Assembly (NCBI GenBank): GCA_937868205.1
Contig: CALMMC010000091.1
Span: 2,047 to 66,046 of the forward strand
DNA: 64,000 nt
DNA from: an uncultured bacterium
Lineage (GTDB): Bacteria; Acidobacteriota; Aminicenantia; Aminicenantales; UBA4085
Direction of reading: 5' to 3'
Of this stretch, positions 1 through 64,000 are shown in pieces. The notes beneath the pieces were generated by a model. The model was not told where the DNA came from and did no database searches. It worked only from the letters and a program-made list of their open reading frames with translations. Position 1 is the first letter of the stretch, and every line of letters starts with the position of its first letter. The translations under genes were made by a program, and so were the position numbers.

Positions 1-155
1 TCGTAACCCACAACATGCAGCAGGCCGCCCGGGTCTCCGACGAGACGGGCTTCATGCTTCTGGGCGAGCTGGTGGAGTTCGGCCGGACGGCGGAGATTTT
101 CACCCGGCCGTCCGACAAGCGGACCGAGGATTACATCACCGGCCGCTTCGGTTGA
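1..155 (+). CDS. pstB: phosphate ABC transporter ATP-binding protein PstB, 3' end (5' end outside window)
   Basis: Frame starting at nt 3 reads [50 protein letters not shown] then TGA at 153-155. This matches the conserved C-terminal tail of PstB as I recall it. Confidence 0.85.
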
Positions 156-173
156 AGATGCGCGCCCCGCCGA

Positions 174-533
174 TTATTCCTTCCCGGCATCCGCCGGAGC
201 GGATTTGGCCCTGTACCGGGCCGGATCGTCGAAAACGTCGAGGACGAACACCCGGGTGAGGAAGGCGGCCGAGTGGACGGCGCCTCCGGGAATGAAATAC
301 CGGTCTCCTTTTCGATACGTCTTGGTCTCCCCCCCGATGGTCAGGGTCATTTCACCCTCGATCATCAAGCCCCATTGGCCGCAGTGGGCATGCGGCGGGA
401 CCTTGGAGCCGGCGGCGATGTCGAAGAAAACCGCTTGGGTCAGCTCCCCCTGGATCAGGCGGCCGCGGATCCCGGCGAGGGGAGTCTCGATCTCCGGCAA
501 TCCCATAATCATTTCCGGATAGATGCCCGGCAT
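174..533 (-). CDS. cupin domain protein
   Basis: Track ORF 174..662 trimmed to Met44 (ATG 531-533), because the upstream extension is Gly/Pro/Arg-rich. Cupin-like motifs are present: VPPHAHCGQWGLMIEGE and GDRYFIPGGAVHSA. Confidence 0.7.
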   Translation of the reverse strand: MPGIYPEMIMGLPEIETPLAGIRGRLIQGELTQAVFFDIAAGSKVPPHAHCGQWGLMIEGEMTLTIGGETKTYRKGDRYFIPGGAVHSAAFLTRVFVLDVFDDPARYRAKSAPADAGKE

Positions 534-574
534 CCCCGCCTCCTCCGGATCGCTTTCGGGCGGCGATCCGCTTG

Positions 575-1405
575 TTATTTCTCGAGCTCGGCCAGCCAAG
601 CGGCCGCGAACTCCCGGGCCGCCTGGGTCGCTTCCTTTCCCGCCCGGAAGCAGATCTTCCAATCGGAGGGCTTGTCTTCATAAGCTTCGTCGGCAAAATA
701 CATCCTCGACTTCCTCTTGACTAACTTGGCCGAGAAATCCACCCCGGCGCTCGTATCGAGGAATTCCCGGATTCTTCTCTTGATCAGACCGCGGACGTCC
801 GCCGGGTATTCCTCCTCCCAAGACTTGAGCTGCTCGGCGTATTGCTCGGCGTTTTCCCCGCTCTCCATCTCCTTGCCCTGGCGCATCAGGGCCATCTGCC
901 CGGGGTCCTTTTCCATCTCCTCCATCCGGGCCCGCATTTGCTTGATGCCCTCCTCCACCGCCTTTCTCGTTTCCGCATCGAGGCCGGCCAGGTTTTCCTG
1001 CATCTCGGCGACCTGCTTTTCAAAATTGGCTTTCTGCTGTTTCAGCGATTCATCGGCCGGGATGACCTTGTCGGGAGGGCCCGGCTTCTGCTCGTTCCGG
1101 AAATCGGCGTAGGCGGCTTTGAAGGCGGGCGACTCGGAATACGTCTTGATCCAGGCGAGCCCCCCGCGGACGGCCTCGGCCCGGGCGGAGGGAGGAAGGG
1201 CCTTGAAGGCGGCGAAAGCCTTCTGATCGTAAGGAGAGCCGGTCAACAATCCTTCGAGGATTCCTTCCTTGGCGGCCGCTTCGCTCAGGCGGAGCGTGGA
1301 CAGGATGTCCGCTCCCGCGGCCGCGACCCCGAGGACGACGGCCGTTCCCAACAGGAAAGCCGCGGCAAGGCCGAAGCGGCGATGGTGTTCTATTTTTAAA
1401 TTCAT
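575..1405 (-). CDS. hypothetical secreted/periplasmic helical protein
   Basis: N-terminal signal/anchor (RRFGLAAAFLLGTAVVLGVAAAG) followed by a Lys/Glu/Ala-rich helical sequence. Composition is protein-like, unlike the overlapping shadow ORFs. No family recognised. Confidence 0.6.
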   Translation of the reverse strand: MNLKIEHHRRFGLAAAFLLGTAVVLGVAAAGADILSTLRLSEAAAKEGILEGLLTGSPYDQKAFAAFKALPPSARAEAVRGGLAWIKTYSESPAFKAAYADFRNEQKPGPPDKVIPADESLKQQKANFEKQVAEMQENLAGLDAETRKAVEEGIKQMRARMEEMEKDPGQMALMRQGKEMESGENAEQYAEQLKSWEEEYPADVRGLIKRRIREFLDTSAGVDFSAKLVKRKSRMYFADEAYEDKPSDWKICFRAGKEATQAAREFAAAWLAELEK

Positions 1406-1440
1406 GCGATTCCTCCGTCGGTGGGATGGTTTGGGTCGAC

Positions 1441-1469
1441 ACCATAAAGCGCCAAGGGGGGAAAGTCAA
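1441..1469 (-). promoter_or_regulatory. sigma70-like promoter for 575..1405
   Basis: Minus strand reads TTGACT (1464-1469), 17 nt, TATGGT (1441-1446), about 35 nt upstream of the ATG at 1405. Confidence 0.4.
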
Positions 1470-1540
1470 GGACGCGCCGCCGCGGCCGGTGGACTCCCCG
1501 CGTTTTCTGATATACTGATATCCTTGAAAAGGAGACCCGC

Positions 1541-3091
1541 ATGCACGGAAAACGAATCTTTTTCGCTCTGGCCGCCGTCGCCTTGATCCTGGGAACGGCC
1601 GCGGCCCTCGCCGCCCCGCAGTCCCAGCGGCCCCCGGAATACCGGGAAATCATGGCCGCCCAGAATATTTCGGACCTTGCCGCCCGCTTGAAAGAGCTCG
1701 AGCGCATCAAGGCCGCTTATCCCCAGAGCCCGCTGAGACCGATGCTCGAGGAAGCGATCCTCGTCACCAAAGTCAAAATGTGCGCCGCCCTGGACGAAGT
1801 CCTGGCCCTTCAAAAAACGGTCGTGGGGCAGGGCGAGGGATTCGACCGGATCTACTCGTACTTCGCCGCGGCCATGGATATCCTCCACCATCCCAACCTG
1901 GCCCGGTTCGACGCGGCCGGCGTCGTTCAGGCCGTTGTTTCCTACCGGAACGGAGCGGACCGGCTCCTCAAGGAGGAGGCCTTTATCCGCTCGGTGCCGG
2001 AGGAGGAGCGTCCCTATTTATTCGAATACGGCAACAACATCAATGTCGTCGCCGCCTTGGCCTGCGTCAACGCCGGTGAACCGAGCCGGGCCCTCGATTT
2101 CTTGAAGGTTTACCGGTCGGCCGGCGGCGCGGAAGACGACGCTTATTCCTATGCGTCCGCCGAAGCCTCGGTGAAGCTCGGAAAGAACGAGGACGCCCTG
2201 GGCGGTTATTTGGCCGCGGCCGTCGAAAATTACCGCGACGCCGAGGCGAAAGCCCGGGATCTGTGGGCGACGGTCAAGGGAACACCGGAGGGATTCGAGG
2301 CCGCGTTGGAAATCCGACAAAGGGCATTGCCCTTCCATCCGGAAGCGTTCGCCGTTCCCGCTGATTGGAAAGGCAAGACGGTCCTGGCCGAGATCTTCAC
2401 CGGTTCGGAATGCCCGCCCTGCGCCGGGGCCGACCTCGGGTTCGACGGACTCATCGAATCCGTCCCCGAGACGCACCTGGCGATTCTGGAATATCATCTT
2501 CCGATTCCCCGCCCTGACCCGATGATCAATCCGGCGACCCGGGCCCGCCAGCAGTATTACGGGGTCAACAGCACGCCGTCCACGTTCTTTGACGGCGCGC
2601 GGAAGGCGTCCGGCGGCGGCGGCCGGGCCGGCGCGGAGGGAAAGTACAAGGAATATCTGGCCGAGATCAAATCCCTTTTGAAGGAAGAGCCGGCGGTCTC
2701 CTTTACGGTCAAGGCCGTCCGCGACGGCGACGAAGTCGCGGTCGACGTGAACGCCGAAAAAAACGCGGCCGGGGCCGAGACGTTCGCCGCCCTCGTCGAA
2801 AAGGAAGTCCGGTTCAAGGGGGGCAACGGCATCGTTTTCCATAAAATGGTCGTCCGGGATTTCCAGGCGGTCTCCCCGGAAAATCCCCGGGTGGTCTTCG
2901 ACCTGGCCGCTTCCGAGCAGACGACGGACGCCTATCTCACGGAATTTGAGAAAACCTACGACCGGATCCCCAATTACAAGTTCGCCGAGCGCCGGAACGG
3001 CATCGGCCGGGAAGGGCTCCGGGTCGTCGTTTTCGCCCAGGACAAGCCGACGAAGAAAGTGTTGAACGCCGCGGCCGCCGACATAAAATAG
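1541..3091 (+). CDS. secreted protein with C-terminal thioredoxin-like CPPC domain
   Basis: RBS aaaaggag lies 7 nt before the ATG. Signal peptide MHGKRIFFALAAVALILGTAAALAAP. Helical repeat-like N-terminal half. Then KGKTVLAEIFTGSECPPCAGADLGF, a thioredoxin-fold CxxC context. Confidence 0.65.
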   Translation: MHGKRIFFALAAVALILGTAAALAAPQSQRPPEYREIMAAQNISDLAARLKELERIKAAYPQSPLRPMLEEAILVTKVKMCAALDEVLALQKTVVGQGEGFDRIYSYFAAAMDILHHPNLARFDAAGVVQAVVSYRNGADRLLKEEAFIRSVPEEERPYLFEYGNNINVVAALACVNAGEPSRALDFLKVYRSAGGAEDDAYSYASAEASVKLGKNEDALGGYLAAAVENYRDAEAKARDLWATVKGTPEGFEAALEIRQRALPFHPEAFAVPADWKGKTVLAEIFTGSECPPCAGADLGFDGLIESVPETHLAILEYHLPIPRPDPMINPATRARQQYYGVNSTPSTFFDGARKASGGGGRAGAEGKYKEYLAEIKSLLKEEPAVSFTVKAVRDGDEVAVDVNAEKNAAGAETFAALVEKEVRFKGGNGIVFHKMVVRDFQAVSPENPRVVFDLAASEQTTDAYLTEFEKTYDRIPNYKFAERRNGIGREGLRVVVFAQDKPTKKVLNAAAADIK

Positions 3092-3112
3092 GGGGTTCGA
3101 GACGGGACGTTC

Positions 3113-5698
3113 ATGCCTCCCGAATACGCGCCCGAGACGATTCGCTTTTTAGAGGCGGCGTTCGCCGCCCAGGGCGTCCTCCGGCCGTTCCGGCGGCAGC
3201 GCTACGAGCCGGGAACGGTCCTGGAATACGAAATCCGCGGCGTTTGGCCGGACGCCCGGGCCCGCGTTTCTCTGGAAATCCTCAAGTTCGCCGGGGGCGG
3301 CTTCGCCGGCCAGGTCTACCAGGTCGCGGCGCGGTCGATCGTCCCGATCGAGGACCAAGTGGAAGGGCTGGAAGCCGGGCGGACCTACGCCCTGAAAATC
3401 CTGATTCCTCCGTCGCGCTTCGCCGCCCGCGTCCGGAACTTTTTCTACGGCTTCGGCTTTCAGGCCCCGTTTTCGCTCCAGTCGCTGGCCGCGGCCGGCC
3501 GCTCCCAAGCCCTCTGGCAGAAATTCATCCGCCGGGCCGCCCGGGTGGAGTTCGGCCGCGACGACGCTGTGGCCGACGTCATCGGCACCTTCCGCGACGA
3601 GAGGCTCGGCAGCTACGGCGAGCTCGGCGAATGGGTGGACGGCCGAATGTGGCGGTTTGAAATCGATGACGACCTCGATTCCCGGCACCGTTGGAAGCCC
3701 GGCGATCCGGAGGACGGGATCGGGTCCCCGGAATACCGGACGAAGCGTGAATTCATGAAACGGCTGACGGCGATGATGCGGCGGATGGGAGCGGAGGAGC
3801 TGGCCCGCCAGTACGAATGGGGATCGTTGAAAAGCCAGCCCAATGCCATGAAAAGGATCGCCTCCGATCCCGACCCGAGGGCCGGGCTGACCGCCGTCGA
3901 TTTCCGGGCGGGGATGGCCTTGACGCCCCTCAACCCGCAGTGCCCCGTCGATTTCAAGCTCATTCTCCGGGGGCTCGGGCGGGGCCGGCTCGTCCAATTC
4001 GACAAGGGCGATCTTCGGAAGCTCGAGCGTTTCGCCGGAGAACACGCCGGCGACTTCGCCGATCTTCGGCCGGCCCTGGAGGAACTGAAGCGGGAGGACG
4101 CGGCCTACCGCGATTCCCTTGTCGATTGGACGCATCATCATGTCCGGCTGTTTTCCGGCCGCCTCCGCCGGCGGATCATGGCCGGATTCCGCGAGAGCTG
4201 GCGGGTCCGGAACATCACCGACGACCGGACGGCCTCCGTCTTGGCGAAAAGCGGAGTCCTCTCCCTTCTTTTCCTCGGAGCGCCGGGACTGGCCCTGGCT
4301 TCGCCGCTCTTGTTTGTTTTCGCCTGGCCGGGGCGGATTTGGTGGAAGTATCCGCTCTGGCTTCTTCCGCTCATTCTGACTCCGCTCGTCCGAAAAATCT
4401 GGGGCCGGGACGATTTCCGCCGCCATTGCGGCCGGATGTTCGCGAGTCCCCTCTACATTCTCCGGGCGGGGCGGGCCCGGATCGCCGAGGCGATGATCCG
4501 CTGGGTCCGGACGGGCCGGGCCTCCGAGGAGCGCGCCCGGAACATCTCCTCCGCTCCCTGGCGGTATTACGCTCAGCTGCCGTTTTCCCTCTTGCCGCCC
4601 GGCTTCCACCGTTTTTTGACCGAGAAGGCTTACTTCAAGGAACGGATCCGGGCCCTTTTTATCCAGCCCGCGCGGCTTCTCGTCCGGCCGGCCGAGCGGG
4701 AGCGCTGGATGATCGGGATGATCGACCAGGGCGGGAAAAACGGCCTTCTGACGGCTCCCGAGGTTGAGCGCATCAAGGCCCAGGTTAAGGAGCCGTACAT
4801 CCAGAAATATCTCAAGAGCCTGGCCGTCCATGCCGCCACCCTGTTCGTCTCGGAAACCGTCTTTCTCGTAGCGGCAGTCGTCTACGTCCTGGCCCATCCG
4901 GAATTGACCTGGCAGGCGGCGACGCTCCGCGCCGGGCTCATCATCGGCGCCTTGAACCTCCTGCCGGTTTCGCCGGGATCCTTGGTCCGGGGATTCTACG
5001 TCGTCGGCCTGATGATCAAGGAGCGGAACTTCAAGGACTACAACATCGCCCTCGGGGTCAGTTTTCTCAAGGTTTTCGGCTACTTGGCGTTCCCGATCCA
5101 GATGACATACCGGTATCCCGACCTGGCCCGGTTCATGGCCGGCCATTGGGCCAACGAGGCCGTCCACCGGGTTCCGGTGTTCGGCGAGAAAGGCGCCTGG
5201 CTGGAGCATTTCGTTTTTGACGCGTTCTACAATTTCCCGCTGACCCTGCGCCGGAGGATCAGGACGCGGGCGGAAAGGCGGGCCGGGGAGCCGAAAAAAT
5301 CCTGGACGACGCCGCTCCTCGCCCTGGCTGCGGCCGTCGTTCTGGGCGGCCTGGGGGCCGGCTTCGCGGCCGTCGCCGGGGGGGCGCCGTCGTTCAACCG
5401 GACCTGGGGCTTGGCGGTCTGGGTGCCGGTGCTGGCCGGGGCGGCGATCGCCCGGGCGGCCTCCGGCTTTCAAATCGGGGCGCGCGTCCTTCGGGGAATG
5501 ACCGGCGGCGCGCTTCTCGGGGCGTTCGCCGGCCTCGCCTCCCATATCGCGGCCCTCGCCCCGTTTTTCGGCGCGGCCGCCGCCGCGGAAAACGTTCCCC
5601 CGGTCTTGGCCGCGGCCAAGTCGGGAGTCACGCTGATGCTGCTGTTCGGCGTCCTTGGTCTCGGAGGCGCGCTCTTCGCCGAAACGCGCCGGCCTTGA
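3113..5698 (+). CDS. protein-kinase-like (ABC1/atypical kinase-like) domain fused to large polytopic membrane domain
   Basis: 861-aa ORF starting 22 nt after the previous gene. It has a Gly-loop-like FAGGGFAGQVYQV followed by RTYALKIL (VAIK-like Lys), then GELGEWVDGRMW, LKSQPNAM and AVDFRAG. The C-terminal ~500 aa contain many hydrophobic segments, including NLLPVSPGSLVRGFY. Confidence 0.7.
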   Translation: MPPEYAPETIRFLEAAFAAQGVLRPFRRQRYEPGTVLEYEIRGVWPDARARVSLEILKFAGGGFAGQVYQVAARSIVPIEDQVEGLEAGRTYALKILIPPSRFAARVRNFFYGFGFQAPFSLQSLAAAGRSQALWQKFIRRAARVEFGRDDAVADVIGTFRDERLGSYGELGEWVDGRMWRFEIDDDLDSRHRWKPGDPEDGIGSPEYRTKREFMKRLTAMMRRMGAEELARQYEWGSLKSQPNAMKRIASDPDPRAGLTAVDFRAGMALTPLNPQCPVDFKLILRGLGRGRLVQFDKGDLRKLERFAGEHAGDFADLRPALEELKREDAAYRDSLVDWTHHHVRLFSGRLRRRIMAGFRESWRVRNITDDRTASVLAKSGVLSLLFLGAPGLALASPLLFVFAWPGRIWWKYPLWLLPLILTPLVRKIWGRDDFRRHCGRMFASPLYILRAGRARIAEAMIRWVRTGRASEERARNISSAPWRYYAQLPFSLLPPGFHRFLTEKAYFKERIRALFIQPARLLVRPAERERWMIGMIDQGGKNGLLTAPEVERIKAQVKEPYIQKYLKSLAVHAATLFVSETVFLVAAVVYVLAHPELTWQAATLRAGLIIGALNLLPVSPGSLVRGFYVVGLMIKERNFKDYNIALGVSFLKVFGYLAFPIQMTYRYPDLARFMAGHWANEAVHRVPVFGEKGAWLEHFVFDAFYNFPLTLRRRIRTRAERRAGEPKKSWTTPLLALAAAVVLGGLGAGFAAVAGGAPSFNRTWGLAVWVPVLAGAAIARAASGFQIGARVLRGMTGGALLGAFAGLASHIAALAPFFGAAAAAENVPPVLAAAKSGVTLMLLFGVLGLGGALFAETRRP

Positions 5699-5708
5699 AC
5701 CGGCCGGA

Positions 5709-8036
5709 TCAGAACCGGTATTCGAGCCCGAAGACGGGAAGGATCGGCGCCTGGGGGACGACGTCCTGCCTGTTTTCGACCCGGTTCCAGTAATAGCGGG
5801 CGATGTTTTCCCGGTCCAGGAGATTGACGACGCTGAGGTAGGCCAAGAGAACGGATGTCCGGAACCGGAATTCCCGGTCCACCCGCAGGCTCACCGAGCT
5901 GTAATCCGGGTAACGGGTCGAATCGAGCCGGGTGACGTCGAGGACGGCGGCGTTCAGGGCCGTCGACCGGGCGATGTCATAAGGCGTGTACGGAACGCCG
6001 CCGGCCAGATCCCAGCGCAGGCCGAGATTCCATTTCCGGGCGATCCGGACGCCTCCGATCATGGTCAGAACATACCGGTTGTCGTTCAACCGGTCGCGCC
6101 AGCGGCCCAGGGCGTCGCGGAACCGGGACCGGAACAGGCTCGCTCCGGCGAAGAGATGCCACGTTCCGCCGGGCTTCTTTTCCGCCGTGATTTCCAAACC
6201 CCGGGCGGCGGCTTGACCGTCGTCGGTCACCGTCGTGAACGAACGGTACACGCCGTAATCAAGGCAGAGGTCGAAGACGGAAAATTCCGGGTCCTCGGGA
6301 GTCACCGGCAGACGGCGGTACTGCTTGTCGTAGACGTCCAGGGTCCAGCGGAAGTCCTTCGAGACATCGTGGGAGACGCCGAAAAGGAAATGGACGGCCG
6401 TCGGATTGCGGTTGTCGCGGACGGCCGGCGTGATCCCAAGAACGGCCGTCGGAACCGCCTGGCGGAAGATCCCGGCCGCGGCCTTGAGGGTCAGGCGTGG
6501 ACTGACCGCCCAGGCAGCCGAAAGCCGAGGGGAAACCTCGGCCGTCCGGTTGTGGGAAAGGACGTCGAGCCGGGCTCCCAGGGATACGGTCAACGGGGGG
6601 GCCGGCCGCCAGTCCAGGCCGGCGAAAACCGCGCCCTTGGCGACCGTCAAGTCCCCCCGGGCCAGGACCGGGGGAATGAGCGAGGCGTACGGATCGACGT
6701 AGGCGCCGTAATAGTTGTTGAAATCGTAAATCTCGGCCTTGGCCTCGAATCCGAGCGAAGCCCGGAGCCGCCCGGAGAGAACGAGCCCTCCGACGTGGCG
6801 GAGGCCGATGAGGTCCGTCGTTTCGTCGAAGAGGAAGGCCGCCGAATCGGTGACCGAGTCCAAGAGCTCGTCGGCGTTGCGGTAGCGCGACCAGGAGAGG
6901 GTCGTCACCGTGGAGTAGGAATCGCTCCAGCCGGCGTACCAGCACAGCCCGGCCGTGTTCTGGCGGTTTTTATAGTTGAGCGCCCGGGTGAAGCCCATGG
7001 CCACCGCTTCCTCGGCGTCATAGGACAAGCGGCTGTCGGCGTTCACATCGAGCAGCTCGAGCCGGTGGCGGGGGCCGAGGTCGAGCACGGCCTTGAAGTG
7101 GACGTCGCCGAAGCGCGGGGCGACGCCGTAGCCGATGATTTTCGTGACGAGGTCGTGATAGCTCCGTTTCGCCGAGACTAGGAACGAGCCCCGGCCGCCG
7201 AGGATCGGCCCCTCCACTCCGCCGCCGAAACCGGCGGTATTGATGTCCACTTGAGCCTGGACGCGTTCGCGGTCGCCCTCTCGGAAGACCATCTCGATAA
7301 CCGAGGACATCCGGTCGCCGTAGGCCGCGTGAAACCCGCCCTTGAAGAAATTGAGCGACCGGACCCAGGAGGCGTTAATCACGCCGATCAGGCCTCCGCT
7401 GCCGCCCTGCACCTGGAAATGGTTGATGTCGTAAAACGGAATCTGATCGACGTAGAAGGCGTTTTCCCAGGGGCTGCCGCCGCGGACGATCAGCTCGTTG
7501 CTGGTGTCGTTGACTTGGGAGATGCCGGCCGTGGCCTTGAGGACGCGGCTGACGTCGTCGACCGAACCGGGCGTTTGGCGGAGGCGCTCTCCTTCGACCG
7601 ACACGGCCCCCGCCGTCCGCTCGATACGGCTCGGCCCGGCCTCGGCCGTCACCGTCACCTCCTCGCGGAGCGGGCCGGGAAGGCGGACCATCTCCACGTC
7701 CAGGCGGACCGGAACCGCCGGATCCACCCGGAGTCCCTCCACGGCCCGGGGGGCGTAGCCGCTCCGATCGAAGAGACAGGAATAGACGCCGGCCGGAAGG
7801 CCGCGGAACTCGAACGCTCCGCCCTTGCCGGTGACCGCGGAGCGTTCAGTCCGGCCGGGACCTTCGCCCGCCGGAAGGATCACTCGAACGTCCGCGAGTC
7901 CGCGCCGCGACTCGTAATCGAGGACGAAACCGGAAAGGACGCCGGCCGATTCCTCCGAGGATGCGGCCGGCGGGCCGAAGGCGGAAAAAAAGGAGACGGC
8001 CAAAAAAACGACGATCCGCGAACGAATCCTTTTCAT
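5709..8036 (-). CDS. TonB-dependent receptor with N-terminal carboxypeptidase-regulatory-like domain
   Basis: Signal peptide, then a CarbopepD_reg-like GFVLDYESRRGLADVRVIL...GAFEFRGLPAGVY. A plug-like region follows (TVTAE...VSRVLKATAGISQV...LIVRGGSPWENAFYVDQIP). Long beta-barrel ends in the aromatic terminus GLEYRF. Confidence 0.85.
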   Translation of the reverse strand: MKRIRSRIVVFLAVSFFSAFGPPAASSEESAGVLSGFVLDYESRRGLADVRVILPAGEGPGRTERSAVTGKGGAFEFRGLPAGVYSCLFDRSGYAPRAVEGLRVDPAVPVRLDVEMVRLPGPLREEVTVTAEAGPSRIERTAGAVSVEGERLRQTPGSVDDVSRVLKATAGISQVNDTSNELIVRGGSPWENAFYVDQIPFYDINHFQVQGGSGGLIGVINASWVRSLNFFKGGFHAAYGDRMSSVIEMVFREGDRERVQAQVDINTAGFGGGVEGPILGGRGSFLVSAKRSYHDLVTKIIGYGVAPRFGDVHFKAVLDLGPRHRLELLDVNADSRLSYDAEEAVAMGFTRALNYKNRQNTAGLCWYAGWSDSYSTVTTLSWSRYRNADELLDSVTDSAAFLFDETTDLIGLRHVGGLVLSGRLRASLGFEAKAEIYDFNNYYGAYVDPYASLIPPVLARGDLTVAKGAVFAGLDWRPAPPLTVSLGARLDVLSHNRTAEVSPRLSAAWAVSPRLTLKAAAGIFRQAVPTAVLGITPAVRDNRNPTAVHFLFGVSHDVSKDFRWTLDVYDKQYRRLPVTPEDPEFSVFDLCLDYGVYRSFTTVTDDGQAAARGLEITAEKKPGGTWHLFAGASLFRSRFRDALGRWRDRLNDNRYVLTMIGGVRIARKWNLGLRWDLAGGVPYTPYDIARSTALNAAVLDVTRLDSTRYPDYSSVSLRVDREFRFRTSVLLAYLSVVNLLDRENIARYYWNRVENRQDVVPQAPILPVFGLEYRF

Positions 8037-8479
8037 TTCCGATCCGCGAGCCGGCCTCGCGGAAAAATTATAATGAAATCCCGCCGCCTCCGCCAGGGAT
8101 GTTCCGCACGTTCCCTCGTCCGTTTAGCCCCGGCCTTTCGCGGCCGCGAATCAAGGGGAGAAGCGTGATCAGTCTGAGCCATCGGAGCCGGGACGCCCGG
8201 CATGACGCGCCCGATGCCGCCCTCCTCCCGGGGAGGCGGATGCACGGAGGCGATGGCCGGACATAAAGAACGGGAAAGACGACAGGGACGGCCTCCGCCG
8301 CGGCTTTCATGCCGCGTTCAACGCATCCCGGGAAAGAATGGCGACGTCGGAGATCGGGACGATCATGACGATCAAAGTGAGAACGGTAAAAGGGGCTTCC
8401 GGAGGCGGGCCTTCGCTCCACCGGACCAAACAGGCCGCGCCGAAAAAGAGGATAGGGGATGGGACGAGGCGATCGAACG

Positions 8480-9640
8480 TCAACGACGCATTCTCCGCTT
8501 GAGGCGCATGATCCGTTCATAGGAACGGTCGAAGCGGGCTTCCGGGATCACCCCGGCGGCCGCGGCCCCCTTGAGGATGCCGGCGGCGGCCGCGGCGATC
8601 TCCGGATCGAAGACCGAATTGTTGGCGAAGATCAGAATGTCGAGGCCGGCGTCCACGGCCCGGATGACCGCTTCCTTCAAGCCGAAGTTCGCCGAAACCG
8701 CCTTCATTTGCATGTCGTCGGAAACGGCGAGGCCGTCGTAGCCCATCCCCTCTCGGAGCAAGCCCTGGATCGCCGGCCGGGAAAGCGTCGCCGGATATCG
8801 CGGATCGATTTCGGCGTTGAAAACATGGGCCGTCATGACCGCGTCGCAAAGCCCTTCTCCGATGATTTCCGCGTAGGGCTCCAGCTCCCTTTTCGACCAG
8901 GTGCCGGTGACGTCCGTGAACCCCAGGTGGGAATCGTTTTTCGAGCTGCCGTGGCCGGGGAAATGCTTCAAGGTCGTGAGGACGCCGGCGCGATGATACG
9001 CCTGGATGACCTCGCGGGCATGCCTGACGACGACGGCCGGATCGGCCGAAAAGCTCCGCTCGAGGCCGCCGATCACGGGATTTTCCGGATTGACGTCGAG
9101 ATCGACGACCGGGGCGAAGTTGAGGTGGAATCCGGCCTCGGCCAGGACGGCCGCCTCCGCCTCGGCGCAGGCGCGGGTGACGGCCGCGTCATCCAAGCCG
9201 CCGAGATGTTTCTGGGAAACCGTCGCCGGGAAGCCGAACTTTTCCTTGAGCCGCGAGACCCGGCCGCCTTCCTGGTCGACGGCGATGAAAAGCGGCGTCG
9301 CCGCCGTTTCCTGCAAGGAGCCGATCAAGGCCTTGACCTGATCGGGGGAGGCGATGTTGCGGACAGGATTTTGGGACGGAACGTCATAGTCAAAAAGAAC
9401 GACCCCGCCGATTTTCCGGTCGCGGATGTCGGCGATGACGGGATTATCCGCCTCGAGGGTCAGCCCGCGAAAACCGACCATGATCATCTGGCCGATCTTC
9501 TCGTCCAAGCCGGCGGGCGCGGTCCCGGGCCGGGCGGCGAACCCGGTTTTGCCGAGCATCGGCAGGCCGGCGAAGGCCGCCAGCCCGCCCGCCAGAAACT
9601 CCCTCCGGCTCATGAAGCGCCGCGCATCCTCTTTGGTCAT
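8480..9640 (-). CDS. nagZ: beta-N-acetylhexosaminidase, glycoside hydrolase family 3 (NagZ-like), exported
   Basis: Tat-like SRREFLAGGLAAFAG. GH3 motifs present: IAVDQEGGRVSRL, LKHFPGHGSS, MTAHV. Confidence 0.85.
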   Translation of the reverse strand: MTKEDARRFMSRREFLAGGLAAFAGLPMLGKTGFAARPGTAPAGLDEKIGQMIMVGFRGLTLEADNPVIADIRDRKIGGVVLFDYDVPSQNPVRNIASPDQVKALIGSLQETAATPLFIAVDQEGGRVSRLKEKFGFPATVSQKHLGGLDDAAVTRACAEAEAAVLAEAGFHLNFAPVVDLDVNPENPVIGGLERSFSADPAVVVRHAREVIQAYHRAGVLTTLKHFPGHGSSKNDSHLGFTDVTGTWSKRELEPYAEIIGEGLCDAVMTAHVFNAEIDPRYPATLSRPAIQGLLREGMGYDGLAVSDDMQMKAVSANFGLKEAVIRAVDAGLDILIFANNSVFDPEIAAAAAGILKGAAAAGVIPEARFDRSYERIMRLKRRMRR

Positions 9641-9689
9641 TATGCGATGATCCTCGGCAAAGACGTTCGGCCGGTCCTGGAAAGACCGG

Positions 9690-11447
9690 TCACTTTATCT
9701 TCAATCCCAAATCGGAGAGCTGGCGCTCGTCGACGGCCGAGGGCGAGCCTGTCATCAGGTCCAGGGCGCTGGTCGTCTTCGGGAAAGGAATGACCTCGCG
9801 GATGGACTCCTCGCCCGCCAGGAGCATCACCAGCCGATCGAAGCCGAAGGCGATCCCGCCGTGGGGCGGAGCGCCGAAGCTCAGGGCTTCGAGGAAATAA
9901 CCGAATTTCTCCTCGGTCTCAGCCTCGGAAAGACCCAGAACCTTGAAGATCCGGCGCTGGAGGTCCCTGTCGTGGATCCGGACGGAGCCCCCGCCGACCT
10001 CCACGCCGTTGAGGACGAGGTCGTAGGCCTGGGCCCGGACCCGGGCCGGGTCGGTTTCGAGAAGCGGCAGGTCCCCGGCCGCCGGCGCGGTGAACGGGTG
10101 GTGCATCGAGACGTGCCGCTGTTCCTCCTCGCTCCATTCAAACAGGGGGAAATCCGTCACCCAGACGAACCGGAGCATTTCCTTCCGGGCCGATTCATCG
10201 CCCGGCCAAGTCCGCCGGATCTCCCCGAGGGTCTTCAGGGCGGCGAGCCTCGCATCGGCGATAAACAGGGCCAGGTCGTTTTCCGCTCCGCCGAGGGACG
10301 CCCAGACTTTATCGAAATCAGCCTCGGACAGCTTGAGGGACGATTTCCAGCCGTTCTGTTTCTTGATCCAGAACAGGCCCTTGGCCCCGAGCGCCTTGGC
10401 TTTCTCACCCAGCTTGTCCAGCTGGCCGCGCGACATCGAGGCAGCCCCGGGGACGAGCAGGCCTTTAAGCTCCGCGCCGGCGGCCAGGGCCCCGCGGATG
10501 ACGTCGGAAGCGATGTCGCGGACCGTCGCCGTCAGGTCCCTCATCTCGAGCGGCACGCGGAGGTCGGGCTTGTCCGAGCCGTATTTCTCCATCGCCTCGG
10601 CGTAGGTCAGCCGGACGAAGGGGCGGCCGATCGTCCGTCCGGAGAGAGCGAAGATCGCTTCCATCAAGCCCTCGTTGAGCTCGAAAAACTCCTCCCGCTC
10701 GGGGAAGCTCATCTCGATGTCGATTTGAGTGAATTCGGGCTGGCGGTCGGCCCGCAGATCCTCGTCCCGGAAGCAGCGGACGATCTGGAAATATCGGTCG
10801 AATCCGGCGATCATCAGGGTCTGCTTGAACTGCTGGGGCGACTGGGGCAGGGCATAGAACCGGCCCTTGGATATGCGGCTGGGGACGAGGTAATCGCGGG
10901 CGCCCTCGGGCGTCGGATTGGCCAGGATCGGCGTCTCGATCTCGAGAAAGCCGTTCCGGTTCAAATAATTGCGGACGGCCAGGGCGGCATCGTGCCGGAG
11001 ACGGATCTGGCGCTGCATCTTCGGCCGGCGCAGGTCGAGATACCGGTATTTGAACCGCAGCTCCTCGGAGGCCTGGGGCGGGTCGACGATCGCGAAGGGC
11101 GGGAGCTTGGAGGGGGCGAAGACCCGGAGAGCGGACGCTTCGACCTCGACCTCTCCCGTCGGCAGGTCCGGGTTGACGGCCGAGCGGCGGCGGACGCGGC
11201 CGCGCACCCCGACGACCGATTCGTTCCGGAGCCGCTTGGCTTCTTCCATCAGCTCCGGCCGGTCGGTTTGGAAAACGGCTTGGGCCAGGCCCTCGCGGTC
11301 GCGGATGTCGACGAAGATCAAATGTCCCATGTCCCTGGTCTTCTGAACCCAGCCGCAGAGGACGACCTCGCTTCCTTCGTGGGCGGGCCGCAAGGCCCCG
11401 GCGTAATGGGTCCGTTTCCAGGATGCGTGTTCCGTTTCTTCGCTCAT
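9690..11447 (-). CDS. aspS: aspartate--tRNA ligase
   Basis: 585 aa with an OB-fold N-terminus (GWVQKTRDMGHLIFVDIRDREG). Class II motifs present: FFQIVRCFRDEDLRADRQPEFTQID and GGGSVRIH...PPHGGIAFGFDRL. Confidence 0.95.
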   Translation of the reverse strand: MSEETEHASWKRTHYAGALRPAHEGSEVVLCGWVQKTRDMGHLIFVDIRDREGLAQAVFQTDRPELMEEAKRLRNESVVGVRGRVRRRSAVNPDLPTGEVEVEASALRVFAPSKLPPFAIVDPPQASEELRFKYRYLDLRRPKMQRQIRLRHDAALAVRNYLNRNGFLEIETPILANPTPEGARDYLVPSRISKGRFYALPQSPQQFKQTLMIAGFDRYFQIVRCFRDEDLRADRQPEFTQIDIEMSFPEREEFFELNEGLMEAIFALSGRTIGRPFVRLTYAEAMEKYGSDKPDLRVPLEMRDLTATVRDIASDVIRGALAAGAELKGLLVPGAASMSRGQLDKLGEKAKALGAKGLFWIKKQNGWKSSLKLSEADFDKVWASLGGAENDLALFIADARLAALKTLGEIRRTWPGDESARKEMLRFVWVTDFPLFEWSEEEQRHVSMHHPFTAPAAGDLPLLETDPARVRAQAYDLVLNGVEVGGGSVRIHDRDLQRRIFKVLGLSEAETEEKFGYFLEALSFGAPPHGGIAFGFDRLVMLLAGEESIREVIPFPKTTSALDLMTGSPSAVDERQLSDLGLKIK

Positions 11448-11564
11448 CGGGATTTCGCCTTATCGGAGGTATTCCGCCGCTATTCTAGAAGATTTTCAAC
11501 ATGTTGTCCAAACCGGGGAAAGCGGACTCCGCCCCTCCCCGGCAAAACGAAACCAGGCCGGCGC

Positions 11565-13868
11565 CTACCGGCCCGGCGGCCTCAAAACCCGGAGGAACGA
11601 GGCGGAAAACAGCTTGGTCATCTCCGCCGGCTCGAGTTTTTCCCCGAGCAATCCGGCGATGACGCCGAGCATTTGCTCCCGGCCGGCTTTCCCCCAGAGA
11701 CACCTCTCGGAAACGATCGAAATATATTCCGCCCCGATCCGCCGGCTCGCCGCCTGGACTCTCGCCGCGTAGGAAGCGGCGAGTTCCTCCTTGCCCAGAA
11801 CCAGGCCGATCGTCGATCCCGTTTTCTTGGCCAGGTCGAGGACCGCGTCGCCGGGGACGGCGCCGGTCCGCAAAAAGACCGGCTTCTTGATGTTTTCCAG
11901 CAAGGCGACGGATTGAGAGGCATCCAGGCCGTCGGCGATCAGCAGGAGACTCGTCTTTTCCAGGGCTTCGAGAATCTTTTTCCCCTCCTCGCTCAATCCC
12001 CCGCCGCCGAAAAGAACGCCGGGATCGTCGAGGACGATGAAGGCGAAGCCCTGCTTGGCCAACGCTTCCGTCCAGCGAAGATCGTCGCGGATGGCGGCCA
12101 GTCCCCGCAGGCCGGGGACCACGGTCGTTTTCCACGGCCGGCGGCGCTCCGACGCCCCTTCGTTCCCGAAGAGGACGAGCCCTTTCGACCGGGCGATCGC
12201 CTCCTTGCCGTCGAGAAGTTTCCGCAGCAAATCCATCCTCAAGGCATCGCCGGTCAAGCCGTCGTTCCCGGAAACAACAGCCAGTTGGAAGTCAACGTCC
12301 TGATCCAGCGAATCCTGGTGCTCCCCGATCACTTTCTCCAGGGGCGGGGTCTCGTGATTGAAGATCGTCTGATAGCGCCAATGGAACATTTCCCGGCGCC
12401 CGGCGAGGATCGGGACGTCCCGCTCGCAGGACAGGATTTCGAGAGCGGCCATGACGAACAAACCGGCGTTCCGCATGATGTCCGGCTTGATGTGGGCGAT
12501 GACGTCGCCGACGCGGTTCGTCTTGAAATGAGGGCCGTCCGTGTCGAGATAGAACGCCGGCACGCCATTGTAAAGGAAATAGGTATGATCCGAGCCGCCC
12601 GGGCCGCCCCGGGTGAAAATCATGTTGTCCCGGATCTCTTGGGGAAGGCGGGCTTTCAGGATCTCATAGATCTCCGGGGCGTAATAAGCGCCGGACGCCT
12701 CGACCTTCCCGGTTCCGTGGCCCACCATATCCAGGTTGATGTTGGCCACGGTTTGATCCAGGGGGAAAACGGGATTTTCGGAGTAATGCTTCGAGCCGAA
12801 AAGGCCCTCTTCCTCCGCTCCCCAAAGAGCGAAGAGGATCGTCCGCTTGGGCTTGAAGCGGTTGAGCTTCATCACCCGGGCGGCTTCCATGACCACGGCC
12901 GTCCCCGACGCGTTGTCATCGGCGCCGTTGAGGATGTCGCCGGTCATGTCCACGCCGAGATGATCCATGTGGGCGCCGATGACGACGATTTCGTTCTTGA
13001 GCTTCGGATCCGTCCCGGAGATCTTCGCCAGGACGTTCTGGGTCGGCGCCTTTTCATTGAAATCAACCTGGATGTTGATCAGGGACTGGACCGCCAGGTC
13101 GTACGATTGCGGCTTTCCGGTTTCTTCAATCTGCCGAAAAAAGTGGCGGGGGTCGCCCCTCTGCCATTTGAAAATGAAATCCACGATCTTGCGTTCCACG
13201 GAAAGGATGACGAATCCGGGATCATAGATCTCTTTGTCCAGGCCGCCCCGGAAGTAGTTCCCGAGAGGCTGAGTATCGCTCCGGAAAAGCAGCACGCCCC
13301 GCGCCCCGCGGCTTCGGGCGGCCTTGATACGGTTCTCCAGCTTCGCTTCTTCCCGGAGAGCGTCGCGCAGCCGGACGGGGGTATCCGTCGAAAAGAGGAC
13401 GAGCTTGTCCTTGACGTCGACGGCCGCATATTCGTCGAAGTCCTTGTCCGGCGCGGAAATCCCGTATCCGGCGAAAACGACGTCCGCCCCGAACAGGCCC
13501 GATCCAGAGTAGCGGGATTGGATCCAATCTTCTCCGTAGACGAAGTCGCGCGTCCGGTTGTGGGCGACGATCCCGAGGGACGCGCCCCGTTGGACATCAT
13601 AAGACTCGAACGTAAAATCCTGGAAATAGCCGTTGTTCGGCCCGGCCGGCTCGAGTCCCCAGGACTTGAGCTTGGCGGCGATGTATTCGGCCGCGCGGAG
13701 TCCGCTCGGCTCGCCGCTTTTCCGGCCGAGCATCGTGTCGGCGGCGAGATCCTTCAAGTAGCCGAAGGCCGCTTGATGATCAAACTCGATTTTTTTATTC
13801 TGGGGCGATGCCGGAAAGACGGAAAGAAAAACGCTCAAGGCCAGGACGATCGCGGATCGCTTGAACAT
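11565..13868 (-). CDS. M28 family aminopeptidase (PA domain) with C-terminal degenerate dipeptidase(M19)-like extension
   Basis: Start moved to the ATG at 13868 (RBS gagagg 5 nt upstream); the track start 13874 is a GTG. Signal peptide present. M28 motifs present: VVIGAHMDHLG, DNASGTAVVME, LFALWGAEEEGLFGS, NLDMVG. The last ~290 aa resemble renal-dipeptidase architecture (see findings). Confidence 0.8.
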   Translation of the reverse strand: MFKRSAIVLALSVFLSVFPASPQNKKIEFDHQAAFGYLKDLAADTMLGRKSGEPSGLRAAEYIAAKLKSWGLEPAGPNNGYFQDFTFESYDVQRGASLGIVAHNRTRDFVYGEDWIQSRYSGSGLFGADVVFAGYGISAPDKDFDEYAAVDVKDKLVLFSTDTPVRLRDALREEAKLENRIKAARSRGARGVLLFRSDTQPLGNYFRGGLDKEIYDPGFVILSVERKIVDFIFKWQRGDPRHFFRQIEETGKPQSYDLAVQSLINIQVDFNEKAPTQNVLAKISGTDPKLKNEIVVIGAHMDHLGVDMTGDILNGADDNASGTAVVMEAARVMKLNRFKPKRTILFALWGAEEEGLFGSKHYSENPVFPLDQTVANINLDMVGHGTGKVEASGAYYAPEIYEILKARLPQEIRDNMIFTRGGPGGSDHTYFLYNGVPAFYLDTDGPHFKTNRVGDVIAHIKPDIMRNAGLFVMAALEILSCERDVPILAGRREMFHWRYQTIFNHETPPLEKVIGEHQDSLDQDVDFQLAVVSGNDGLTGDALRMDLLRKLLDGKEAIARSKGLVLFGNEGASERRRPWKTTVVPGLRGLAAIRDDLRWTEALAKQGFAFIVLDDPGVLFGGGGLSEEGKKILEALEKTSLLLIADGLDASQSVALLENIKKPVFLRTGAVPGDAVLDLAKKTGSTIGLVLGKEELAASYAARVQAASRRIGAEYISIVSERCLWGKAGREQMLGVIAGLLGEKLEPAEMTKLFSASFLRVLRPPGR

Positions 13869-13980
13869 GATCACCTCTCGGTCGATTCGTTCCGCTTAAA
13901 ATACTCCATTCATCGGCCCATGGCAAACCAACGCCGGGGATCCGTGATCGTAAATAACCGCCGCCCCCTCCAAACCGATG

Positions 13981-14130
13981 GACGCTTCCGCCTTCCGCGA
14001 GACGGCGGAAAGGATTTCGTTTCCCGGCTTCCTGTTCCGATTCTTCGCTCATCGGGATTTCGCTCCGGGGAAGATTTTCCGCCTCCGTTCATGAGGATTT
14101 TCGGCGGATTGTCCAAAAACCGGGCGGTCC
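13981..14130 (-). pseudogene. decayed duplicate of the aspS promoter/leader and first ~25 codons
   Basis: 14033-14063 matches 11428-11458 at 30 of 31 nt, covering the aspS ATG and the MSEE codons. Weaker similarity continues on both sides (e.g. ttgtccaaaaaccggg vs ttgtccaaaccgggg). The 85-aa track ORF 13795..14052 starts MSEESEQEAGKRNPF versus aspS MSEETEHASWKRTHY and then loses similarity. Confidence 0.55.
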
Positions 14131-14165
14131 CTGAACTATTGACACCTGCATAAGTAATGTCCTAT
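14131..14165. repeat. IS630-family left terminal inverted repeat
   Basis: ctgaactattgacacctgcataagtaatgtcctat. The reverse complement of 15214-15248 is ctgaactattgactcctgtatattaaatgtcctat. Confidence 0.8.
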
Positions 14166-14746
14166 TTTAAACGCAAAAAAAGGGGCGTGTGCTTCAGGAA
14201 TGAGCGGAGCAGAGATTGTTTCCTTTGAAGGGCTAGGCCGTGTCGCCGAACCGAGTTCGTCAAGAGCTCGTCTTCGAAGATCGCCTCGTTCGCCATCGAA
14301 TTGGTTTTCAGGTAACACCAGACGTTCTCGGTGGGATTCAACTCCGGCGCATAGGCCGGCAGAAACTCCAAGCGCCAGTCCTTTTTGAGAGCAATGTAGC
14401 GCTGAACACACCGAGCCCGATGCGGCATGAACCGATCCCAAAGCAGCGAAAGGGGACATTCAAAATGCCGGCTCAAATCCTTCAAGAACGAAAGGACCTT
14501 GCCGGCGTTGATGTTTTCCTGAGGATGAAGCCGGAAAAACAGCTGGACGCGGTCCCGGGCGGGAGAGACGGCCAGGGCCGCGATGACCGAAACCTTCCGA
14601 TAACTGTTTGTTCGATGTCGGAACAATGGCGGCTGACCGCGAGGCGCCCATGTCCTCCGCACCAAAGGCATCATCAGAAAGCCGCTCTCGTCGATGAAAA
14701 CGAGAGAAGCCCCTACGCGAGCGGAGTTTTTTTTACCCGAGGCCAA
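14162..14746 (-). CDS. IS630-family transposase, DDE catalytic part (orfB)
   Basis: Contains LVFIDESGF, LLWDRFMPHR and YAPELNPTENVW, i.e. a DD(34)E-type arrangement typical of IS630/Tc1-mariner transposases. Confidence 0.85.
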   Translation of the reverse strand: MASGKKNSARVGASLVFIDESGFLMMPLVRRTWAPRGQPPLFRHRTNSYRKVSVIAALAVSPARDRVQLFFRLHPQENINAGKVLSFLKDLSRHFECPLSLLWDRFMPHRARCVQRYIALKKDWRLEFLPAYAPELNPTENVWCYLKTNSMANEAIFEDELLTNSVRRHGLALQRKQSLLRSFLKHTPLFLRLK

Positions 14747-15222
14747 TCGATCTTGACCCAGGTCTGGATGGCTGCCTCATCCCGCTCAACGGCACGGCGT
14801 TGCGGCTTCTGGGGGCTCCAGCCCAGAGCGTGCAAAATTCGTCCGATATGGTCGACATGATAACGGACGCCGAAGGCTTTTTCGATGACCTGAACGACTC
14901 GGGGGCAGGTCCACAGGTCTGTCACAAAGCCCGATCGGCCGGCCCCTCGAAGCAGGATCGCCTCCAGCTTCCGCTTTTTCTGCCAATCGAGCCGCGGAGG
15001 GCGGCCGGGGAGTGGCTTGGAACGAATGGCTTCAGGCCCGTCCTTCAAGATACTCGCCTTCCAGCGTCGGACGCTACGGCGGTCGACACCGATTTTACGA
15101 GCAATCTCCACAGGCTGAAGCCCTTGTCCCAAATAATCCAAGGCCCGGTGTCGTCTCGCTTCCAGGAACTCTGCGCTTCCGGATGGTCTCATCGCTTCCC
15201 TCCAGATCAGAGTATAGGACAT
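14713..15222 (-). CDS. IS630-family transposase, N-terminal HTH part (orfA)
   Basis: Helix-turn-helix-like LQPVEIARKIGVDRRSVRRW and a second winged-helix region. It ends WPRVKKTPLA* just after the A8 run that overlaps orfB. Confidence 0.85.
   Translation of the reverse strand: MSYTLIWREAMRPSGSAEFLEARRHRALDYLGQGLQPVEIARKIGVDRRSVRRWKASILKDGPEAIRSKPLPGRPPRLDWQKKRKLEAILLRGAGRSGFVTDLWTCPRVVQVIEKAFGVRYHVDHIGRILHALGWSPQKPQRRAVERDEAAIQTWVKIDWPRVKKTPLA
14727..14734 (-). other. A8 slippery run, candidate -1 frameshift site joining orfA and orfB
   Basis: The minus strand reads GGGTAAAAAAAACTCC. Frame A gives V-K-K-T-P-L-A-stop. The -1 frame gives G-K-K-N-S-A-R-V-G-A-S-L-V-F-I-D-E. Confidence 0.5.
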
Positions 15223-15248
15223 TTAATATACAGGAGTCAATAGTTCAG
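15214..15248. repeat. IS630-family right terminal inverted repeat
   Basis: ataggacatttaatatacaggagtcaatagttcag, the inverted partner of 14131-14165. Confidence 0.8.
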
Positions 15249-15252
15249 TCCC

Positions 15253-15282
15253 TTGACGCTTTCCCGCCGCCGGGCCTATGAT
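15253..15282 (+). promoter_or_regulatory. sigma70-like promoter for 15358..15786
   Basis: TTGACG (15253-58), 18 nt, TATGAT (15277-82). It begins 4 nt after the IS right end. The downstream gene has RBS aaggagg. Confidence 0.45.
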
Positions 15283-15357
15283 AAGAAATCAAAGAGCGCG
15301 GCCGATTCCTAATACCGGCGGACCCGCTCAAGCCGCATTTCCACAAGGAGGATTTCA

Positions 15358-15786
15358 ATGCGCGGATTCACTCTCGTTCTGACCGGATGCCTTTTTCTTG
15401 CCGGCCTCGCCGTTCCCCCCGTCCCGGCGGCGGACGACGCGCTTCCTCGGCTTGTCGGGATCTGGAAAGGGATCGAACGGGACATGCACTGGGAGGAATC
15501 GGGCTTCACAATGAACGATGAATCGCCCGTCAAAGCCGTTTTTGAAATCAAGGAACAGAAAGGCCGCGTCTTCACGGGCGTCCGGACTTGGACCAACCGC
15601 CAGGGGACGTTTTCCGAGCCCTTCTCCGGCGTGATCGCCGCGGACACGAAGCGGCTGTATATGGTCGACCATGAGGACGGGTACCTTTTCGCCGACATCG
15701 CCGGCGCGAATGAAATCCACTTTTATTACCTGGAAAGCGGCGCCTCGGCGAAAATCATCTATACCAAAACCGTGCGCGACGAATAA
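15358..15786 (+). CDS. hypothetical secreted protein
   Basis: Strong RBS. Signal peptide MRGFTLVLTGCLFLAGLAVPPVPAA. The mature part is beta-rich. No family recognised. Confidence 0.6.
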   Translation: MRGFTLVLTGCLFLAGLAVPPVPAADDALPRLVGIWKGIERDMHWEESGFTMNDESPVKAVFEIKEQKGRVFTGVRTWTNRQGTFSEPFSGVIAADTKRLYMVDHEDGYLFADIAGANEIHFYYLESGASAKIIYTKTVRDE

Positions 15787-15815
15787 TCCCCGGCGGCTGA
15801 GGCGGCCGACGACGC

Positions 15816-17075
15816 TTAAAGCAGCATTTTGATCAGGGCGTCCGGCGTTCCGGATGTTTGCGACCCGGTGGCCATGTCCTTGAGCAGGAACTCGCCCCGG
15901 GCCAGCTCGTCCTCTCCGATGATTAAAACCCAGGAAGCGCCGAGCTTGCTGGCCCGGCCGAACTGGCTTTTAAACCCGCGGCCGGCGAATTCGAGGAGCG
16001 TTTCGACGCCCGCGGCCCGGAACCGGCGGGCCAGCTCGACGGCCTTCGCCTTGGCCGCGTCCCCGGCGTGGACGATATAAACGAACCGGCGCGGCTCGGG
16101 CGTGAGAGTCAGCAAGGCGATCAAGCGCTCGACGCCGCAGGCGAAGCCGATGCCGCAGATGTCCGGTCCGCCGAAGTCCTTCATCATATCGTCGTAGCGG
16201 CCTCCGCCCAAAACGGCATTCTGCTGGCCGGCGCCCGTTTGAACGACCTCGAAGGCGGTTTTCGTGTAGTAATCCAGGCCGCGGACGAGCGCGGGCTCGA
16301 ACCGGTAGGAAACGCCGGAAAGATCCAGAGTTTTCCGGACGCCGGCGAAATGGTCCCGGCATTCGGAACAGAGAAATTCCGGGATGGCGGGAAAAGACGC
16401 GGCCAACTCCCGGCAGGAGGCGACCTTGCAGTCGAAAATTCGGAGGGGATTGGTCTCGATCTTGCGCCGGCAGTCCTCGCACAAGCCGTCCCGGACTTTT
16501 TCGGCCTGGGTCCGGAGGGCCCGGGCGTACGCGGGCCGGCAGGTCTTGCAGCCCACCGAATTCACCAGCGTTTCGGTCCCGGTCACGCCCAGGATCCGGA
16601 GCATCGTGTCGGCCATTTCGATGATCTCGGCGTCGACGGCCGGGTCCTTTTCCCCGAAAACCTCGGCGTCGATCTGGTGGAACTGGCGGTAGCGGCCTTT
16701 CTGGGGCTTGTCATAGCGGAACATCGGGCCGATGTAGTAGTAGCGCATCGGCGTCCCCAGCAGGTCGAGCCGGTGCTCCACGATCGCCCGGGCGACCGAC
16801 GGCGTGTACTCCGGCCGGAGGGTGATCGACCTCCCGCCCTTGTCCGTGAAGGTGTACATCTCCTTCTGAACGATGTCGGTCGTCCGGCCGGTGCCTTTCT
16901 CAAAGAGCTCGGTCGGCTCGATGACCGGCGCCCGGAGCTCCCGGTAGCCGTACCGGCCGAAAAGCGCCGCCACCTCGGCCTCGACTTTTTGCCAGACCTC
17001 GACCTCGCCGGGAAGGATGTCGTGGGTGCCCTTGACGGCCGCGAGCGCCTTTTTCGGAGTCGGGTCCGCGCTCAC
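15816..17075 (-). CDS. hisS: histidine--tRNA ligase
   Basis: Contains LRPEYTPSVAR, RYYYIGPMFRYDKPQKGRYRQFHQ, GGGRYD and GFACGVERL. Confidence 0.95.
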   Translation of the reverse strand: MSADPTPKKALAAVKGTHDILPGEVEVWQKVEAEVAALFGRYGYRELRAPVIEPTELFEKGTGRTTDIVQKEMYTFTDKGGRSITLRPEYTPSVARAIVEHRLDLLGTPMRYYYIGPMFRYDKPQKGRYRQFHQIDAEVFGEKDPAVDAEIIEMADTMLRILGVTGTETLVNSVGCKTCRPAYARALRTQAEKVRDGLCEDCRRKIETNPLRIFDCKVASCRELAASFPAIPEFLCSECRDHFAGVRKTLDLSGVSYRFEPALVRGLDYYTKTAFEVVQTGAGQQNAVLGGGRYDDMMKDFGGPDICGIGFACGVERLIALLTLTPEPRRFVYIVHAGDAAKAKAVELARRFRAAGVETLLEFAGRGFKSQFGRASKLGASWVLIIGEDELARGEFLLKDMATGSQTSGTPDALIKMLL

Positions 17076-18028
17076 GGGACGACGTAGACCCCCATCTTGC
17101 GGAACTTGGCGTAGCGCTCTTCGACGAGCTCGTCGGCGGTCTTGGCTTGGAGCTTGGTCAGGGTTTGGTGGAGGACTTGATCCGTGTTTTTGAAGGCCGT
17201 CTCCGGATCGATATGCGCGCCGCCCGGCGGCTCCGGGATGATTTTATCGATGACGCCGAGCGCCAGCAAGTCGGAAGCCCGGATATGCAGGTTTTCAGCG
17301 GCTTGGCGGACGGCCGATTGGTCCTTCCAGAGAATCGCCGCGCAGCCCTCGGGCGAAATAACCGAATAATAGGCGTTTTCGAGCATGAGGATCCGGTTGC
17401 CGACGCCGATGCCCAGCGCCCCGCCGCTTCCTCCCTCGCCGATGATCAGGCAGATGATCGGCACCCGGAGCCCGGACATGACCTTCAGGTTGTAGGCGAT
17501 CGCCTCGGCCTGGCCCCGCTCCTCGGCCCCGATGCCGGGATAAGCGCCCTGCGTGTCAATGAAAGTAATGATTGGAAAGCCGAATTTTTCCGCTTCCCGG
17601 AAGATGCGATAGGCTTTGCGGTACCCCTCGGGATTCATCTGGCCGAAGTTGCGGTCGAGCCGTTCGCGGGTCGTCCGGCCCTTCTGATGGCCCATGACGG
17701 CTACGGTCCGCCCCTTATAGAAGGCCAGTCCGGCGACCAGGGCCGGATCATCGGCGAACCGGCGGTCCCCGTGCATCTCCATGAAATCGGTTGTCAGGGC
17801 TTTGATGTAATCGAGGGTCATCGGCCGCTTGGGATGCCGGGCGACCTGAACGATCTGACTCGGGATCAGGCCGGGCTGGATTTTCCGCCATTCGGCCTCG
17901 ATCTCAAGGCGCAGAGCGGCCGCTTTTTCATTGAAGCCGGGTTCGCCGGCCAGGACCAGGGCGTCGATCTGTTCTTTCAAGGCGACGATCGGTTTTTCAA
18001 GCGTGTAGAAATCCTCGGGTTTCGTCAT
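17072..18028 (-). CDS. accA: acetyl-CoA carboxylase carboxyltransferase subunit alpha
   Basis: Contains HPKRPMTLDYI, PIITFIDTQGAYPGIGAEERGQAEAIA and IGEGGSGGALGIGVGN. Overlaps hisS by 4 nt. Confidence 0.95.
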   Translation of the reverse strand: MTKPEDFYTLEKPIVALKEQIDALVLAGEPGFNEKAAALRLEIEAEWRKIQPGLIPSQIVQVARHPKRPMTLDYIKALTTDFMEMHGDRRFADDPALVAGLAFYKGRTVAVMGHQKGRTTRERLDRNFGQMNPEGYRKAYRIFREAEKFGFPIITFIDTQGAYPGIGAEERGQAEAIAYNLKVMSGLRVPIICLIIGEGGSGGALGIGVGNRILMLENAYYSVISPEGCAAILWKDQSAVRQAAENLHIRASDLLALGVIDKIIPEPPGGAHIDPETAFKNTDQVLHQTLTKLQAKTADELVEERYAKFRKMGVYVVP

Positions 18029-18061
18029 TGAGCTCTCTGCAATTGGAAATGATACCCGGAT

Positions 18062-18091
18062 ATTCTATAGGCCGGCCGGAACGCCTGTCAA
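18062..18091 (-). promoter_or_regulatory. sigma70-like promoter for accA-hisS
   Basis: Minus strand reads TTGACA (18086-91), 17-18 nt, ATAGAAT (18062-68), about 30 nt upstream of the accA ATG. Confidence 0.45.
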
Positions 18092-18135
18092 GGGAACGAA
18101 TCGCGCCATCTAAAATCCTGCCGAAGGGTGATATA

Positions 18136-18311
18136 TCTTGCCATTTAAAAATCTTACCGGGACTGGACAAGGAAAAGGACGTTTTTTTACGCTCTCCTCT
18201 TTATCTGAGGAGGGCGGAGAGTGGATCTTCACAGCCGGAGGGAGCTCATGGAATCCAGGTCAAAACGATCTCGTCAAGCCTCGGCTCCGGTCAGGTTCTT
18301 AAATGGCAAGA
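18136..18311. repeat. MITE-like element bounded by 25-bp imperfect inverted repeats
   Basis: 18136-18160 is tcttgccatttaaaaatcttaccgg. The reverse complement of 18287-18311 is tcttgccatttaagaacctgaccgg, matching at 22 of 25 positions. The ~126-bp interior has no credible ORF and contains a CTCCTC/GAGGAG hairpin. Confidence 0.5.
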
Positions 18312-18391
18312 CCATGCCCTTTTGGGCAAAGTCTTTATAACGCGGGGCAGGGAACGGAGATCCCGCCGCTCCCGGCCCGCGAGACGGGAAC

Positions 18392-18607
18392 TCAGGGGGA
18401 CGGCTTCGGCTTTTTTTTCGTTGAAATCCGGAAGGGAACGTACAGAGGACAAAATCCAATGAAGCTCGTCACGATGAAAACGACCGCGACGATTCCCAAA
18501 ACGACGGCCCAAACTCCGCTGATCACTTCCAGGCAGTAGAGGACCACGATCGCGGCGGCCGCCGCGATCCGGACGAGCCGGTCAACCACCCCCATGTTGG
18601 TTTTCAT
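18392..18607 (-). CDS. DUF2892 (YgaP-like) small membrane protein
   Basis: Trimmed to MKTNMGVVDRLVRI (ATG 18605-18607, RBS aaggagag). Two TM helices and the FCPLY motif typical of DUF2892 as I recall it. Confidence 0.7.
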   Translation of the reverse strand: MKTNMGVVDRLVRIAAAAAIVVLYCLEVISGVWAVVLGIVAVVFIVTSFIGFCPLYVPFRISTKKKPKPSP

Positions 18608-18647
18608 CAGTCTCTCCTTTCCGAGGGACAAGCCCCCCCTTTTTTAA

Positions 18648-18676
18648 AAGATAATTCCAAAGAGAGGAAAGGTCAA
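18648..18676 (-). promoter_or_regulatory. sigma70-like promoter for DUF2892 gene
   Basis: Minus strand reads TTGACC (18671-76), 17 nt, TATCTT (18648-53). Confidence 0.4.
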
Positions 18677-18786
18677 GGCGGAGACCGCGCGCCGGAACGG
18701 CTCCGGAGGAAGAGGCATCGGAATCCGCGCCCTGTGACAACGGCATTATCAACGATCCGTCCGCGGAATGTTATTGATTTTTCGCA

Positions 18787-19533
18787 TCAACGGTCCGGGC
18801 GAAGCGCGCCCGAGGGGATCGACCGCTGGCGGGCGATCTCGAAGAAAAAGACCGAGGCGGCCGAGGCGACGTTGAGGGAATTAACCCGCCCCCGCATCGG
18901 GATGGAGAGAACCCGGTCGCATTTCCGGCGGATAAGGGGCCGAAGGCCTTTTCCCTCCGAACCGAGGACGACGGCCACGGCGACGGTGTAGTCGAACTCG
19001 AAATACCGGCCGTCGCCGCCGCTTTCCGCCCCGACAAGCCAAAAGCCGCGCTTTTTAAGCGCGTCCATGGTTTGGGCGAGGTTCGGGACGCGGGCGACCC
19101 GGAGGTGTTCGAGGGCTCCGGCCGACACCTCGAAGACGGTCTCGGTCAGGCCGGCCGAGCGGCGCTCGGGCAGGACGATGCCGTCGGCGCCCGCGCCCTC
19201 GGCGCTCCGGAGAACGGCCCCCAGGTTTTGGGGATCCTCGATCTCATCCAGAAGGACGAGGAATGGGGACGGACCGGCGGAGGCGAGGATCTCTTCGAGG
19301 GAAACATATTCCTTCGGAGAGAGAACCGCCACGACGCCCTGATGATGGGGAGACATTTTGTCGAGAGCCTGTTTTGGGAGAAAGACGCAGGGAATGCGGT
19401 TTGCCTTCGCCAAGCCAACGATCGTTCCGACGGGGCGATGGCCCTCTTCTTTCTGGAGAAACAGCTTGTTGATCCGCCGCGGGGAGGCCCGGAGAATCTC
19501 GACGACGGGATTGATGCGGTTGACTTGATCCAT
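18787..19533 (-). CDS. TrmH/SpoU-family RNA 2'-O-methyltransferase (RlmB-like)
   Basis: Trimmed to MDQVNRINPVVEIL (ATG 19531-19533). SpoU motifs present: LVLLDEIEDPQNLGAVLRSAEGAGADGIV, VVLGSEGKGLR and IPMRGRVNSLNVASA. Confidence 0.85.
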   Translation of the reverse strand: MDQVNRINPVVEILRASPRRINKLFLQKEEGHRPVGTIVGLAKANRIPCVFLPKQALDKMSPHHQGVVAVLSPKEYVSLEEILASAGPSPFLVLLDEIEDPQNLGAVLRSAEGAGADGIVLPERRSAGLTETVFEVSAGALEHLRVARVPNLAQTMDALKKRGFWLVGAESGGDGRYFEFDYTVAVAVVLGSEGKGLRPLIRRKCDRVLSIPMRGRVNSLNVASAASVFFFEIARQRSIPSGALRPDR

Positions 19534-19685
19534 GGGGAATCCTTCCGCATTATACGCCGATCCGGCCGGAAAATCCGGGAACGCCGTATCCTTCCTTCGG
19601 CGCCCGGCCGGCCATGCCGGATCCGCGATCGGCCGGGAAATGGGGAAATGGTTAAACAGGTTCTGATTTGGCCGAAGGGGGGAAA

Positions 19686-19717
19686 CCGGGCGCCGGAACA
19701 TCCGTTCCGGCGCCCGG
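19686..19717 (-). terminator. 14-bp perfect hairpin downstream of 19742..20470
   Basis: CCGGGCGCCGGAAC (19686-99), 4-nt loop, GTTCCGGCGCCCGG (19704-17). It sits 25 nt after the stop codon. On the minus strand only a short TTT follows. Confidence 0.5.
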
Positions 19718-19741
19718 GAAGAAACGCAGAGGAAAGAAATC

Positions 19742-20470
19742 TTACCGTTTCTGGACGTCGTCCATACTGAGCGTGGCCTTCTTGGTGAAGCCCGCCGGGA
19801 TCCCGTAGATTCCGGCCGGCGCGGCCTTCATGGAGATCTCCGCGACGGTGGTCGTCGAGTGGATCTTGGCCCCCATCATCTCGGCGTTCACTTCCGAGGC
19901 GATCTGGTAGCCCTTGATCTTCATCATTTCCTTCACCGAGGCGTCGTCCAGCCGCATCATCCCTTTCGTCATGGCCGGCATGAATCTTTCGGAGAACTTC
20001 GCCCAGTCGAAGGCGACTTCGGTCGAGGCCCAAATCTTGGTTTTCATGGGCATGCCCATGACCGTCATGGTCATGTCATAGCCCTGGCAGTTCCACGACC
20101 CGACCTTTTTCGTCTCTCCAGTCGGATTCACGGTCGCCGACATGACGAACATCCCGGCCATCGAGGCCATTTCGGCCGGCAGGAGCTTGGCGAAATCAAC
20201 CGGAAGCGCCGTTTCGACGTAGGACTTTTCGGCCATGTTGATCATGGCGAAGGTGTTCTTGGCCAAGTCGATCACCGTCCGGCCGTCCTGGCTGACCATG
20301 GCCAGGGCGTTGTCGCCGATCCACAGCTCGGAGACGGTGTCGGTGGCCGGCGTGGTCTGTCCCATCATCGACATGGCGTCGGTATGGGAATTGCTCTTGA
20401 TGTAAACGTCCGCGCTCAGGAACAGGGCGGACGCGGCGATGATCAACATTCCCGCGATGAATTTTTTCAT
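19742..20470 (-). CDS. hypothetical secreted protein
   Basis: Signal peptide MKKFIAGMLIIAASALFLSA. Met-rich mature sequence with normal composition. No family recognised with confidence. Confidence 0.6.
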   Translation of the reverse strand: MKKFIAGMLIIAASALFLSADVYIKSNSHTDAMSMMGQTTPATDTVSELWIGDNALAMVSQDGRTVIDLAKNTFAMINMAEKSYVETALPVDFAKLLPAEMASMAGMFVMSATVNPTGETKKVGSWNCQGYDMTMTVMGMPMKTKIWASTEVAFDWAKFSERFMPAMTKGMMRLDDASVKEMMKIKGYQIASEVNAEMMGAKIHSTTTVAEISMKAAPAGIYGIPAGFTKKATLSMDDVQKR

Positions 20471-20546
20471 GACGATTTTTCCTTTCCCGCGCGCCGCGGA
20501 ACGCCGCGGGCGGGCGCGGTGTCTTGGTCGTATCCGTCCGGACCGC

Positions 20547-21080
20547 TTACTTGCCCAGGACGAACGTCACCCCGAGCACGCCGCCGAATCCGGACCAGTG
20601 CCCCGTCAGGGATCCGACCAGGCGCAGGCTGACGGCCATTTTCGGATTAAAATAGTACCGCCCGCCGACGAAAATCGGGATATAGATGCCCGAGCTGCCC
20701 GTGCCGCCGATTCCGCCGCCGGAAGAATCTTTCCATTTCCAGGAATAGGCGGAGTAGCCGAGGCCGCCTCCGGCGTACAAATCAAACTTTTCCGCGTTGA
20801 GCTTGGTGAAATGGTAGGCGACGTCGGCGTTGAAGTTGATGAGGGTGGACGACCAGTATTCTTCGCTCCACATGTTGAGCATGACCGATCCGCCGATCCC
20901 GATGTTCTCTGTGAGGCCGTATTCGGCGTTCACGCCGAAGGGGATGCTCCCTCCCCAGCTGTTCACCCCGATCTGCGGAGTCACATAGATTCCGCCCTTC
21001 CAAAATTCCTTTGTCCCGGCCGCGGCCGTCCCGGCCAGAACCGCCAGAGCTAATACCGTCACCATAATCTTTCGTTTCAT
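20547..21080 (-). CDS. small outer-membrane beta-barrel protein
   Basis: Start set to the ATG at 21078-21080 (RBS aaggag). Signal peptide ends AAAG. Alternating aromatic/Gly-rich strands with terminal VTFVLGK. Confidence 0.7.
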   Translation of the reverse strand: MKRKIMVTVLALAVLAGTAAAGTKEFWKGGIYVTPQIGVNSWGGSIPFGVNAEYGLTENIGIGGSVMLNMWSEEYWSSTLINFNADVAYHFTKLNAEKFDLYAGGGLGYSAYSWKWKDSSGGGIGGTGSSGIYIPIFVGGRYYFNPKMAVSLRLVGSLTGHWSGFGGVLGVTFVLGK

Positions 21081-21116
21081 GGATTCTCCTTTCAATCAGA
21101 TAGTGGCTTGAGTCCC

Positions 21117-21145
21117 ATGATAGAAACCGGGAGGGCGATTGTCAA
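21117..21145 (-). promoter_or_regulatory. sigma70-like promoter for OMP gene 20547..21080
   Basis: Minus strand reads TTGACA (21140-45), 17 nt, TATCAT (21117-22). An A/T-rich tract lies upstream (aaaaataaaaaattc). Confidence 0.5.
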
Positions 21146-21350
21146 GAATTTTTTATTTTTCCTATGATTTAAGTCATATCTCTCTTTTTCCACCTTATTT
21201 CCCGCCTTGCCGCCCCCTCCGGGAACGCCGCCGGTTTCTTCTTTTTGGGGCCGGGTCGATCCGGTTTCGGCTGAATCCTCTCTGAATAAAATCGATCCGG
21301 ACGTCCCCCTCCCCTTCCGTTTCGGGCTTGCCTTATGGTAGAAAGAATCG

Positions 21351-22292
21351 ATGCGCCGGAAAACCCTCCGTTTTCTTCTCCGCCTGGCCCTCGGACTGGG
21401 CGGCCTGGCCGCGGTTTTCTTTCTCTCCCGGGCCAAGCTGCCCGAAATCGGCCGGGCCCTCGGCGGCGCCGACTGGGGGCTCCTGGCCCTCTCGTTCTGT
21501 CTCCACGCCCTGGGTCTTCTCATCAGCGTCCACCGCTGGCGGATCTTGGCCCGGGCCCAGGGCGACGACATCCCGTTCGGCTTTCTGGCGAAATCCTACC
21601 TCATCGGCAAGTTCTTCAACACCTTTCTCCCGACGAGCTTCGGCGGCGACGTCGTCCGCATCTGGGACGGATCGAAATATTCCTCGTCGATCGTCAAGTC
21701 GTCGGCCATCGTCGTCGTCGAACGGATGACCGGCGTCATCGTCCTCTTCTTCTTCGCCCTGGCCGCCTCGCTCGGCCGCCTGGAGATGGCCGGGAAGGTC
21801 CCGTTCATCGGGGCGGCCTTAGTCCTCGGAACGGCCGGGCTGGCGTCCGCGGCCGTCTTCTTCCTCCCCCTCACCGGCCGGTGGCTCCGCGGGGGCGCGC
21901 CGGACGGACTCCTCCGGAAAGCGCGGGACAAGGCGCTTCTTTTCCGGGAGGCGATCCTGTCCTACCGCCGCCGGCCCCGGCCGTTTTTCCGGGCGATGCT
22001 GTGGGCCGTGTTTCTCCAGCTGAACGTCATCGTCTACTTCATCCTGATCGGAATATCCCTGGATCTCCCCATCCCGGCGTTCGATTATTTCATCTTCATC
22101 CCCCTCGTTCTCCTCGTCCAGATGCTTCCGGTCACGATCAACGGCCTGGCCGTCCGGGAGGGGGCCTATGTGGCGATCTTTGCTTATTACGGGCTGTCCT
22201 CATCGGCCGCCCTGTCTTACGCCTTCGTCGACTTGGCCTACAGTCTGGTCATCGGGGCGGCGGGCGCGGTCCTCTACCTGACGCGCCGATGA
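21351..22292 (+). CDS. UPF0104 / lysyl-PG-synthase-TM-like 'flippase-like' membrane protein
   Basis: Multi-TM protein with the family-typical GKFFNTFLPTSFGGDVVRIWD and MLPVTINGLAVREGAY motifs. Confidence 0.75.
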   Translation: MRRKTLRFLLRLALGLGGLAAVFFLSRAKLPEIGRALGGADWGLLALSFCLHALGLLISVHRWRILARAQGDDIPFGFLAKSYLIGKFFNTFLPTSFGGDVVRIWDGSKYSSSIVKSSAIVVVERMTGVIVLFFFALAASLGRLEMAGKVPFIGAALVLGTAGLASAAVFFLPLTGRWLRGGAPDGLLRKARDKALLFREAILSYRRRPRPFFRAMLWAVFLQLNVIVYFILIGISLDLPIPAFDYFIFIPLVLLVQMLPVTINGLAVREGAYVAIFAYYGLSSSAALSYAFVDLAYSLVIGAAGAVLYLTRR

Positions 22293-23476
22293 GCCGCCGC
22301 AGGATCGTCACGGCCGTCCTGAGCGGCTGGCTTTTCTTGGCCCCCCACCTCGCCCGGCCCGCTTTCGGCCAATCCGAGCCGGACGCCGCTTCCGTCCAGG
22401 CCGGCGAATACGAAAAGCGCCTGGCCGAGATCCGCGGGGACATCGAGCGGCTCCGGGCGAAGCTCGGCGACGAGGAAAAACGGGAAAGAAGCGTTCTCTC
22501 CCAGTTGGACCGAATCGCCGTCCGGAAACGCCTTCTCCGGAGCGAATGGAAGCTCCTTCAGGTCCAGCTCGCCCGGACCCGGGCCGACCGGGACGCCGTC
22601 GGGCGGAGCATCCCGGAAATGCGCAATGCCCTGGCCGCCGACCGCGACCGGCTGGCCCGGGTTCTTCTCACCATCTACAAGCACGGCCGCTTCAGCGTCG
22701 CCCGATACGCCCTGGAAGCGCGCGATCTGCGAACCTTCGTCGACCAGATCCGGGCGCTCGAAGCCGTCGCCGGAGCCCAGGACCGGGTCATCGCCGATTT
22801 CCTCTCCCGGCTGGCCGCCCTGGGCCAAGCCGACCGGGAGCTGGGGGAAAAGGAGGCCGAGATCGCCGCCTTGACGAAGCAGTCGACGGCCAAGCAGGTC
22901 GAGCTCGAGGCCGAGGAAAAGAAGAACCGGACGCTCGTCGCCCAGATTAAAACCAACCAAAAAACCTACGAACAGGCCATCGGCGAGCTCAACCAGCGCG
23001 CCCGGGAGCTCGAAAAGCTTCTCCGCGACCTGGAATCCCGTCCTCATCCAGGCGTTTTCCCCGGCCTGCCGTTCGGCGAGACCAAGGGCCGCCTCGACTG
23101 GCCGGTCGACGGACGCGTCACCCAAAATTACGGACTGCAAAAGGGCAGCTTCAACACGAAAACCGAGAACAACGGCATCGAGATCACCCCGTCCCCAGGG
23201 GATTTGACTATCCGGGCCATCCATGCCGGAAAGGTCGTCTACGCCGATTTCTTCCCGAGCTACGGCAACCTCCTCATCCTCGAGCACGGCGGCGGCTACC
23301 ACTCGCTCTACGGTCATTGCGCCGAATTCCTCGTCCGCAACGGCGACTTCGTCGGGCCCGGAACGCCCCTGGCCGTCGCCGGCGACACCGCCTCGCTCTC
23401 GGGGATTTCCCTCTATTTCGAGATCCGCTACCAGACCAAGCCCGTCAATCCCTTGCTTTGGCTTCGGCGAAGGTGA
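22289..23476 (+). CDS. EnvC-like murein hydrolase activator (coiled coil plus degenerate LytM/M23 domain)
   Basis: Start ATG 22289 overlaps the previous stop (ATGA). Signal peptide present. Long coiled coil (EKRLAEIRGDIERLRAKL...). C-terminal M23 fold has NNGIEI in place of HxGxD and SLYFEI in place of HLHFE. Confidence 0.8.
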   Translation: MSRRRIVTAVLSGWLFLAPHLARPAFGQSEPDAASVQAGEYEKRLAEIRGDIERLRAKLGDEEKRERSVLSQLDRIAVRKRLLRSEWKLLQVQLARTRADRDAVGRSIPEMRNALAADRDRLARVLLTIYKHGRFSVARYALEARDLRTFVDQIRALEAVAGAQDRVIADFLSRLAALGQADRELGEKEAEIAALTKQSTAKQVELEAEEKKNRTLVAQIKTNQKTYEQAIGELNQRARELEKLLRDLESRPHPGVFPGLPFGETKGRLDWPVDGRVTQNYGLQKGSFNTKTENNGIEITPSPGDLTIRAIHAGKVVYADFFPSYGNLLILEHGGGYHSLYGHCAEFLVRNGDFVGPGTPLAVAGDTASLSGISLYFEIRYQTKPVNPLLWLRRR

Positions 23477-23508
23477 TAGGATTTCTCCTTACGGAGCCAA
23501 CGACCCCG

Positions 23509-24654
23509 ATGAAGCTACCCCGCCCCCGGATCCTTGTTTCCTATGGCCTGGCGGCCGCGGCCTTCTTCCTCCTCCTCTGGGTCCGCCCGCCCTTGCAGTC
23601 CTCGAAACTTCCTCCGGCCAAGGATTTCGACATCCTGGACCGGGCCATCGAGCATATCCGCGACGATTATGTCAATGAAACGGACCCGCTTCAGACGATG
23701 GAAGGCGCTTTCCGAGGGCTCATCGGAGCCCTCGACCCGGCCTCGGCCTATCTGAGCTCCGAATTGACGGCCCGGGCGTCTTCTCGCCGCCTCGAGCGGC
23801 TTTACGACATCGGCTTGGCCGCTTATAAGCGGCCGGGCGCGTTTCCCGTCGTCGTCGCGGTCGTTGAGGGGTCGCCCGCGGAGAAAGCCGGCATCCAGCC
23901 GGGAGACGCGGTCAGCGCGGTCGACGACCGCTCCACCCTTGTCTGGAGCCACAACGAGTTCCGCTTCGCCTTGAAGAGCGAGAAGCCCGCGCCGGTCAAG
24001 CTCCGCTTGATCCATGAAAATGAAACCCTCGAGAAAACCGTCGACCGGTACGCCCCTTATCCCGCTCCCGTAGCCTGGACGGCCGAGCCCGGAACGGCGG
24101 GGATCGTCCGGATCCACCATCTTTTTTCCGGAGCGATGGACGCCTTCCGCACGATCGTTCTTCCTCAAGTTGCGGGCCGCAAGAACACGCTCATTCTCGA
24201 CCTGCGCGGCTGCCGCGAAGGCGAGATCGAGGAGGCGCGCGGCTTGGTCAATCTCTTCCTGAAAAGCCCCCGGGCCGGAACGTTCGAGAAAAAAGGCGGC
24301 ATCAAGACCGTTTGGGCTTGCCCGGCCGAACCCGTTCTGCCCGATGTCCCTCTGGTCGTCTGGGTGGACCCGGCGACGATGGGCCCGGCCGAAATCGCGG
24401 CCGGCGTCCTCCGCGACTTCAAGCGGGCGACCGTCGTCGGGACCCCGACGGCCGGCTTAACCGCCGAACAGAAGCTCCTGCCGCTCGACGCCGGAGACGG
24501 ATTGCTGCTGACGGTCGGCGCGTTCACCCTCGCCTCGGGGGAGGCCCTGTTTGAAAAAGGCCTCACGCCGGACGTGAAAATCGGTCCGGGGAAAAAAACC
24601 GGCGCGGATTATCTCGAAAAAACCAAGGGCCTGCCCGGCAGCCGGCGCCCATGA
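23509..24654 (+). CDS. S41 (C-terminal processing peptidase) family homolog, catalytic dyad apparently absent
   Basis: Trimmed to MKLPRPRILV, which has an N-terminal TM. PDZ segment VVAVVEGSPAEKAGIQPGDAVSAVDD. S41 core LILDLRGCREGEIEEA...PLVVWVDPATMGPAEIAAGVLRDFKRATVVGTPTAGLT. Confidence 0.8.
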   Translation: MKLPRPRILVSYGLAAAAFFLLLWVRPPLQSSKLPPAKDFDILDRAIEHIRDDYVNETDPLQTMEGAFRGLIGALDPASAYLSSELTARASSRRLERLYDIGLAAYKRPGAFPVVVAVVEGSPAEKAGIQPGDAVSAVDDRSTLVWSHNEFRFALKSEKPAPVKLRLIHENETLEKTVDRYAPYPAPVAWTAEPGTAGIVRIHHLFSGAMDAFRTIVLPQVAGRKNTLILDLRGCREGEIEEARGLVNLFLKSPRAGTFEKKGGIKTVWACPAEPVLPDVPLVVWVDPATMGPAEIAAGVLRDFKRATVVGTPTAGLTAEQKLLPLDAGDGLLLTVGAFTLASGEALFEKGLTPDVKIGPGKKTGADYLEKTKGLPGSRRP

Positions 24655-25490
24655 AGCGGAAGCGGCGCCGGCCCTTGGCCTGGCTCATCCCGCTCGCCTT
24701 CGCTATTCTGACGGCCGTTTTCGCCTTCCTTCTGACCAGGCCGCGGCCGACAGGGACATCCCCCGCCGGCCCTCCCTCCAAATCCGGCCCGGTGGCGAAA
24801 AAGCGGATGCCGCCGGCGTCTTCCGTTCCCCTGGCCGCGATCATCATCGACGACATCGGTTACAGCCTGGAGGCGGTCGAAAGCATCTACGCCGTCGGCC
24901 GCCCGCTCACCGTGGCCGTCCTGCCGGATGCGGACTTGACGGAGGAATCGGCCCGCTTGGCCGCCGCCTGCGGATTGGAGGTCATGCTCCATCTGCCCCT
25001 GGAATCCAACGGGAACAAGACCGATCCGGCGGGCTCCGGCCCGGCGATCCGGGAGGGGAAGTCCCGCGGAGAGATCCGGGCCGAGATTGATCGTTGCCTC
25101 GCCCGGGTCCCGGGCGCCCGCGGCCTCAACAATCACGAGGGCTCGGCGACGACGGAAAAGGCGGAGTTGATGCGCCCGATTCTCGAGATCCTCAAGGAGC
25201 GGGGACTTTATTTCATCGACAGCCGGACGACCGCGGCCACCGTCGCCCTGCGGGAAGCCGGCCGGATAGGAGTCCGGGCCGCCGCCCGCCGGGTTTTTCT
25301 CGACGCGGAACGCGGCGATGAGGCCTTTGCCGCCGGGCTCCGGGAGCTCTTCCGCTCAGCGAAGGAAAATGGACGGGCCGTCGCGATCTGCCATCCGAAG
25401 CGCGAGTCGCTCGCCGCCCTGGCCCGTCACGTCGGCTTGGCCGAATCCTTCGGCGTCCGCCTCGTTTTCGCCTCCGCGGTCGTCGAATGA
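24651..25490 (+). CDS. divergent polysaccharide deacetylase (YibQ-like)
   Basis: 4-nt overlap with the previous gene. N-terminal TM. Contains AAIIIDDIGYS, TVAVLP, MLHLPLE, NNHEGS and YFIDSRTT. Confidence 0.8.
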   Translation: MKRKRRRPLAWLIPLAFAILTAVFAFLLTRPRPTGTSPAGPPSKSGPVAKKRMPPASSVPLAAIIIDDIGYSLEAVESIYAVGRPLTVAVLPDADLTEESARLAAACGLEVMLHLPLESNGNKTDPAGSGPAIREGKSRGEIRAEIDRCLARVPGARGLNNHEGSATTEKAELMRPILEILKERGLYFIDSRTTAATVALREAGRIGVRAAARRVFLDAERGDEAFAAGLRELFRSAKENGRAVAICHPKRESLAALARHVGLAESFGVRLVFASAVVE

Positions 25491-25509
25491 GGACCCGATC
25501 CGGCCGGTA

Positions 25510-26130
25510 TCAGAAGCCGATCCCGGCCATGATCAAAAGCGCGCCGTTTTTGGCCTCGAGGGCTTCCCCCTCCACTTCATAGCAGTTCATCAGGCCGAGC
25601 GTATAACGGAGACCGACCGTGAGTCTAGTGACGCCGATGGGCAACTCCCCCCCCGCCCCGAACGCCAGGCCGAGGTCCAAAGACTTCATTCCCTTGATAT
25701 CATCGGTAATCAACTCGCCTTGCCATTCAAAACGCATGGTCGCTCCAACCTTGAAGGCGAGCGCCGGTCCGCCGAAGATGAAGACCTTCGCGCTCGGCCC
25801 GGCGGCAAAAGAATATTTCGCCAGAATCGGCAGTTCCAGGTAGCTCAAGCGGAAATTGATCTTGAGATCGTTGTCCGGCCACTTCGTCCCTTTCTGAACG
25901 AACAAGAGTTCCGGTTGAATGGACAATTCGTCGATGATATTGAAGGTCAGGAATCCGCCCAGGGCGAAGCTCATCCAGGCATCATGTCTTCCGATATCCT
26001 CGCCGCTCCATCTGGAGAGAGAAAGACCCAGCATAATCCCCTTGCCCGTGATTTGAACCGCCTGAGCCGGGACGACGGCCAGGGTTAGAAACAAGGGTAA
26101 AACGGCCGCGGCGGCCGAGAATTTTCTCAT
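25510..26130 (-). CDS. outer-membrane beta-barrel protein (porin-family/OMP_b-brl-like)
   Basis: Start set to the ATG at 26128-26130 (RBS gaggagg 7 nt upstream). Signal peptide ends PAQA. Amphipathic strands with terminal aromatic IMAGIGF. Confidence 0.7.
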   Translation of the reverse strand: MRKFSAAAAVLPLFLTLAVVPAQAVQITGKGIMLGLSLSRWSGEDIGRHDAWMSFALGGFLTFNIIDELSIQPELLFVQKGTKWPDNDLKINFRLSYLELPILAKYSFAAGPSAKVFIFGGPALAFKVGATMRFEWQGELITDDIKGMKSLDLGLAFGAGGELPIGVTRLTVGLRYTLGLMNCYEVEGEALEAKNGALLIMAGIGF

Positions 26131-26161
26131 GTTCACTCCTCCTCAAAACCATGATGGAAGC

Positions 26162-26190
26162 AATCTATCAATCAGAGGGACGAGCGTCAA
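26162..26190 (-). promoter_or_regulatory. sigma70-like promoter for OMP gene 25510..26130
   Basis: Minus strand reads TTGACG (26185-90), 17 nt, TAGATT (26162-67). Confidence 0.45.
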
Positions 26191-26208
26191 GGCCGTGGAT
26201 CACGTTTT

Positions 26209-26266
26209 CTAAAATCCAGCCGAGGGGCGATATGTCCTTCCATTTAAAAATCTTACCCCGGCTGGA
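26209..26266. repeat. second copy of the promoter-proximal block found at 18110-18167
   Basis: By hand alignment 49 of 58 positions are identical to 18110-18167, including ccatttaaaaatcttacc (18/18). Weaker similarity extends to ~26186 and ~26340. Confidence 0.5.
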
Positions 26267-26359
26267 TTGAAAAAAGGGTTTTTTCGATTTGTCTTCGGTC
26301 AAGGATTTTATAGAACGCTGCGGCCGAACCCTTCTTTCGTTCCGAGAGCCCCCGCCGGC

Positions 26360-28120
26360 CTAGTCCCGCCGGACCTCGAACAAGACCGTGTTTTCGGCGA
26401 TGTCCTTGAGGCTCTTGCCGGACGCCCCTCGCGGCAGGATCCAGCAGTGGGCTTTTTTCCCCTGGAAATAATCCATGGCGTGGGTGATGACCCGCCGCAG
26501 GGGGATTGGTTCCCGGACGACCAGGTTCAAGACGATCATCAGCCAGTTGATCGAATAGTGGCTGATGTTGGAGCCGCCGCGGAGGAACTGAGTCACGGAC
26601 GGGCCGGCCGTTTTCTTCTTGGCGTGGCCGAAGTCCGGAGCATCCGGCCTGCCGATGGTCTTCAGGCCGGCCCCCCTGGCCGATTCCCGGGCCCAAGCGG
26701 CGACCGCCTCGCAAGACGAGATCCGGTCGAAATCACAATCGAAGATGTCCATGACCAGCTCGAAGGCCGGGGCAAAACTCGTCTCGACGGGCAGCCGGAA
26801 CGAGGGCTTGAAGACTTCAGCCGCTTCGGCCGTCCGCGGACGGCGGATCTCCCCGGCCGGCCCCCCGGAAGGCCCCAAGCGGTAGATCAGGGAGTCGCGG
26901 CGCACCTTCCGGATGTCGGCGAAAACGCCCCGCGGCAGGGACCAGCAGACCGCCGCATCGGCCCCGAAAAATCCGGTGGTGAACGCCGCGGCCTCGTCCC
27001 GCGGAAGCCGGGCGCAGGTGAAGCAGTTGGCTGAGGCCGTATTCCCGAACCGGCGGAAATTGATGGCGCTCGTCTCGATATACTGGACGAGCGTGTCGTC
27101 ATCCCTCCAGGCGGGATCGGAGACCATGGGGTCCCCGAAGGGAAGCATGCCGATCGCCTGGCAAAGCTCCCGGCTCCACTTTCCAACCCGCGGCCGGGAC
27201 GGCGGCCGGCCGGAAAGAGGGAAGTCCAGGACGATTTCCTCGCCGTACTTGTCGACCTCGAGGCGCCTCTGGAACTCGGGATACGGAACGGCCGAGATGT
27301 CGGGGGAATACCAGCTGGTCCGGATCCCCGCGGCCTTGAAATTGCGCCGGGCGTTGCGCGCGGCCGCCTTGAAAACGTTCCGGCCGCGGGACCCGGCGGT
27401 CAGGCTGAACGGCCCGCCCAGGTAGCTGACGTTCGTGAACTGGACGACCTGGACGTCGTCGAAAATCCGCTCCATCTGCCGCCAGCTTCCCGGCGCCTCA
27501 AACGGCTGGAGAAGAAGAGCCCCGGTCTGATGGATGGTGACGCCGCCTTCGCGGAGGGCGTCGTAGACGCTCTCGTAAAAGCTGGTGTCGAAGAGGCTTT
27601 TGGCCGGGCCGACGGGGTCGGTCGAGTCGATGATGATCACGTCGCACCGGCCTTTCATCTTCCGGATCACCTCGGCCCCGTCGCCGATGATCAGGCGGAA
27701 GCGGGGATCATCCCAAACTCCGGCGGAAATCCCCGGAAGGTGCGTCCGGCACTGCTCGATGACGACCCGGTCGATCTCGGCCATCGTCACGCTTTTAACT
27801 CCGGGATGGCGGAGGACGGCCCGGGCGACGCCGCCGTCGCCGCCGCCGATGATCAAGACGTTTTCCGGAGTTTTCGAGGGGGCGAACAGCGGCCAGAGCC
27901 CGATCCATTCATGATAGATGCCCTCGTCTTCCTCGGTCAGCTGGACGATCCCGTCCAAGATCAGAACCCGCCCGAACCGCTCGGTGTCGAGGATCATCAG
28001 CTTCTGGAAGCCGGTCGGCGTTTCAGGGACGATGATCCGCTTGACCTTGAATCCGTAGGTCACGTCTGAGTAGAGATCTTCGTAAAACCAGAGGTCCTTG
28101 CCGCGCTTCACCAGGCCCAT
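26360..28120 (-). CDS. speE: spermidine synthase fused to two tandem AdoMet-decarboxylase(class 1)-like domains
   Basis: Trimmed to MGLVKRGKDLWFYE (ATG 28118-28120, RBS aaagga). SpeE core present: LILDGIVQLTEEDEGIYHE, VLIIGGGDGGVAR, EIDRVV, IIIDSTDPVGPA. Two SpeH/SpeD-like units follow (see findings). Confidence 0.85.
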   Translation of the reverse strand: MGLVKRGKDLWFYEDLYSDVTYGFKVKRIIVPETPTGFQKLMILDTERFGRVLILDGIVQLTEEDEGIYHEWIGLWPLFAPSKTPENVLIIGGGDGGVARAVLRHPGVKSVTMAEIDRVVIEQCRTHLPGISAGVWDDPRFRLIIGDGAEVIRKMKGRCDVIIIDSTDPVGPAKSLFDTSFYESVYDALREGGVTIHQTGALLLQPFEAPGSWRQMERIFDDVQVVQFTNVSYLGGPFSLTAGSRGRNVFKAAARNARRNFKAAGIRTSWYSPDISAVPYPEFQRRLEVDKYGEEIVLDFPLSGRPPSRPRVGKWSRELCQAIGMLPFGDPMVSDPAWRDDDTLVQYIETSAINFRRFGNTASANCFTCARLPRDEAAAFTTGFFGADAAVCWSLPRGVFADIRKVRRDSLIYRLGPSGGPAGEIRRPRTAEAAEVFKPSFRLPVETSFAPAFELVMDIFDCDFDRISSCEAVAAWARESARGAGLKTIGRPDAPDFGHAKKKTAGPSVTQFLRGGSNISHYSINWLMIVLNLVVREPIPLRRVITHAMDYFQGKKAHCWILPRGASGKSLKDIAENTVLFEVRRD

Positions 28121-28256
28121 GACAGTCGTCCTTTCATCAAAATTTCGCGAAATTTCATTATAACGAAACCGCGCGGGGGCGCAAGCCGCCCGGGGCCGTC
28201 CCTTGCTTTCCCCCGCCGGACGGGTTATCATCAAGAGGCCCGACAGGAGGAACACG

Positions 28257-28838
28257 ATGAGACGCATCTTCCCTGCTTCCGGTGTCGCTTTGGCGGCCGT
28301 CGCGGCCCTGATCTGGCTGGGACAGACGGGGTGCAAATCCTACAACGAACAGCAGGTTCATTCATCCCTGGAGGTCGTCGACTTGAGCACCAGCTGGACG
28401 ATGAAGGAATACCGGCAGTGGCCGAATCCAAAGCTGACGCTGGTCCCGACGGTGACCTTCAAGCTCAAGAACAACTCGTCCGAAACCCTCCGCTACATCA
28501 ACGTCAACGCCATCTTCAAAGAGGTGGACTCGGTCGAGAACCTGGGCGACAGCTTTCATACGGCGGTCCGGGGCGAAGGCCTCGCCCCCGGCGCGACCAG
28601 CCCGCCGATCACCCTGAAATCCAATTTCGGCGTGGCCGGTAAAACCCTCGACTCTTTCAAGGCCAATCCCCATTGGAAGTCGTATTACGTCAAGCTTTTC
28701 GTCCAAATGGGCGGTCCGCGCCATATTTCGATGGGCGAATATCCGGTGTCCCGGCAGATCGATTTCCAAGAAGACCAGGCCGTCCACCAGAAGGACGAAT
28801 CGTCGGCCGTCCTGCAGGAAGAGCCGGCGAAGGATTAG
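28257..28838 (+). CDS. hypothetical lipoprotein
   Basis: RBS aggagg. Signal peptide has the lipobox LGQTGC. Beta-rich mature part. No family recognised. Confidence 0.6.
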   Translation: MRRIFPASGVALAAVAALIWLGQTGCKSYNEQQVHSSLEVVDLSTSWTMKEYRQWPNPKLTLVPTVTFKLKNNSSETLRYINVNAIFKEVDSVENLGDSFHTAVRGEGLAPGATSPPITLKSNFGVAGKTLDSFKANPHWKSYYVKLFVQMGGPRHISMGEYPVSRQIDFQEDQAVHQKDESSAVLQEEPAKD

Positions 28839-28905
28839 CCTCCCGGAGGAGACAAGCCGGCCGGATTCTTTCTCTCCGCCGCCGTCCGGCAGCGGGGGAG
28901 TCCTC

Positions 28906-29694
28906 ATGAACACCGAGAAGGCGGAAGGCGGAGGAGTTCCGCCGCGGCTTCCCGCCGCCGGGGGCGGTGTCGGCTGGCCGGCCGGCCGCTTGGGAAAAGC
29001 GGTCGGCGTCTTCATCTTTTTCACTCTCGTCGCTTCGGCGGTCTATGCCTTGATCGGGGCGGTCCGCGCTCCGGGGGCGGCCGCCGTCTCCACGGCCGCT
29101 TCTGGGAAGGTCCGCAGCGACTATGTTCTCATGCTCCTCGAGTCCTGTCTCGGTCTTCTTATCCTGTTTCTTCCCTCGATGCTCGAGAAGCGCTTCCGGA
29201 TCATCCTTCCCAGCCGGATGTACCTCCTCTTCGTTGTCTTCCTCTACGCCGCCATCTTCCTGGGGGAAGTCCGCGACTTTTACTACCGGATCCCGCACTG
29301 GGACGTCATCCTCCACGCGTTCAGCGGGATCATGCTCGGAGCGCTCGGGTTTTCAATCGTCAGCCTTCTCAATAAAAGCGAAAAAGTAGCCGTGACGCTG
29401 AGCCCCCAGTTCGTCGCCCTGTTCGCTTTCTCGTTCGCGCTTTCGCTGGGCGTTATCTGGGAGATCTATGAATTCGCGGCCGACGGCGTCCTCGGGCTCA
29501 ATATGCAGAAGTTCGCCCTGGAGGATAAAACCTCGCTCGTCGGGCGGGCGGCCCTTGTCGACACGATGAAGGATCTCATCGTCGACGCCCTGGCCGCCTT
29601 GGCCGTGTCGGTCTTCGGCTTCCTTTCGATGAAGGCCGAAAAAAGCTGGATCGCCCGGGTGGCCCTCAAGCGGAAACCGGAAGCCGTCAGTTGA
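28906..29694 (+). CDS. integral membrane protein (possibly YjdF/DUF2238-like)
   Basis: About six hydrophobic helices (LLESCLGLLILFLP, LLFVVFLYAAIFLG, HAFSGIMLGALGF, and others). The family assignment is tentative. Confidence 0.55.
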   Translation: MNTEKAEGGGVPPRLPAAGGGVGWPAGRLGKAVGVFIFFTLVASAVYALIGAVRAPGAAAVSTAASGKVRSDYVLMLLESCLGLLILFLPSMLEKRFRIILPSRMYLLFVVFLYAAIFLGEVRDFYYRIPHWDVILHAFSGIMLGALGFSIVSLLNKSEKVAVTLSPQFVALFAFSFALSLGVIWEIYEFAADGVLGLNMQKFALEDKTSLVGRAALVDTMKDLIVDALAALAVSVFGFLSMKAEKSWIARVALKRKPEAVS

Positions 29695-30667
29695 GGTCGG
29701 CGAACGGATCGGGCTTGAGAATCTTGATGTAGTTTTTCGATTTGATCTCGGCCAGAAACTTATCCACCTCGGCGTTTTGCTTCTGCGTGCCGATTTTTTC
29801 GGTGATCGCCCCCCGGGATTCGTCAAAAGTCCGGAGCCGGCTGTCCTTCTTTTCCTCAACCAGGATCAAATACCAGCCGTTCTTGGACTGAACCCAGGGC
29901 GTCATCCCGCCTTTGTTCAACGGCTTGACGGCCGCCAGCAGCGTCCGGTCGAGCTCGCCTTCCTTGAACGTCCCCAGGCTTCCCTTGGCCGCTTTGAGCG
30001 GCTCGTCGGAATCGGCCTCGGCCACCTCCGCGAACGGCGCGCCTCCCTTGATCTTCGCTTCGATCTCGGCCTTGCGAGCTTCCAGGGCGGCGGCCTCCCG
30101 GCCCTCGATCGCCAAGTAGACCGCCCGGAGCTCATATTCCTCGGGAACAACGAATTCGTCCTGGTGCTTTTTATAATAATCGACAATCTCGGCGTCGTCG
30201 ATCACCACTTTCTGCCCGATTTGATTGCGGAGGACGGCTTCCCGCAGGATCTGCTTTTCCATCGTGGCGATCCACTCGTCGTAGTTGTATCCCTGTTGGG
30301 CCAGGGCCCGCTTCAACATCTCATCGTTTTCGATATCATTGGCCCGCTTGATATTCTCGACGACCATTTTCAACTGGTCCGTGACGTTGATGTTCATCTT
30401 GCGGGCCATCTGGATGAGCAACAGGTCCGTGATCATTTCGTCGAGGATGTGGGCCTTGGTGTATTCGATCGCCCGCTCCAGTTCCTCCCCCCTGTACTGG
30501 GCCCGGGCGGCCATGAGACGCTCCTCGTATTCCGTCTTGAAATCGGAGAGGGTGATGATGTCGTCGTTGACGACGGCGATGATTTCCTCGATGACCTGCC
30601 GGGCCGGGACGGCGACCGCCGCGACAAGAAGGAGAGAGACGGCCAGGATGATTTTCTTCTTCGACAT
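29687..30667 (-). CDS. SurA-like periplasmic chaperone / parvulin-type PPIase
   Basis: Signal peptide present. SurA N-domain-like helices. The parvulin region is RAVYLAIEG...GSLGTFKEGELDRTLLAAV...GGMTPWVQSKNGWYLILVEE. Confidence 0.8.
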   Translation of the reverse strand: MSKKKIILAVSLLLVAAVAVPARQVIEEIIAVVNDDIITLSDFKTEYEERLMAARAQYRGEELERAIEYTKAHILDEMITDLLLIQMARKMNINVTDQLKMVVENIKRANDIENDEMLKRALAQQGYNYDEWIATMEKQILREAVLRNQIGQKVVIDDAEIVDYYKKHQDEFVVPEEYELRAVYLAIEGREAAALEARKAEIEAKIKGGAPFAEVAEADSDEPLKAAKGSLGTFKEGELDRTLLAAVKPLNKGGMTPWVQSKNGWYLILVEEKKDSRLRTFDESRGAITEKIGTQKQNAEVDKFLAEIKSKNYIKILKPDPFADLN

Positions 30668-30680
30668 GGCACCTTCCTTA

Positions 30681-31652
30681 TCAGGATCCCGGATACACGA
30701 ACGGCAGATTCTCCGTCCGGATTTTCCAGGACATCGTTTCTTTCAGGGATGCGACGCGGGCGTCCCGGGCCGCTTGATTTTTCTGTTCGAGAAGACGGGC
30801 TTCGATCAAAGGGACGGTCTCGCCTCGAGACCGGAGCCGGGGCTCGAATTTCCGGTCGAGCCGGAAGATATGGTAGCCATAGGGAGACTGGACCACCCGG
30901 CTGATCCGGCCTTCCTCCAGGGCGAAGATGACTTTTTCCAGCTCCAGGGGGAGTTGGCCGAGGCTGAAAACGCCCATCAGTCCGCCGTTTTTCGCCTCGG
31001 GTCCTTCCGAAGACGTCCGGGCGGCCTCACGGAACTCGTTTTCGCCGGCCGAACGGATCTTTTCCAGGATTTCGCTGGCCCGGCCTTCCGAGGAAAGGAG
31101 AATCTGGCTCACCTGGAGGCGCTCCGGCTGGAGGAATTCGTTCTTGTGGGCTTCGTAATAGGCGGCGATCTCATCCTCCGGAACCGTGATTCCCGATATT
31201 TCCAAGGCCATGTACTTCTCAACGAGGACGCCTTCCAGGAGATCCGCGTTGTCGGCCTCGGAGGACGAAACGGCTCCCTCGGCCCGGTTCAGCTTGAAAA
31301 CCGCCAGGGATTTCTCTTTTTCCTCGTCGCTCAAGTCGATCCCGCGGGCGGCCGCCGAGAGGACGATCAGCTTCCTTTCGACGAAATCATCGAACAGCCG
31401 GCCGGCCGCCTCGGCCGTCAAGGAGGCCTCGGGCTCGCCGACCGTCAAGCGGGCGAACCGGGCGAAATCAGCATTGGTGAAGGCAATTCCCTCGACCGTC
31501 AAGACCGGAAGAGCGGCTTTTTGCGGATCGTCCAGACGGAATCCCTCGGAAGCGGGAGGAGATCCGGTCTTGCCGCCGCAGGCTCCCGCCCCCAGGCAGA
31601 GAGCCGCCGCCGCCAAAACAGCCGCCGCCAAAAAGTCCGGATTGCGCTTCAT
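30681..31652 (-). CDS. PpiC/parvulin-type peptidyl-prolyl isomerase lipoprotein
   Basis: Trimmed to MKRNPDFLAAAVLAAAALCLGAGAC (lipobox). The parvulin region is VSQILLSS...GGLMGVFSLGQLPLELEKVIFALEEGRISRVVQSPYGYHIFRL. Confidence 0.8.
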   Translation of the reverse strand: MKRNPDFLAAAVLAAAALCLGAGACGGKTGSPPASEGFRLDDPQKAALPVLTVEGIAFTNADFARFARLTVGEPEASLTAEAAGRLFDDFVERKLIVLSAAARGIDLSDEEKEKSLAVFKLNRAEGAVSSSEADNADLLEGVLVEKYMALEISGITVPEDEIAAYYEAHKNEFLQPERLQVSQILLSSEGRASEILEKIRSAGENEFREAARTSSEGPEAKNGGLMGVFSLGQLPLELEKVIFALEEGRISRVVQSPYGYHIFRLDRKFEPRLRSRGETVPLIEARLLEQKNQAARDARVASLKETMSWKIRTENLPFVYPGS

Positions 31653-31677
31653 CTGTGCCAAATGCCAATGAGTTATT

Positions 31678-34600
31678 TTATCCCATCCCTGACAACTCCA
31701 GCAAGAGCCGGGCGGTTTCACGCAGAACGCCGGCTGAGGCGGGGGAGCGGAGCGGCAGGCTGAGAACGCCTTCCGGAGTCATTGATCCCCGCATCTTGTT
31801 GAGAAGACTTGAAATCCGGGCTGGATCAACATCCGTTGAAGGTTGGAATTTGAGAATCAGCTTCCGGTCGACGCGATCGACGGCCGAAAGCTTCAGACGC
31901 TGGGCCAGAATCTTGATCCGGCCGTATTGGAGGAGATGTTCGACGCTCGGCGGCTGCGGGCCGAAGCGGTCCCGGATTTCCTCCTCCAGCGACCGGATCT
32001 CATCCAGGTCCGCGGCCGAGGAAATCCGCTTATACAAGCTGAGCCGCACGTTGATGGCCGGGATGTAGGCCTCGGGGATTCGGACCTCGACCCGAAGATT
32101 GATCTCGCACCGGGCCTCCTCGACCTCCCCGCCCTTGAGCTCCTTGATCGCCTGCTCCAGGAGATGGATGAAGTAGTCGTATCCAACGGCTTCCATCGTC
32201 CCATGTTGCTGCTCTCCGAACAGATGGCCGGCGCCCCGGATTTCCAGATCCTTCATCGCCAGACGGAATCCGGATCCGAGCTCGCTGAATTCCTTGATGG
32301 CTTCGAGGCGCTTGCGGGCGATCGGAGTCAGCTCGGCGAACGGCGGAACGAGAAAATAGGCGAAGGCCTGGCGGGAAGACCGTCCGACCCGGCCGCGCAG
32401 CTGGTAGAGCTGGGCCAAGCCGAAATGATCGGCCCGCTGGACGATCAGGGTGTTGACCAGAGGGATGTCGATTCCGTTCTCGATGATCGTCGTCGAGACC
32501 AGGACGTCGTACTTCTGGTTGATGAAATCAATCATCTTCATTTCGAGCTCGGCCGGAGCCATCCGGCCGTGGACCACGGCCAAGCGGGCGTCCGGGACCC
32601 ATTCCCGGATCTTCGCCGACAAGGAATCCATCTCCTCGATTTTGTTGAGGACGTAATAGACCTGCCCCCCGCGGGCGATCTCCTGCCGGATCGCGGCCGC
32701 GATCAGCCTCGGAGAAAACGTCGTCACGACCGTGTGAACGGCCAGCCGGTCCTTGGGCGGCGTTTCGATCAGGCTGATATCGCGGAGGCCGGTCAGGGAC
32801 AGGTTAAGGGTCCGGGGGATCGGCGTGGCCGTCAGCGTCAAGACGTCGACGCTGGCCTTGAGATGCTTGATTTTTTCCTTGTGGGCGACTCCAAACCGCT
32901 GCTCCTCGTCGACAACAAGCAGTCCCAGATCGCGGAAAGCCACGTCAGCCGAAAGGAGACGGTGCGTTCCGATGATGATGTCGACGCGGCCGTTCTTCAG
33001 GTCCTCGATGATCCGGCGCCGTTCGGCGGCCGGTTGGAACCGGGACAGGGCGGCGACCCGGACCGGGAACAGAACCATCCGCCCGGAGAACGTCTTGTAA
33101 TGCTGGCTGGCCAGGACGGTCGTGGGACAAAGGACGGCGACCTGCTTGCCGTCCATGACCGCCTTGAAGGCGGCCCGGACGGCGACCTCCGTCTTTCCGT
33201 AGCCGACGTCGCCGCAGAGCAACCGGTCCATGGGCGCGGCCGTCTCCATATCCGTCTTGATCTCCTTTATGGAGCGGAGCTGGTCCTCGGTTTCCTCGAA
33301 CTCGAAGGTTTTTTCAAATTCGTCCTGCCAGCGGCCCTCCGGGCTGAAAGCGAATCCCTTGATGGCTTTGCGCCGGGCATAAAGATCCAGGAGCTCCCGG
33401 GCCAGCTTCTGGACGGCTTTTTTCGTCCGCTCCTTGGTTTTCAGCCAATGGCCGGTTCCGAGCTTGTCCAGCAGCGGTTGGCCGGCTCCGACGGGCGTAT
33501 ATTTCTGAACGAGGCTCAAGTCCTCGACCGGGACGAACAACGTGTCTCCGTCCCGGTAGCCGAGCTCCATGAATTCCGCCGCCCGGTCCTCCACGTCCAT
33601 TTTGACCAGGCCCCGGAACACGCCCACGCCATAATCGGCATGGACGATATAGTCTCCGGCCCTCAGGTCCTGAAAATGGGTGATCGAGGGCCGGGCCGCG
33701 GGCCGGGCGGGGATGATCCGCTCCTCGGTGAGAATGTCCTTCTCGGCGAAGAAATGGATCTTTTGCCGCGGATAGCTGAAGCCCCGCTCGAGATCGCCCA
33801 GGCAGAGACGGATCTCGCCGCCGGCGGCCGCCGGAAGAGGCGAATCCGCTTCGAGCGAGGGGATCTCCTTGGTTTCGAGAAGGGCCCCGATCTTCTTCCG
33901 CATCGGAGGCGTGGATAGAAAGATGACGCACCGGTCGCGCTCCTCGTAAATCCGGCTCATCGTCTCGAGGAAGAAGAAAATCTTGTTGTCGAAACGGGGC
34001 ACGGGCTGGAAGCCGAAAGCGATTTCCCGGCGGGTTCCGGCCGGCCCGAGCTCCCCGCAATAAACCGCCTCGGCTTGGAGGCGCTCGTACAAGGCCGGAG
34101 GATAGACCGATTCAAAGGGCGGAAAAGCGGGGCCGTCCGGCGGCCCGGCCGCGGCCCGCGACGAGAGGTCGGCCCTGACCTCGTCCCACTCCTTCTCGAT
34201 CTCGTCCGGATGGTCGAAGACGAACACCGCGTCGGCGAGATACCGGCTGAAGGAAACGGAGGCGGCGGCCGGACCGGCGATCCCTTCCGTAAGCGAGGGG
34301 ATGAGGGCCGCCTCGGTCTGGCGGACGGCCCGCTGGGTGGAAGGATCGAACTCGCGGAGGGAAACGACGCGGTCGCCGCCGAATTCGATCCGGACCGGAT
34401 TTTTCTGCCAGGGGGAGAAGACATCGACGATTCCGCCCCGATAGGCGTACTCCCCGCGGAAGGCGATCAAATCCTCGCGCGCATACCCGAAAGAGGCCAG
34501 CCGCTCGATCACCCGGTCCCGGCCGCACTCGGCGTCCTTGTTCAGGCGGAGAAAAAGCTCAGGGAGGCATTCCGGAGCCGGAAACGGCCGCAGGAGCCCG

Positions 34601-35019
34601 AAAAGATTGGTCACGGTCAGGGCCGGCGGGCGATTCAGCAGATCATAAAAATAGCGCATCCGGGTGGCCGCCGACTCCAGGGACGGGGCGGCGTCCGGGG
34701 CGGGATTCTCCGAGAGCGCGGGAAAGCTCCGGACGGTTTTCGTCGAGCCGAGGTTCTGGAGGAAAAAACGGGCCTGATCCTCGAAGCCGGACAGCGGACG
34801 GGCGGACGGACGGATGAAGACAACCCGGCGCGGCCCAGTCAGGGCCAACTGGACGAAAAGGTAGGGGACGGCCGCCTCCGTCAAGCCGGAAATCGAAAGA
34901 CGCGGCCGGTCCTCTTCTCCGAAAAGAAGGGCCTGGCCCTCGGGGGTTTTCGGAAGGGCCGAAACCGCCCGGACGAGGTCCTTGAATTCCGGCGTCTCCT
35001 TCAGAAAATCCAGGCTCAT
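31678..35019 (-). CDS. mfd: transcription-repair coupling factor
   Basis: 1113 aa. RNAP-interacting region GDYIVHADYGVGVF. DEAD/helicase motifs present: LLCGDVGYGKTEVA, LVVDEEQRFGV, TLTATPIPRT. TRG motif region QLRGRVGRS. Confidence 0.95.
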   Translation of the reverse strand: MSLDFLKETPEFKDLVRAVSALPKTPEGQALLFGEEDRPRLSISGLTEAAVPYLFVQLALTGPRRVVFIRPSARPLSGFEDQARFFLQNLGSTKTVRSFPALSENPAPDAAPSLESAATRMRYFYDLLNRPPALTVTNLFGLLRPFPAPECLPELFLRLNKDAECGRDRVIERLASFGYAREDLIAFRGEYAYRGGIVDVFSPWQKNPVRIEFGGDRVVSLREFDPSTQRAVRQTEAALIPSLTEGIAGPAAASVSFSRYLADAVFVFDHPDEIEKEWDEVRADLSSRAAAGPPDGPAFPPFESVYPPALYERLQAEAVYCGELGPAGTRREIAFGFQPVPRFDNKIFFFLETMSRIYEERDRCVIFLSTPPMRKKIGALLETKEIPSLEADSPLPAAAGGEIRLCLGDLERGFSYPRQKIHFFAEKDILTEERIIPARPAARPSITHFQDLRAGDYIVHADYGVGVFRGLVKMDVEDRAAEFMELGYRDGDTLFVPVEDLSLVQKYTPVGAGQPLLDKLGTGHWLKTKERTKKAVQKLARELLDLYARRKAIKGFAFSPEGRWQDEFEKTFEFEETEDQLRSIKEIKTDMETAAPMDRLLCGDVGYGKTEVAVRAAFKAVMDGKQVAVLCPTTVLASQHYKTFSGRMVLFPVRVAALSRFQPAAERRRIIEDLKNGRVDIIIGTHRLLSADVAFRDLGLLVVDEEQRFGVAHKEKIKHLKASVDVLTLTATPIPRTLNLSLTGLRDISLIETPPKDRLAVHTVVTTFSPRLIAAAIRQEIARGGQVYYVLNKIEEMDSLSAKIREWVPDARLAVVHGRMAPAELEMKMIDFINQKYDVLVSTTIIENGIDIPLVNTLIVQRADHFGLAQLYQLRGRVGRSSRQAFAYFLVPPFAELTPIARKRLEAIKEFSELGSGFRLAMKDLEIRGAGHLFGEQQHGTMEAVGYDYFIHLLEQAIKELKGGEVEEARCEINLRVEVRIPEAYIPAINVRLSLYKRISSAADLDEIRSLEEEIRDRFGPQPPSVEHLLQYGRIKILAQRLKLSAVDRVDRKLILKFQPSTDVDPARISSLLNKMRGSMTPEGVLSLPLRSPASAGVLRETARLLLELSGMG

Positions 35020-35450
35020 GGGACGAACGAAGATTATACGCGAATCCGGGCCGCAATTCCCGCGTCCCGCCGCTCGACCGCCTCAAGCATGTTTCATGAT
35101 TTTCCGTCTTTTTGACCCTCGCGTTCCCGGCGAAGCCCGGGCGGACGGAACCGGCGTTTGCCCCGCCCCCCTCCTCGAGATTATCCTCCAAAAGGGAACG
35201 ACGGCAAAAACGGACGCCGATCTCGGGAGAAGCGTTGCGTCGCTCTCGTCCAGATGGATCGGAGAAACGCTCGACCCGGACTTCTACCGCATGTCCCTGG
35301 AAGTCGGGGAAAGGGGAGGCCGTTTTGTTTTCGGCGTTCGTTTCGCGAGCGCGGGATGAACGCAATGAAAAGAACTCGATTAAAACAAAGAGGAAGGGTC
35401 GGTCGGCGCGGAGGAAACGCCGCCGAAAAACGGAGCGCGGGGGAGAGAGA

Positions 35451-35479
35451 TTGTCTCCCCGTCCGGCCGCACGTATAAT
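35451..35479 (+). promoter_or_regulatory. sigma70-like promoter for 35545..36720
   Basis: TTGTCT (35451-56), 17 nt, TATAAT (35474-79), about 65 nt before the ATG. Confidence 0.5.
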
Positions 35480-35544
35480 GAGCTCTTCCCGGCCGCCGGA
35501 TTCCGCCGGATTTCCGGGGAGACGCCGGCCGCAAGGAGTAATGC

Positions 35545-36720
35545 ATGTTCCGATTCCGAGCCCGCCTCCAGGCCTTCGCCGTCCTCGCTTTGATGGTCGC
35601 CGCCTTGGGAATGCTCGTTCCGCCGGCCGCGGCCGCCCAAAATTCATCGGCCCCGGAACGCTTTTTCGACACGGCCCGAGCCCCCAAGGATCTCGTCCGG
35701 TTGGTTATTTTCTACCCGGCCCCCAACACGTTCCGTCATCTTCTCGCCCTCAAGGCCGAGGGGATGCTTCCCATCGACAACCTGGAAATCGTCGGCGTCT
35801 ACCACGTCAAGGAGCGGACCGACTACCGCGAATCCGTCCGTTTCATCCGGGACAACAAGCTGGCCGACGTCCATTTCCACGCCGTTTCGGCCGAGCTGGG
35901 GATCGCCTCGCTCTATAAAGACAACGCGGCCTCGGCCGAATTCCGGAAAATTTTCGACCTCTCCGACGGGATCATCTTCTTCGGCGGGCCGGACATGCCC
36001 CCGGCGGCCTACGGCGAGGAGACGGATTTCCGGACCATTGTCGAGAATCCTTACCGTCATTATCTCGAGCTGTCGATGATCTTCCATCTCCTGGGCGGCG
36101 GCCAGAACCCGGATTTCAAGGCCTTCTTGGAGGACCGGCCGGATTACCCCGTCCTCGGCATCTGTCTCGGCATGCAGAGCCTCTGGGTCGGCACGGGCGG
36201 AACGATGATCCAGGATCTCTGGAGCGAAATCTACGGGAAAACGACCGTCGAGGACGTCCTCGCCCTCCCCCGGGACGAGTGGCATAAGAATCCCTACGAG
36301 ATGATCGCTCCGCACGATCCGGCCCTGGCCCCTTACATGCTCCACCCCGTCCGTCTCCTTCCTGAAAGCCGCGTTTGGAAGGCCATGGGCCCGGCTTTGG
36401 ACGGCTATCCCCTGGCCGCCAGCTCCCACCACCAGGCCGCGGACACGCCCGGCAAGGGCTTCGCCGTCGCCGCCCGCTCGATGGACGGGAAAATCATCGA
36501 GGCGATCGAGCACGAGCGATATCCCCATGTGCTCGGCGTCCAGTTCCACCCGGAATTCCGGAAGCTCTGGGACCCGGCGCCGGAGTTCAAGATCGGGCCG
36601 GACGACGGGGCGCTGTTTTCGTTCCGGACGCTGATCGAAGCCCATCCCCCAAGCTTCGAGTTCCACAAGAGGCTGTGGTCCTGGTTTTTCGAGACGGTCC
36701 GGGACGGCTCCCGGATATAG
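35545..36720 (+). CDS. exported class-I glutamine amidotransferase-like / peptidase C26 (gamma-glutamyl hydrolase-like)
   Basis: RBS aaggag. Signal peptide present. Nucleophile elbow GICLGMQSL, then SSHHQA and VLGVQFHPE. Confidence 0.8.
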   Translation: MFRFRARLQAFAVLALMVAALGMLVPPAAAAQNSSAPERFFDTARAPKDLVRLVIFYPAPNTFRHLLALKAEGMLPIDNLEIVGVYHVKERTDYRESVRFIRDNKLADVHFHAVSAELGIASLYKDNAASAEFRKIFDLSDGIIFFGGPDMPPAAYGEETDFRTIVENPYRHYLELSMIFHLLGGGQNPDFKAFLEDRPDYPVLGICLGMQSLWVGTGGTMIQDLWSEIYGKTTVEDVLALPRDEWHKNPYEMIAPHDPALAPYMLHPVRLLPESRVWKAMGPALDGYPLAASSHHQAADTPGKGFAVAARSMDGKIIEAIEHERYPHVLGVQFHPEFRKLWDPAPEFKIGPDDGALFSFRTLIEAHPPSFEFHKRLWSWFFETVRDGSRI

Positions 36721-36750
36721 GGAGAGCTTCTTTTCCAGGCCGTTCCGCCG

Positions 36751-37233
36751 TCAGCGGCGGCGGGCCGATCTCCGGATTTTTTCGATGAGGTTCGTGCTGG
36801 AGTGGCCGCGGCGGTATGGGACGCGGTACACCCGTCCCCCGGCCGCCTCGACGTCCGCCGTTCCGACGATTTCGCCCGCGCCCCAATCTCCGCCCTTGAC
36901 CAGGACGTCGGGCAGCAGGGCGGCGATGATCTTTTGGGGCGTATCGTCCTCAAACCAAGTCACATAGTCGATATCTCCGAACGCGGCCAGGACCTCCATC
37001 CGCTCGGCCAGCGGAAACACCGGCCGGCTCGGGCCCTTCAGCCTCCGGACCGAGGCGTCGGAATTGACGGCCACGATCAGGATGTCGCCCTGGGCCTTGG
37101 CCCGGCGGAAGAGATGGACGTGCCCGCCGTGGATCAGATCAAAGCAGCCGTTGGTGAAGACCGTCTTTAAGCCTTGGCGGCGCCAGCCGGCCCGCAGGCG
37201 CTTCAAGGCGGCCGCCGAACGAATCTTTCTCAT
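36751..37233 (-). CDS. D-beta-D-heptose 1-phosphate adenylyltransferase (RfaE/HldE domain II-like cytidylyltransferase)
   Basis: Trimmed to MRKIRSAAALKRL. Contains FTNGCFDLIHGGHVHLF, IVAVNSD, VLVKGGDW and HSST. Confidence 0.85.
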   Translation of the reverse strand: MRKIRSAAALKRLRAGWRRQGLKTVFTNGCFDLIHGGHVHLFRRAKAQGDILIVAVNSDASVRRLKGPSRPVFPLAERMEVLAAFGDIDYVTWFEDDTPQKIIAALLPDVLVKGGDWGAGEIVGTADVEAAGGRVYRVPYRRGHSSTNLIEKIRRSARRR

Positions 37234-37234
37234 C

Positions 37235-38638
37235 TCATTTCGCCGGCGATTTGATCTTGATCTCCGGGGAGAATTCCCAGGCATGGTCCAAGCGGGCCAC
37301 GCCCTCGTCCCGGATCATCGAGGAAACGAGGAAGGAATACATGTTCCGGTGGTAATCATATGGGTATCCGTCGCGCTTATGAGCGGCCAGGTCGAGGTAA
37401 TAGGTCCCGTTGATCAGGGGAAGCGACTCGATCCGGCAGACGACCCGGCCCTCCCCCGAAAAAGCGACGGACTCGAACTCCTCCAGGTGGGTGTTCGTCC
37501 CGTAGCACAACACCCCCATGGAGTTGAAAACAGCGAGGCCGAACACGAAATCCCTGACCGGCTCGCGGGCGGCGACGGCCATATCGATCACCATCGTGTC
37601 GCCGGGACGGAAGACGTGCTTTTCCTCCCCCCGGTCGTTCCGGAGAACGACCCGCCGGATCTCCACTTCCCGCTTGCCCCAGCGCTGTTCGCGGCGTCCT
37701 TCCTCGGCGGCGGCCGGCGGTTCGGCCGCGGAGGCGGGAGCCTCGGCCGGAGCCGCGGTTACGGCGGCTTCCGCCGCCGGGCTTTGGTCCAAGGCGGGGG
37801 CGGCCGGACCTTGCGCGGCCGGCGGGGGGGCCGGAACGGCGACGACGGCCGCGGCCGCTTCTTCCTTCCGCTCGCGGAACTCGGCCTCCTGCGCCTCGGT
37901 GACGTCCTGCATATAAGCGTCGACGACCCTCTTGGGCTCGTCGATCATCCGGATCTTTCCGTTCTTCATCCAGGCCACCGTGTTGCAGATCTTGGCCACG
38001 GTGGACAGGTCGTGGCTGACGAACAGGATCGTCTTTTTCCGGCGGCGGAAATCGTCGATCCGGTCGAGACACTTGGGAACGAAGGCCGCGTCGCCGACGG
38101 CCAGGACTTCGTCGATGAGCAGGACCTCGGGATTGACGTTGATGGCAATGGAGAATCCCAGCCGCATGTACATCCCCGAGGAATAGGTCTTGACCGGGGC
38201 CTCGATGAAGTCCTCGAGCTCGGCGAACCGGACGATCTCGTCGAACTTGCGGGCGATTTCCTTCTTGGACAGCCCGAGCATGATGCCGTTGATATACACG
38301 TTTTCCCGCCCGGAGATTTCCGGATGGAACCCGGCGCCCAGCTCGATCAGGGCCGAAACCTTTCCCGTCACCGAGATCCGCCCGGAGGAGGGCTTGGCGA
38401 TCCCGGCGACCATCTTAAGGATCGTGCTCTTGCCCGATCCGTTCTCCCCGATCAGGCCGAAGGTTTGCCCTTTCCCGACGCTGAAGCTGACGTCGTCGAC
38501 GGCCCGGACAAGCTCGTCCGGCTTGAGCGACCCGAACAAGCTTCCCTTGACGATGGCGCTCTTGAATGTCTGGAACCGGTGCCGGGAAGAGTATTTCTGG
38601 TAGATCCGGCTGACGCGGTCCAGCTCGATGGCGGCCAT
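37235..38638 (-). CDS. polysaccharide/O-antigen ABC exporter ATP-binding protein (Wzt/TagH-like) with C-terminal Wzt_C-like domain
   Basis: Start ATG 38636-38638 overlaps the wzm stop (ATGA). Walker A GENGSGKST, signature YSSGMYMRL, Walker B LLIDEVLAVGD. A ~70-aa Ala/Pro-rich linker follows, then a beta-sandwich-like C-terminal domain (VFRPGDTMVIDM...INGTYYLDLAA). Confidence 0.85.
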   Translation of the reverse strand: MAAIELDRVSRIYQKYSSRHRFQTFKSAIVKGSLFGSLKPDELVRAVDDVSFSVGKGQTFGLIGENGSGKSTILKMVAGIAKPSSGRISVTGKVSALIELGAGFHPEISGRENVYINGIMLGLSKKEIARKFDEIVRFAELEDFIEAPVKTYSSGMYMRLGFSIAINVNPEVLLIDEVLAVGDAAFVPKCLDRIDDFRRRKKTILFVSHDLSTVAKICNTVAWMKNGKIRMIDEPKRVVDAYMQDVTEAQEAEFRERKEEAAAAVVAVPAPPPAAQGPAAPALDQSPAAEAAVTAAPAEAPASAAEPPAAAEEGRREQRWGKREVEIRRVVLRNDRGEEKHVFRPGDTMVIDMAVAAREPVRDFVFGLAVFNSMGVLCYGTNTHLEEFESVAFSGEGRVVCRIESLPLINGTYYLDLAAHKRDGYPYDYHRNMYSFLVSSMIRDEGVARLDHAWEFSPEIKIKSPAK

Positions 38639-39447
38639 CAGACTTCCTCCGGGAAGGAGTCGCGGAGGCGGTCGAAGACCGCGTAGCCGATCACGAACAG
38701 GACCAAGGAGACGATCAGCGTGACTCCCAGCCGCTTCCAGTGGATCATTTGCCCGAAGAAGAGGCAATCGTGGTAGCCCCCGATGATATGGGTCATCGGG
38801 TTGAGATCGAGGACGGCCCGGAGGGCCGGCGAGTGCTCCAGCATCCCGAGCGAATAGACGATGGGCGTGGAGAAAAACCAGAACGTCAGCAAGTTGCTGA
38901 GGATGTCCTTGATGTCCCGGAAGTGAACGGTCAGGGCGGACAGCAGGAGGCTGAAGCCCAGGGAAAAGACGAACTGGACCAGGAGGACGGCCGGCAGCAG
39001 GAGGAGGTAGACCGTCGGCGGCTTGCCGAAAACGAACAGGAAAATGAGCAGGATCGGCAGGCCGAAGAGGAAGTGGATGAAGTTCGAGGTGACCGAGACG
39101 ATCGGGAGAACCTCGGCCGGGAAGAGGATCTTCTTGATGAGGTTGCCGTTGACCATCAGGACGTTGGCCGAATCGTTCAACGATGACGAAAACCACGTCC
39201 AGGGCAGGATCCCGGCGAACAAGTACAAGGCATACATCCAGGGCCCCTCGCCGAGAGTAGGATCGCGCGGCTTGAGGATGAATCCGAAAACGACGGTATA
39301 GACGACCATCAGGAGGAACGGGTTGAAGAAAGACCAGAAGAAGCCCAGGACCGTCCCCCGGTAGCGGGCCTTCAGCTCCCGTCCGACCAGCGTCCGGATG
39401 AGAAGCCGGTGCTTGTAAACCTCCTGGAGGTTAGCGATGAGTTTCAT
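38638..39447 (-). CDS. ABC-2 type polysaccharide exporter permease (Wzm/TagG-like)
   Basis: Six hydrophobic helices. N-terminal LIRTLVGRELKARYRGTVLGFFWSFFNP is typical of the ABC-2 family. Confidence 0.85.
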   Translation of the reverse strand: MKLIANLQEVYKHRLLIRTLVGRELKARYRGTVLGFFWSFFNPFLLMVVYTVVFGFILKPRDPTLGEGPWMYALYLFAGILPWTWFSSSLNDSANVLMVNGNLIKKILFPAEVLPIVSVTSNFIHFLFGLPILLIFLFVFGKPPTVYLLLLPAVLLVQFVFSLGFSLLLSALTVHFRDIKDILSNLLTFWFFSTPIVYSLGMLEHSPALRAVLDLNPMTHIIGGYHDCLFFGQMIHWKRLGVTLIVSLVLFVIGYAVFDRLRDSFPEEV

Positions 39448-40186
39448 TCAACGGTCCCTCGAGCATCGCCGCCGCTTCCGGTCCGAATTCTCCGCCCCGG
39501 CCGGGATGGAGGACGAGCGGCGGGAGCACGGTCTCCTCCCCCGAAAAAGCCGCGGCGAACCGGAGCTCGGACAGAAAAAGGTTCGGCTCTTCGCCGGCGC
39601 GCGGATGAATCCGCCGGATTACAACCGGCCGCAGGCCGCGGCTCCGGGCCGCGGCCCGGAATTCCTCCTCGCGGGCGGCCGGGTAAATAAAAAAAGCCCG
39701 TCCGTCGTCTTTCAGGAGCTCGGAAACCGCGCGCATGAGCTCCATAATATCGCACGTTATTTCATGTTTTGCAATCGCCTTCTCCCTGTCCGGGCAGGGA
39801 AAGCCGGTCTTTTTCCCATGATACGGGGGATTGGAAACCAGCACGTCGAACCGCTTCCCGGGCCGGAAGGTCCGCAGGTCGGCCTCGACGACCTCGATCC
39901 TCCCGGACAGGCCGTTTCCGGCGACGTTCCGGCGGGCTATGTCGGCCAGCCGAGGCTGGATCTCCACCGCCGTGAGGCGGGCAAACGGCTTAAAACCCAG
40001 CAAGACGGCGATGACGCCGTTTCCCGTCCCCAGCTCGCAGACCTCGTCCCCCGGCCGGAGGCCGGCGAACGCCGCCAAGAGCGGAGCATCCGTGGCGAAC
40101 CGGTATCCTTTCCTCGGCTGGATCAGGCGGACGCGGCCGCGATAAAAATCATCCAGCGTTTCACCGCGCCGCAAGGGGAAATCCAT
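39431..40186 (-). CDS. NPPY-motif class I methyltransferase (TrmN6/YfiC-like)
   Basis: Trimmed to MDFPLRRGETLDDF (ATG 40184-40186). Contains GYRFATDAPLLAAF, ELGTGNGVIAV and LVSNPPYH. Confidence 0.75.
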   Translation of the reverse strand: MDFPLRRGETLDDFYRGRVRLIQPRKGYRFATDAPLLAAFAGLRPGDEVCELGTGNGVIAVLLGFKPFARLTAVEIQPRLADIARRNVAGNGLSGRIEVVEADLRTFRPGKRFDVLVSNPPYHGKKTGFPCPDREKAIAKHEITCDIMELMRAVSELLKDDGRAFFIYPAAREEEFRAAARSRGLRPVVIRRIHPRAGEEPNLFLSELRFAAAFSGEETVLPPLVLHPGRGGEFGPEAAAMLEGPLNETHR

Positions 40187-40202
40187 CGCCGCTCTCGCCG
40201 TC

Positions 40203-41501
40203 TTATTCCGCGGCCGGACCGCCGGGGCCGGCCAGCCGCGCGAGGATGTCCTCGAAAATCGCCCGGGCTTCCGCCTCGAAGCGCGGGCGGGAAAACCTCC
40301 GGGCTTTCTCCCGGGCGGCCCGCCCCAGGGCTTCTCTTTTTCCCGGATCCCGGAGAAGGAACAACGTCCTCTCCAAGAGGCGGGCCGTGGAGCCGACCAG
40401 GAATCCGTTGATTCCATCGTCGACGATCTCCGGGAGTCCGCCGCCGGAAAAAACGAGCGGGACGACGGCGTTCTGCATGGCTTCCACCGTGGTCATCCCG
40501 AAATGCTCCGTTTGGCCGGGATCCTCGCCGTTCAGGCCGCACATGTGCCAGAACAGGGCCGCGTCCCGGTAAAGGGATTTCAACTCGGCCGCGGTGACGT
40601 TGACCCGGAGCTCGATCCGGCCGGCCGCTCCGGCGGCCAACTCCCTCAAGCCGTCCAAATAGGCGTTCCCGGGCCCGCTTCCCCCGGCCAGGACGAACGT
40701 CCAGCCGTCCGCCGCCTCCGGCCTTTCCCGGAGAAGCTTCAAGAAAACCGTGATCATCTCCCTCTGCCTCTTGAATCCCTCCGGTTCGAAGCGGGAGGCG
40801 GAAAGGATCAGCTTCTTCTTGGGACCGGCGTCCCCTTCGGCCTCCATGTCGACGGGCGGATAGAGAAGCCGGTGGGGCGAAAACCCCCATTTTTTTTCGA
40901 TCCAGGCGGCCGTGTAGCGGCTGTTGCAGACCACCCGGGTGTACCGGTCGGCGTAAAAATAAGTCCGCGGCCGCCGTTCCGGGAAATGGCAGATGAACAC
41001 GGAGACGGGAGCCAGGGGAAAGACCATCTCGTTCATGCTGTTGTTGACGAAGACGTCATAGCCGCCGCTTTCCCGGCTGAGGCGGTGGAACGGATTTTCA
41101 TCGGCCCGTCCGACCAAGGCCGGGTCGAGATGGATCAAGTTCCGCTCGTCGTAGAAGGGAATCGGGACCACTTTGACCGGGCAGCCGGAGAGGTCCAAGC
41201 CGTACCATCGCCGGAATTCCTCCGGCCCGACATCGCGGTTGGCCAGGATCGTGAGGTCGAACATGTCCCGGAGGGCGGCGGCCATGGTCAGCCCGTATTT
41301 CTGGGCCCCGCCGATGAAATGAAAGGCATGATCATAGACGGCCAGGGTCGGTTTCCGGAGGCCGAGAGCCAGTTCCCGCCTCCGAAGGGCGTTGACGGCG
41401 GCCTGGATTCCCCGGCTTCGGACGAGTTCGGCCGTTTCGGCGGCCGGTTCGGCCCCGCCCATCCGCTGATCCATTTTTCCGCTCATCTCCCTTCCGTCCA
41501 T
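40203..41501 (-). CDS. glycosyltransferase family 4 (GT-B)
   Basis: C-terminal half has the EX7E-like EHFGMTTVEAM and GGLPEIVDDGINGFLV. The exact start is uncertain (several Met in the first 15 codons). Confidence 0.8.
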   Translation of the reverse strand: MDGREMSGKMDQRMGGAEPAAETAELVRSRGIQAAVNALRRRELALGLRKPTLAVYDHAFHFIGGAQKYGLTMAAALRDMFDLTILANRDVGPEEFRRWYGLDLSGCPVKVVPIPFYDERNLIHLDPALVGRADENPFHRLSRESGGYDVFVNNSMNEMVFPLAPVSVFICHFPERRPRTYFYADRYTRVVCNSRYTAAWIEKKWGFSPHRLLYPPVDMEAEGDAGPKKKLILSASRFEPEGFKRQREMITVFLKLLRERPEAADGWTFVLAGGSGPGNAYLDGLRELAAGAAGRIELRVNVTAAELKSLYRDAALFWHMCGLNGEDPGQTEHFGMTTVEAMQNAVVPLVFSGGGLPEIVDDGINGFLVGSTARLLERTLFLLRDPGKREALGRAAREKARRFSRPRFEAEARAIFEDILARLAGPGGPAAE

Positions 41502-41521
41502 GTCCTTCCGAAAGCCGGCGT

Positions 41522-42037
41522 TCAGCCCCGCCCCGGATGTTCGGGACCGCTCGAACCCGGCTCCGCCGCCCGCAAGTCCTCGAGCTTCGCCCGGAGAAGG
41601 ACCAGGTCCTCCTCGCAGCCGGCGATTCGCGCTTCCAAGGCTTTAAACCGCGCCTGCCCCCGGACGTCCCGCACATGCAGGGCCCGCAACAGGTCCAAGA
41701 TCCGCCGGTTGAACTGGCGCTGTCGCTCCAGGAAGACATTGAACTGGGCGAACGTCGTTTCCAGAAGGACCCGTTTCAAGAAAACGATCGGCCGGCCGAT
41801 GGTTTTCCGATGGGAGGAGACCGCCCGAAGATCCGGCCGGGCCTCGGCCAGGGCGTCCATCGAGGCCAGGACCTCCTGGAGATGGATCTCGAGCTCCCGA
41901 TCCGAGTAACCTTCCACAGGCGCGGAAAACTCCCTGTCGATTTCGCCGCCGAAGAGCTTCCGGATGTCGGCCAGCTCCTCCCGCTTGCGGTCCAGCTCCT
42001 CTCTCAGCCGCCGGATTTCCTTCTCAAGCTTGTTCAT
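41522..42037 (-). CDS. hypothetical coiled-coil protein
   Basis: 171 aa. Heptad-like charged helices at both ends (MNKLEKEIRRLREELDRKREELADI...; LEARIAGCEEDLVLLRAKLEDL). It overlaps the upstream gene by 14 nt, which fits operon packing. No family recognised. Confidence 0.55.
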   Translation of the reverse strand: MNKLEKEIRRLREELDRKREELADIRKLFGGEIDREFSAPVEGYSDRELEIHLQEVLASMDALAEARPDLRAVSSHRKTIGRPIVFLKRVLLETTFAQFNVFLERQRQFNRRILDLLRALHVRDVRGQARFKALEARIAGCEEDLVLLRAKLEDLRAAEPGSSGPEHPGRG

Positions 42038-44618
42038 CTTCGACCGCCTTTCCAGAAAGAGATGGGGAGCCCAGCAGGCCCGTCATGATATCCTGAACCT
42101 GGGCGACGGAAATGCCCTGGATGCAGCGCGCCTCGGAAAACAGGCAGTTTTGCGAGCAGGGATTGCACGTCAAACCCAGGTGGACGACCGCGTGGGCCGG
42201 CCCCCAAGGCCGGAAGCGGGCGTATTCACCCGGCCCGAACAGGCCGACGGAAACGACCCCCGCGGCGACCGCGATATGCATCGGGCCGGAGTCGTTGCCG
42301 ACGAAGTACCGGCAGGATCTCAGGACGGCGGCCATCTCCCGGATCGTCGTCTTCCCGGCCAGGTTCACCGTCCCCTCCGGCTTCAATCCGCGCTCGATCT
42401 CCGCGGCCAGCGCCGTTTCGGATTTCGCGGCCAGGATCAGGATCCGGGCGCCATGGACGTCCTGGAGCCACCGCCCGAGGGCGACGAACCGCTCCGCCGG
42501 CCAGCGGCGGAATTCCCAGCGCGCGCCGGGAGCGAAGGCGATCACGAGCTCCCCGGAGCCGATCCGATGCCCATCCAGGAGGTTCCGGGCTTTTTGTTCA
42601 TCGTCGGCGGTCGTCCAAACCTTCAAGGACGCGTCCTCGGACCGTCCTCCGAGATGACGGAGGAGATCCGCCTGGTACTCGACCTCATGCTTCTCGGCGC
42701 CCCGCGCCGGGCCGTCGGTGATCAGGCCGTTGAGGCCGTTTCTTCCCGGTTTGGCCGGGGCGTTCGGCGGATTGAGGTAAGCCACCCGCCTCGGGGCGCC
42801 GCTGGCGGCCATCAGGATCAGGGAAGCCGCCTGGGGGGCGTCGTTGTTCCAGCGCAGGGAAACCGCCAAGTCGAAGCGGCGCTTCCGGAACGTCCGGACG
42901 GCCAGGGTCAATCCTTTCAACCACCACCGGACGCTTCCGTAAAAGGCGTCGTTCCAACGAGCGAAGCTCCGGTAGGGAAAAGTCAGGATCTCGTCGACCT
43001 CGGGACATTTTTCGATGATATTCAGGCCGCCGGGATGGACGGCCAGGACGATCTTCGACCGGGGCAGGAGCGTCCGCAGGTTCCGCAGAAACGGCCCGGA
43101 CAAGACGATATCGCCGAGGTCGGCCAATTGGACGACGAGCACTTCCCGCGGCTCGCCGCCGGCCGGCCGGGAGCGCCTCCGGCCGAGCCAGCGATGGATT
43201 CCCTTCAGGACCGGAGGAAACGCGAGGAGAGACAGCCGGCAGGCGGCGATCCGCGCCCCGCCTTTCAGCTTGGCGGCCACCGCCTTCGGCCGAAACAGGC
43301 GCCGGATCCGAATGAGTACGCCGCTCCAACGGAGCCAGCGCTCGGGGCGGCCGGACGCGGACACGGCCTCGCCGCCGGCCGCGTCCTCCTCGTCCCGGGA
43401 TACGGCCGAAAACGGCCGGGGATCCGCGGCGATCTCCTCCAGGATCTTTTCGACCGCTTCCACGGTCCGGTCGAGCCTGAACCGCTCCTCGATCGTTTTC
43501 CGGGCGTTCCGCCGCAGCATTTCCCGGAGGGCCGGATCGTCCAGCAGCCGCCGGACGGCCCGGGCGCAGGCTTCCGGATTTTCCGGAGGAACGACCAGGG
43601 CGTTGCGGCCGTCCTCAAGGACCTCGGAATTCCCGCCCCGGGCGGCGGCCACGACCGGAAGGCCGCAAGCCATCGCTTCCAGCAGGGCCGGGGTGATGGA
43701 TCCCACTCGGGCCGCGGGATGGAGGAACAGGTCGTGGCCGAGAAGCATGTCCGGCGACGACATGTCCGGGGCATACTCGACAAAGGAAACATCGCCGGCC
43801 GCGCCGGCTTGTTCCGCCCGGTCCTGCAGGGACACGAGGATCTCGGGGAAGCCGGAAAGCGGCCCGGCGACCGTCAGCGTCAAACCGGCCCCGTCCGGAT
43901 CTCTCTTCAGCAAGCCCAGGGTCCGGACGGCGACGTCGGCGCCGTCCTCGGGCGTCACCGGCCCGAGAAAAAGCATGCGGGCCGGCCGCGCCCCGGTCGT
44001 TTCCTTATAGGCGAAACGGCGGAGATCGACGCCCGGCGGGACGACGACCGCCCGGCGGACCGGCTTGCCGACGCGTTCCGTCGCCTCCAGGACATACCGG
44101 CTGGTGAAGACGGCCGGAAGCTCGTGGAGAGGACGGGGGAAAGCGGAAAGGCCGAAGCGGCGGGTGAGAAAGCGGATCGCCCTCCGCCCGCGCGTTCCGC
44201 GGGGCTGCTCACGGTACCAGAGGTCCCGTTCCCAAACGGCCAGGCCGTCGCCGTCGACATAGAGGCAGGAGGCGACTCCTAAGCTTTCAGCCAGAAGCGG
44301 CAGCGAAGCCGAAATCCGGGGCAAACCGAAGAAGAGCGCCGCCGCGGGCCGGAATCCGAGGATGGATTCCCGAAGGGCGGCCTGGTTGGCCAGCTCCTTC
44401 CGGAAAACGTCAGACCAGGCGTTCCGGTCGGCCCGGTCGCGGACAAGCCGGCGAAGGACGGGCTCCGTCCCAAGGGACGCGCCCGGAAACGTCCCGCCGG
44501 CCAGCACGCGGACTTCGTGTCCCCTCCGGGTCAGACCCTCGACGAGGCCGCGGCAGGCGAGATCCGCGGAAGTCCGGTCCGCGGGAGGATAGCCGCCGGT
44601 CACGACGAGGATGCGCAT
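42024..44618 (-). CDS. bifunctional glycosyltransferase: N-terminal GT4 plus C-terminal GT9 (heptosyltransferase-like)
   Basis: N-terminus MRILVVTGGYPP...GHEVRVL and ...GLPVVAAARGGNSEVLEDGRNALVV (GT4). From ~aa 520, VLVVQLADLGDIVLSGPFLRNLR...GNDSGPMHIAVAAGV (GT9). Confidence 0.8.
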   Translation of the reverse strand: MRILVVTGGYPPADRTSADLACRGLVEGLTRRGHEVRVLAGGTFPGASLGTEPVLRRLVRDRADRNAWSDVFRKELANQAALRESILGFRPAAALFFGLPRISASLPLLAESLGVASCLYVDGDGLAVWERDLWYREQPRGTRGRRAIRFLTRRFGLSAFPRPLHELPAVFTSRYVLEATERVGKPVRRAVVVPPGVDLRRFAYKETTGARPARMLFLGPVTPEDGADVAVRTLGLLKRDPDGAGLTLTVAGPLSGFPEILVSLQDRAEQAGAAGDVSFVEYAPDMSSPDMLLGHDLFLHPAARVGSITPALLEAMACGLPVVAAARGGNSEVLEDGRNALVVPPENPEACARAVRRLLDDPALREMLRRNARKTIEERFRLDRTVEAVEKILEEIAADPRPFSAVSRDEEDAAGGEAVSASGRPERWLRWSGVLIRIRRLFRPKAVAAKLKGGARIAACRLSLLAFPPVLKGIHRWLGRRRSRPAGGEPREVLVVQLADLGDIVLSGPFLRNLRTLLPRSKIVLAVHPGGLNIIEKCPEVDEILTFPYRSFARWNDAFYGSVRWWLKGLTLAVRTFRKRRFDLAVSLRWNNDAPQAASLILMAASGAPRRVAYLNPPNAPAKPGRNGLNGLITDGPARGAEKHEVEYQADLLRHLGGRSEDASLKVWTTADDEQKARNLLDGHRIGSGELVIAFAPGARWEFRRWPAERFVALGRWLQDVHGARILILAAKSETALAAEIERGLKPEGTVNLAGKTTIREMAAVLRSCRYFVGNDSGPMHIAVAAGVVSVGLFGPGEYARFRPWGPAHAVVHLGLTCNPCSQNCLFSEARCIQGISVAQVQDIMTGLLGSPSLSGKAVEDEQA

Positions 44619-44699
44619 GCGTCTTCTCTCTTTATCCCGGATTATTCATAAATATTTTAAAATTCTCATATATCATTTTTTATGAATAAGATAGAAATA

Positions 44700-44925
44700 T
44701 GAGGATTGACCCTTCGGACGATGCTCAGCTCACCCTGCGAGCCGAAGCAAGTCCCGCACGAACCTTGTGAGTCGGGGCGAGCCGAAAGGACCGCATCTGC
44801 TTCGTTGCGAAGGATTCGCCGTGCGGCCAGCACGGGCTTTGCCGTCCTCATCCTCGTGGTATCAAGGATGAGGGCAGCGTCACCCTTCACGCCTCGCATC
44901 TGCGACTCTCTCGACTCGTGCATAA
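44700..44925. ncRNA. candidate structured RNA (long 5' leader of the glycan operon or independent sRNA); family unknown
   Basis: Nested complementarity is detailed in findings. The element is flanked by AT-rich islands, and overlapping ORFs are not protein-like. The strand is undetermined. A minus-strand promoter at 44951-44980 would transcribe through it. Confidence 0.3.
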
Positions 44926-44950
44926 TCCAGGTTATCTCTTTTTTTTCAAA

Positions 44951-44980
44951 TATATATCATCATTGGATAAATTTTGGCAA
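44951..44980 (-). promoter_or_regulatory. sigma70-like promoter directed toward 44618
   Basis: Minus strand reads TTGCCA (44975-80), 17-18 nt, TATATA/ATATAT (44951-57). Confidence 0.35.
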
Positions 44981-45027
44981 ACCGGGCGCGGGCGGGGGTT
45001 CCCGGGGGGGAACGCGGGACCTGGAAA

Positions 45028-49135
<4,108 letters not shown>

Positions 49136-49146
<11 letters not shown>

Positions 49147-49690
49147 GGGGCTCCCTTCCGCCGATGATGTCTTTAAGCCGCTGGAGCTCGCCCCGCAACG
49201 AGGCGTCATAAACCCGGTTTCCCTTGCGGATGAACAAGCCGCCGATGAGAGCCGGGTCGAGTCCGTAGGAACAGGAGACCGGGGCCTGCTCCAGGCGGGC
49301 GAGCTCCGCCTCCAGCCGGCTCTTTTGTTTCTCGGACAACAGCACGACCGACCGGACGTCGAACGTCCGGATTCCCCGGAGCTCCTTCCACTTGGCCGGC
49401 AGGTTACGGATGATCTCGGGCAGGAGGTCAAGCCGCCGCTGCCGGACGAGAAGGAGAAGAAACCGCTTCGACTTGTCGTGATAATCGACCCGGGCGAGGA
49501 TTTCCTTGATGACAGCCGCTTTCTTTGTGGGACGCAGGAACGGACGGCTCAGCAGGGCGAACAGCCGCTCGTGGCCCTTCACGAGCCCGAGGAAATCCTC
49601 CAAGTCCTTCGACACAACCCGGTACTCGGATTCATCCGGGAGAGCTCCGGCCAAGCCCTCCGTATACCGTTTAATGAGCAGCGGATTCAT
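49136..49690 (-). CDS. atpH: F1 ATP synthase subunit delta (OSCP)
   Basis: 184 aa positioned between the b and alpha subunit genes. OSCP-like end [28 protein letters not shown]. Confidence 0.85.
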
Positions 49691-50258
49691 CGGACATCAC
49701 CTTCAGCCGGTCGATGGACCGGTCGATCAAGTCGATGTGATCGGCTTCGGTCAGCCGTTTTTTGAGCCGTTCCTCGGCCAGGCCGGCGGCCAGCTCGGTC
49801 GTGTATTCCTTGAGCTCGCGGATGCCGGCCTGAAGCCGGACGGCCACTTCCTGGGCGGCCAGCGTCCGGATCCGCTCCGCTTCCCGCGAGGCGATATCCC
49901 GGATCCGCTCCGTCTCGGCCCGGGCCTCGGCCGCGGCCCGTTCCTTCAGCCGGGCGGCCTCGTCTTGGAGCTCGGCGACCCTGGTTGCGGCCTCGGTCAG
50001 CTTGGCTTCCGCCTCCTCCCGCTCGCGCCGGGCGTCGGCCAGCAGGTCGCGGACCGTTTCGGCCTTCTTGTCCAGCATCGCCTGGAGGGGCTTCCGCAGA
50101 AAATAGAACAACGCCCCGAACAGGACGGCGAAGTTGATGACTTTCCAGAGAAAATCCAATCCGCCGCCGCTGGCCGCGTGCTCCGCCTCCCCGGCGGCGA
50201 AACCGGCCGCCGGGAAGGAGACCAGCAGGAGAACGGCGAGGGCACGGAAAGCATTCAT
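49671..50258 (-). CDS. atpF: Fo ATP synthase subunit b
   Basis: Single N-terminal TM followed by a long charged helix (AEAKLTEAATRVAELQDEAARLKERAAAEA). Confidence 0.8.
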   Translation of the reverse strand: MNAFRALAVLLLVSFPAAGFAAGEAEHAASGGGLDFLWKVINFAVLFGALFYFLRKPLQAMLDKKAETVRDLLADARREREEAEAKLTEAATRVAELQDEAARLKERAAAEARAETERIRDIASREAERIRTLAAQEVAVRLQAGIRELKEYTTELAAGLAEERLKKRLTEADHIDLIDRSIDRLKVMSDESAAH

Positions 50259-50677
50259 GACCGATGCAACAGCTTTTCCTCGATTTTTTCCGAAAGGGGG
50301 ACGGCTTCGACCCGCAGATCCTCTTTCAACCGGGCGACCTCGGCCGCGAACGCAGCCCGGGCGTTTTCGATCTCGGTCTTGGCCGCTTGTCCCGCTTCCG
50401 TGATCAACCGGTTTTTTTCCCGCAGCGCCTCGAGCTCGACCCGATCGCGCGTTTCCTCAGCTTCCAGGCGGGCCGCCTTGAGGCCGGCCTCGACCGCCTT
50501 CAGCCGGCGGGCCGTCTCGTCCAGGTTCGACTGGGCGGCGGCCATGTCGTCTTGGAGGCGTTTTTCCCGCGCGTCCATCACCCCCCGGAGCGGCTTGAAA
50601 AAAACCCGGTTCAGGACGACAACAAGAATCCAGACCAGGACGAAGGTGACAATGACACTCGCGTCGATCTCAAGCAT
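50255..50677 (-). CDS. Fo ATP synthase subunit b' (second b paralog)
   Basis: 140 aa. N-terminal TM IVTFVLVWILVVVLNRVFFKPL, then a charged helix. 4-nt overlap with atpF. Confidence 0.75.
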   Translation of the reverse strand: MLEIDASVIVTFVLVWILVVVLNRVFFKPLRGVMDAREKRLQDDMAAAQSNLDETARRLKAVEAGLKAARLEAEETRDRVELEALREKNRLITEAGQAAKTEIENARAAFAAEVARLKEDLRVEAVPLSEKIEEKLLHRS

Positions 50678-50761
50678 GAAAGGCCGTTCCGTTCGGTTAT
50701 CGGAAATCCGAGTTTATCATATCGATTCGTTAAAAATCCAATTCCGGGCGGGAACGGAGGC

Positions 50762-52090
50762 TCAGCGCGAACGGAGGATTTTTTTGACTTCTCCGACCAA
50801 AAAAAGACTCCCCGCAACGAAGACCGTCCCGCCCGGGCCGGCCAGGCGGCGGGCCTGGGCCAGGGCCTTTCCCAGGTCGGGTTCAAGAACGGTTTTCGAA
50901 GCAAACGCCGGCGCCTTGGCCAGGATTTCCTCCGGCGAGGCCGCCCGCTTGTAGGGGATCGTCGTCAGGATGATCCGGCGGACGGCGGGGAAGAGGATCC
51001 GGGCGATCCGGCCGACCGCCTTGTCTTTCATGACCGCGAAAACCAAAACGGGCCGGCGGGACGCCGCCGACTTGATGAACGCGGCCACGGCCTCGGCCCC
51101 GGCTTCGTTGTGGGCCCCGTCCAGGAAGACGCGCGGCCTCGTTCCGGCCCGCTCGAGCCGGCCTTCCCAGCGGGTGTCCCGGATTCCCTCCTCGATTTCC
51201 CGGATTCCAACCGGAGACCAGACCTTGTCCAGGACGCGGGCGGCGGCCGCGGCCACGGCCGCGTTGCGGCCCTGGTGTTCCCCGGTCAGGGAAGGCGCGA
51301 GGCGGAAGACGTTCCCGCCCGCCCGGTAGAGGAACCTTCCTCCGCCGCGGAACCGCGACTCGAACGAGGCGCCGCGGCCGAAGACCTCGATCAAGGGGGC
51401 TTTCTCCTCCTCCGCCCGGCGCCGGATCACGGCCAGGGCCGGGCCGGGAGCGACGCCGCTGACCACGGGAACGCCGGGCTTGATGATCCCGGCCTTTTCG
51501 AAGGCGATTTTCGCCAGGGTGTTTCCCAGGTATTCCATGTGGTCCCGGGACACGGTGGTGATGATCGAGACGAGGGGCCGGACGACGTTGGTCGCATCGA
51601 ACCTCCCGCCCATCCCGACCTCCAAAACCGCGCCGTCGACGCGGTTCTCCCGAAAATGGAGCAAAGCCGCGGCCGTCAGGACCTCAAAATAAGTCGGCGA
51701 GACGTCGAGGACTCGGGCCGCCCGGAGCTCCTGGATTTTCGCCCGAATGACCGCGATCCGGAGACGGAACTCCCGTTCGGAAACCGGCCGGCCGTTGATC
51801 CGGATCCGCTCCTCGACCCGGACAAGGTGAGGGGACGTGTACAAGCCGATCCGGCGGCCGGACCGGGCCAGGATCGCGGCCAACATGGCCGCGACCGAAC
51901 CCTTCCCGTTGGTTCCGGCGACGTGAATCAGGGGATAAGCCTCGTGAGGATCGCCCAGCCCCCTCAGCAGGGTCCGCATGTTGTCCAAGCCGAGCTTGAT
52001 GCCGAACCGCTCCAAATCGGCTAAATACGCCCGGCAGGCGGCCGGAGAGAGGCTCTTCCCGGAAGGCGCGGCGGACCGCGGCGTGTTCAC
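50762..52090 (-). CDS. folC: bifunctional folylpolyglutamate synthase / dihydrofolate synthase
   Basis: Contains HVAGTNGKGSV (P-loop), SPHLVRVEERI, DGAHNEAG and Mur-ligase-like domains. Confidence 0.9.
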   Translation of the reverse strand: MNTPRSAAPSGKSLSPAACRAYLADLERFGIKLGLDNMRTLLRGLGDPHEAYPLIHVAGTNGKGSVAAMLAAILARSGRRIGLYTSPHLVRVEERIRINGRPVSEREFRLRIAVIRAKIQELRAARVLDVSPTYFEVLTAAALLHFRENRVDGAVLEVGMGGRFDATNVVRPLVSIITTVSRDHMEYLGNTLAKIAFEKAGIIKPGVPVVSGVAPGPALAVIRRRAEEEKAPLIEVFGRGASFESRFRGGGRFLYRAGGNVFRLAPSLTGEHQGRNAAVAAAAARVLDKVWSPVGIREIEEGIRDTRWEGRLERAGTRPRVFLDGAHNEAGAEAVAAFIKSAASRRPVLVFAVMKDKAVGRIARILFPAVRRIILTTIPYKRAASPEEILAKAPAFASKTVLEPDLGKALAQARRLAGPGGTVFVAGSLFLVGEVKKILRSR

Positions 52091-52878
52091 GCGGATTTGT
52101 TGAGGAAAAGACGGAGAGCGCGGACCAGGTACGCTTTAAGGTTTTTCCGCGGAACGACGTCGTCGATCATGCCGTGGCTGAGGAGAAACTCGGATCGCTG
52201 GAATCCCTTCGGCAGCTTCTCCTTGATGGTCTGCTCGATGACGCGGGGGCCGGCGAAACCGATAAGGGCGTTGGGCTCGGCGATGTTCAGATCGCCCAGC
52301 ATGGCGAAGCTGGCCGTGACCCCGCCCGTCGTGGGATCGGCCAGGACGGAGATGAACGGCAGGCCGGCTTGTTCCAGGCGGCCGAGGGCCGCGCACGTCT
52401 TGGCCATCTGCATGAGGCTGAGGGCGCCTTCCTGCATCCGCGCTCCGCCCGAGCACGAGATGATGATGAAAGGAATTTTTTCAGCCATCGCCCTCTCGGC
52501 GGCCCGGGTGATCTTTTCCCCGACGACCGAGCCCATGCTTCCCCCCATGAAGGCGAAGTCCAGGGCGGAGATCGCCGTCCGAATGCCCCCGATCATCCCC
52601 AGCCCGTTGACCACGGCCTCGGGCAGGGAAGTCTTCCGCTGGTTGTCCGCCAGGCGCTTGTGATAGGGCTGGCTGTCGACGAAATGCAGGGGATCCCGGG
52701 GTTGGATGTCATGGTCGGTGATGTCGAACCGGGCGTCGTCGTACAGCAAGGCCAGCCATTCCGAGGCGGAAAGCCGGAAATGGAACGCGCAGGCCGGACA
52801 GACGGACAGGTTATCCAGGATATCCTCCTTGTAAAGGATACGCTGGCAATTGTTGCATCGTGTCCACAAGTTGGTCAT
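52087..52878 (-). CDS. accD: acetyl-CoA carboxylase carboxyltransferase subunit beta
   Basis: N-terminal Zn ribbon CNNCQRILYKEDILDNLSVCPACAFH, then FAFMGGSMGSVVGEK and SGGARMQEG. Confidence 0.93.
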   Translation of the reverse strand: MTNLWTRCNNCQRILYKEDILDNLSVCPACAFHFRLSASEWLALLYDDARFDITDHDIQPRDPLHFVDSQPYHKRLADNQRKTSLPEAVVNGLGMIGGIRTAISALDFAFMGGSMGSVVGEKITRAAERAMAEKIPFIIISCSGGARMQEGALSLMQMAKTCAALGRLEQAGLPFISVLADPTTGGVTASFAMLGDLNIAEPNALIGFAGPRVIEQTIKEKLPKGFQRSEFLLSHGMIDDVVPRKNLKAYLVRALRLFLNKSA

Positions 52879-52915
52879 GACGGTTCAAGAGTCTAACAGC
52901 AAGCCCGAACAGGTG

Positions 52916-53380
52916 TCAACCTCGGGCCGGGGGGGCGGCCTTGAGACGATCGGAAAGCAAACGGATGACCTCGGCCGCCGTCGGGAGGTCCACTCCGAAG
53001 TCCGACTTTTCCCTGAGCAGGTCGAGAGCGGTCTGGAGAAGGTGCTCGCCGTCGAAGGGCTTTTCGAAGTACGCGGCCGCCCCGAACGAGGTTAAGGCCT
53101 CCTGCTTGTACTGCGGCCCCCGGTAGAGACCGGTGACGATGATCACCGATGTCCGGCCCTTGGATTCCTGGGTGATCCGCTTGGTCAGGTCGAAGCCATG
53201 GAGCTTGGGGAGGATGGCTTCAAGGATCACCAGGTCGGGATTCTCGATTTTGAAGGAATCATAAGCCGCCGCCCCGTCGGAGGCCTGGAAAATCTGAAAA
53301 CGGTACGGCTCGAACAGGGCGGCCACGGCGTCCCGGTTCTTCGTGTCGTAATCGACCAGGAGGATTTTCTTATCGGCCAT
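52916..53380 (-). CDS. single-domain response-regulator receiver (atypical: Glu at the phospho-acceptor position)
   Basis: KILLVDYD..., PDLVILEAILPKLHGFDL, VIIVTG and YFEKPF align with CheY-like landmarks. The D57-equivalent residue is E. Confidence 0.8.
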   Translation of the reverse strand: MADKKILLVDYDTKNRDAVAALFEPYRFQIFQASDGAAAYDSFKIENPDLVILEAILPKLHGFDLTKRITQESKGRTSVIIVTGLYRGPQYKQEALTSFGAAAYFEKPFDGEHLLQTALDLLREKSDFGVDLPTAAEVIRLLSDRLKAAPPARG

Positions 53381-53478
53381 CGGAAATAAGGCCCTCCGCG
53401 CCGGGAGAATCTTATTATGACCGAACGGCGGCGGAAATTCAATTCCCGGCCGAATTGTGCTATAGTTGCCCCGTTTCC

Positions 53479-54453
53479 ATGGCCAAAGGCATCGATCTCT
53501 CCATCATCGTCCCCGTTTTCAACGAGGAAAAGAACCTTCCCCTTCTTCACGCCGAGATCAAAGCCGCCGGCGACAAGCTCGGCCGGCCCTCTGAGATCAT
53601 CCTGGTCGACGACGGCAGCCGGGACGGCTCCTGGGAAGTCCTCCGGTCCATCCAGGCCTCCGACGTTCGGGTTCGGGCCATCCGCCTGCGGAAGAATTTC
53701 GGCCAGACCGCCGCCCTTTCGGCCGGATTCGACAACGCCCGGGGACGGATCATCGTCACCTTGGACGCCGATCTGGAAAACGATCCGGCCGACATCGGGA
53801 TGCTCATCGACAAGATCGAGGAGGGATACGACCTGGTCAGCGGCTGGCGCAAGGACCGTTGGAAAAAACATTTCTTCACCCGGCGCATCCCCTCGCTCTT
53901 GGCCAACCGGTTGATCTCGGCCATCACCAAGGTCCGTCTCCGGGATTTCGGCTGCACCTTGAAGGCCTTCCGCCGCGAAGTCATCGAAAACATCCACCTC
54001 TACGGGGAGATGCACCGGTTCATCGCGGCCATCGCCGCCTCCGTCGGCGTCGCCATCGCCGAGGTCCCGGTGAACTTCCGCCCCCGCATCCACGGCAAGT
54101 CGAAATACGGCATCTCCCGCTCGATCCGGGTGATGCTCGACCTCCTGACGGTGAAATTCCTCCTCAGCTATTCGACCCGGCCGCTGCAGATATTCGGCCT
54201 GATGGGTCTCATCTCCGGCGCGGCCGGGACGGTCATCGGACTGATTCTCTCCTACCAGCGGCTCGTCCTGAAAACAGCCATCGGCAACCGGCCGCTTCTC
54301 CTGCTGGCCGTCCTGCTCCTGGTCGTCGGGTTCCAGTTCGTGACCATGGGCCTCCTGGGCGAAATCATGGTCCGAACCTACCACGAGGCGGTCGAAAAAC
54401 ATATCTACGTCATCCGCGAGGTCATCGAAACCCCACCGACCAAGGCCGAGTGA
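53479..54453 (+). CDS. GT2 polyprenyl-phosphate glycosyltransferase (ArnC/DPM1/GtrB-like) with two C-terminal TM helices
   Basis: Trimmed to MAKGIDLSIIVPVFNEEKNL. Contains ILVDDGSRDGS, VTLDADLENDP and RDFGCTLKAFRR. C-terminal hydrophobic hairpin. Confidence 0.85.
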   Translation: MAKGIDLSIIVPVFNEEKNLPLLHAEIKAAGDKLGRPSEIILVDDGSRDGSWEVLRSIQASDVRVRAIRLRKNFGQTAALSAGFDNARGRIIVTLDADLENDPADIGMLIDKIEEGYDLVSGWRKDRWKKHFFTRRIPSLLANRLISAITKVRLRDFGCTLKAFRREVIENIHLYGEMHRFIAAIAASVGVAIAEVPVNFRPRIHGKSKYGISRSIRVMLDLLTVKFLLSYSTRPLQIFGLMGLISGAAGTVIGLILSYQRLVLKTAIGNRPLLLLAVLLLVVGFQFVTMGLLGEIMVRTYHEAVEKHIYVIREVIETPPTKAE

Positions 54454-54457
54454 GCCC

Positions 54458-55630
54458 GTGGCGATGAAGATCCTGATGCTCGCCCCAGAGCCGTTCTTCC
54501 AGCCCCGGGGAACGCCCATCAGCGTCTATTTCCGTCTGAAAGCCCTGTCCGATCTGGGCCATTCCGTCGATCTGGTCACCTACCCGCGCGGCGGAGACGT
54601 GGCCTTTCCCGGCCTGGCCATCAAGCGCGTCCCCAACCTGATCGGCGTCCGCGATATCAAGATCGGCCCCTCGCTGGTCAAGCTTCCCCTGGACGCCCTG
54701 ATGTTCGCGACGGCCTTCGGGTCGCTCCTCCGAAAGCGCTACGATCTCATCTTCTCCCACGAGGAAGCCGCCCTCCTCGGCGTCCTGCTCGGGAAGATCT
54801 TCCGCACTCCGCATCTCTACGACATGCACTCCAGCCTCCCCCAGCAGCTCGAAAACTTCGATTTTTCCCGGAGCGCCCTCCTGAAGACAGCCTTCCTCCG
54901 GATGGAGCGCTTCATCCTCAAGGGATCGCGCTCCGTGATCGTCATCTGCCGAGACCTGCTCGACTATGCCGCCCGGCTGGGATTCGGCGGCAAGGCCGTT
55001 TTTCTCGAAAACATCCTGGACTTCAACGATTTCGATCCGGCGCCGCCCGGTCCGGCGGAAATCGCCGCCGTCCGGCGGGATATCGCCGGCGACGGTGAAA
55101 AAATCGTTCTCTACGCGGGCAATTTCGAGCCCTATCAGGGCGTGTCTCTGCTCGTTGAAGCCTTCGGCCGGATGAAGGAGCGAGCCGTTCTTTTAATCGT
55201 CGGCGGGTCGAAGGCCGACCACGAACCGGCCCGGAAGCGGGCGGCCGAGCTGGGCTTCGCCGACCGGTTCGTCCTCGTGGAAAAAGTGCCGCCCCAGCGC
55301 GTGCCCGTCTATATCAGTCTGAGCGACGTCCTCGTCTCTCCCCGCGTCTCGGGGACCAACACGCCGCTGAAAATTTACGCCTATCTCAAAGCGGGCAAGC
55401 CCGTCGTGGCCACCGACCTGTGGACAAACAGCCAGGTTTTGACAGAGGAGATCGCCGTCCTGGCGCCGCCCGATCCCGAAAAATTCGCCGCCGCCCTGGA
55501 CTTCGCCCTGACATCCGCGGAGGCGGAGCGCCGGGCCCGGGCCGGGGCGGACCTGGCCGCCCGGGAGTACACGTACCCGCGCTACAAGGAAAAGATCACC
55601 GAGGCGGTCACGAGGGCCGTCCGTCGATGA
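54458..55630 (+). CDS. glycosyltransferase family 4
   Basis: MKILMLAPEPFFQPRGTPISV... (alternative ATG start at 54464). The C-terminal half contains SPRVSGTNTPLKIYAYLKAGKPVVATD. Confidence 0.8.
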   Translation: MAMKILMLAPEPFFQPRGTPISVYFRLKALSDLGHSVDLVTYPRGGDVAFPGLAIKRVPNLIGVRDIKIGPSLVKLPLDALMFATAFGSLLRKRYDLIFSHEEAALLGVLLGKIFRTPHLYDMHSSLPQQLENFDFSRSALLKTAFLRMERFILKGSRSVIVICRDLLDYAARLGFGGKAVFLENILDFNDFDPAPPGPAEIAAVRRDIAGDGEKIVLYAGNFEPYQGVSLLVEAFGRMKERAVLLIVGGSKADHEPARKRAAELGFADRFVLVEKVPPQRVPVYISLSDVLVSPRVSGTNTPLKIYAYLKAGKPVVATDLWTNSQVLTEEIAVLAPPDPEKFAAALDFALTSAEAERRARAGADLAAREYTYPRYKEKITEAVTRAVRR

Positions 55631-56595
55631 ACGCCTTCGTCACCGGGGGAACGGGTTTCGTCGGAAATCATCTCTGTGCGGCCCTCGCGGCCTCCGGCTG
55701 GACGGTTAAAGCGCTCGGCCGCAGGCTTCGGAACAACCCTCCCCCGGGCGTGGAGTTCGTCTCCGGCGACATCCGCGACGCCGCCCTCCTGGATCGGGCT
55801 TCGGCCGGGGCCGACGTTGTCTTCCACTTGGCCTCCGCCCTCGGGGCCGCCCGGATCGGGGCCGCGGAATTCATGGCCGTAAACGCCGGCGGGACGCGGG
55901 CGGTGTTGGCGGCCGCCCGGGAAAACGGCGTCCGCCGGGTGGTTCACTTCAGCTCGGCCGGAGTCCTGGGCCATGTCCGGCCCGGCGAAACCGCCGACGA
56001 AAAATATCCCCTCGATCCCCGGAACGTCTACGACAGGACCAAGCTCGCCGGCGAGCGCGCCGCCCTGGAAGCGGCCTCGGCCGGCCAGGACGTGGTCGTC
56101 ATCCGTCCGGGCTGGATCTACGGGCCCGGCGACCGCCGGACTTTCAAGCTCATCCGATCGATCGCCGGGGGCAGGTTTCTGCTGCCCGGCCGGGGCGAAA
56201 CCCTCCAATCTCCGGCGTATATCGACGACCTGGTGGCCGGAACGCTTCTCTGCGCCGGCCGCGGACGGGCGGGGGAAATTTATAATATCGCCGGAAACCA
56301 GGCGATGCCCGTCCGGAAGATGGTCGAGACGATCGCCGCCGCCCTCGGAAAGAGCCTGCCGCGCTTCCATCCCCCCATGGGACTGACCCGGGCGGCCGGG
56401 GCGGTGCTGGGGATCCTGTTCGGCTTCGCCGGGAAAGAAGCTCCGCTCAATCCCTCGCGCCTGGCTTTTTTCGTCCACCCCAAGGGCTTGAACATCGACA
56501 AGGCCCGGAGGGAGCTCGGCTTCGAACCGGCCGTCGGGTTCGCCGAGGGGATGGCCCGGGCGGTGGATTGGTATCGCCGGGCCGGCTGGCTCTGA
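55627..56595 (+). CDS. NAD-dependent epimerase/dehydratase (SDR family)
   Basis: The ATG overlaps the previous stop (ATGA). Contains VTGGTGFVGNHL (Rossmann) and the YxxxK motif YDRTK. Confidence 0.85.
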   Translation: MNAFVTGGTGFVGNHLCAALAASGWTVKALGRRLRNNPPPGVEFVSGDIRDAALLDRASAGADVVFHLASALGAARIGAAEFMAVNAGGTRAVLAAARENGVRRVVHFSSAGVLGHVRPGETADEKYPLDPRNVYDRTKLAGERAALEAASAGQDVVVIRPGWIYGPGDRRTFKLIRSIAGGRFLLPGRGETLQSPAYIDDLVAGTLLCAGRGRAGEIYNIAGNQAMPVRKMVETIAAALGKSLPRFHPPMGLTRAAGAVLGILFGFAGKEAPLNPSRLAFFVHPKGLNIDKARRELGFEPAVGFAEGMARAVDWYRRAGWL

Positions 56596-56613
56596 GGGGG
56601 TCCTCCCCGGTTA

Positions 56614-57243
56614 TCATTTAAAGGGATGAATATCAGCCGGATATCCGGGCCGGAAAATATATAGGTGATTCAACCGGAATAAAAACCTGGAATGCGCCTC
56701 GAGCGCGAATCCCGCTTCTTCGCACATCCTGATCACCGCTTTCTTCGAAAGCCCGCCCGTTTCTCCCGTCTTCATGCCGCCCCGCTTCTTGTCTTCGCTG
56801 TACCACCAAATTCGATGGCCGATTCCTCCCAAAACGGGACCGATCATGGTGAGGATCATTTTCCCGGACGGCCGGACCAAGCGGCGCGCCTCGCGGAGGG
56901 TTTCCCGGCGATTCGGAATGTGGTTCAAGGAGGCGACCAGCGTAATCGTCTCGAAGGACGCGTCGGGAAAGGGGAGGCAGGCCGAATCCGGGACGACATG
57001 CGCGCCGCCGCCCCAGTCGAAAACATCCACTCCGACGCCTTGCCCGTAGGCCCGGACCAAGGCATTCCTTCCGGCCCCGATGTCCAGCACATTTCCCTGG
57101 AGATGGGGGAGCACGGCCCGGAGCCTCTCCTCTTCCAAGGTCGTCCAGCGGAAGCGCGGCAGCCAATCCTGGTCGAAAAGAACGAACCGGAAAGGAATCC
57201 CCAGGAAATCCCAAACGGCGCGGATAAACGTTTTGGGCCTCAT
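56614..57243 (-). CDS. class I SAM-dependent methyltransferase
   Basis: Trimmed to MRPKTFIRAVWDF (ATGA overlap with the upstream gene). Contains VLDIGAGRN and LVRPSGKMIL. Confidence 0.75.
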   Translation of the reverse strand: MRPKTFIRAVWDFLGIPFRFVLFDQDWLPRFRWTTLEEERLRAVLPHLQGNVLDIGAGRNALVRAYGQGVGVDVFDWGGGAHVVPDSACLPFPDASFETITLVASLNHIPNRRETLREARRLVRPSGKMILTMIGPVLGGIGHRIWWYSEDKKRGGMKTGETGGLSKKAVIRMCEEAGFALEAHSRFLFRLNHLYIFRPGYPADIHPFK

Positions 57244-58043
57244 CGGATCTTCTTCTCGCCCGCGATGGTCCAACTGTACTGATGACGATGATAGTGCTCG
57301 ATTCCGGAAAACCCTGCTTTTTTCATTGATTGCTCGATTCCGCCGCGGCTGTCGTACCGGGCATACGAGGGATTGAGCTGGTCGAAGATCACCAAGAAAC
57401 GGTTCCGCCGGTTCAAGGGGGTGATGACCTTGACCATGTATTCGCGGAAAGGCAAGGGCAGACGCCGGCACAAAAAAGCATATCCGCCGAGGAAAAAATT
57501 TAAAAAGCGGGAAAGGACGGCCAGGGCGCCGTCGGGCATCCGGCTCGTCAGCTTCCGCGACAGCCGAAGGAGCGATAAAAAAAGGCGGCGGCCTTCGTTC
57601 CCGTAGACCCAAACCAGAAATTTCCCTCCCGGCTTCAGGCAATCGAACGCCCGGGCGATGACCGGCTCGGGATCGGGGATATGATGCAGCACGCCGATCG
57701 AGAAGCAATAATCGACGCTGAGGCCGGAAATCTCCTCCCCCTTCATCTTCAGGCAGGTGATCCTGTCTTTCCAGGGACGCGTGTTCCGGAGCAATTGTTC
57801 GAAAGCCTCCGACGGCTCGATGGCGATGACTTGTTCCGCTCCCGCAGCCAGGAGCATTCCGGCGATCCGCCCGCTTCCGCTCCCGATATCGAGCACGCGC
57901 TTCCCGCGGATCTCGGCCGCGTCCAGGAGCGGGCCGCAAAGATCCCTCAAGTATTCGACGGAGGCATAATAACCTTCGTTGTCGGGATAGCGCGCCCATT
58001 GCCTTCCGAAATCCCTGATCGTCCGGCCGCTTCGGTCCGTCAT
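57240..58043 (-). CDS. class I SAM-dependent methyltransferase
   Basis: Trimmed to MTDRSGRTIRDFG (ATGA overlap with asnB). Contains VLDIGSGSGRIA and LKPGGKFLVWVY. Confidence 0.75.
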   Translation of the reverse strand: MTDRSGRTIRDFGRQWARYPDNEGYYASVEYLRDLCGPLLDAAEIRGKRVLDIGSGSGRIAGMLLAAGAEQVIAIEPSEAFEQLLRNTRPWKDRITCLKMKGEEISGLSVDYCFSIGVLHHIPDPEPVIARAFDCLKPGGKFLVWVYGNEGRRLFLSLLRLSRKLTSRMPDGALAVLSRFLNFFLGGYAFLCRRLPLPFREYMVKVITPLNRRNRFLVIFDQLNPSYARYDSRGGIEQSMKKAGFSGIEHYHRHQYSWTIAGEKKIR

Positions 58044-59935
58044 CTGACCGCCCGGAATTCCTTCCACCACAACGCGAACGTGAGCAGACCCCAAATCCGG
58101 TGACTGTTCTCGGCCCGGCCGGAAAAATGATCGCGCAAGACCTTTTCCACGGCCGGCGGATGCAGGATTCCCGTCTCCTTCATCTCCGCCGGGGAAAGAC
58201 AATCCTCGACAAAGGCCTTCATTTCCCCCTTGATCCACCGGGCATTGGGAATATTGAAGCCGGCTTTCCGGCGCCGGACGATCCGCGGCGGCAGCCGGCC
58301 GGCCATCGACCTCCTCAAGAGATACTTCCTTTGGAACAATCGTCTCAGCTTCAACCTCGGCGGAAGCGCGGCCGCGAATTCGACCAGGCGGACGTCGAGG
58401 TAGGGGGTGCGCGCTTCCAAGCCATGGGCCATGCACATGCGGTCCGCCTTGACCAGCATATCGTTGGGCAGGTAAAAACGGGTGTCGACATAGAGCATGC
58501 GATTCAAGGGATGCCGGGCGCCGGCCTGTTGAAAATAGCGGCGATAAAGCTCCAAATAATCGGCCCCGGCGGCGGGATCGGCCGTCGGCCGGAGCAGATC
58601 CCGTCTTTCGTCCGGGGTGAAAATCATCCGCCACGCGCCGTGGGCGGCCTCGCCCTCCGTCTCGGCGCCGGCGGCAAAGCGCCTCAGCCGGGATTCGACG
58701 CTTTCTTTCCTTTCCGACACCGGCCAGGCGGCGCAGGCGAGCCGCAGAATCCCCCGGCGCAGAAAAGCGGGAAGGATCCGGTATGCCCGGCGCGCATAAT
58801 AAGCTTGGTAGGTTTCATAACCGGCCAGGATTTCATCCGCCCCTTCGCCGCTCAGGACGGCGGGGACAAGGCGGCCGGCCGTCTGGGCCAGAAAGTACAC
58901 GGCCACCATGGAGGAATCGGCCGTCGGCTCTTCCGCGTGCCGGACGATTTCGGGAAGAATCGCCGCCGCCTCGGCCCCGATGATCCGTTCGATGTGTTCG
59001 GTCCCGAGCCGGCCGGCCGTCGACCGGGCATAAGACAATTCGTCGAAGCTCCGCTCGGGGAACCCGACGGTGAACGTCCGAAGAGGTCCGCGGCCGAGGC
59101 GCCGCATCCAGTAGACCAGCGCGCTCGAATCGATCCCGCCGCTTAAAAACGCGCCCGGCTGGATGTCCCCCCTCAGGCGCAGGCGGACGGCGTCCGCGAG
59201 CAGGGCCTCGAATTCCTCCAGATAATCGTCTTCCCTTCGGGAATCGCCCCCTTCCTGAAAGCGAAGGTCCCAGTATTCGCACTCCTCCGGAACGCCCGAG
59301 GCGCCGGCCAGCAGGTAATGGCCGGGCCGAACCTGGCCGATCTCCCGGCAAAGCGTCCGCGGCGCGGGGGTGTAATTCAGACCGAGAAAATAGGCCAGCG
59401 CCGGGACATCGACGTTCCGCTGGACGGCCGGATGGGCCAGGAGGGCTTTGATTTCCGACCCGAACAGGAACGCGTTCGGCAAGCGGGCGTAGAAGAGGGG
59501 CTTGACGCCGAGCCGGTCCCGGACCAGCCAGAGCCGCCGGAGACGATCGTCCCACAAGCCGAAAGCAAAAACGCCGTTGAATTTCCGCAAGCACTCCGGG
59601 CCCCATTCCTCATAGGCATGGATGATGATTTCGGCGTCCGCTTGGGAACGAAAGACATGCCCCCGCTCCCGCAATTCGCCGCGGATTTCCCGGTCGTTGT
59701 AGATCGCGGCGTCGGCGGTGATCCACACGGACCGGTCTTCATTGCTCAAGGGCTGCCCCCCGGCTTCTTCGCCGGCGGCGGCCGTCCGCCGCCGGTGGCC
59801 CAGGCCGACGGGGCCGGCGATCCGGATTCCTTCCCCGTCCGGCCCGCGGTGGACCAGCGTCCGGATCATCCGTTCGAGAATCGACGGCGACGGCTCCGCC
59901 CCGTCCAGATGGAGGAGGCCGGCGATTCCGCTCAT
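58040..59935 (-). CDS. asnB: asparagine synthase (glutamine-hydrolysing) family amidotransferase
   Basis: MSGIAG (the N-terminal Cys nucleophile context is MCGI in canonical enzymes; Ser is present here). Contains HRGPDGEG, the PP-loop SGGIDSS and a C-terminal synthetase domain. Confidence 0.85.
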   Translation of the reverse strand: MSGIAGLLHLDGAEPSPSILERMIRTLVHRGPDGEGIRIAGPVGLGHRRRTAAAGEEAGGQPLSNEDRSVWITADAAIYNDREIRGELRERGHVFRSQADAEIIIHAYEEWGPECLRKFNGVFAFGLWDDRLRRLWLVRDRLGVKPLFYARLPNAFLFGSEIKALLAHPAVQRNVDVPALAYFLGLNYTPAPRTLCREIGQVRPGHYLLAGASGVPEECEYWDLRFQEGGDSRREDDYLEEFEALLADAVRLRLRGDIQPGAFLSGGIDSSALVYWMRRLGRGPLRTFTVGFPERSFDELSYARSTAGRLGTEHIERIIGAEAAAILPEIVRHAEEPTADSSMVAVYFLAQTAGRLVPAVLSGEGADEILAGYETYQAYYARRAYRILPAFLRRGILRLACAAWPVSERKESVESRLRRFAAGAETEGEAAHGAWRMIFTPDERRDLLRPTADPAAGADYLELYRRYFQQAGARHPLNRMLYVDTRFYLPNDMLVKADRMCMAHGLEARTPYLDVRLVEFAAALPPRLKLRRLFQRKYLLRRSMAGRLPPRIVRRRKAGFNIPNARWIKGEMKAFVEDCLSPAEMKETGILHPPAVEKVLRDHFSGRAENSHRIWGLLTFALWWKEFRAVR

Positions 59936-59938
59936 CTC

Positions 59939-60789
59939 TTACAACTTCTCCAGCCGCATCTGTGAAATCTGATCGCTGATCAAGCCGATGGCGAAGAGGA
60001 GCAGGGCCGTTACGATCGCCAGCAGGGAACCGATGCTGATCCCATGGCCGGCCAAGAAATAAGGAATGCCCCATAAAACGCCGATAAGCCCGAGGCCCGC
60101 GCTGAGCGGCAGGAAGAGGCGCAGGGGGTTGATCAAAGTGGCGAGCCTCAAAACGAGCAAAAGAGTTTCGAATCCGGTGGCCGGGGACACCCGGCTTTTT
60201 CCCCGCCGCTTCCCGACCTCGATCGGCACGTAAGCGACTTCGCAGCCTTGTTGGATGAGAATCAGGGTGATGGTCGTGGAAAAGGAAAAGCCCTTCGGGC
60301 ACAGGCTCATGTAACGGGCGGCGAGCGGACGCTTGATGAGCCGCAGGCCCGAATTCAGATCGGGGATGCGCCGGCGAACCAGATAGCCCGCCATCCAGGA
60401 CAACAGCCATTTCCCCGGCATCGCCATAACGGGCTGTGGATCAGCCGAAGGCGTTTCCCGACGACCATGTCGTTCGGACCGGCCGCCTCCCAGAGCTTGC
60501 GCGCTTCCGCGGCCCGGTGCTGCCCGTCGGCGTCCATGAACAGCACCCAGTCCCCGCGGGCGCGGCTGATGCCGGATTTCAAGGAGGCCCCGTAACCCAA
60601 GTTTCGAGGGTGCCGGACGACCGCGGACCCGGCGTTTTCGGCCTCGGCCGCAGTCTGATCCGTCGAGCCGTCATCGACGGCGATGATCTCGATTTCCTCC
60701 GCGGCGAAATGGGCCTGGATATCGCGGACCACGGCGGCGATGGACTCGGCCTCGTTATAGGCGGGAATAATGAAGGACAGCGACGGCAT
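59939..60789 (-). pseudogene. GT2 polyprenyl-phosphate glycosyltransferase (GtrB/DPM1-like) interrupted by a 1-nt frameshift near 60419-60423
   Basis: ORF 60355..60789 carries SFIIPAYNEAESI, IAVDDGSTD, FMDADGQH and MVVGKR...SPLWR. ORF 59939..60427, in another frame, continues MPGKWLLSWMAGYLVRRRIPDLNSGLR plus two TM helices. Together they form one normal GT2. Confidence 0.7.
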
Positions 60790-62544
60790 TTAACGATCCT
60801 CCCCGCCGGCGGTTTTGAATATCGAAGAATCCGGATTGGAATAGATGTTGAGCCATCCGTCCGGATAGCGGGTCGCCGAATCGAACGCCTCCGGCACGAT
60901 CAAATAATCCGCCCGGATTTCCCGGGCATATGCCGCCAAGGCCTCGAGGTACAAACCGCGATCCTTGATCCTTCTCACGCGGGCGAATCCTTGCCATCGG
61001 CGCCACCAGGTCAAAAGCTCCTCATGATTGGCGTAGCTCAAGGCCCCGCCGTCCTTATGGGCGAACGCCAGCGGGCGAAGCGAAAAATATCGAACGGCGA
61101 GATCCTCAACTCGTGAGCACAGGATGCGCGAGCCAGGGGGAGTGAGGGAGCGGAGAGCCTGGAGCAGGCCGATCCGGCGGTCCAGGCGGTCCTCATCGGG
61201 GAAAGGGCCGATGATCCGGCCGGACTCCAGGCAGCGCGCGGTCTGCCGGAACTCGGGGTTTTCGATGAGCCGGCAGCGGGCCATCCAGGCCAGCATCACT
61301 CCGGCGGCCAGCAAAACGGCTCCCGCCCTGAGCCAAGGCCGGAGACGCGCGCGCTTGATGTCCGCCGCGGCCGTTCTCATCGCGGCGAACAGGAAAAACG
61401 CCGTGAGCAGCAACAACGGAAAGAGATATCTCAGGCTCCGGATCAGATCGATCTCTAAAGGCGTTCTGTTGAGGCTGGTCGAGAGGACATGGTCCGCCGC
61501 CGGAATCAAGACGCCGACGGCGATGATCGCCGCCCACCAAGCGGCCATCACCCGGGGAAGGGGGCTCCGGATCCGGTTCCGGCGAAGGGCCAGGGCGATT
61601 CCTCCGGCGGCGGCCAGGATCCACAATCCCAGATTCAGCCCGTGGGAAAAAACCGCGTCCCCGGCGATTTTCCTCAATCCGGATCCGATGTCCATGTAAC
61701 CGGCGGCGAAGCGCTTTTCCATGATCATGCGGACCGCTTCCTGGTTCCCTCCGCTCGAAGAGCCGAAATCCGTGGCGGCCAGATAATGAACGGCGAACGG
61801 GGCGGCGATCAAGATCATCATGAACACGGCCCCGAGCCAGGGCCGGATCTTCGATCGCGCCGGGATTTCCGGAGTGTAGACCCAGAGGCTCAAGGCGAGC
61901 GCCGATCCCCAGGCCGGAAAGCTGACCGGATGGACATAGACGAGCGCGCCCACTCCGCCCATGATCCAGGGCCAGGATTTCGGATTCCGGCCCCGCTTGA
62001 TGAAGGCGGCCAAAACAAAAGGCAGAAGCGCTTGGAAGAGAAAGCGGGGAACGACATCGCGCATGAATCCCCACTCGACCAGGCTGATCTTGATCGGGAC
62101 CGCGGCGGCCAAGGTGAAAAACAAGGCGATCGCCTTGTTTTGGAACGCCGCCTTCCCTAAAACATAGTATCCGACAAGATGCAGAAGCGTCGTCGGAAGC
62201 AGCAACAGCGCGAAGGCGGAGCCGTAATCTCCGAACACGCGGGACAAGAGCCGGATCAAGGGAATGTGAAGCGTCCGGTAAAAGGCGATATTTTTCGGAT
62301 CCTTCAAAAGGGCGTCGTCAGCGAACAGCGCGGGATGATCGCGGGCCGCGGCGAAAGACGCGATATTGGCCGCGTCGCTGCCCAACAGGGGGAATTCCCG
62401 GAGATGAGTCCCGATCCGTCCCAGCGTAAAAGCCGAGGCGACAAGAAAGAACAAGACCAAAAGCGACAAATTAACGGACGCTCGACCCCAACGTCTTTTT
62501 CCCATGCCGCTATTCTTGAAGAATCGCCGGGGCTTGTCAATCAA
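60790..62544 (-). CDS. large polytopic membrane protein with C-terminal soluble domain (GT-C-like candidate)
   Basis: 584 aa. More than 10 hydrophobic helices over the first ~430 aa, then a soluble ~150-aa tail. Its stop codon directly abuts the GT2 start (60789/60790). No family recognised by eye. Confidence 0.7.
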   Translation of the reverse strand: MIDKPRRFFKNSGMGKRRWGRASVNLSLLVLFFLVASAFTLGRIGTHLREFPLLGSDAANIASFAAARDHPALFADDALLKDPKNIAFYRTLHIPLIRLLSRVFGDYGSAFALLLLPTTLLHLVGYYVLGKAAFQNKAIALFFTLAAAVPIKISLVEWGFMRDVVPRFLFQALLPFVLAAFIKRGRNPKSWPWIMGGVGALVYVHPVSFPAWGSALALSLWVYTPEIPARSKIRPWLGAVFMMILIAAPFAVHYLAATDFGSSSGGNQEAVRMIMEKRFAAGYMDIGSGLRKIAGDAVFSHGLNLGLWILAAAGGIALALRRNRIRSPLPRVMAAWWAAIIAVGVLIPAADHVLSTSLNRTPLEIDLIRSLRYLFPLLLLTAFFLFAAMRTAAADIKRARLRPWLRAGAVLLAAGVMLAWMARCRLIENPEFRQTARCLESGRIIGPFPDEDRLDRRIGLLQALRSLTPPGSRILCSRVEDLAVRYFSLRPLAFAHKDGGALSYANHEELLTWWRRWQGFARVRRIKDRGLYLEALAAYAREIRADYLIVPEAFDSATRYPDGWLNIYSNPDSSIFKTAGGEDR

Positions 62545-62704
62545 GCGCCGCCGCCCTGCTCCGCGGCTTCCCTTTTGTCGGGTTCCCGCAGGGGCGGCTT
62601 CATCGGCGGCGTTGCCTCCCGTCTCGGCGGCGACGAGGGACGGCGCTCCCCGCCGCCGGGTCGTCCGCCGCTCGAAAACCGGGGGGGCGCCGCTTCAGCC
62701 CCGC

Positions 62705-64000
62705 TCAAACGCCGGAAACAACGACTTTTTCGAAGACCAGGCTCGGGATCCTCCGCGCGGAGTAGAGATAGGGATCGTCTCCGACTTCGACGAGCCGCGG
62801 CCAGAGCTTGAGGTGGTTGTCGGCGATGTTCATCTCCGTCACGGCTTGGACCGGAACGCCGTTTTCGAACAGTTGTCCGACGATCCCGATCGAGGTGTCG
62901 CCCGTCGTGGAGTTCGAGTTCCCGCCGATGAATCCCGTGATGAGAATGCCCCGGCCGAGATCCTTCATGATCTCCGTCACCGGGCGCTTCCCGGGCGGAA
63001 CGAGGAGCGTCGCCGGGTACCCCGTCGTCGGTTCGCAACCCAGCTTCCGGCTATAATACCAATCCACGTAGAAGTCCTTAAGGACTCCCCCCTCGATCAT
63101 GACCCGCTTGCGGGCCGCCAGGCCCTCGCCGTCGAAGAGCCGGGCTCCCTGCGCCCCCTTGATGAAGGGATCGTCGATCAACGTGAAGATGCCGCTTCCG
63201 ATCTTCTGTCCTCTTTTGTCGGCCAGGAAGCTCTGCTTCTGCTGGATGGCCCGGCCGAACATGGCCTGCATGAGACCGTCGCCGAAGCGGGACACGATCC
63301 GGTTCTCGATGATGACCGGGAGGGTTTCCGTCTTGAGTTTTTTCGCTCCGAACAACGCCAGGGTCCGGCGGGCGGCCTCGGCCCCGATCTCCTCGGGCTT
63401 GGGGAGGTCTTTGCGCCGCAGGGTCACGGCGGCGGCGTACTCGTTGGGCCGCCGGTCGCCCTCGTCCTTGCCGGTCATCTCGGCGACGGCGACGAAATAC
63501 GTGACTTCCGAATAGCCGTCGAAGCCGTTGCTGGCCATCAGGAGGGATTCGCCGTAGCCGTCGGTCGACGCGGCCGTGACCGAGATGACCTTGTCGCCGC
63601 CCGCATCCAGGCAGGCCTCCTCGATCGCCCGGACGAAAGCGTGCCGCCCGTCGGGAGTCAGGGAGGCATAGGAAGGATCAACCTGCCCCAGGTCGAGGCT
63701 CGCCCGGCCTTGGTAATATTTCGGGTCGGGCAGGCTTCGGAAGGGATCCTCGTCCAGGAGCCGAGTCTGGGCGACGGCCCGGCCGATGAACTCCTTGAGA
63801 GCGTCCTTCCGCAGGTCGGACGTGCTCATGCTGGAGTACCGGCCGTCGACGAAGATCTCAAGCCCTAAATTCCTGGTCGAGGCCTCCTTGATATTCTCAG
63901 GCTTGCGGTCCCGGTAGCTGATCTCGACCGTCCGCTCGCCGTCGATCCCGATCCGGCAGGCGCCGGCGCCGGCCGCCTTGGCCATCCCGATCCCGGACTC
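62705..64000 (-). CDS. PmbA/TldD-family metalloprotease, 5' end outside window
   Basis: C-terminal GNSNSTTGDTSIGIVGQLFENG and ADNHLKLW are typical of the PmbA/TldD family. The reading frame stays open to the window edge upstream of the Met at 63985. Confidence 0.85.
   Translation of the reverse strand, partial: ESGIGMAKAAGAGACRIGIDGERTVEISYRDRKPENIKEASTRNLGLEIFVDGRYSSMSTSDLRKDALKEFIGRAVAQTRLLDEDPFRSLPDPKYYQGRASLDLGQVDPSYASLTPDGRHAFVRAIEEACLDAGGDKVISVTAASTDGYGESLLMASNGFDGYSEVTYFVAVAEMTGKDEGDRRPNEYAAAVTLRRKDLPKPEEIGAEAARRTLALFGAKKLKTETLPVIIENRIVSRFGDGLMQAMFGRAIQQKQSFLADKRGQKIGSGIFTLIDDPFIKGAQGARLFDGEGLAARKRVMIEGGVLKDFYVDWYYSRKLGCEPTTGYPATLLVPPGKRPVTEIMKDLGRGILITGFIGGNSNSTTGDTSIGIVGQLFENGVPVQAVTEMNIADNHLKLWPRLVEVGDDPYLYSARRIPSLVFEKVVVSGV

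Follow-up and report, generated by a model that had tools for sequence, protein, structure and literature searches.

A MITE-like element with a covarying hairpin domain between atpC and a glycan/ABC-exporter operon of an uncultured Aminicenantes bacterium

Introduction

What occupies the 409-bp gap between atpC and the first gene of a glycan/ABC-exporter operon in an uncultured member of the Aminicenantes (phylum Acidobacteriota)? The gap lies within the window, by which we mean the whole 64,000-nucleotide stretch of DNA analyzed here. An initial annotation, made from the sequence alone, described two AT-rich islands around a densely self-complementary GC-rich core, with a promoter directed toward the operon, and proposed a novel structured leader or noncoding RNA, with a stand-alone small RNA or the relic of a mobile element as alternatives. 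We found that the gap consists of a conserved promoter and a recently inserted MITE, and that it is not an RNA that evolved for the glycan operon.

Results

The composition of the gap is as the initial annotation had described it. GC content is 0.13 to 0.35 at positions 44610 to 44729 and 0.32 to 0.42 at 44910 to 44999, which are the two AT-rich islands, and it is 0.58 to 0.65 in the core and 0.63 in the whole window. The strong structure that had been proposed was also borne out: the minus strand of the gap folds with a z score of -4.10, as good a fold being reached by none of 100 dinucleotide shuffles, and the plus strand, compared with dinucleotide shuffles in the same way, is weaker (z = -1.88). 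Folded alone, the 296-bp element described below reaches -5.94 on the minus strand and -4.26 on the plus strand. The features of the region are collected in Table 1.

Table 1. Features of the region between atpC and the glycan/ABC-exporter operon (window positions)
Feature	Position	Strand	Remarks
atpC stop codon	45028..45030	-	atpC product of 97 aa with only the beta-sandwich domain
Promoter-like site of the glycan operon	44951..44980	-	Conserved in relatives; outside the element
Target-site duplication, promoter side	44932..44935	.	TTAT on plus, ATAA on minus strand; single in strain L081
Whole inserted element, MITE-like nonautonomous transposon, 296 bp	44636..44931	-	Based on empty site, repeats, and other copies
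5' terminal inverted repeat, 13 bp, CCTGGATTATGCA	44919..44931	-	Identical to family consensus
Conserved hairpin domain, four helices and two conserved loop strands	44769..44925	-	Based on covariance model, fold, and covariation
Helix P1	About 44908-44918 with 44778-44788	-	
Helix P2	About 44902-44906 with 44790-44794	-	
Helix P3	44896-44898 with 44798-44800	-	
Helix P4	44882-44890 with 44807-44815	-	
Module C, about 42 nt, hairpin and tail GGACGGCAAAGCCCG	44833..44874	-	Close to the tip of the core hairpin
Module D, about 59 nt	44716..44780	-	Just 3' of helix P1; absent from base-form copies
85-aa ORF	44666-44923	-	Open, ATG start; no coding constraint across copies
AT-rich tail of the element	44649..44705	-	Left AT-rich island
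3' terminal inverted repeat, 13 bp, TGAATAATCCGGG	44636..44648	-	Family consensus ...CCAGG
Target-site duplication, gene side	44632..44635	.	TTAT on plus, ATAA on minus strand; basis as for promoter-side copy
Start codon, 864-aa GT4-GT9 fusion glycosyltransferase	44616..44618	-	17 nt downstream of the element

The origin of the core and of the left island is indicated by a strain, L081, that is without the element at exactly this point. Its DNA is 97.8% identical to the window over 3,022 nt downstream and 98.3% identical over 59 nt upstream, its glycosyltransferase shares 98% protein identity with that of the window, and its promoter leads straight to the start codon. The empty site reads GAGATAA/AGACAG with a single ATAA (junction ...TTTGAAAAAAAAGAGATAA/AGACAGAAGACGCATG), and the filled site of the window reads GAGATAA-element-ATAAAGAGAG, an addition of 296 bp and a second ATAA. 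On the minus strand, read 5' to 3', the element runs from CCTGGATTATGCACGAG to TTTATGAATAATCCGGG. Its AT-rich tail holds part of an 11-bp inverted repeat, the first arm of which (44642 to 44652) overlaps the 3' terminal repeat; all the complementary segments quoted in the initial annotation were found where they had been placed, except for the second arm of this repeat, which lies at 44679 to 44689 and not at 44689 to 44699. The filled allele is present in five further contigs, apparently from other samples, at 99.4 to 99.6% identity, and one more filled contig is identical to the window over the 415 nt compared.

More distant loci are likewise free of the element. In the glycosyltransferase relatives L082, L083, and L084, at 70%, 67%, and 66% protein identity, the spacers measure 8, 72, and 127 bp, respectively, and do not contain it, and an exact-protein look-up of the window's GT4-GT9 glycosyltransferase returned no record. 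With the anchor placed on atpD, which encodes the ATP synthase beta subunit and directly precedes atpC, none of the 80 Acidobacteriota loci listed showed sequence or covariance-model homology downstream of atpC, and the spacers downstream of atpC measure 40 to 60 bp in the closest relatives among the matches listed. The window itself holds a single copy of the element.

We consider it very likely that the core and the left AT-rich island together form one 296-bp MITE, that is, a noncoding, nonautonomous DNA transposon. With its good inverted repeats and perfect target duplication this element is intact, so the earlier suggestion of a mobile-element relic was right about the mobile element and wrong about its decay.

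The right AT-rich island has a different origin. It includes a promoter-like site on the minus strand with a -35 sequence TTGCCA (44980 to 44975), an 18-nt spacer, and an extended -10 sequence TGATATATA (44959 to 44951), and this site is kept in the empty-site strain, directly ahead of the orthologous gene, and also in L084, where the upstream gene differs; a similar -10 sequence is present in L083. From this conservation we take the right island to be the native promoter of the operon. The minus-strand promoter of the initial annotation (TTGCCA-N18-TGATATATA) is thus present and conserved in relatives, and it would transcribe through the core into the operon. The element sits at least about 13 nt downstream of the -10 sequence and 17 nt upstream of the ATG, in sense orientation, within what was a short 5' untranslated region of the glycan/ABC-exporter operon. 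Given this position and orientation, transcripts from the native promoter would now have a leader of about 330 nt that bears the long hairpin of the element; the ribosome-binding region and start codon are not altered by the insertion. The effect on expression of the operon is probably mild, since the filled allele is the commoner one among the sampled contigs.

A dedicated cis-regulatory leader of the glycan/ABC-exporter operon, either a riboswitch or an attenuator, would fit a highly structured segment that follows a conserved promoter in sense orientation and precedes the first gene. However, the segment is missing both from a strain of about 98% identity and from every more distant orthologous locus that was examined, and elsewhere it stands beside unrelated genes, in dozens of intergenic contexts, with inverted repeats and a duplication and without an Rfam match. 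The empty site refutes this reading, which we regard as highly improbable, and the proposal of a locus-specific structured leader or noncoding RNA is not supported.

The element belongs to an abundant family. Scanning with the 20-mer TCGCAACGAAGCAGATGCGG yielded 61 metagenome stretches that carry it, among which are 37 distinct complete copies of 191 to 601 bp, several per contig and up to three in 11 kb. The covariance model recovered extra copies without the exact 20-mer, and a search with the ORF translation found copies between a fucosidase gene and a CYTH gene. All copies are intergenic, none lying within a long ORF. The same terminal inverted repeats were found on the 37 distinct copies, with the family end pair CCTGGATTAT[G/T]CA ... 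TG[A/C]ATAATCCAGG. Identity between copies is 0.90 in the hairpin, 0.89 in the terminal repeats, and 0.60 in the tail, which is conserved in its AT-rich composition, and deletion derivatives of 64 to 95 bp without the hairpin keep the duplications. The element had no match in the plasmid collection, and the viral contigs gave one match to the 20-mer, probably by chance, and none to the two-strand motif.

A perfect 4-bp duplication flanks 17 of the 37 distinct copies, and 12 more have a duplication with one mismatch. The perfect duplications are TTAA (seven copies), ATAA (three), ATGA (two contigs, same locus), and CTAA, CTAG, TTAT, TATC, and TTGG (one each), so that the targets are AT-rich tetranucleotides, most often TTAA. 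The remaining eight copies have poor duplications, with at least two mismatches, which fits either age or boundary error. We also considered the TA duplication of IS630-type elements and rejected it: the flanking bases covary between one side and the other, and the outer bases match on both sides in ATAA, CTAG, TTAT, TATC, ATGA, and TTGG, which indicates a duplication of 4 bp rather than of TA. A MITE derived from IS630/Tc1-mariner elements, which would be expected to show the TA duplication, was set aside for the same reason, and an IS630-like element present in the window has ends that differ from those of the MITE.

A small protein might be encoded by the 85-aa ORF, which is open, begins with ATG, has a translation with database relatives, and in one locus (L091) is packed between two genes. 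The comparison of copies effectively refutes this. Protein identity is 61%, which is 0.85 cubed, the value expected of DNA that is 85% identical and unconstrained; substitutions are spread equally over all three codon positions, including position 2; and many copies have ATT in place of ATG, in-frame stops, or modules that shift the frame. The GC content at third codon positions is 0.71, in comparison with 0.82 to 0.88 in the neighboring genes, and neither this ORF nor the 122-aa ORF matches a Pfam family. We give the small-protein reading practically no chance, in agreement with the initial annotation, which had found neither ORF protein-like; for the 122-aa ORF this agreement refers to the Pfam test.

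The GC-rich part of the element is a hairpin domain found throughout the family and expanded here by modules C and D. A covariance model built from 22 other copies matched the window only at this domain, with 89.3 bits and an E value of 3e-22. Compensatory changes occur across copies in 16 of the 32 hairpin pairs, and 97.2% of cells are paired, versus 86.7% in shuffles and 27 to 44% when partners are slid. In 30 of 37 copies the forward strand gives the better fold, and G-U pairs are abundant, on one strand only. The two conserved loop strands, AGAUGCGAGGC and AACGAAGCAGAU, form near-invariant internal loops, in which a symmetric GCAGAUGC/GCAGAUGC helix containing tandem G-A pairs is followed by GA-G-GC opposite AA-C-GAA. 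Both strands are kept in subfamilies that differ in inverted repeats, in P1, in P4, and in host GC content (43 to 65%), although the invariance of the 3' strand is partly a matter of ascertainment, because the copies were found via that 20-mer.

This fold replaces part of the structure that had been drawn from the sequence. The three long-range helices (GCACGA/TCGTGC, GAGTCG/CGACTC, and GCGAG/CTCGC) are outside the minimum-free-energy and centroid folds; their 3' partners sit in module D, an optional module that many copies lack, and their 5' partner pairs instead with UCGGCUCG (about 44778 to 44788), a pairing backed by covariation. CTTCG-TTG-CGAAG is an alternative pairing, broken in L096 and L132, where compensatory changes instead maintain the competing helix P4. 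The local hairpin CCTCATCCT/AGGATGAGG (44846 to 44854 with 44865 to 44873) is real and is the recurrent family module C. That the initial annotation did not recognize RNase P, tmRNA, SRP, 6S, or a common riboswitch here has held up as well: Rfam 15 gave no match in the whole window at gathering thresholds, only weak chance matches within the AT-rich promoter when the region was searched at E values up to 10, and no consistent match at seven other copy-bearing loci.

The build of the family is modular. Module C is present in some copies, always at the same insertion point, and missing from the 196-bp base form; 13 copies preserve its hairpin, and one compensatory change was seen in it. The boundaries of module D are ambiguous by a 6-nt repeat (TCGCCC/TCGTCC). 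Modules of about 38 to 114 nt, sometimes nested in one another, insert only at loops and junctions, at four fixed points within the hairpin, with GGAC[T/G]GCAAAGCC[C/T]G as the tail common to the smaller modules; the hairpin grows through recursive nesting of units of about 38 nt. The possibility that the 38-nt GGACNGCAAAGCC unit is an independent REP-like repeat was ruled out, as it occurs only inside copies of the element.

A strand-biased, imperfect hairpin with conserved unpaired bases is reminiscent of the IS200/IS605 and REP systems, and the element might accordingly be an HUH-type single-strand-DNA element (an IS200/IS605 derivative or a REP/RAYT repeat) in which the hairpin is the recognition structure of the transposase. 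However, IS200/IS605 and REP/RAYT elements, which insert beside a fixed short motif, are not known to have terminal inverted repeats or target duplications, both of which are clear here, with ATAA duplicated relative to the empty site, and the 38-nt units are absent outside copies of the element. This origin seems very unlikely to us.

Discussion

Our results show that the hairpin domain belongs to a mobile element and not to the glycan operon. They also show that something beyond two transposon ends is conserved, since a hairpin with near-invariant loops, covariation, and a strand bias of its G-U pairs is not required of a plain MITE. Our best guess is that the hairpin serves the element itself, and it could have been inherited from the 5' end of a parent insertion sequence, as the leader of a transposase mRNA or as a recognition structure for propagation.

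It is possible, though we would not favor it, that the hairpin domain is itself a functional RNA (a regulatory small RNA, a protein-binding RNA, or a ribozyme) that is spread by the MITE and sometimes retained by the host, a reading that overlaps with the MITE explanation and does not exclude it. The strong covariation, the G-U pairs on one strand, the loop strands kept across subfamilies with divergent ends and host GC contents, and the insertion of modules only at loops and junctions all speak for such a function, as does the radC-recA spacer of two related Aminicenantes, in which the repeats have decayed but the two hairpins retain 98% identity (2 of 116 nt differ), versus 75 to 82% in the immediate flanks and 80 to 95% in radC. 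Against it, the copies show no orientation bias toward their neighbors (7 divergent, 5 codirectional, 5 convergent, and 3 antisense), the structured strand is antisense to both neighbors at radC-recA and in L098, no promoter is evident within the element upstream of the hairpin, the AT-rich part being downstream, and the hairpin-free deletion derivatives and the Rfam result point the same way. The radC-recA copy is, moreover, decayed in a third lineage (23 bits, 77% GC) and absent from a closer relative. As evidence of constraint, this locus offers one suggestive pair set against decayed and absent copies in neighboring lineages.

In the same tentative sense, the hairpin may represent a new structured nucleic-acid motif that has its own function, acting either as RNA or as strand-specific single-stranded DNA. 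Candidate roles are a recognition structure for transposon propagation, a mobile small RNA or protein-binding RNA available for domestication, and an undescribed ribozyme. The hairpin may point to an unrecognized requirement of the transposition system or to a mobile RNA motif. A literature search for covarying RNA structure in bacterial MITEs found no paper.

A DDE-type transposase that recognizes CCTGGATTAT[G/T]CA ends and makes 4-bp staggered cuts would move the element in trans. We infer this mobilization only from the repeats and the duplication, as no autonomous partner was found: among about 0.5 Mb of copy-bearing loci, no pairs of inverted repeats 0.65 to 4 kb apart enclosed a transposase. 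Locus L122, in which nonelement sequence follows the 5' end, was examined as a possible parent and rejected; it is a truncated copy beside an outer-membrane-like gene. IS1380-family elements make duplications of 4 to 5 bp, and the element end CCTGGATTATGCAC is identical at 9 of 14 positions, including CCT-GATT, to the left repeat of ISEcp1 (IRL, CCTAGATTCTACGT; IRR, reverse complement, CCTAAATTCCACGT; both confirmed in plasmid pC15-1a). This is a weak match, as, judged by eye, the unrelated IS630-like element of the window reaches 10 of 16, and tblastn with the ISEcp1 transposase found no IS1380-like transposase in the fetched loci. A possible IS1380 parentage, suggested by these end sequences, is a lead and not a result.

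The element defines an abundant, modular, and previously undescribed repeat family in the Aminicenantes, an uncultured lineage for which a full-text literature search found no description of MITEs. Such repeats break metagenome assemblies, and many copies lie at contig ends; annotators should mask the element as a repeat and skip the 85-aa ORF. Within one species, some strains carry the 296-nt structured insert in the 5' untranslated region of this cell-envelope glycan/exporter operon and others do not, which amounts to a natural experiment on its expression.

Structured RNAs are known from several mobile elements, among them the bridge RNA of IS110, the omega RNA of IS200/605, HEARO, and plant retrozymes with hammerheads. 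These RNAs accompany recombinases or nucleases, or they are ribozymes with known cores. For plant retrozymes, a structured RNA on a mobile element has been described (PMC4918200). Our element resembles the IS110 bridge, omega, HEARO, and retrozyme RNAs in that a conserved, covarying domain travels with a mobile element; in contrast to them, it has a classical architecture of repeats and duplication, without a linked protein gene, an Rfam match, or a recognizable ribozyme core.

The closest parallels in build are bacterial MITEs such as Correia/NEMIS of Neisseria, ERIC/IRU of enterobacteria, and RUP of Streptococcus pneumoniae. These are noncoding elements of about 100 to 300 bp with inverted repeats at both ends, flanked by short duplications of AT-rich or TA-containing targets; they are found in many intergenic copies, often cotranscribed with neighboring genes, form stable RNA hairpins, and are polymorphic between strains in their insertions. 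Our element shares the short, noncoding build, the inverted repeats, the duplication of AT-rich targets, the intergenic copies, and an insertion that is polymorphic between strains. The hairpins of Correia/NEMIS, ERIC/IRU, and RUP form mainly by end-to-end pairing, whereas ours is an internal, asymmetric hairpin that lies beside one end and ahead of an AT-rich tail; its stems covary, its internal loops are near-invariant, and its G-U pairs show a strand bias. There is no sequence similarity, and the host belongs to a different phylum. BOX of S. pneumoniae has a modular boxA-boxB(n)-boxC organization with predicted stable structures, and our element is like it in being modular, with optional or repeated internal modules that give discrete size classes; in BOX, however, the modules stand in tandem, and in the Aminicenantes element they are nested inside the hairpin.

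A polymorphic insertion between atpC and the glycan operon

The 409 bp between the atpC stop and the start of the glycosyltransferase gene contain AT-rich islands (GC 0.13 to 0.35 at 44610-44729 and 0.32 to 0.42 at 44910-44999) around a core of 0.58 to 0.65 GC, against a window mean of 0.63. The initial annotation had described this composition correctly, and its mobile-element alternative to a structured leader or small RNA is the correct one: the gap holds a 296-bp insert with terminal repeats, a target duplication and an empty site in a near-identical strain. Of its two islands, the left is the tail of the element and the right is mostly native promoter DNA.

Judged by AtpD, the beta subunit of ATP synthase, the window belongs to Acidobacteriota, with Candidatus Aminicenantes as its nearest match (80 to 81% identity), and in those nearest genomes listed other genes follow 40 to 60 bp after atpC, with no core-like sequence. 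At the sequence level, the decisive comparison on whether the element belongs to the locus came from the contigs of the glycosyltransferase homologues, which form a graded series of identities. At 70% and 67% (contigs L082 and L083) the atpC-to-gene distance is 8 bp and 72 bp, and at 66% (L084) a divergent PadR gene lies upstream at 127 bp. The near-identical strain L081 (98% identical in protein and 97.8% in DNA over 3,022 nt) reads ...GGTTTGCCAAGATTTATCCAATGATGATATATATTTGAAAAAAAAGAGATAA|AGACAGAAGACGCATG. The window has the same flanks on its minus strand, but at the bar it has 296 more bases, beginning CCTGGATTATGCACGAG and ending TTTATGAATAATCCGGG with 13-bp terminal inverted repeats, and a second ATAA. 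The filled allele recurs at 99.4 to 99.6% identity in five other short contigs, apparently from different samples, and in one further contig that is identical across the 415 nt compared. With these filled contigs and the empty L081, the insertion is, judging from assembled sequence, polymorphic within effectively one species. Since most sampled contigs have the filled allele, it is probably not strongly harmful.

Features of the locus and of the window discussed here (window coordinates)
Feature	Position	Strand	Remark
atpC stop	45028-45030	minus	
GT4-GT9 glycosyltransferase gene	start at 44618	minus	864 aa
Element	44636-44931	minus	base form + C + D
Direct duplication TTAT	44632-35 and 44932-35	plus	4 bp
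Module C	44833-44874		one compensatory change across 13 copies
Module D	about 44716-44780		3' partners of the proposed long-range helices
Promoter-like site	TTGCCA 44980-44975; TGATATATA 44959-44951	minus	18-nt spacer
Conserved upstream block	44936-44985		
Short epsilon subunit	45031-45321	minus	
IS630-like insertion sequence	14131-15250	minus	~1.1 kb

A dispersed family with 4-bp target duplications

A protein-space search with the spurious 85-aa ORF of the gap led to copies called "proteins" on other contigs. On one of these, L091, a copy (5001-5263) lies between a fucosidase and a CYTH gene, exactly at their former stop/start overlap ATGA, which is duplicated. The duplication gives each gene back its codon, TGA for the stop and ATG for the start, and a structured repeat of 255 bp now separates two genes that were once translationally coupled. 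The same search found another copy on contig L094. A 20-mer from the 3' loop strand of the hairpin, common to the window, L091 and L094 copies, was scanned over a metagenome collection and occurred in 61 stretches; together with the earlier contigs these gave 37 distinct complete copies of 191 to 601 bp that all share these ends. The 4-bp duplication is perfect in 17 of the 37 (TTAA 7, ATAA 3, ATGA 2, and CTAA, CTAG, TTAT, TATC and TTGG one each, the two ATGA cases being two contigs of one locus) and differs by one base in 12 more. A TA duplication, as in IS630-type elements, was rejected because the outer bases of the tetranucleotide also agree on both sides. No copy interrupts a long ORF; many adjoin stop codons, which fits a TTAA/CTAG-type target in GC-rich genomes.

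The window holds one copy, and several contigs hold two or three, deletion derivatives of 64 to 95 bp included. These derivatives (L125 12941-13025, L134 3834-3897, L152 7846-7940) keep both terminal repeats and perfect or near-perfect 4-bp duplications and have lost the hairpin; L125 also has a strongly diverged copy (3387-3501) with loop strands unlike the consensus. In many metagenome loci copies lie at contig ends (for example L095, L109, L130, L135, L137, L138, L147 and L152), suggesting that the family breaks short-read assemblies of its host genomes.

The 85-aa ORF is not a gene. Protein identity between the window and L091 copies is 61%, that is, 0.85 cubed, as for unconstrained sequence at 85% DNA identity; substitutions spread over all three codon positions (e.g., 14/19/19 and 9/10/11); and in many copies its ATG is replaced by ATT, or the frame is broken by stops or frameshifting modules. 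Neither ORF of the gap matched Pfam, in keeping with the earlier view that they are not protein-like.

A modular element with a covarying hairpin

The base form of ~196 bp runs from the 5' inverted repeat through an irregular hairpin of ~100 nt, the block CCCGAAGGGTAAA and an AT-rich tail of ~55 nt to the 3' inverted repeat. Larger copies have optional modules at fixed points: A (~114 nt) directly after GGCNGCAG, B (~38 nt) directly after GAGGCGCG, C (~42 nt) directly after GAAGCTG and D (~59 nt) directly after the 3' strand of helix P1. Certain modules are duplicated or nested, and a motif confined to element copies, GGAC[T/G]GCAAAGCC[C/T]G, terminates the smaller ones. Units of ~38 nt (CCCT...AGGAC[T/G]GCAAAGCC[C/T]G) nest in other modules, up to three per copy (e.g., L103 4287-4774, L111 2189-2789, L120 1577-2003, L123 1495-1918), and none were seen outside the element; L111 also has a tandem duplication of module A.

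On its minus strand the gap folds better than shuffled controls (z -4.10), and the plus strand does so more weakly (z -1.88), which bears out the self-complementarity first noticed. The complementary segments listed then are in place, except that the 11-bp repeat has its second arm at 44679-44689. The local hairpin CCTCATCCT/AGGATGAGG corresponds to module C and is kept in 13 copies. The three long-range helices fared differently: they are absent from the minimum-free-energy and centroid folds and are impossible in copies without module D, because D holds their 3' partners. In their place, P1 forms between CGAGUCGAG on the 5' side and UCGGCUCG. As anticipated, no RNA family was recognized: the whole window had no Rfam match at gathering thresholds, and at E up to 10 only chance snoRNA-like matches in the AT-rich promoter.

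RNAalifold was applied to 22 core sequences without modules A to C, including several divergent copies and a second subfamily (ends ACCTTAATTTTGCA.../...TGCAAAATTAAGGT) whose P1 is completely different. It gave a 32-pair hairpin with compensatory changes in 16 pairs. Standard pairs fill 97.2% of cells, compared with 86.7% in column shuffles (0 of 500 as high) and 27 to 44% with slid partners. The frequent G-U pairs fit a strand-specific structure. In 30 of 37 copies the more stable fold is that of the strand equivalent to the window's minus strand, with a mean advantage of 9.5 kcal/mol and one of 13 to 23 kcal/mol for most base forms. The hairpin stays GC-rich across host loci of 43% to 65% GC. 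The loop strands AGAUGCGAGGC and AACGAAGCAGAU are nearly invariant, the 3' one being partly fixed by the 20-mer search that found the copies. Pairwise comparison of 12 base-form copies taken from separate loci puts the average identity of the hairpin (0.90) level with that of either terminal repeat (0.89), above the AT-rich tail (0.60) and below CCCGAAGGGTAAA (0.96). The covariance model derived from the 22-sequence alignment gives the window copy 89 bits (E 3e-22) and also finds copies without the exact 20-mer; in the 80 atpD-anchored loci listed it gave a single marginal match (20.7 bits, E 0.02).

That the hairpin covaries shows that its structure matters to the lineages that propagate. It may have come from a parent insertion sequence, as the leader of a transposase mRNA or as a recognition structure, or it may have a role of its own as an RNA. 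Evidence for a function beyond the element is mixed. Two related Aminicenantes contigs, 88% identical overall, carry a copy in the radC-recA spacer whose terminal repeats have decayed; its hairpin differs at only 2 of 116 positions, with immediate flanks 75 to 82% and radC 80 to 95% identical. However, a lineage with 91% RadC identity retains only a decayed remnant (77% GC) there, and one with 96% RadC identity has no hairpin. Moreover, copies show no orientation bias relative to neighboring genes, the structured strand is antisense to both neighbors at radC-recA and in locus L098, and within the element the AT-rich promoter-like part follows the hairpin instead of preceding it. In several Aminicenantes this spacer has an old antisense copy (L144 5840-6020, L148 105-285, L161 2241-2351) beside a conserved recA promoter-like site, TTGAAA-N17-TAAACT; the hairpin of that copy is kept almost unchanged in two lineages, has decayed in a third and is missing from others.

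The parent transposon

The fetched copy-bearing loci yielded no autonomous element: they have no inverted-repeat pairs at insertion-sequence distances enclosing a transposase, and a lone copy with unrelated sequence after its 5' end, considered as a parent, is simply truncated. The element ends match ISEcp1 (IS1380 family; ends verified on plasmid pC15-1a) at 9 of 14 positions. Because no fetched locus has an IS1380-like transposase and the unrelated IS630-like element of the window matches about equally by eye, a putative IS1380 assignment is only a lead. The IS630-like sequence encodes an HTH_33 protein of 169 aa and a DDE_3 protein of 194 aa in two overlapping ORFs, and the run of A's where they overlap hints at programmed frameshifting. 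Its inverted repeats, CTGAACTATTGAC[A/T]CCTG..., possibly with TCC on either side, are unrelated to the element's ends.

Predicted consequences for the operon

The promoter-like site proposed earlier on the minus strand is present and conserved in L081 and L084, and L083 has a similar -10. As the element starts at 44931, in sense orientation and within the first ~15 nt of the predicted transcript, the mRNA would open with the element's hairpin, the ribosome-binding region and ATG lying 17 nt past the element. Pattern scans found no intrinsic terminator on the operon strand and a weak outward promoter-like match, ATGAGA-N17-AATAAT, with its -10 inside the 3' repeat. A block upstream of the glycosyltransferase gene, TTTGCCA..ATTT.TCCAATGATGATATAT.TTTGA.AAAA, is conserved (L081 1-59, L084 2933-2989, L083 about 150-190) even where the upstream neighbor is another gene, and because this conservation exceeds the need of a bare -35/-10, an operator may overlap the promoter. 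On the other side of the gap, the ATP synthase epsilon subunit is just 91 to 97 aa in the window and in loci L082 (1059-1334) and L086 (340-633); its one detected domain is the N-terminal beta-sandwich (PF02823), and there is no space for the usual C-terminal helical (regulatory) domain.

The initial observation was thus real, and the feature in the gap is a MITE insertion. It adds a new family of known type from a phylum that has had little study, with an internal hairpin that is unusually well conserved, covarying and modular.
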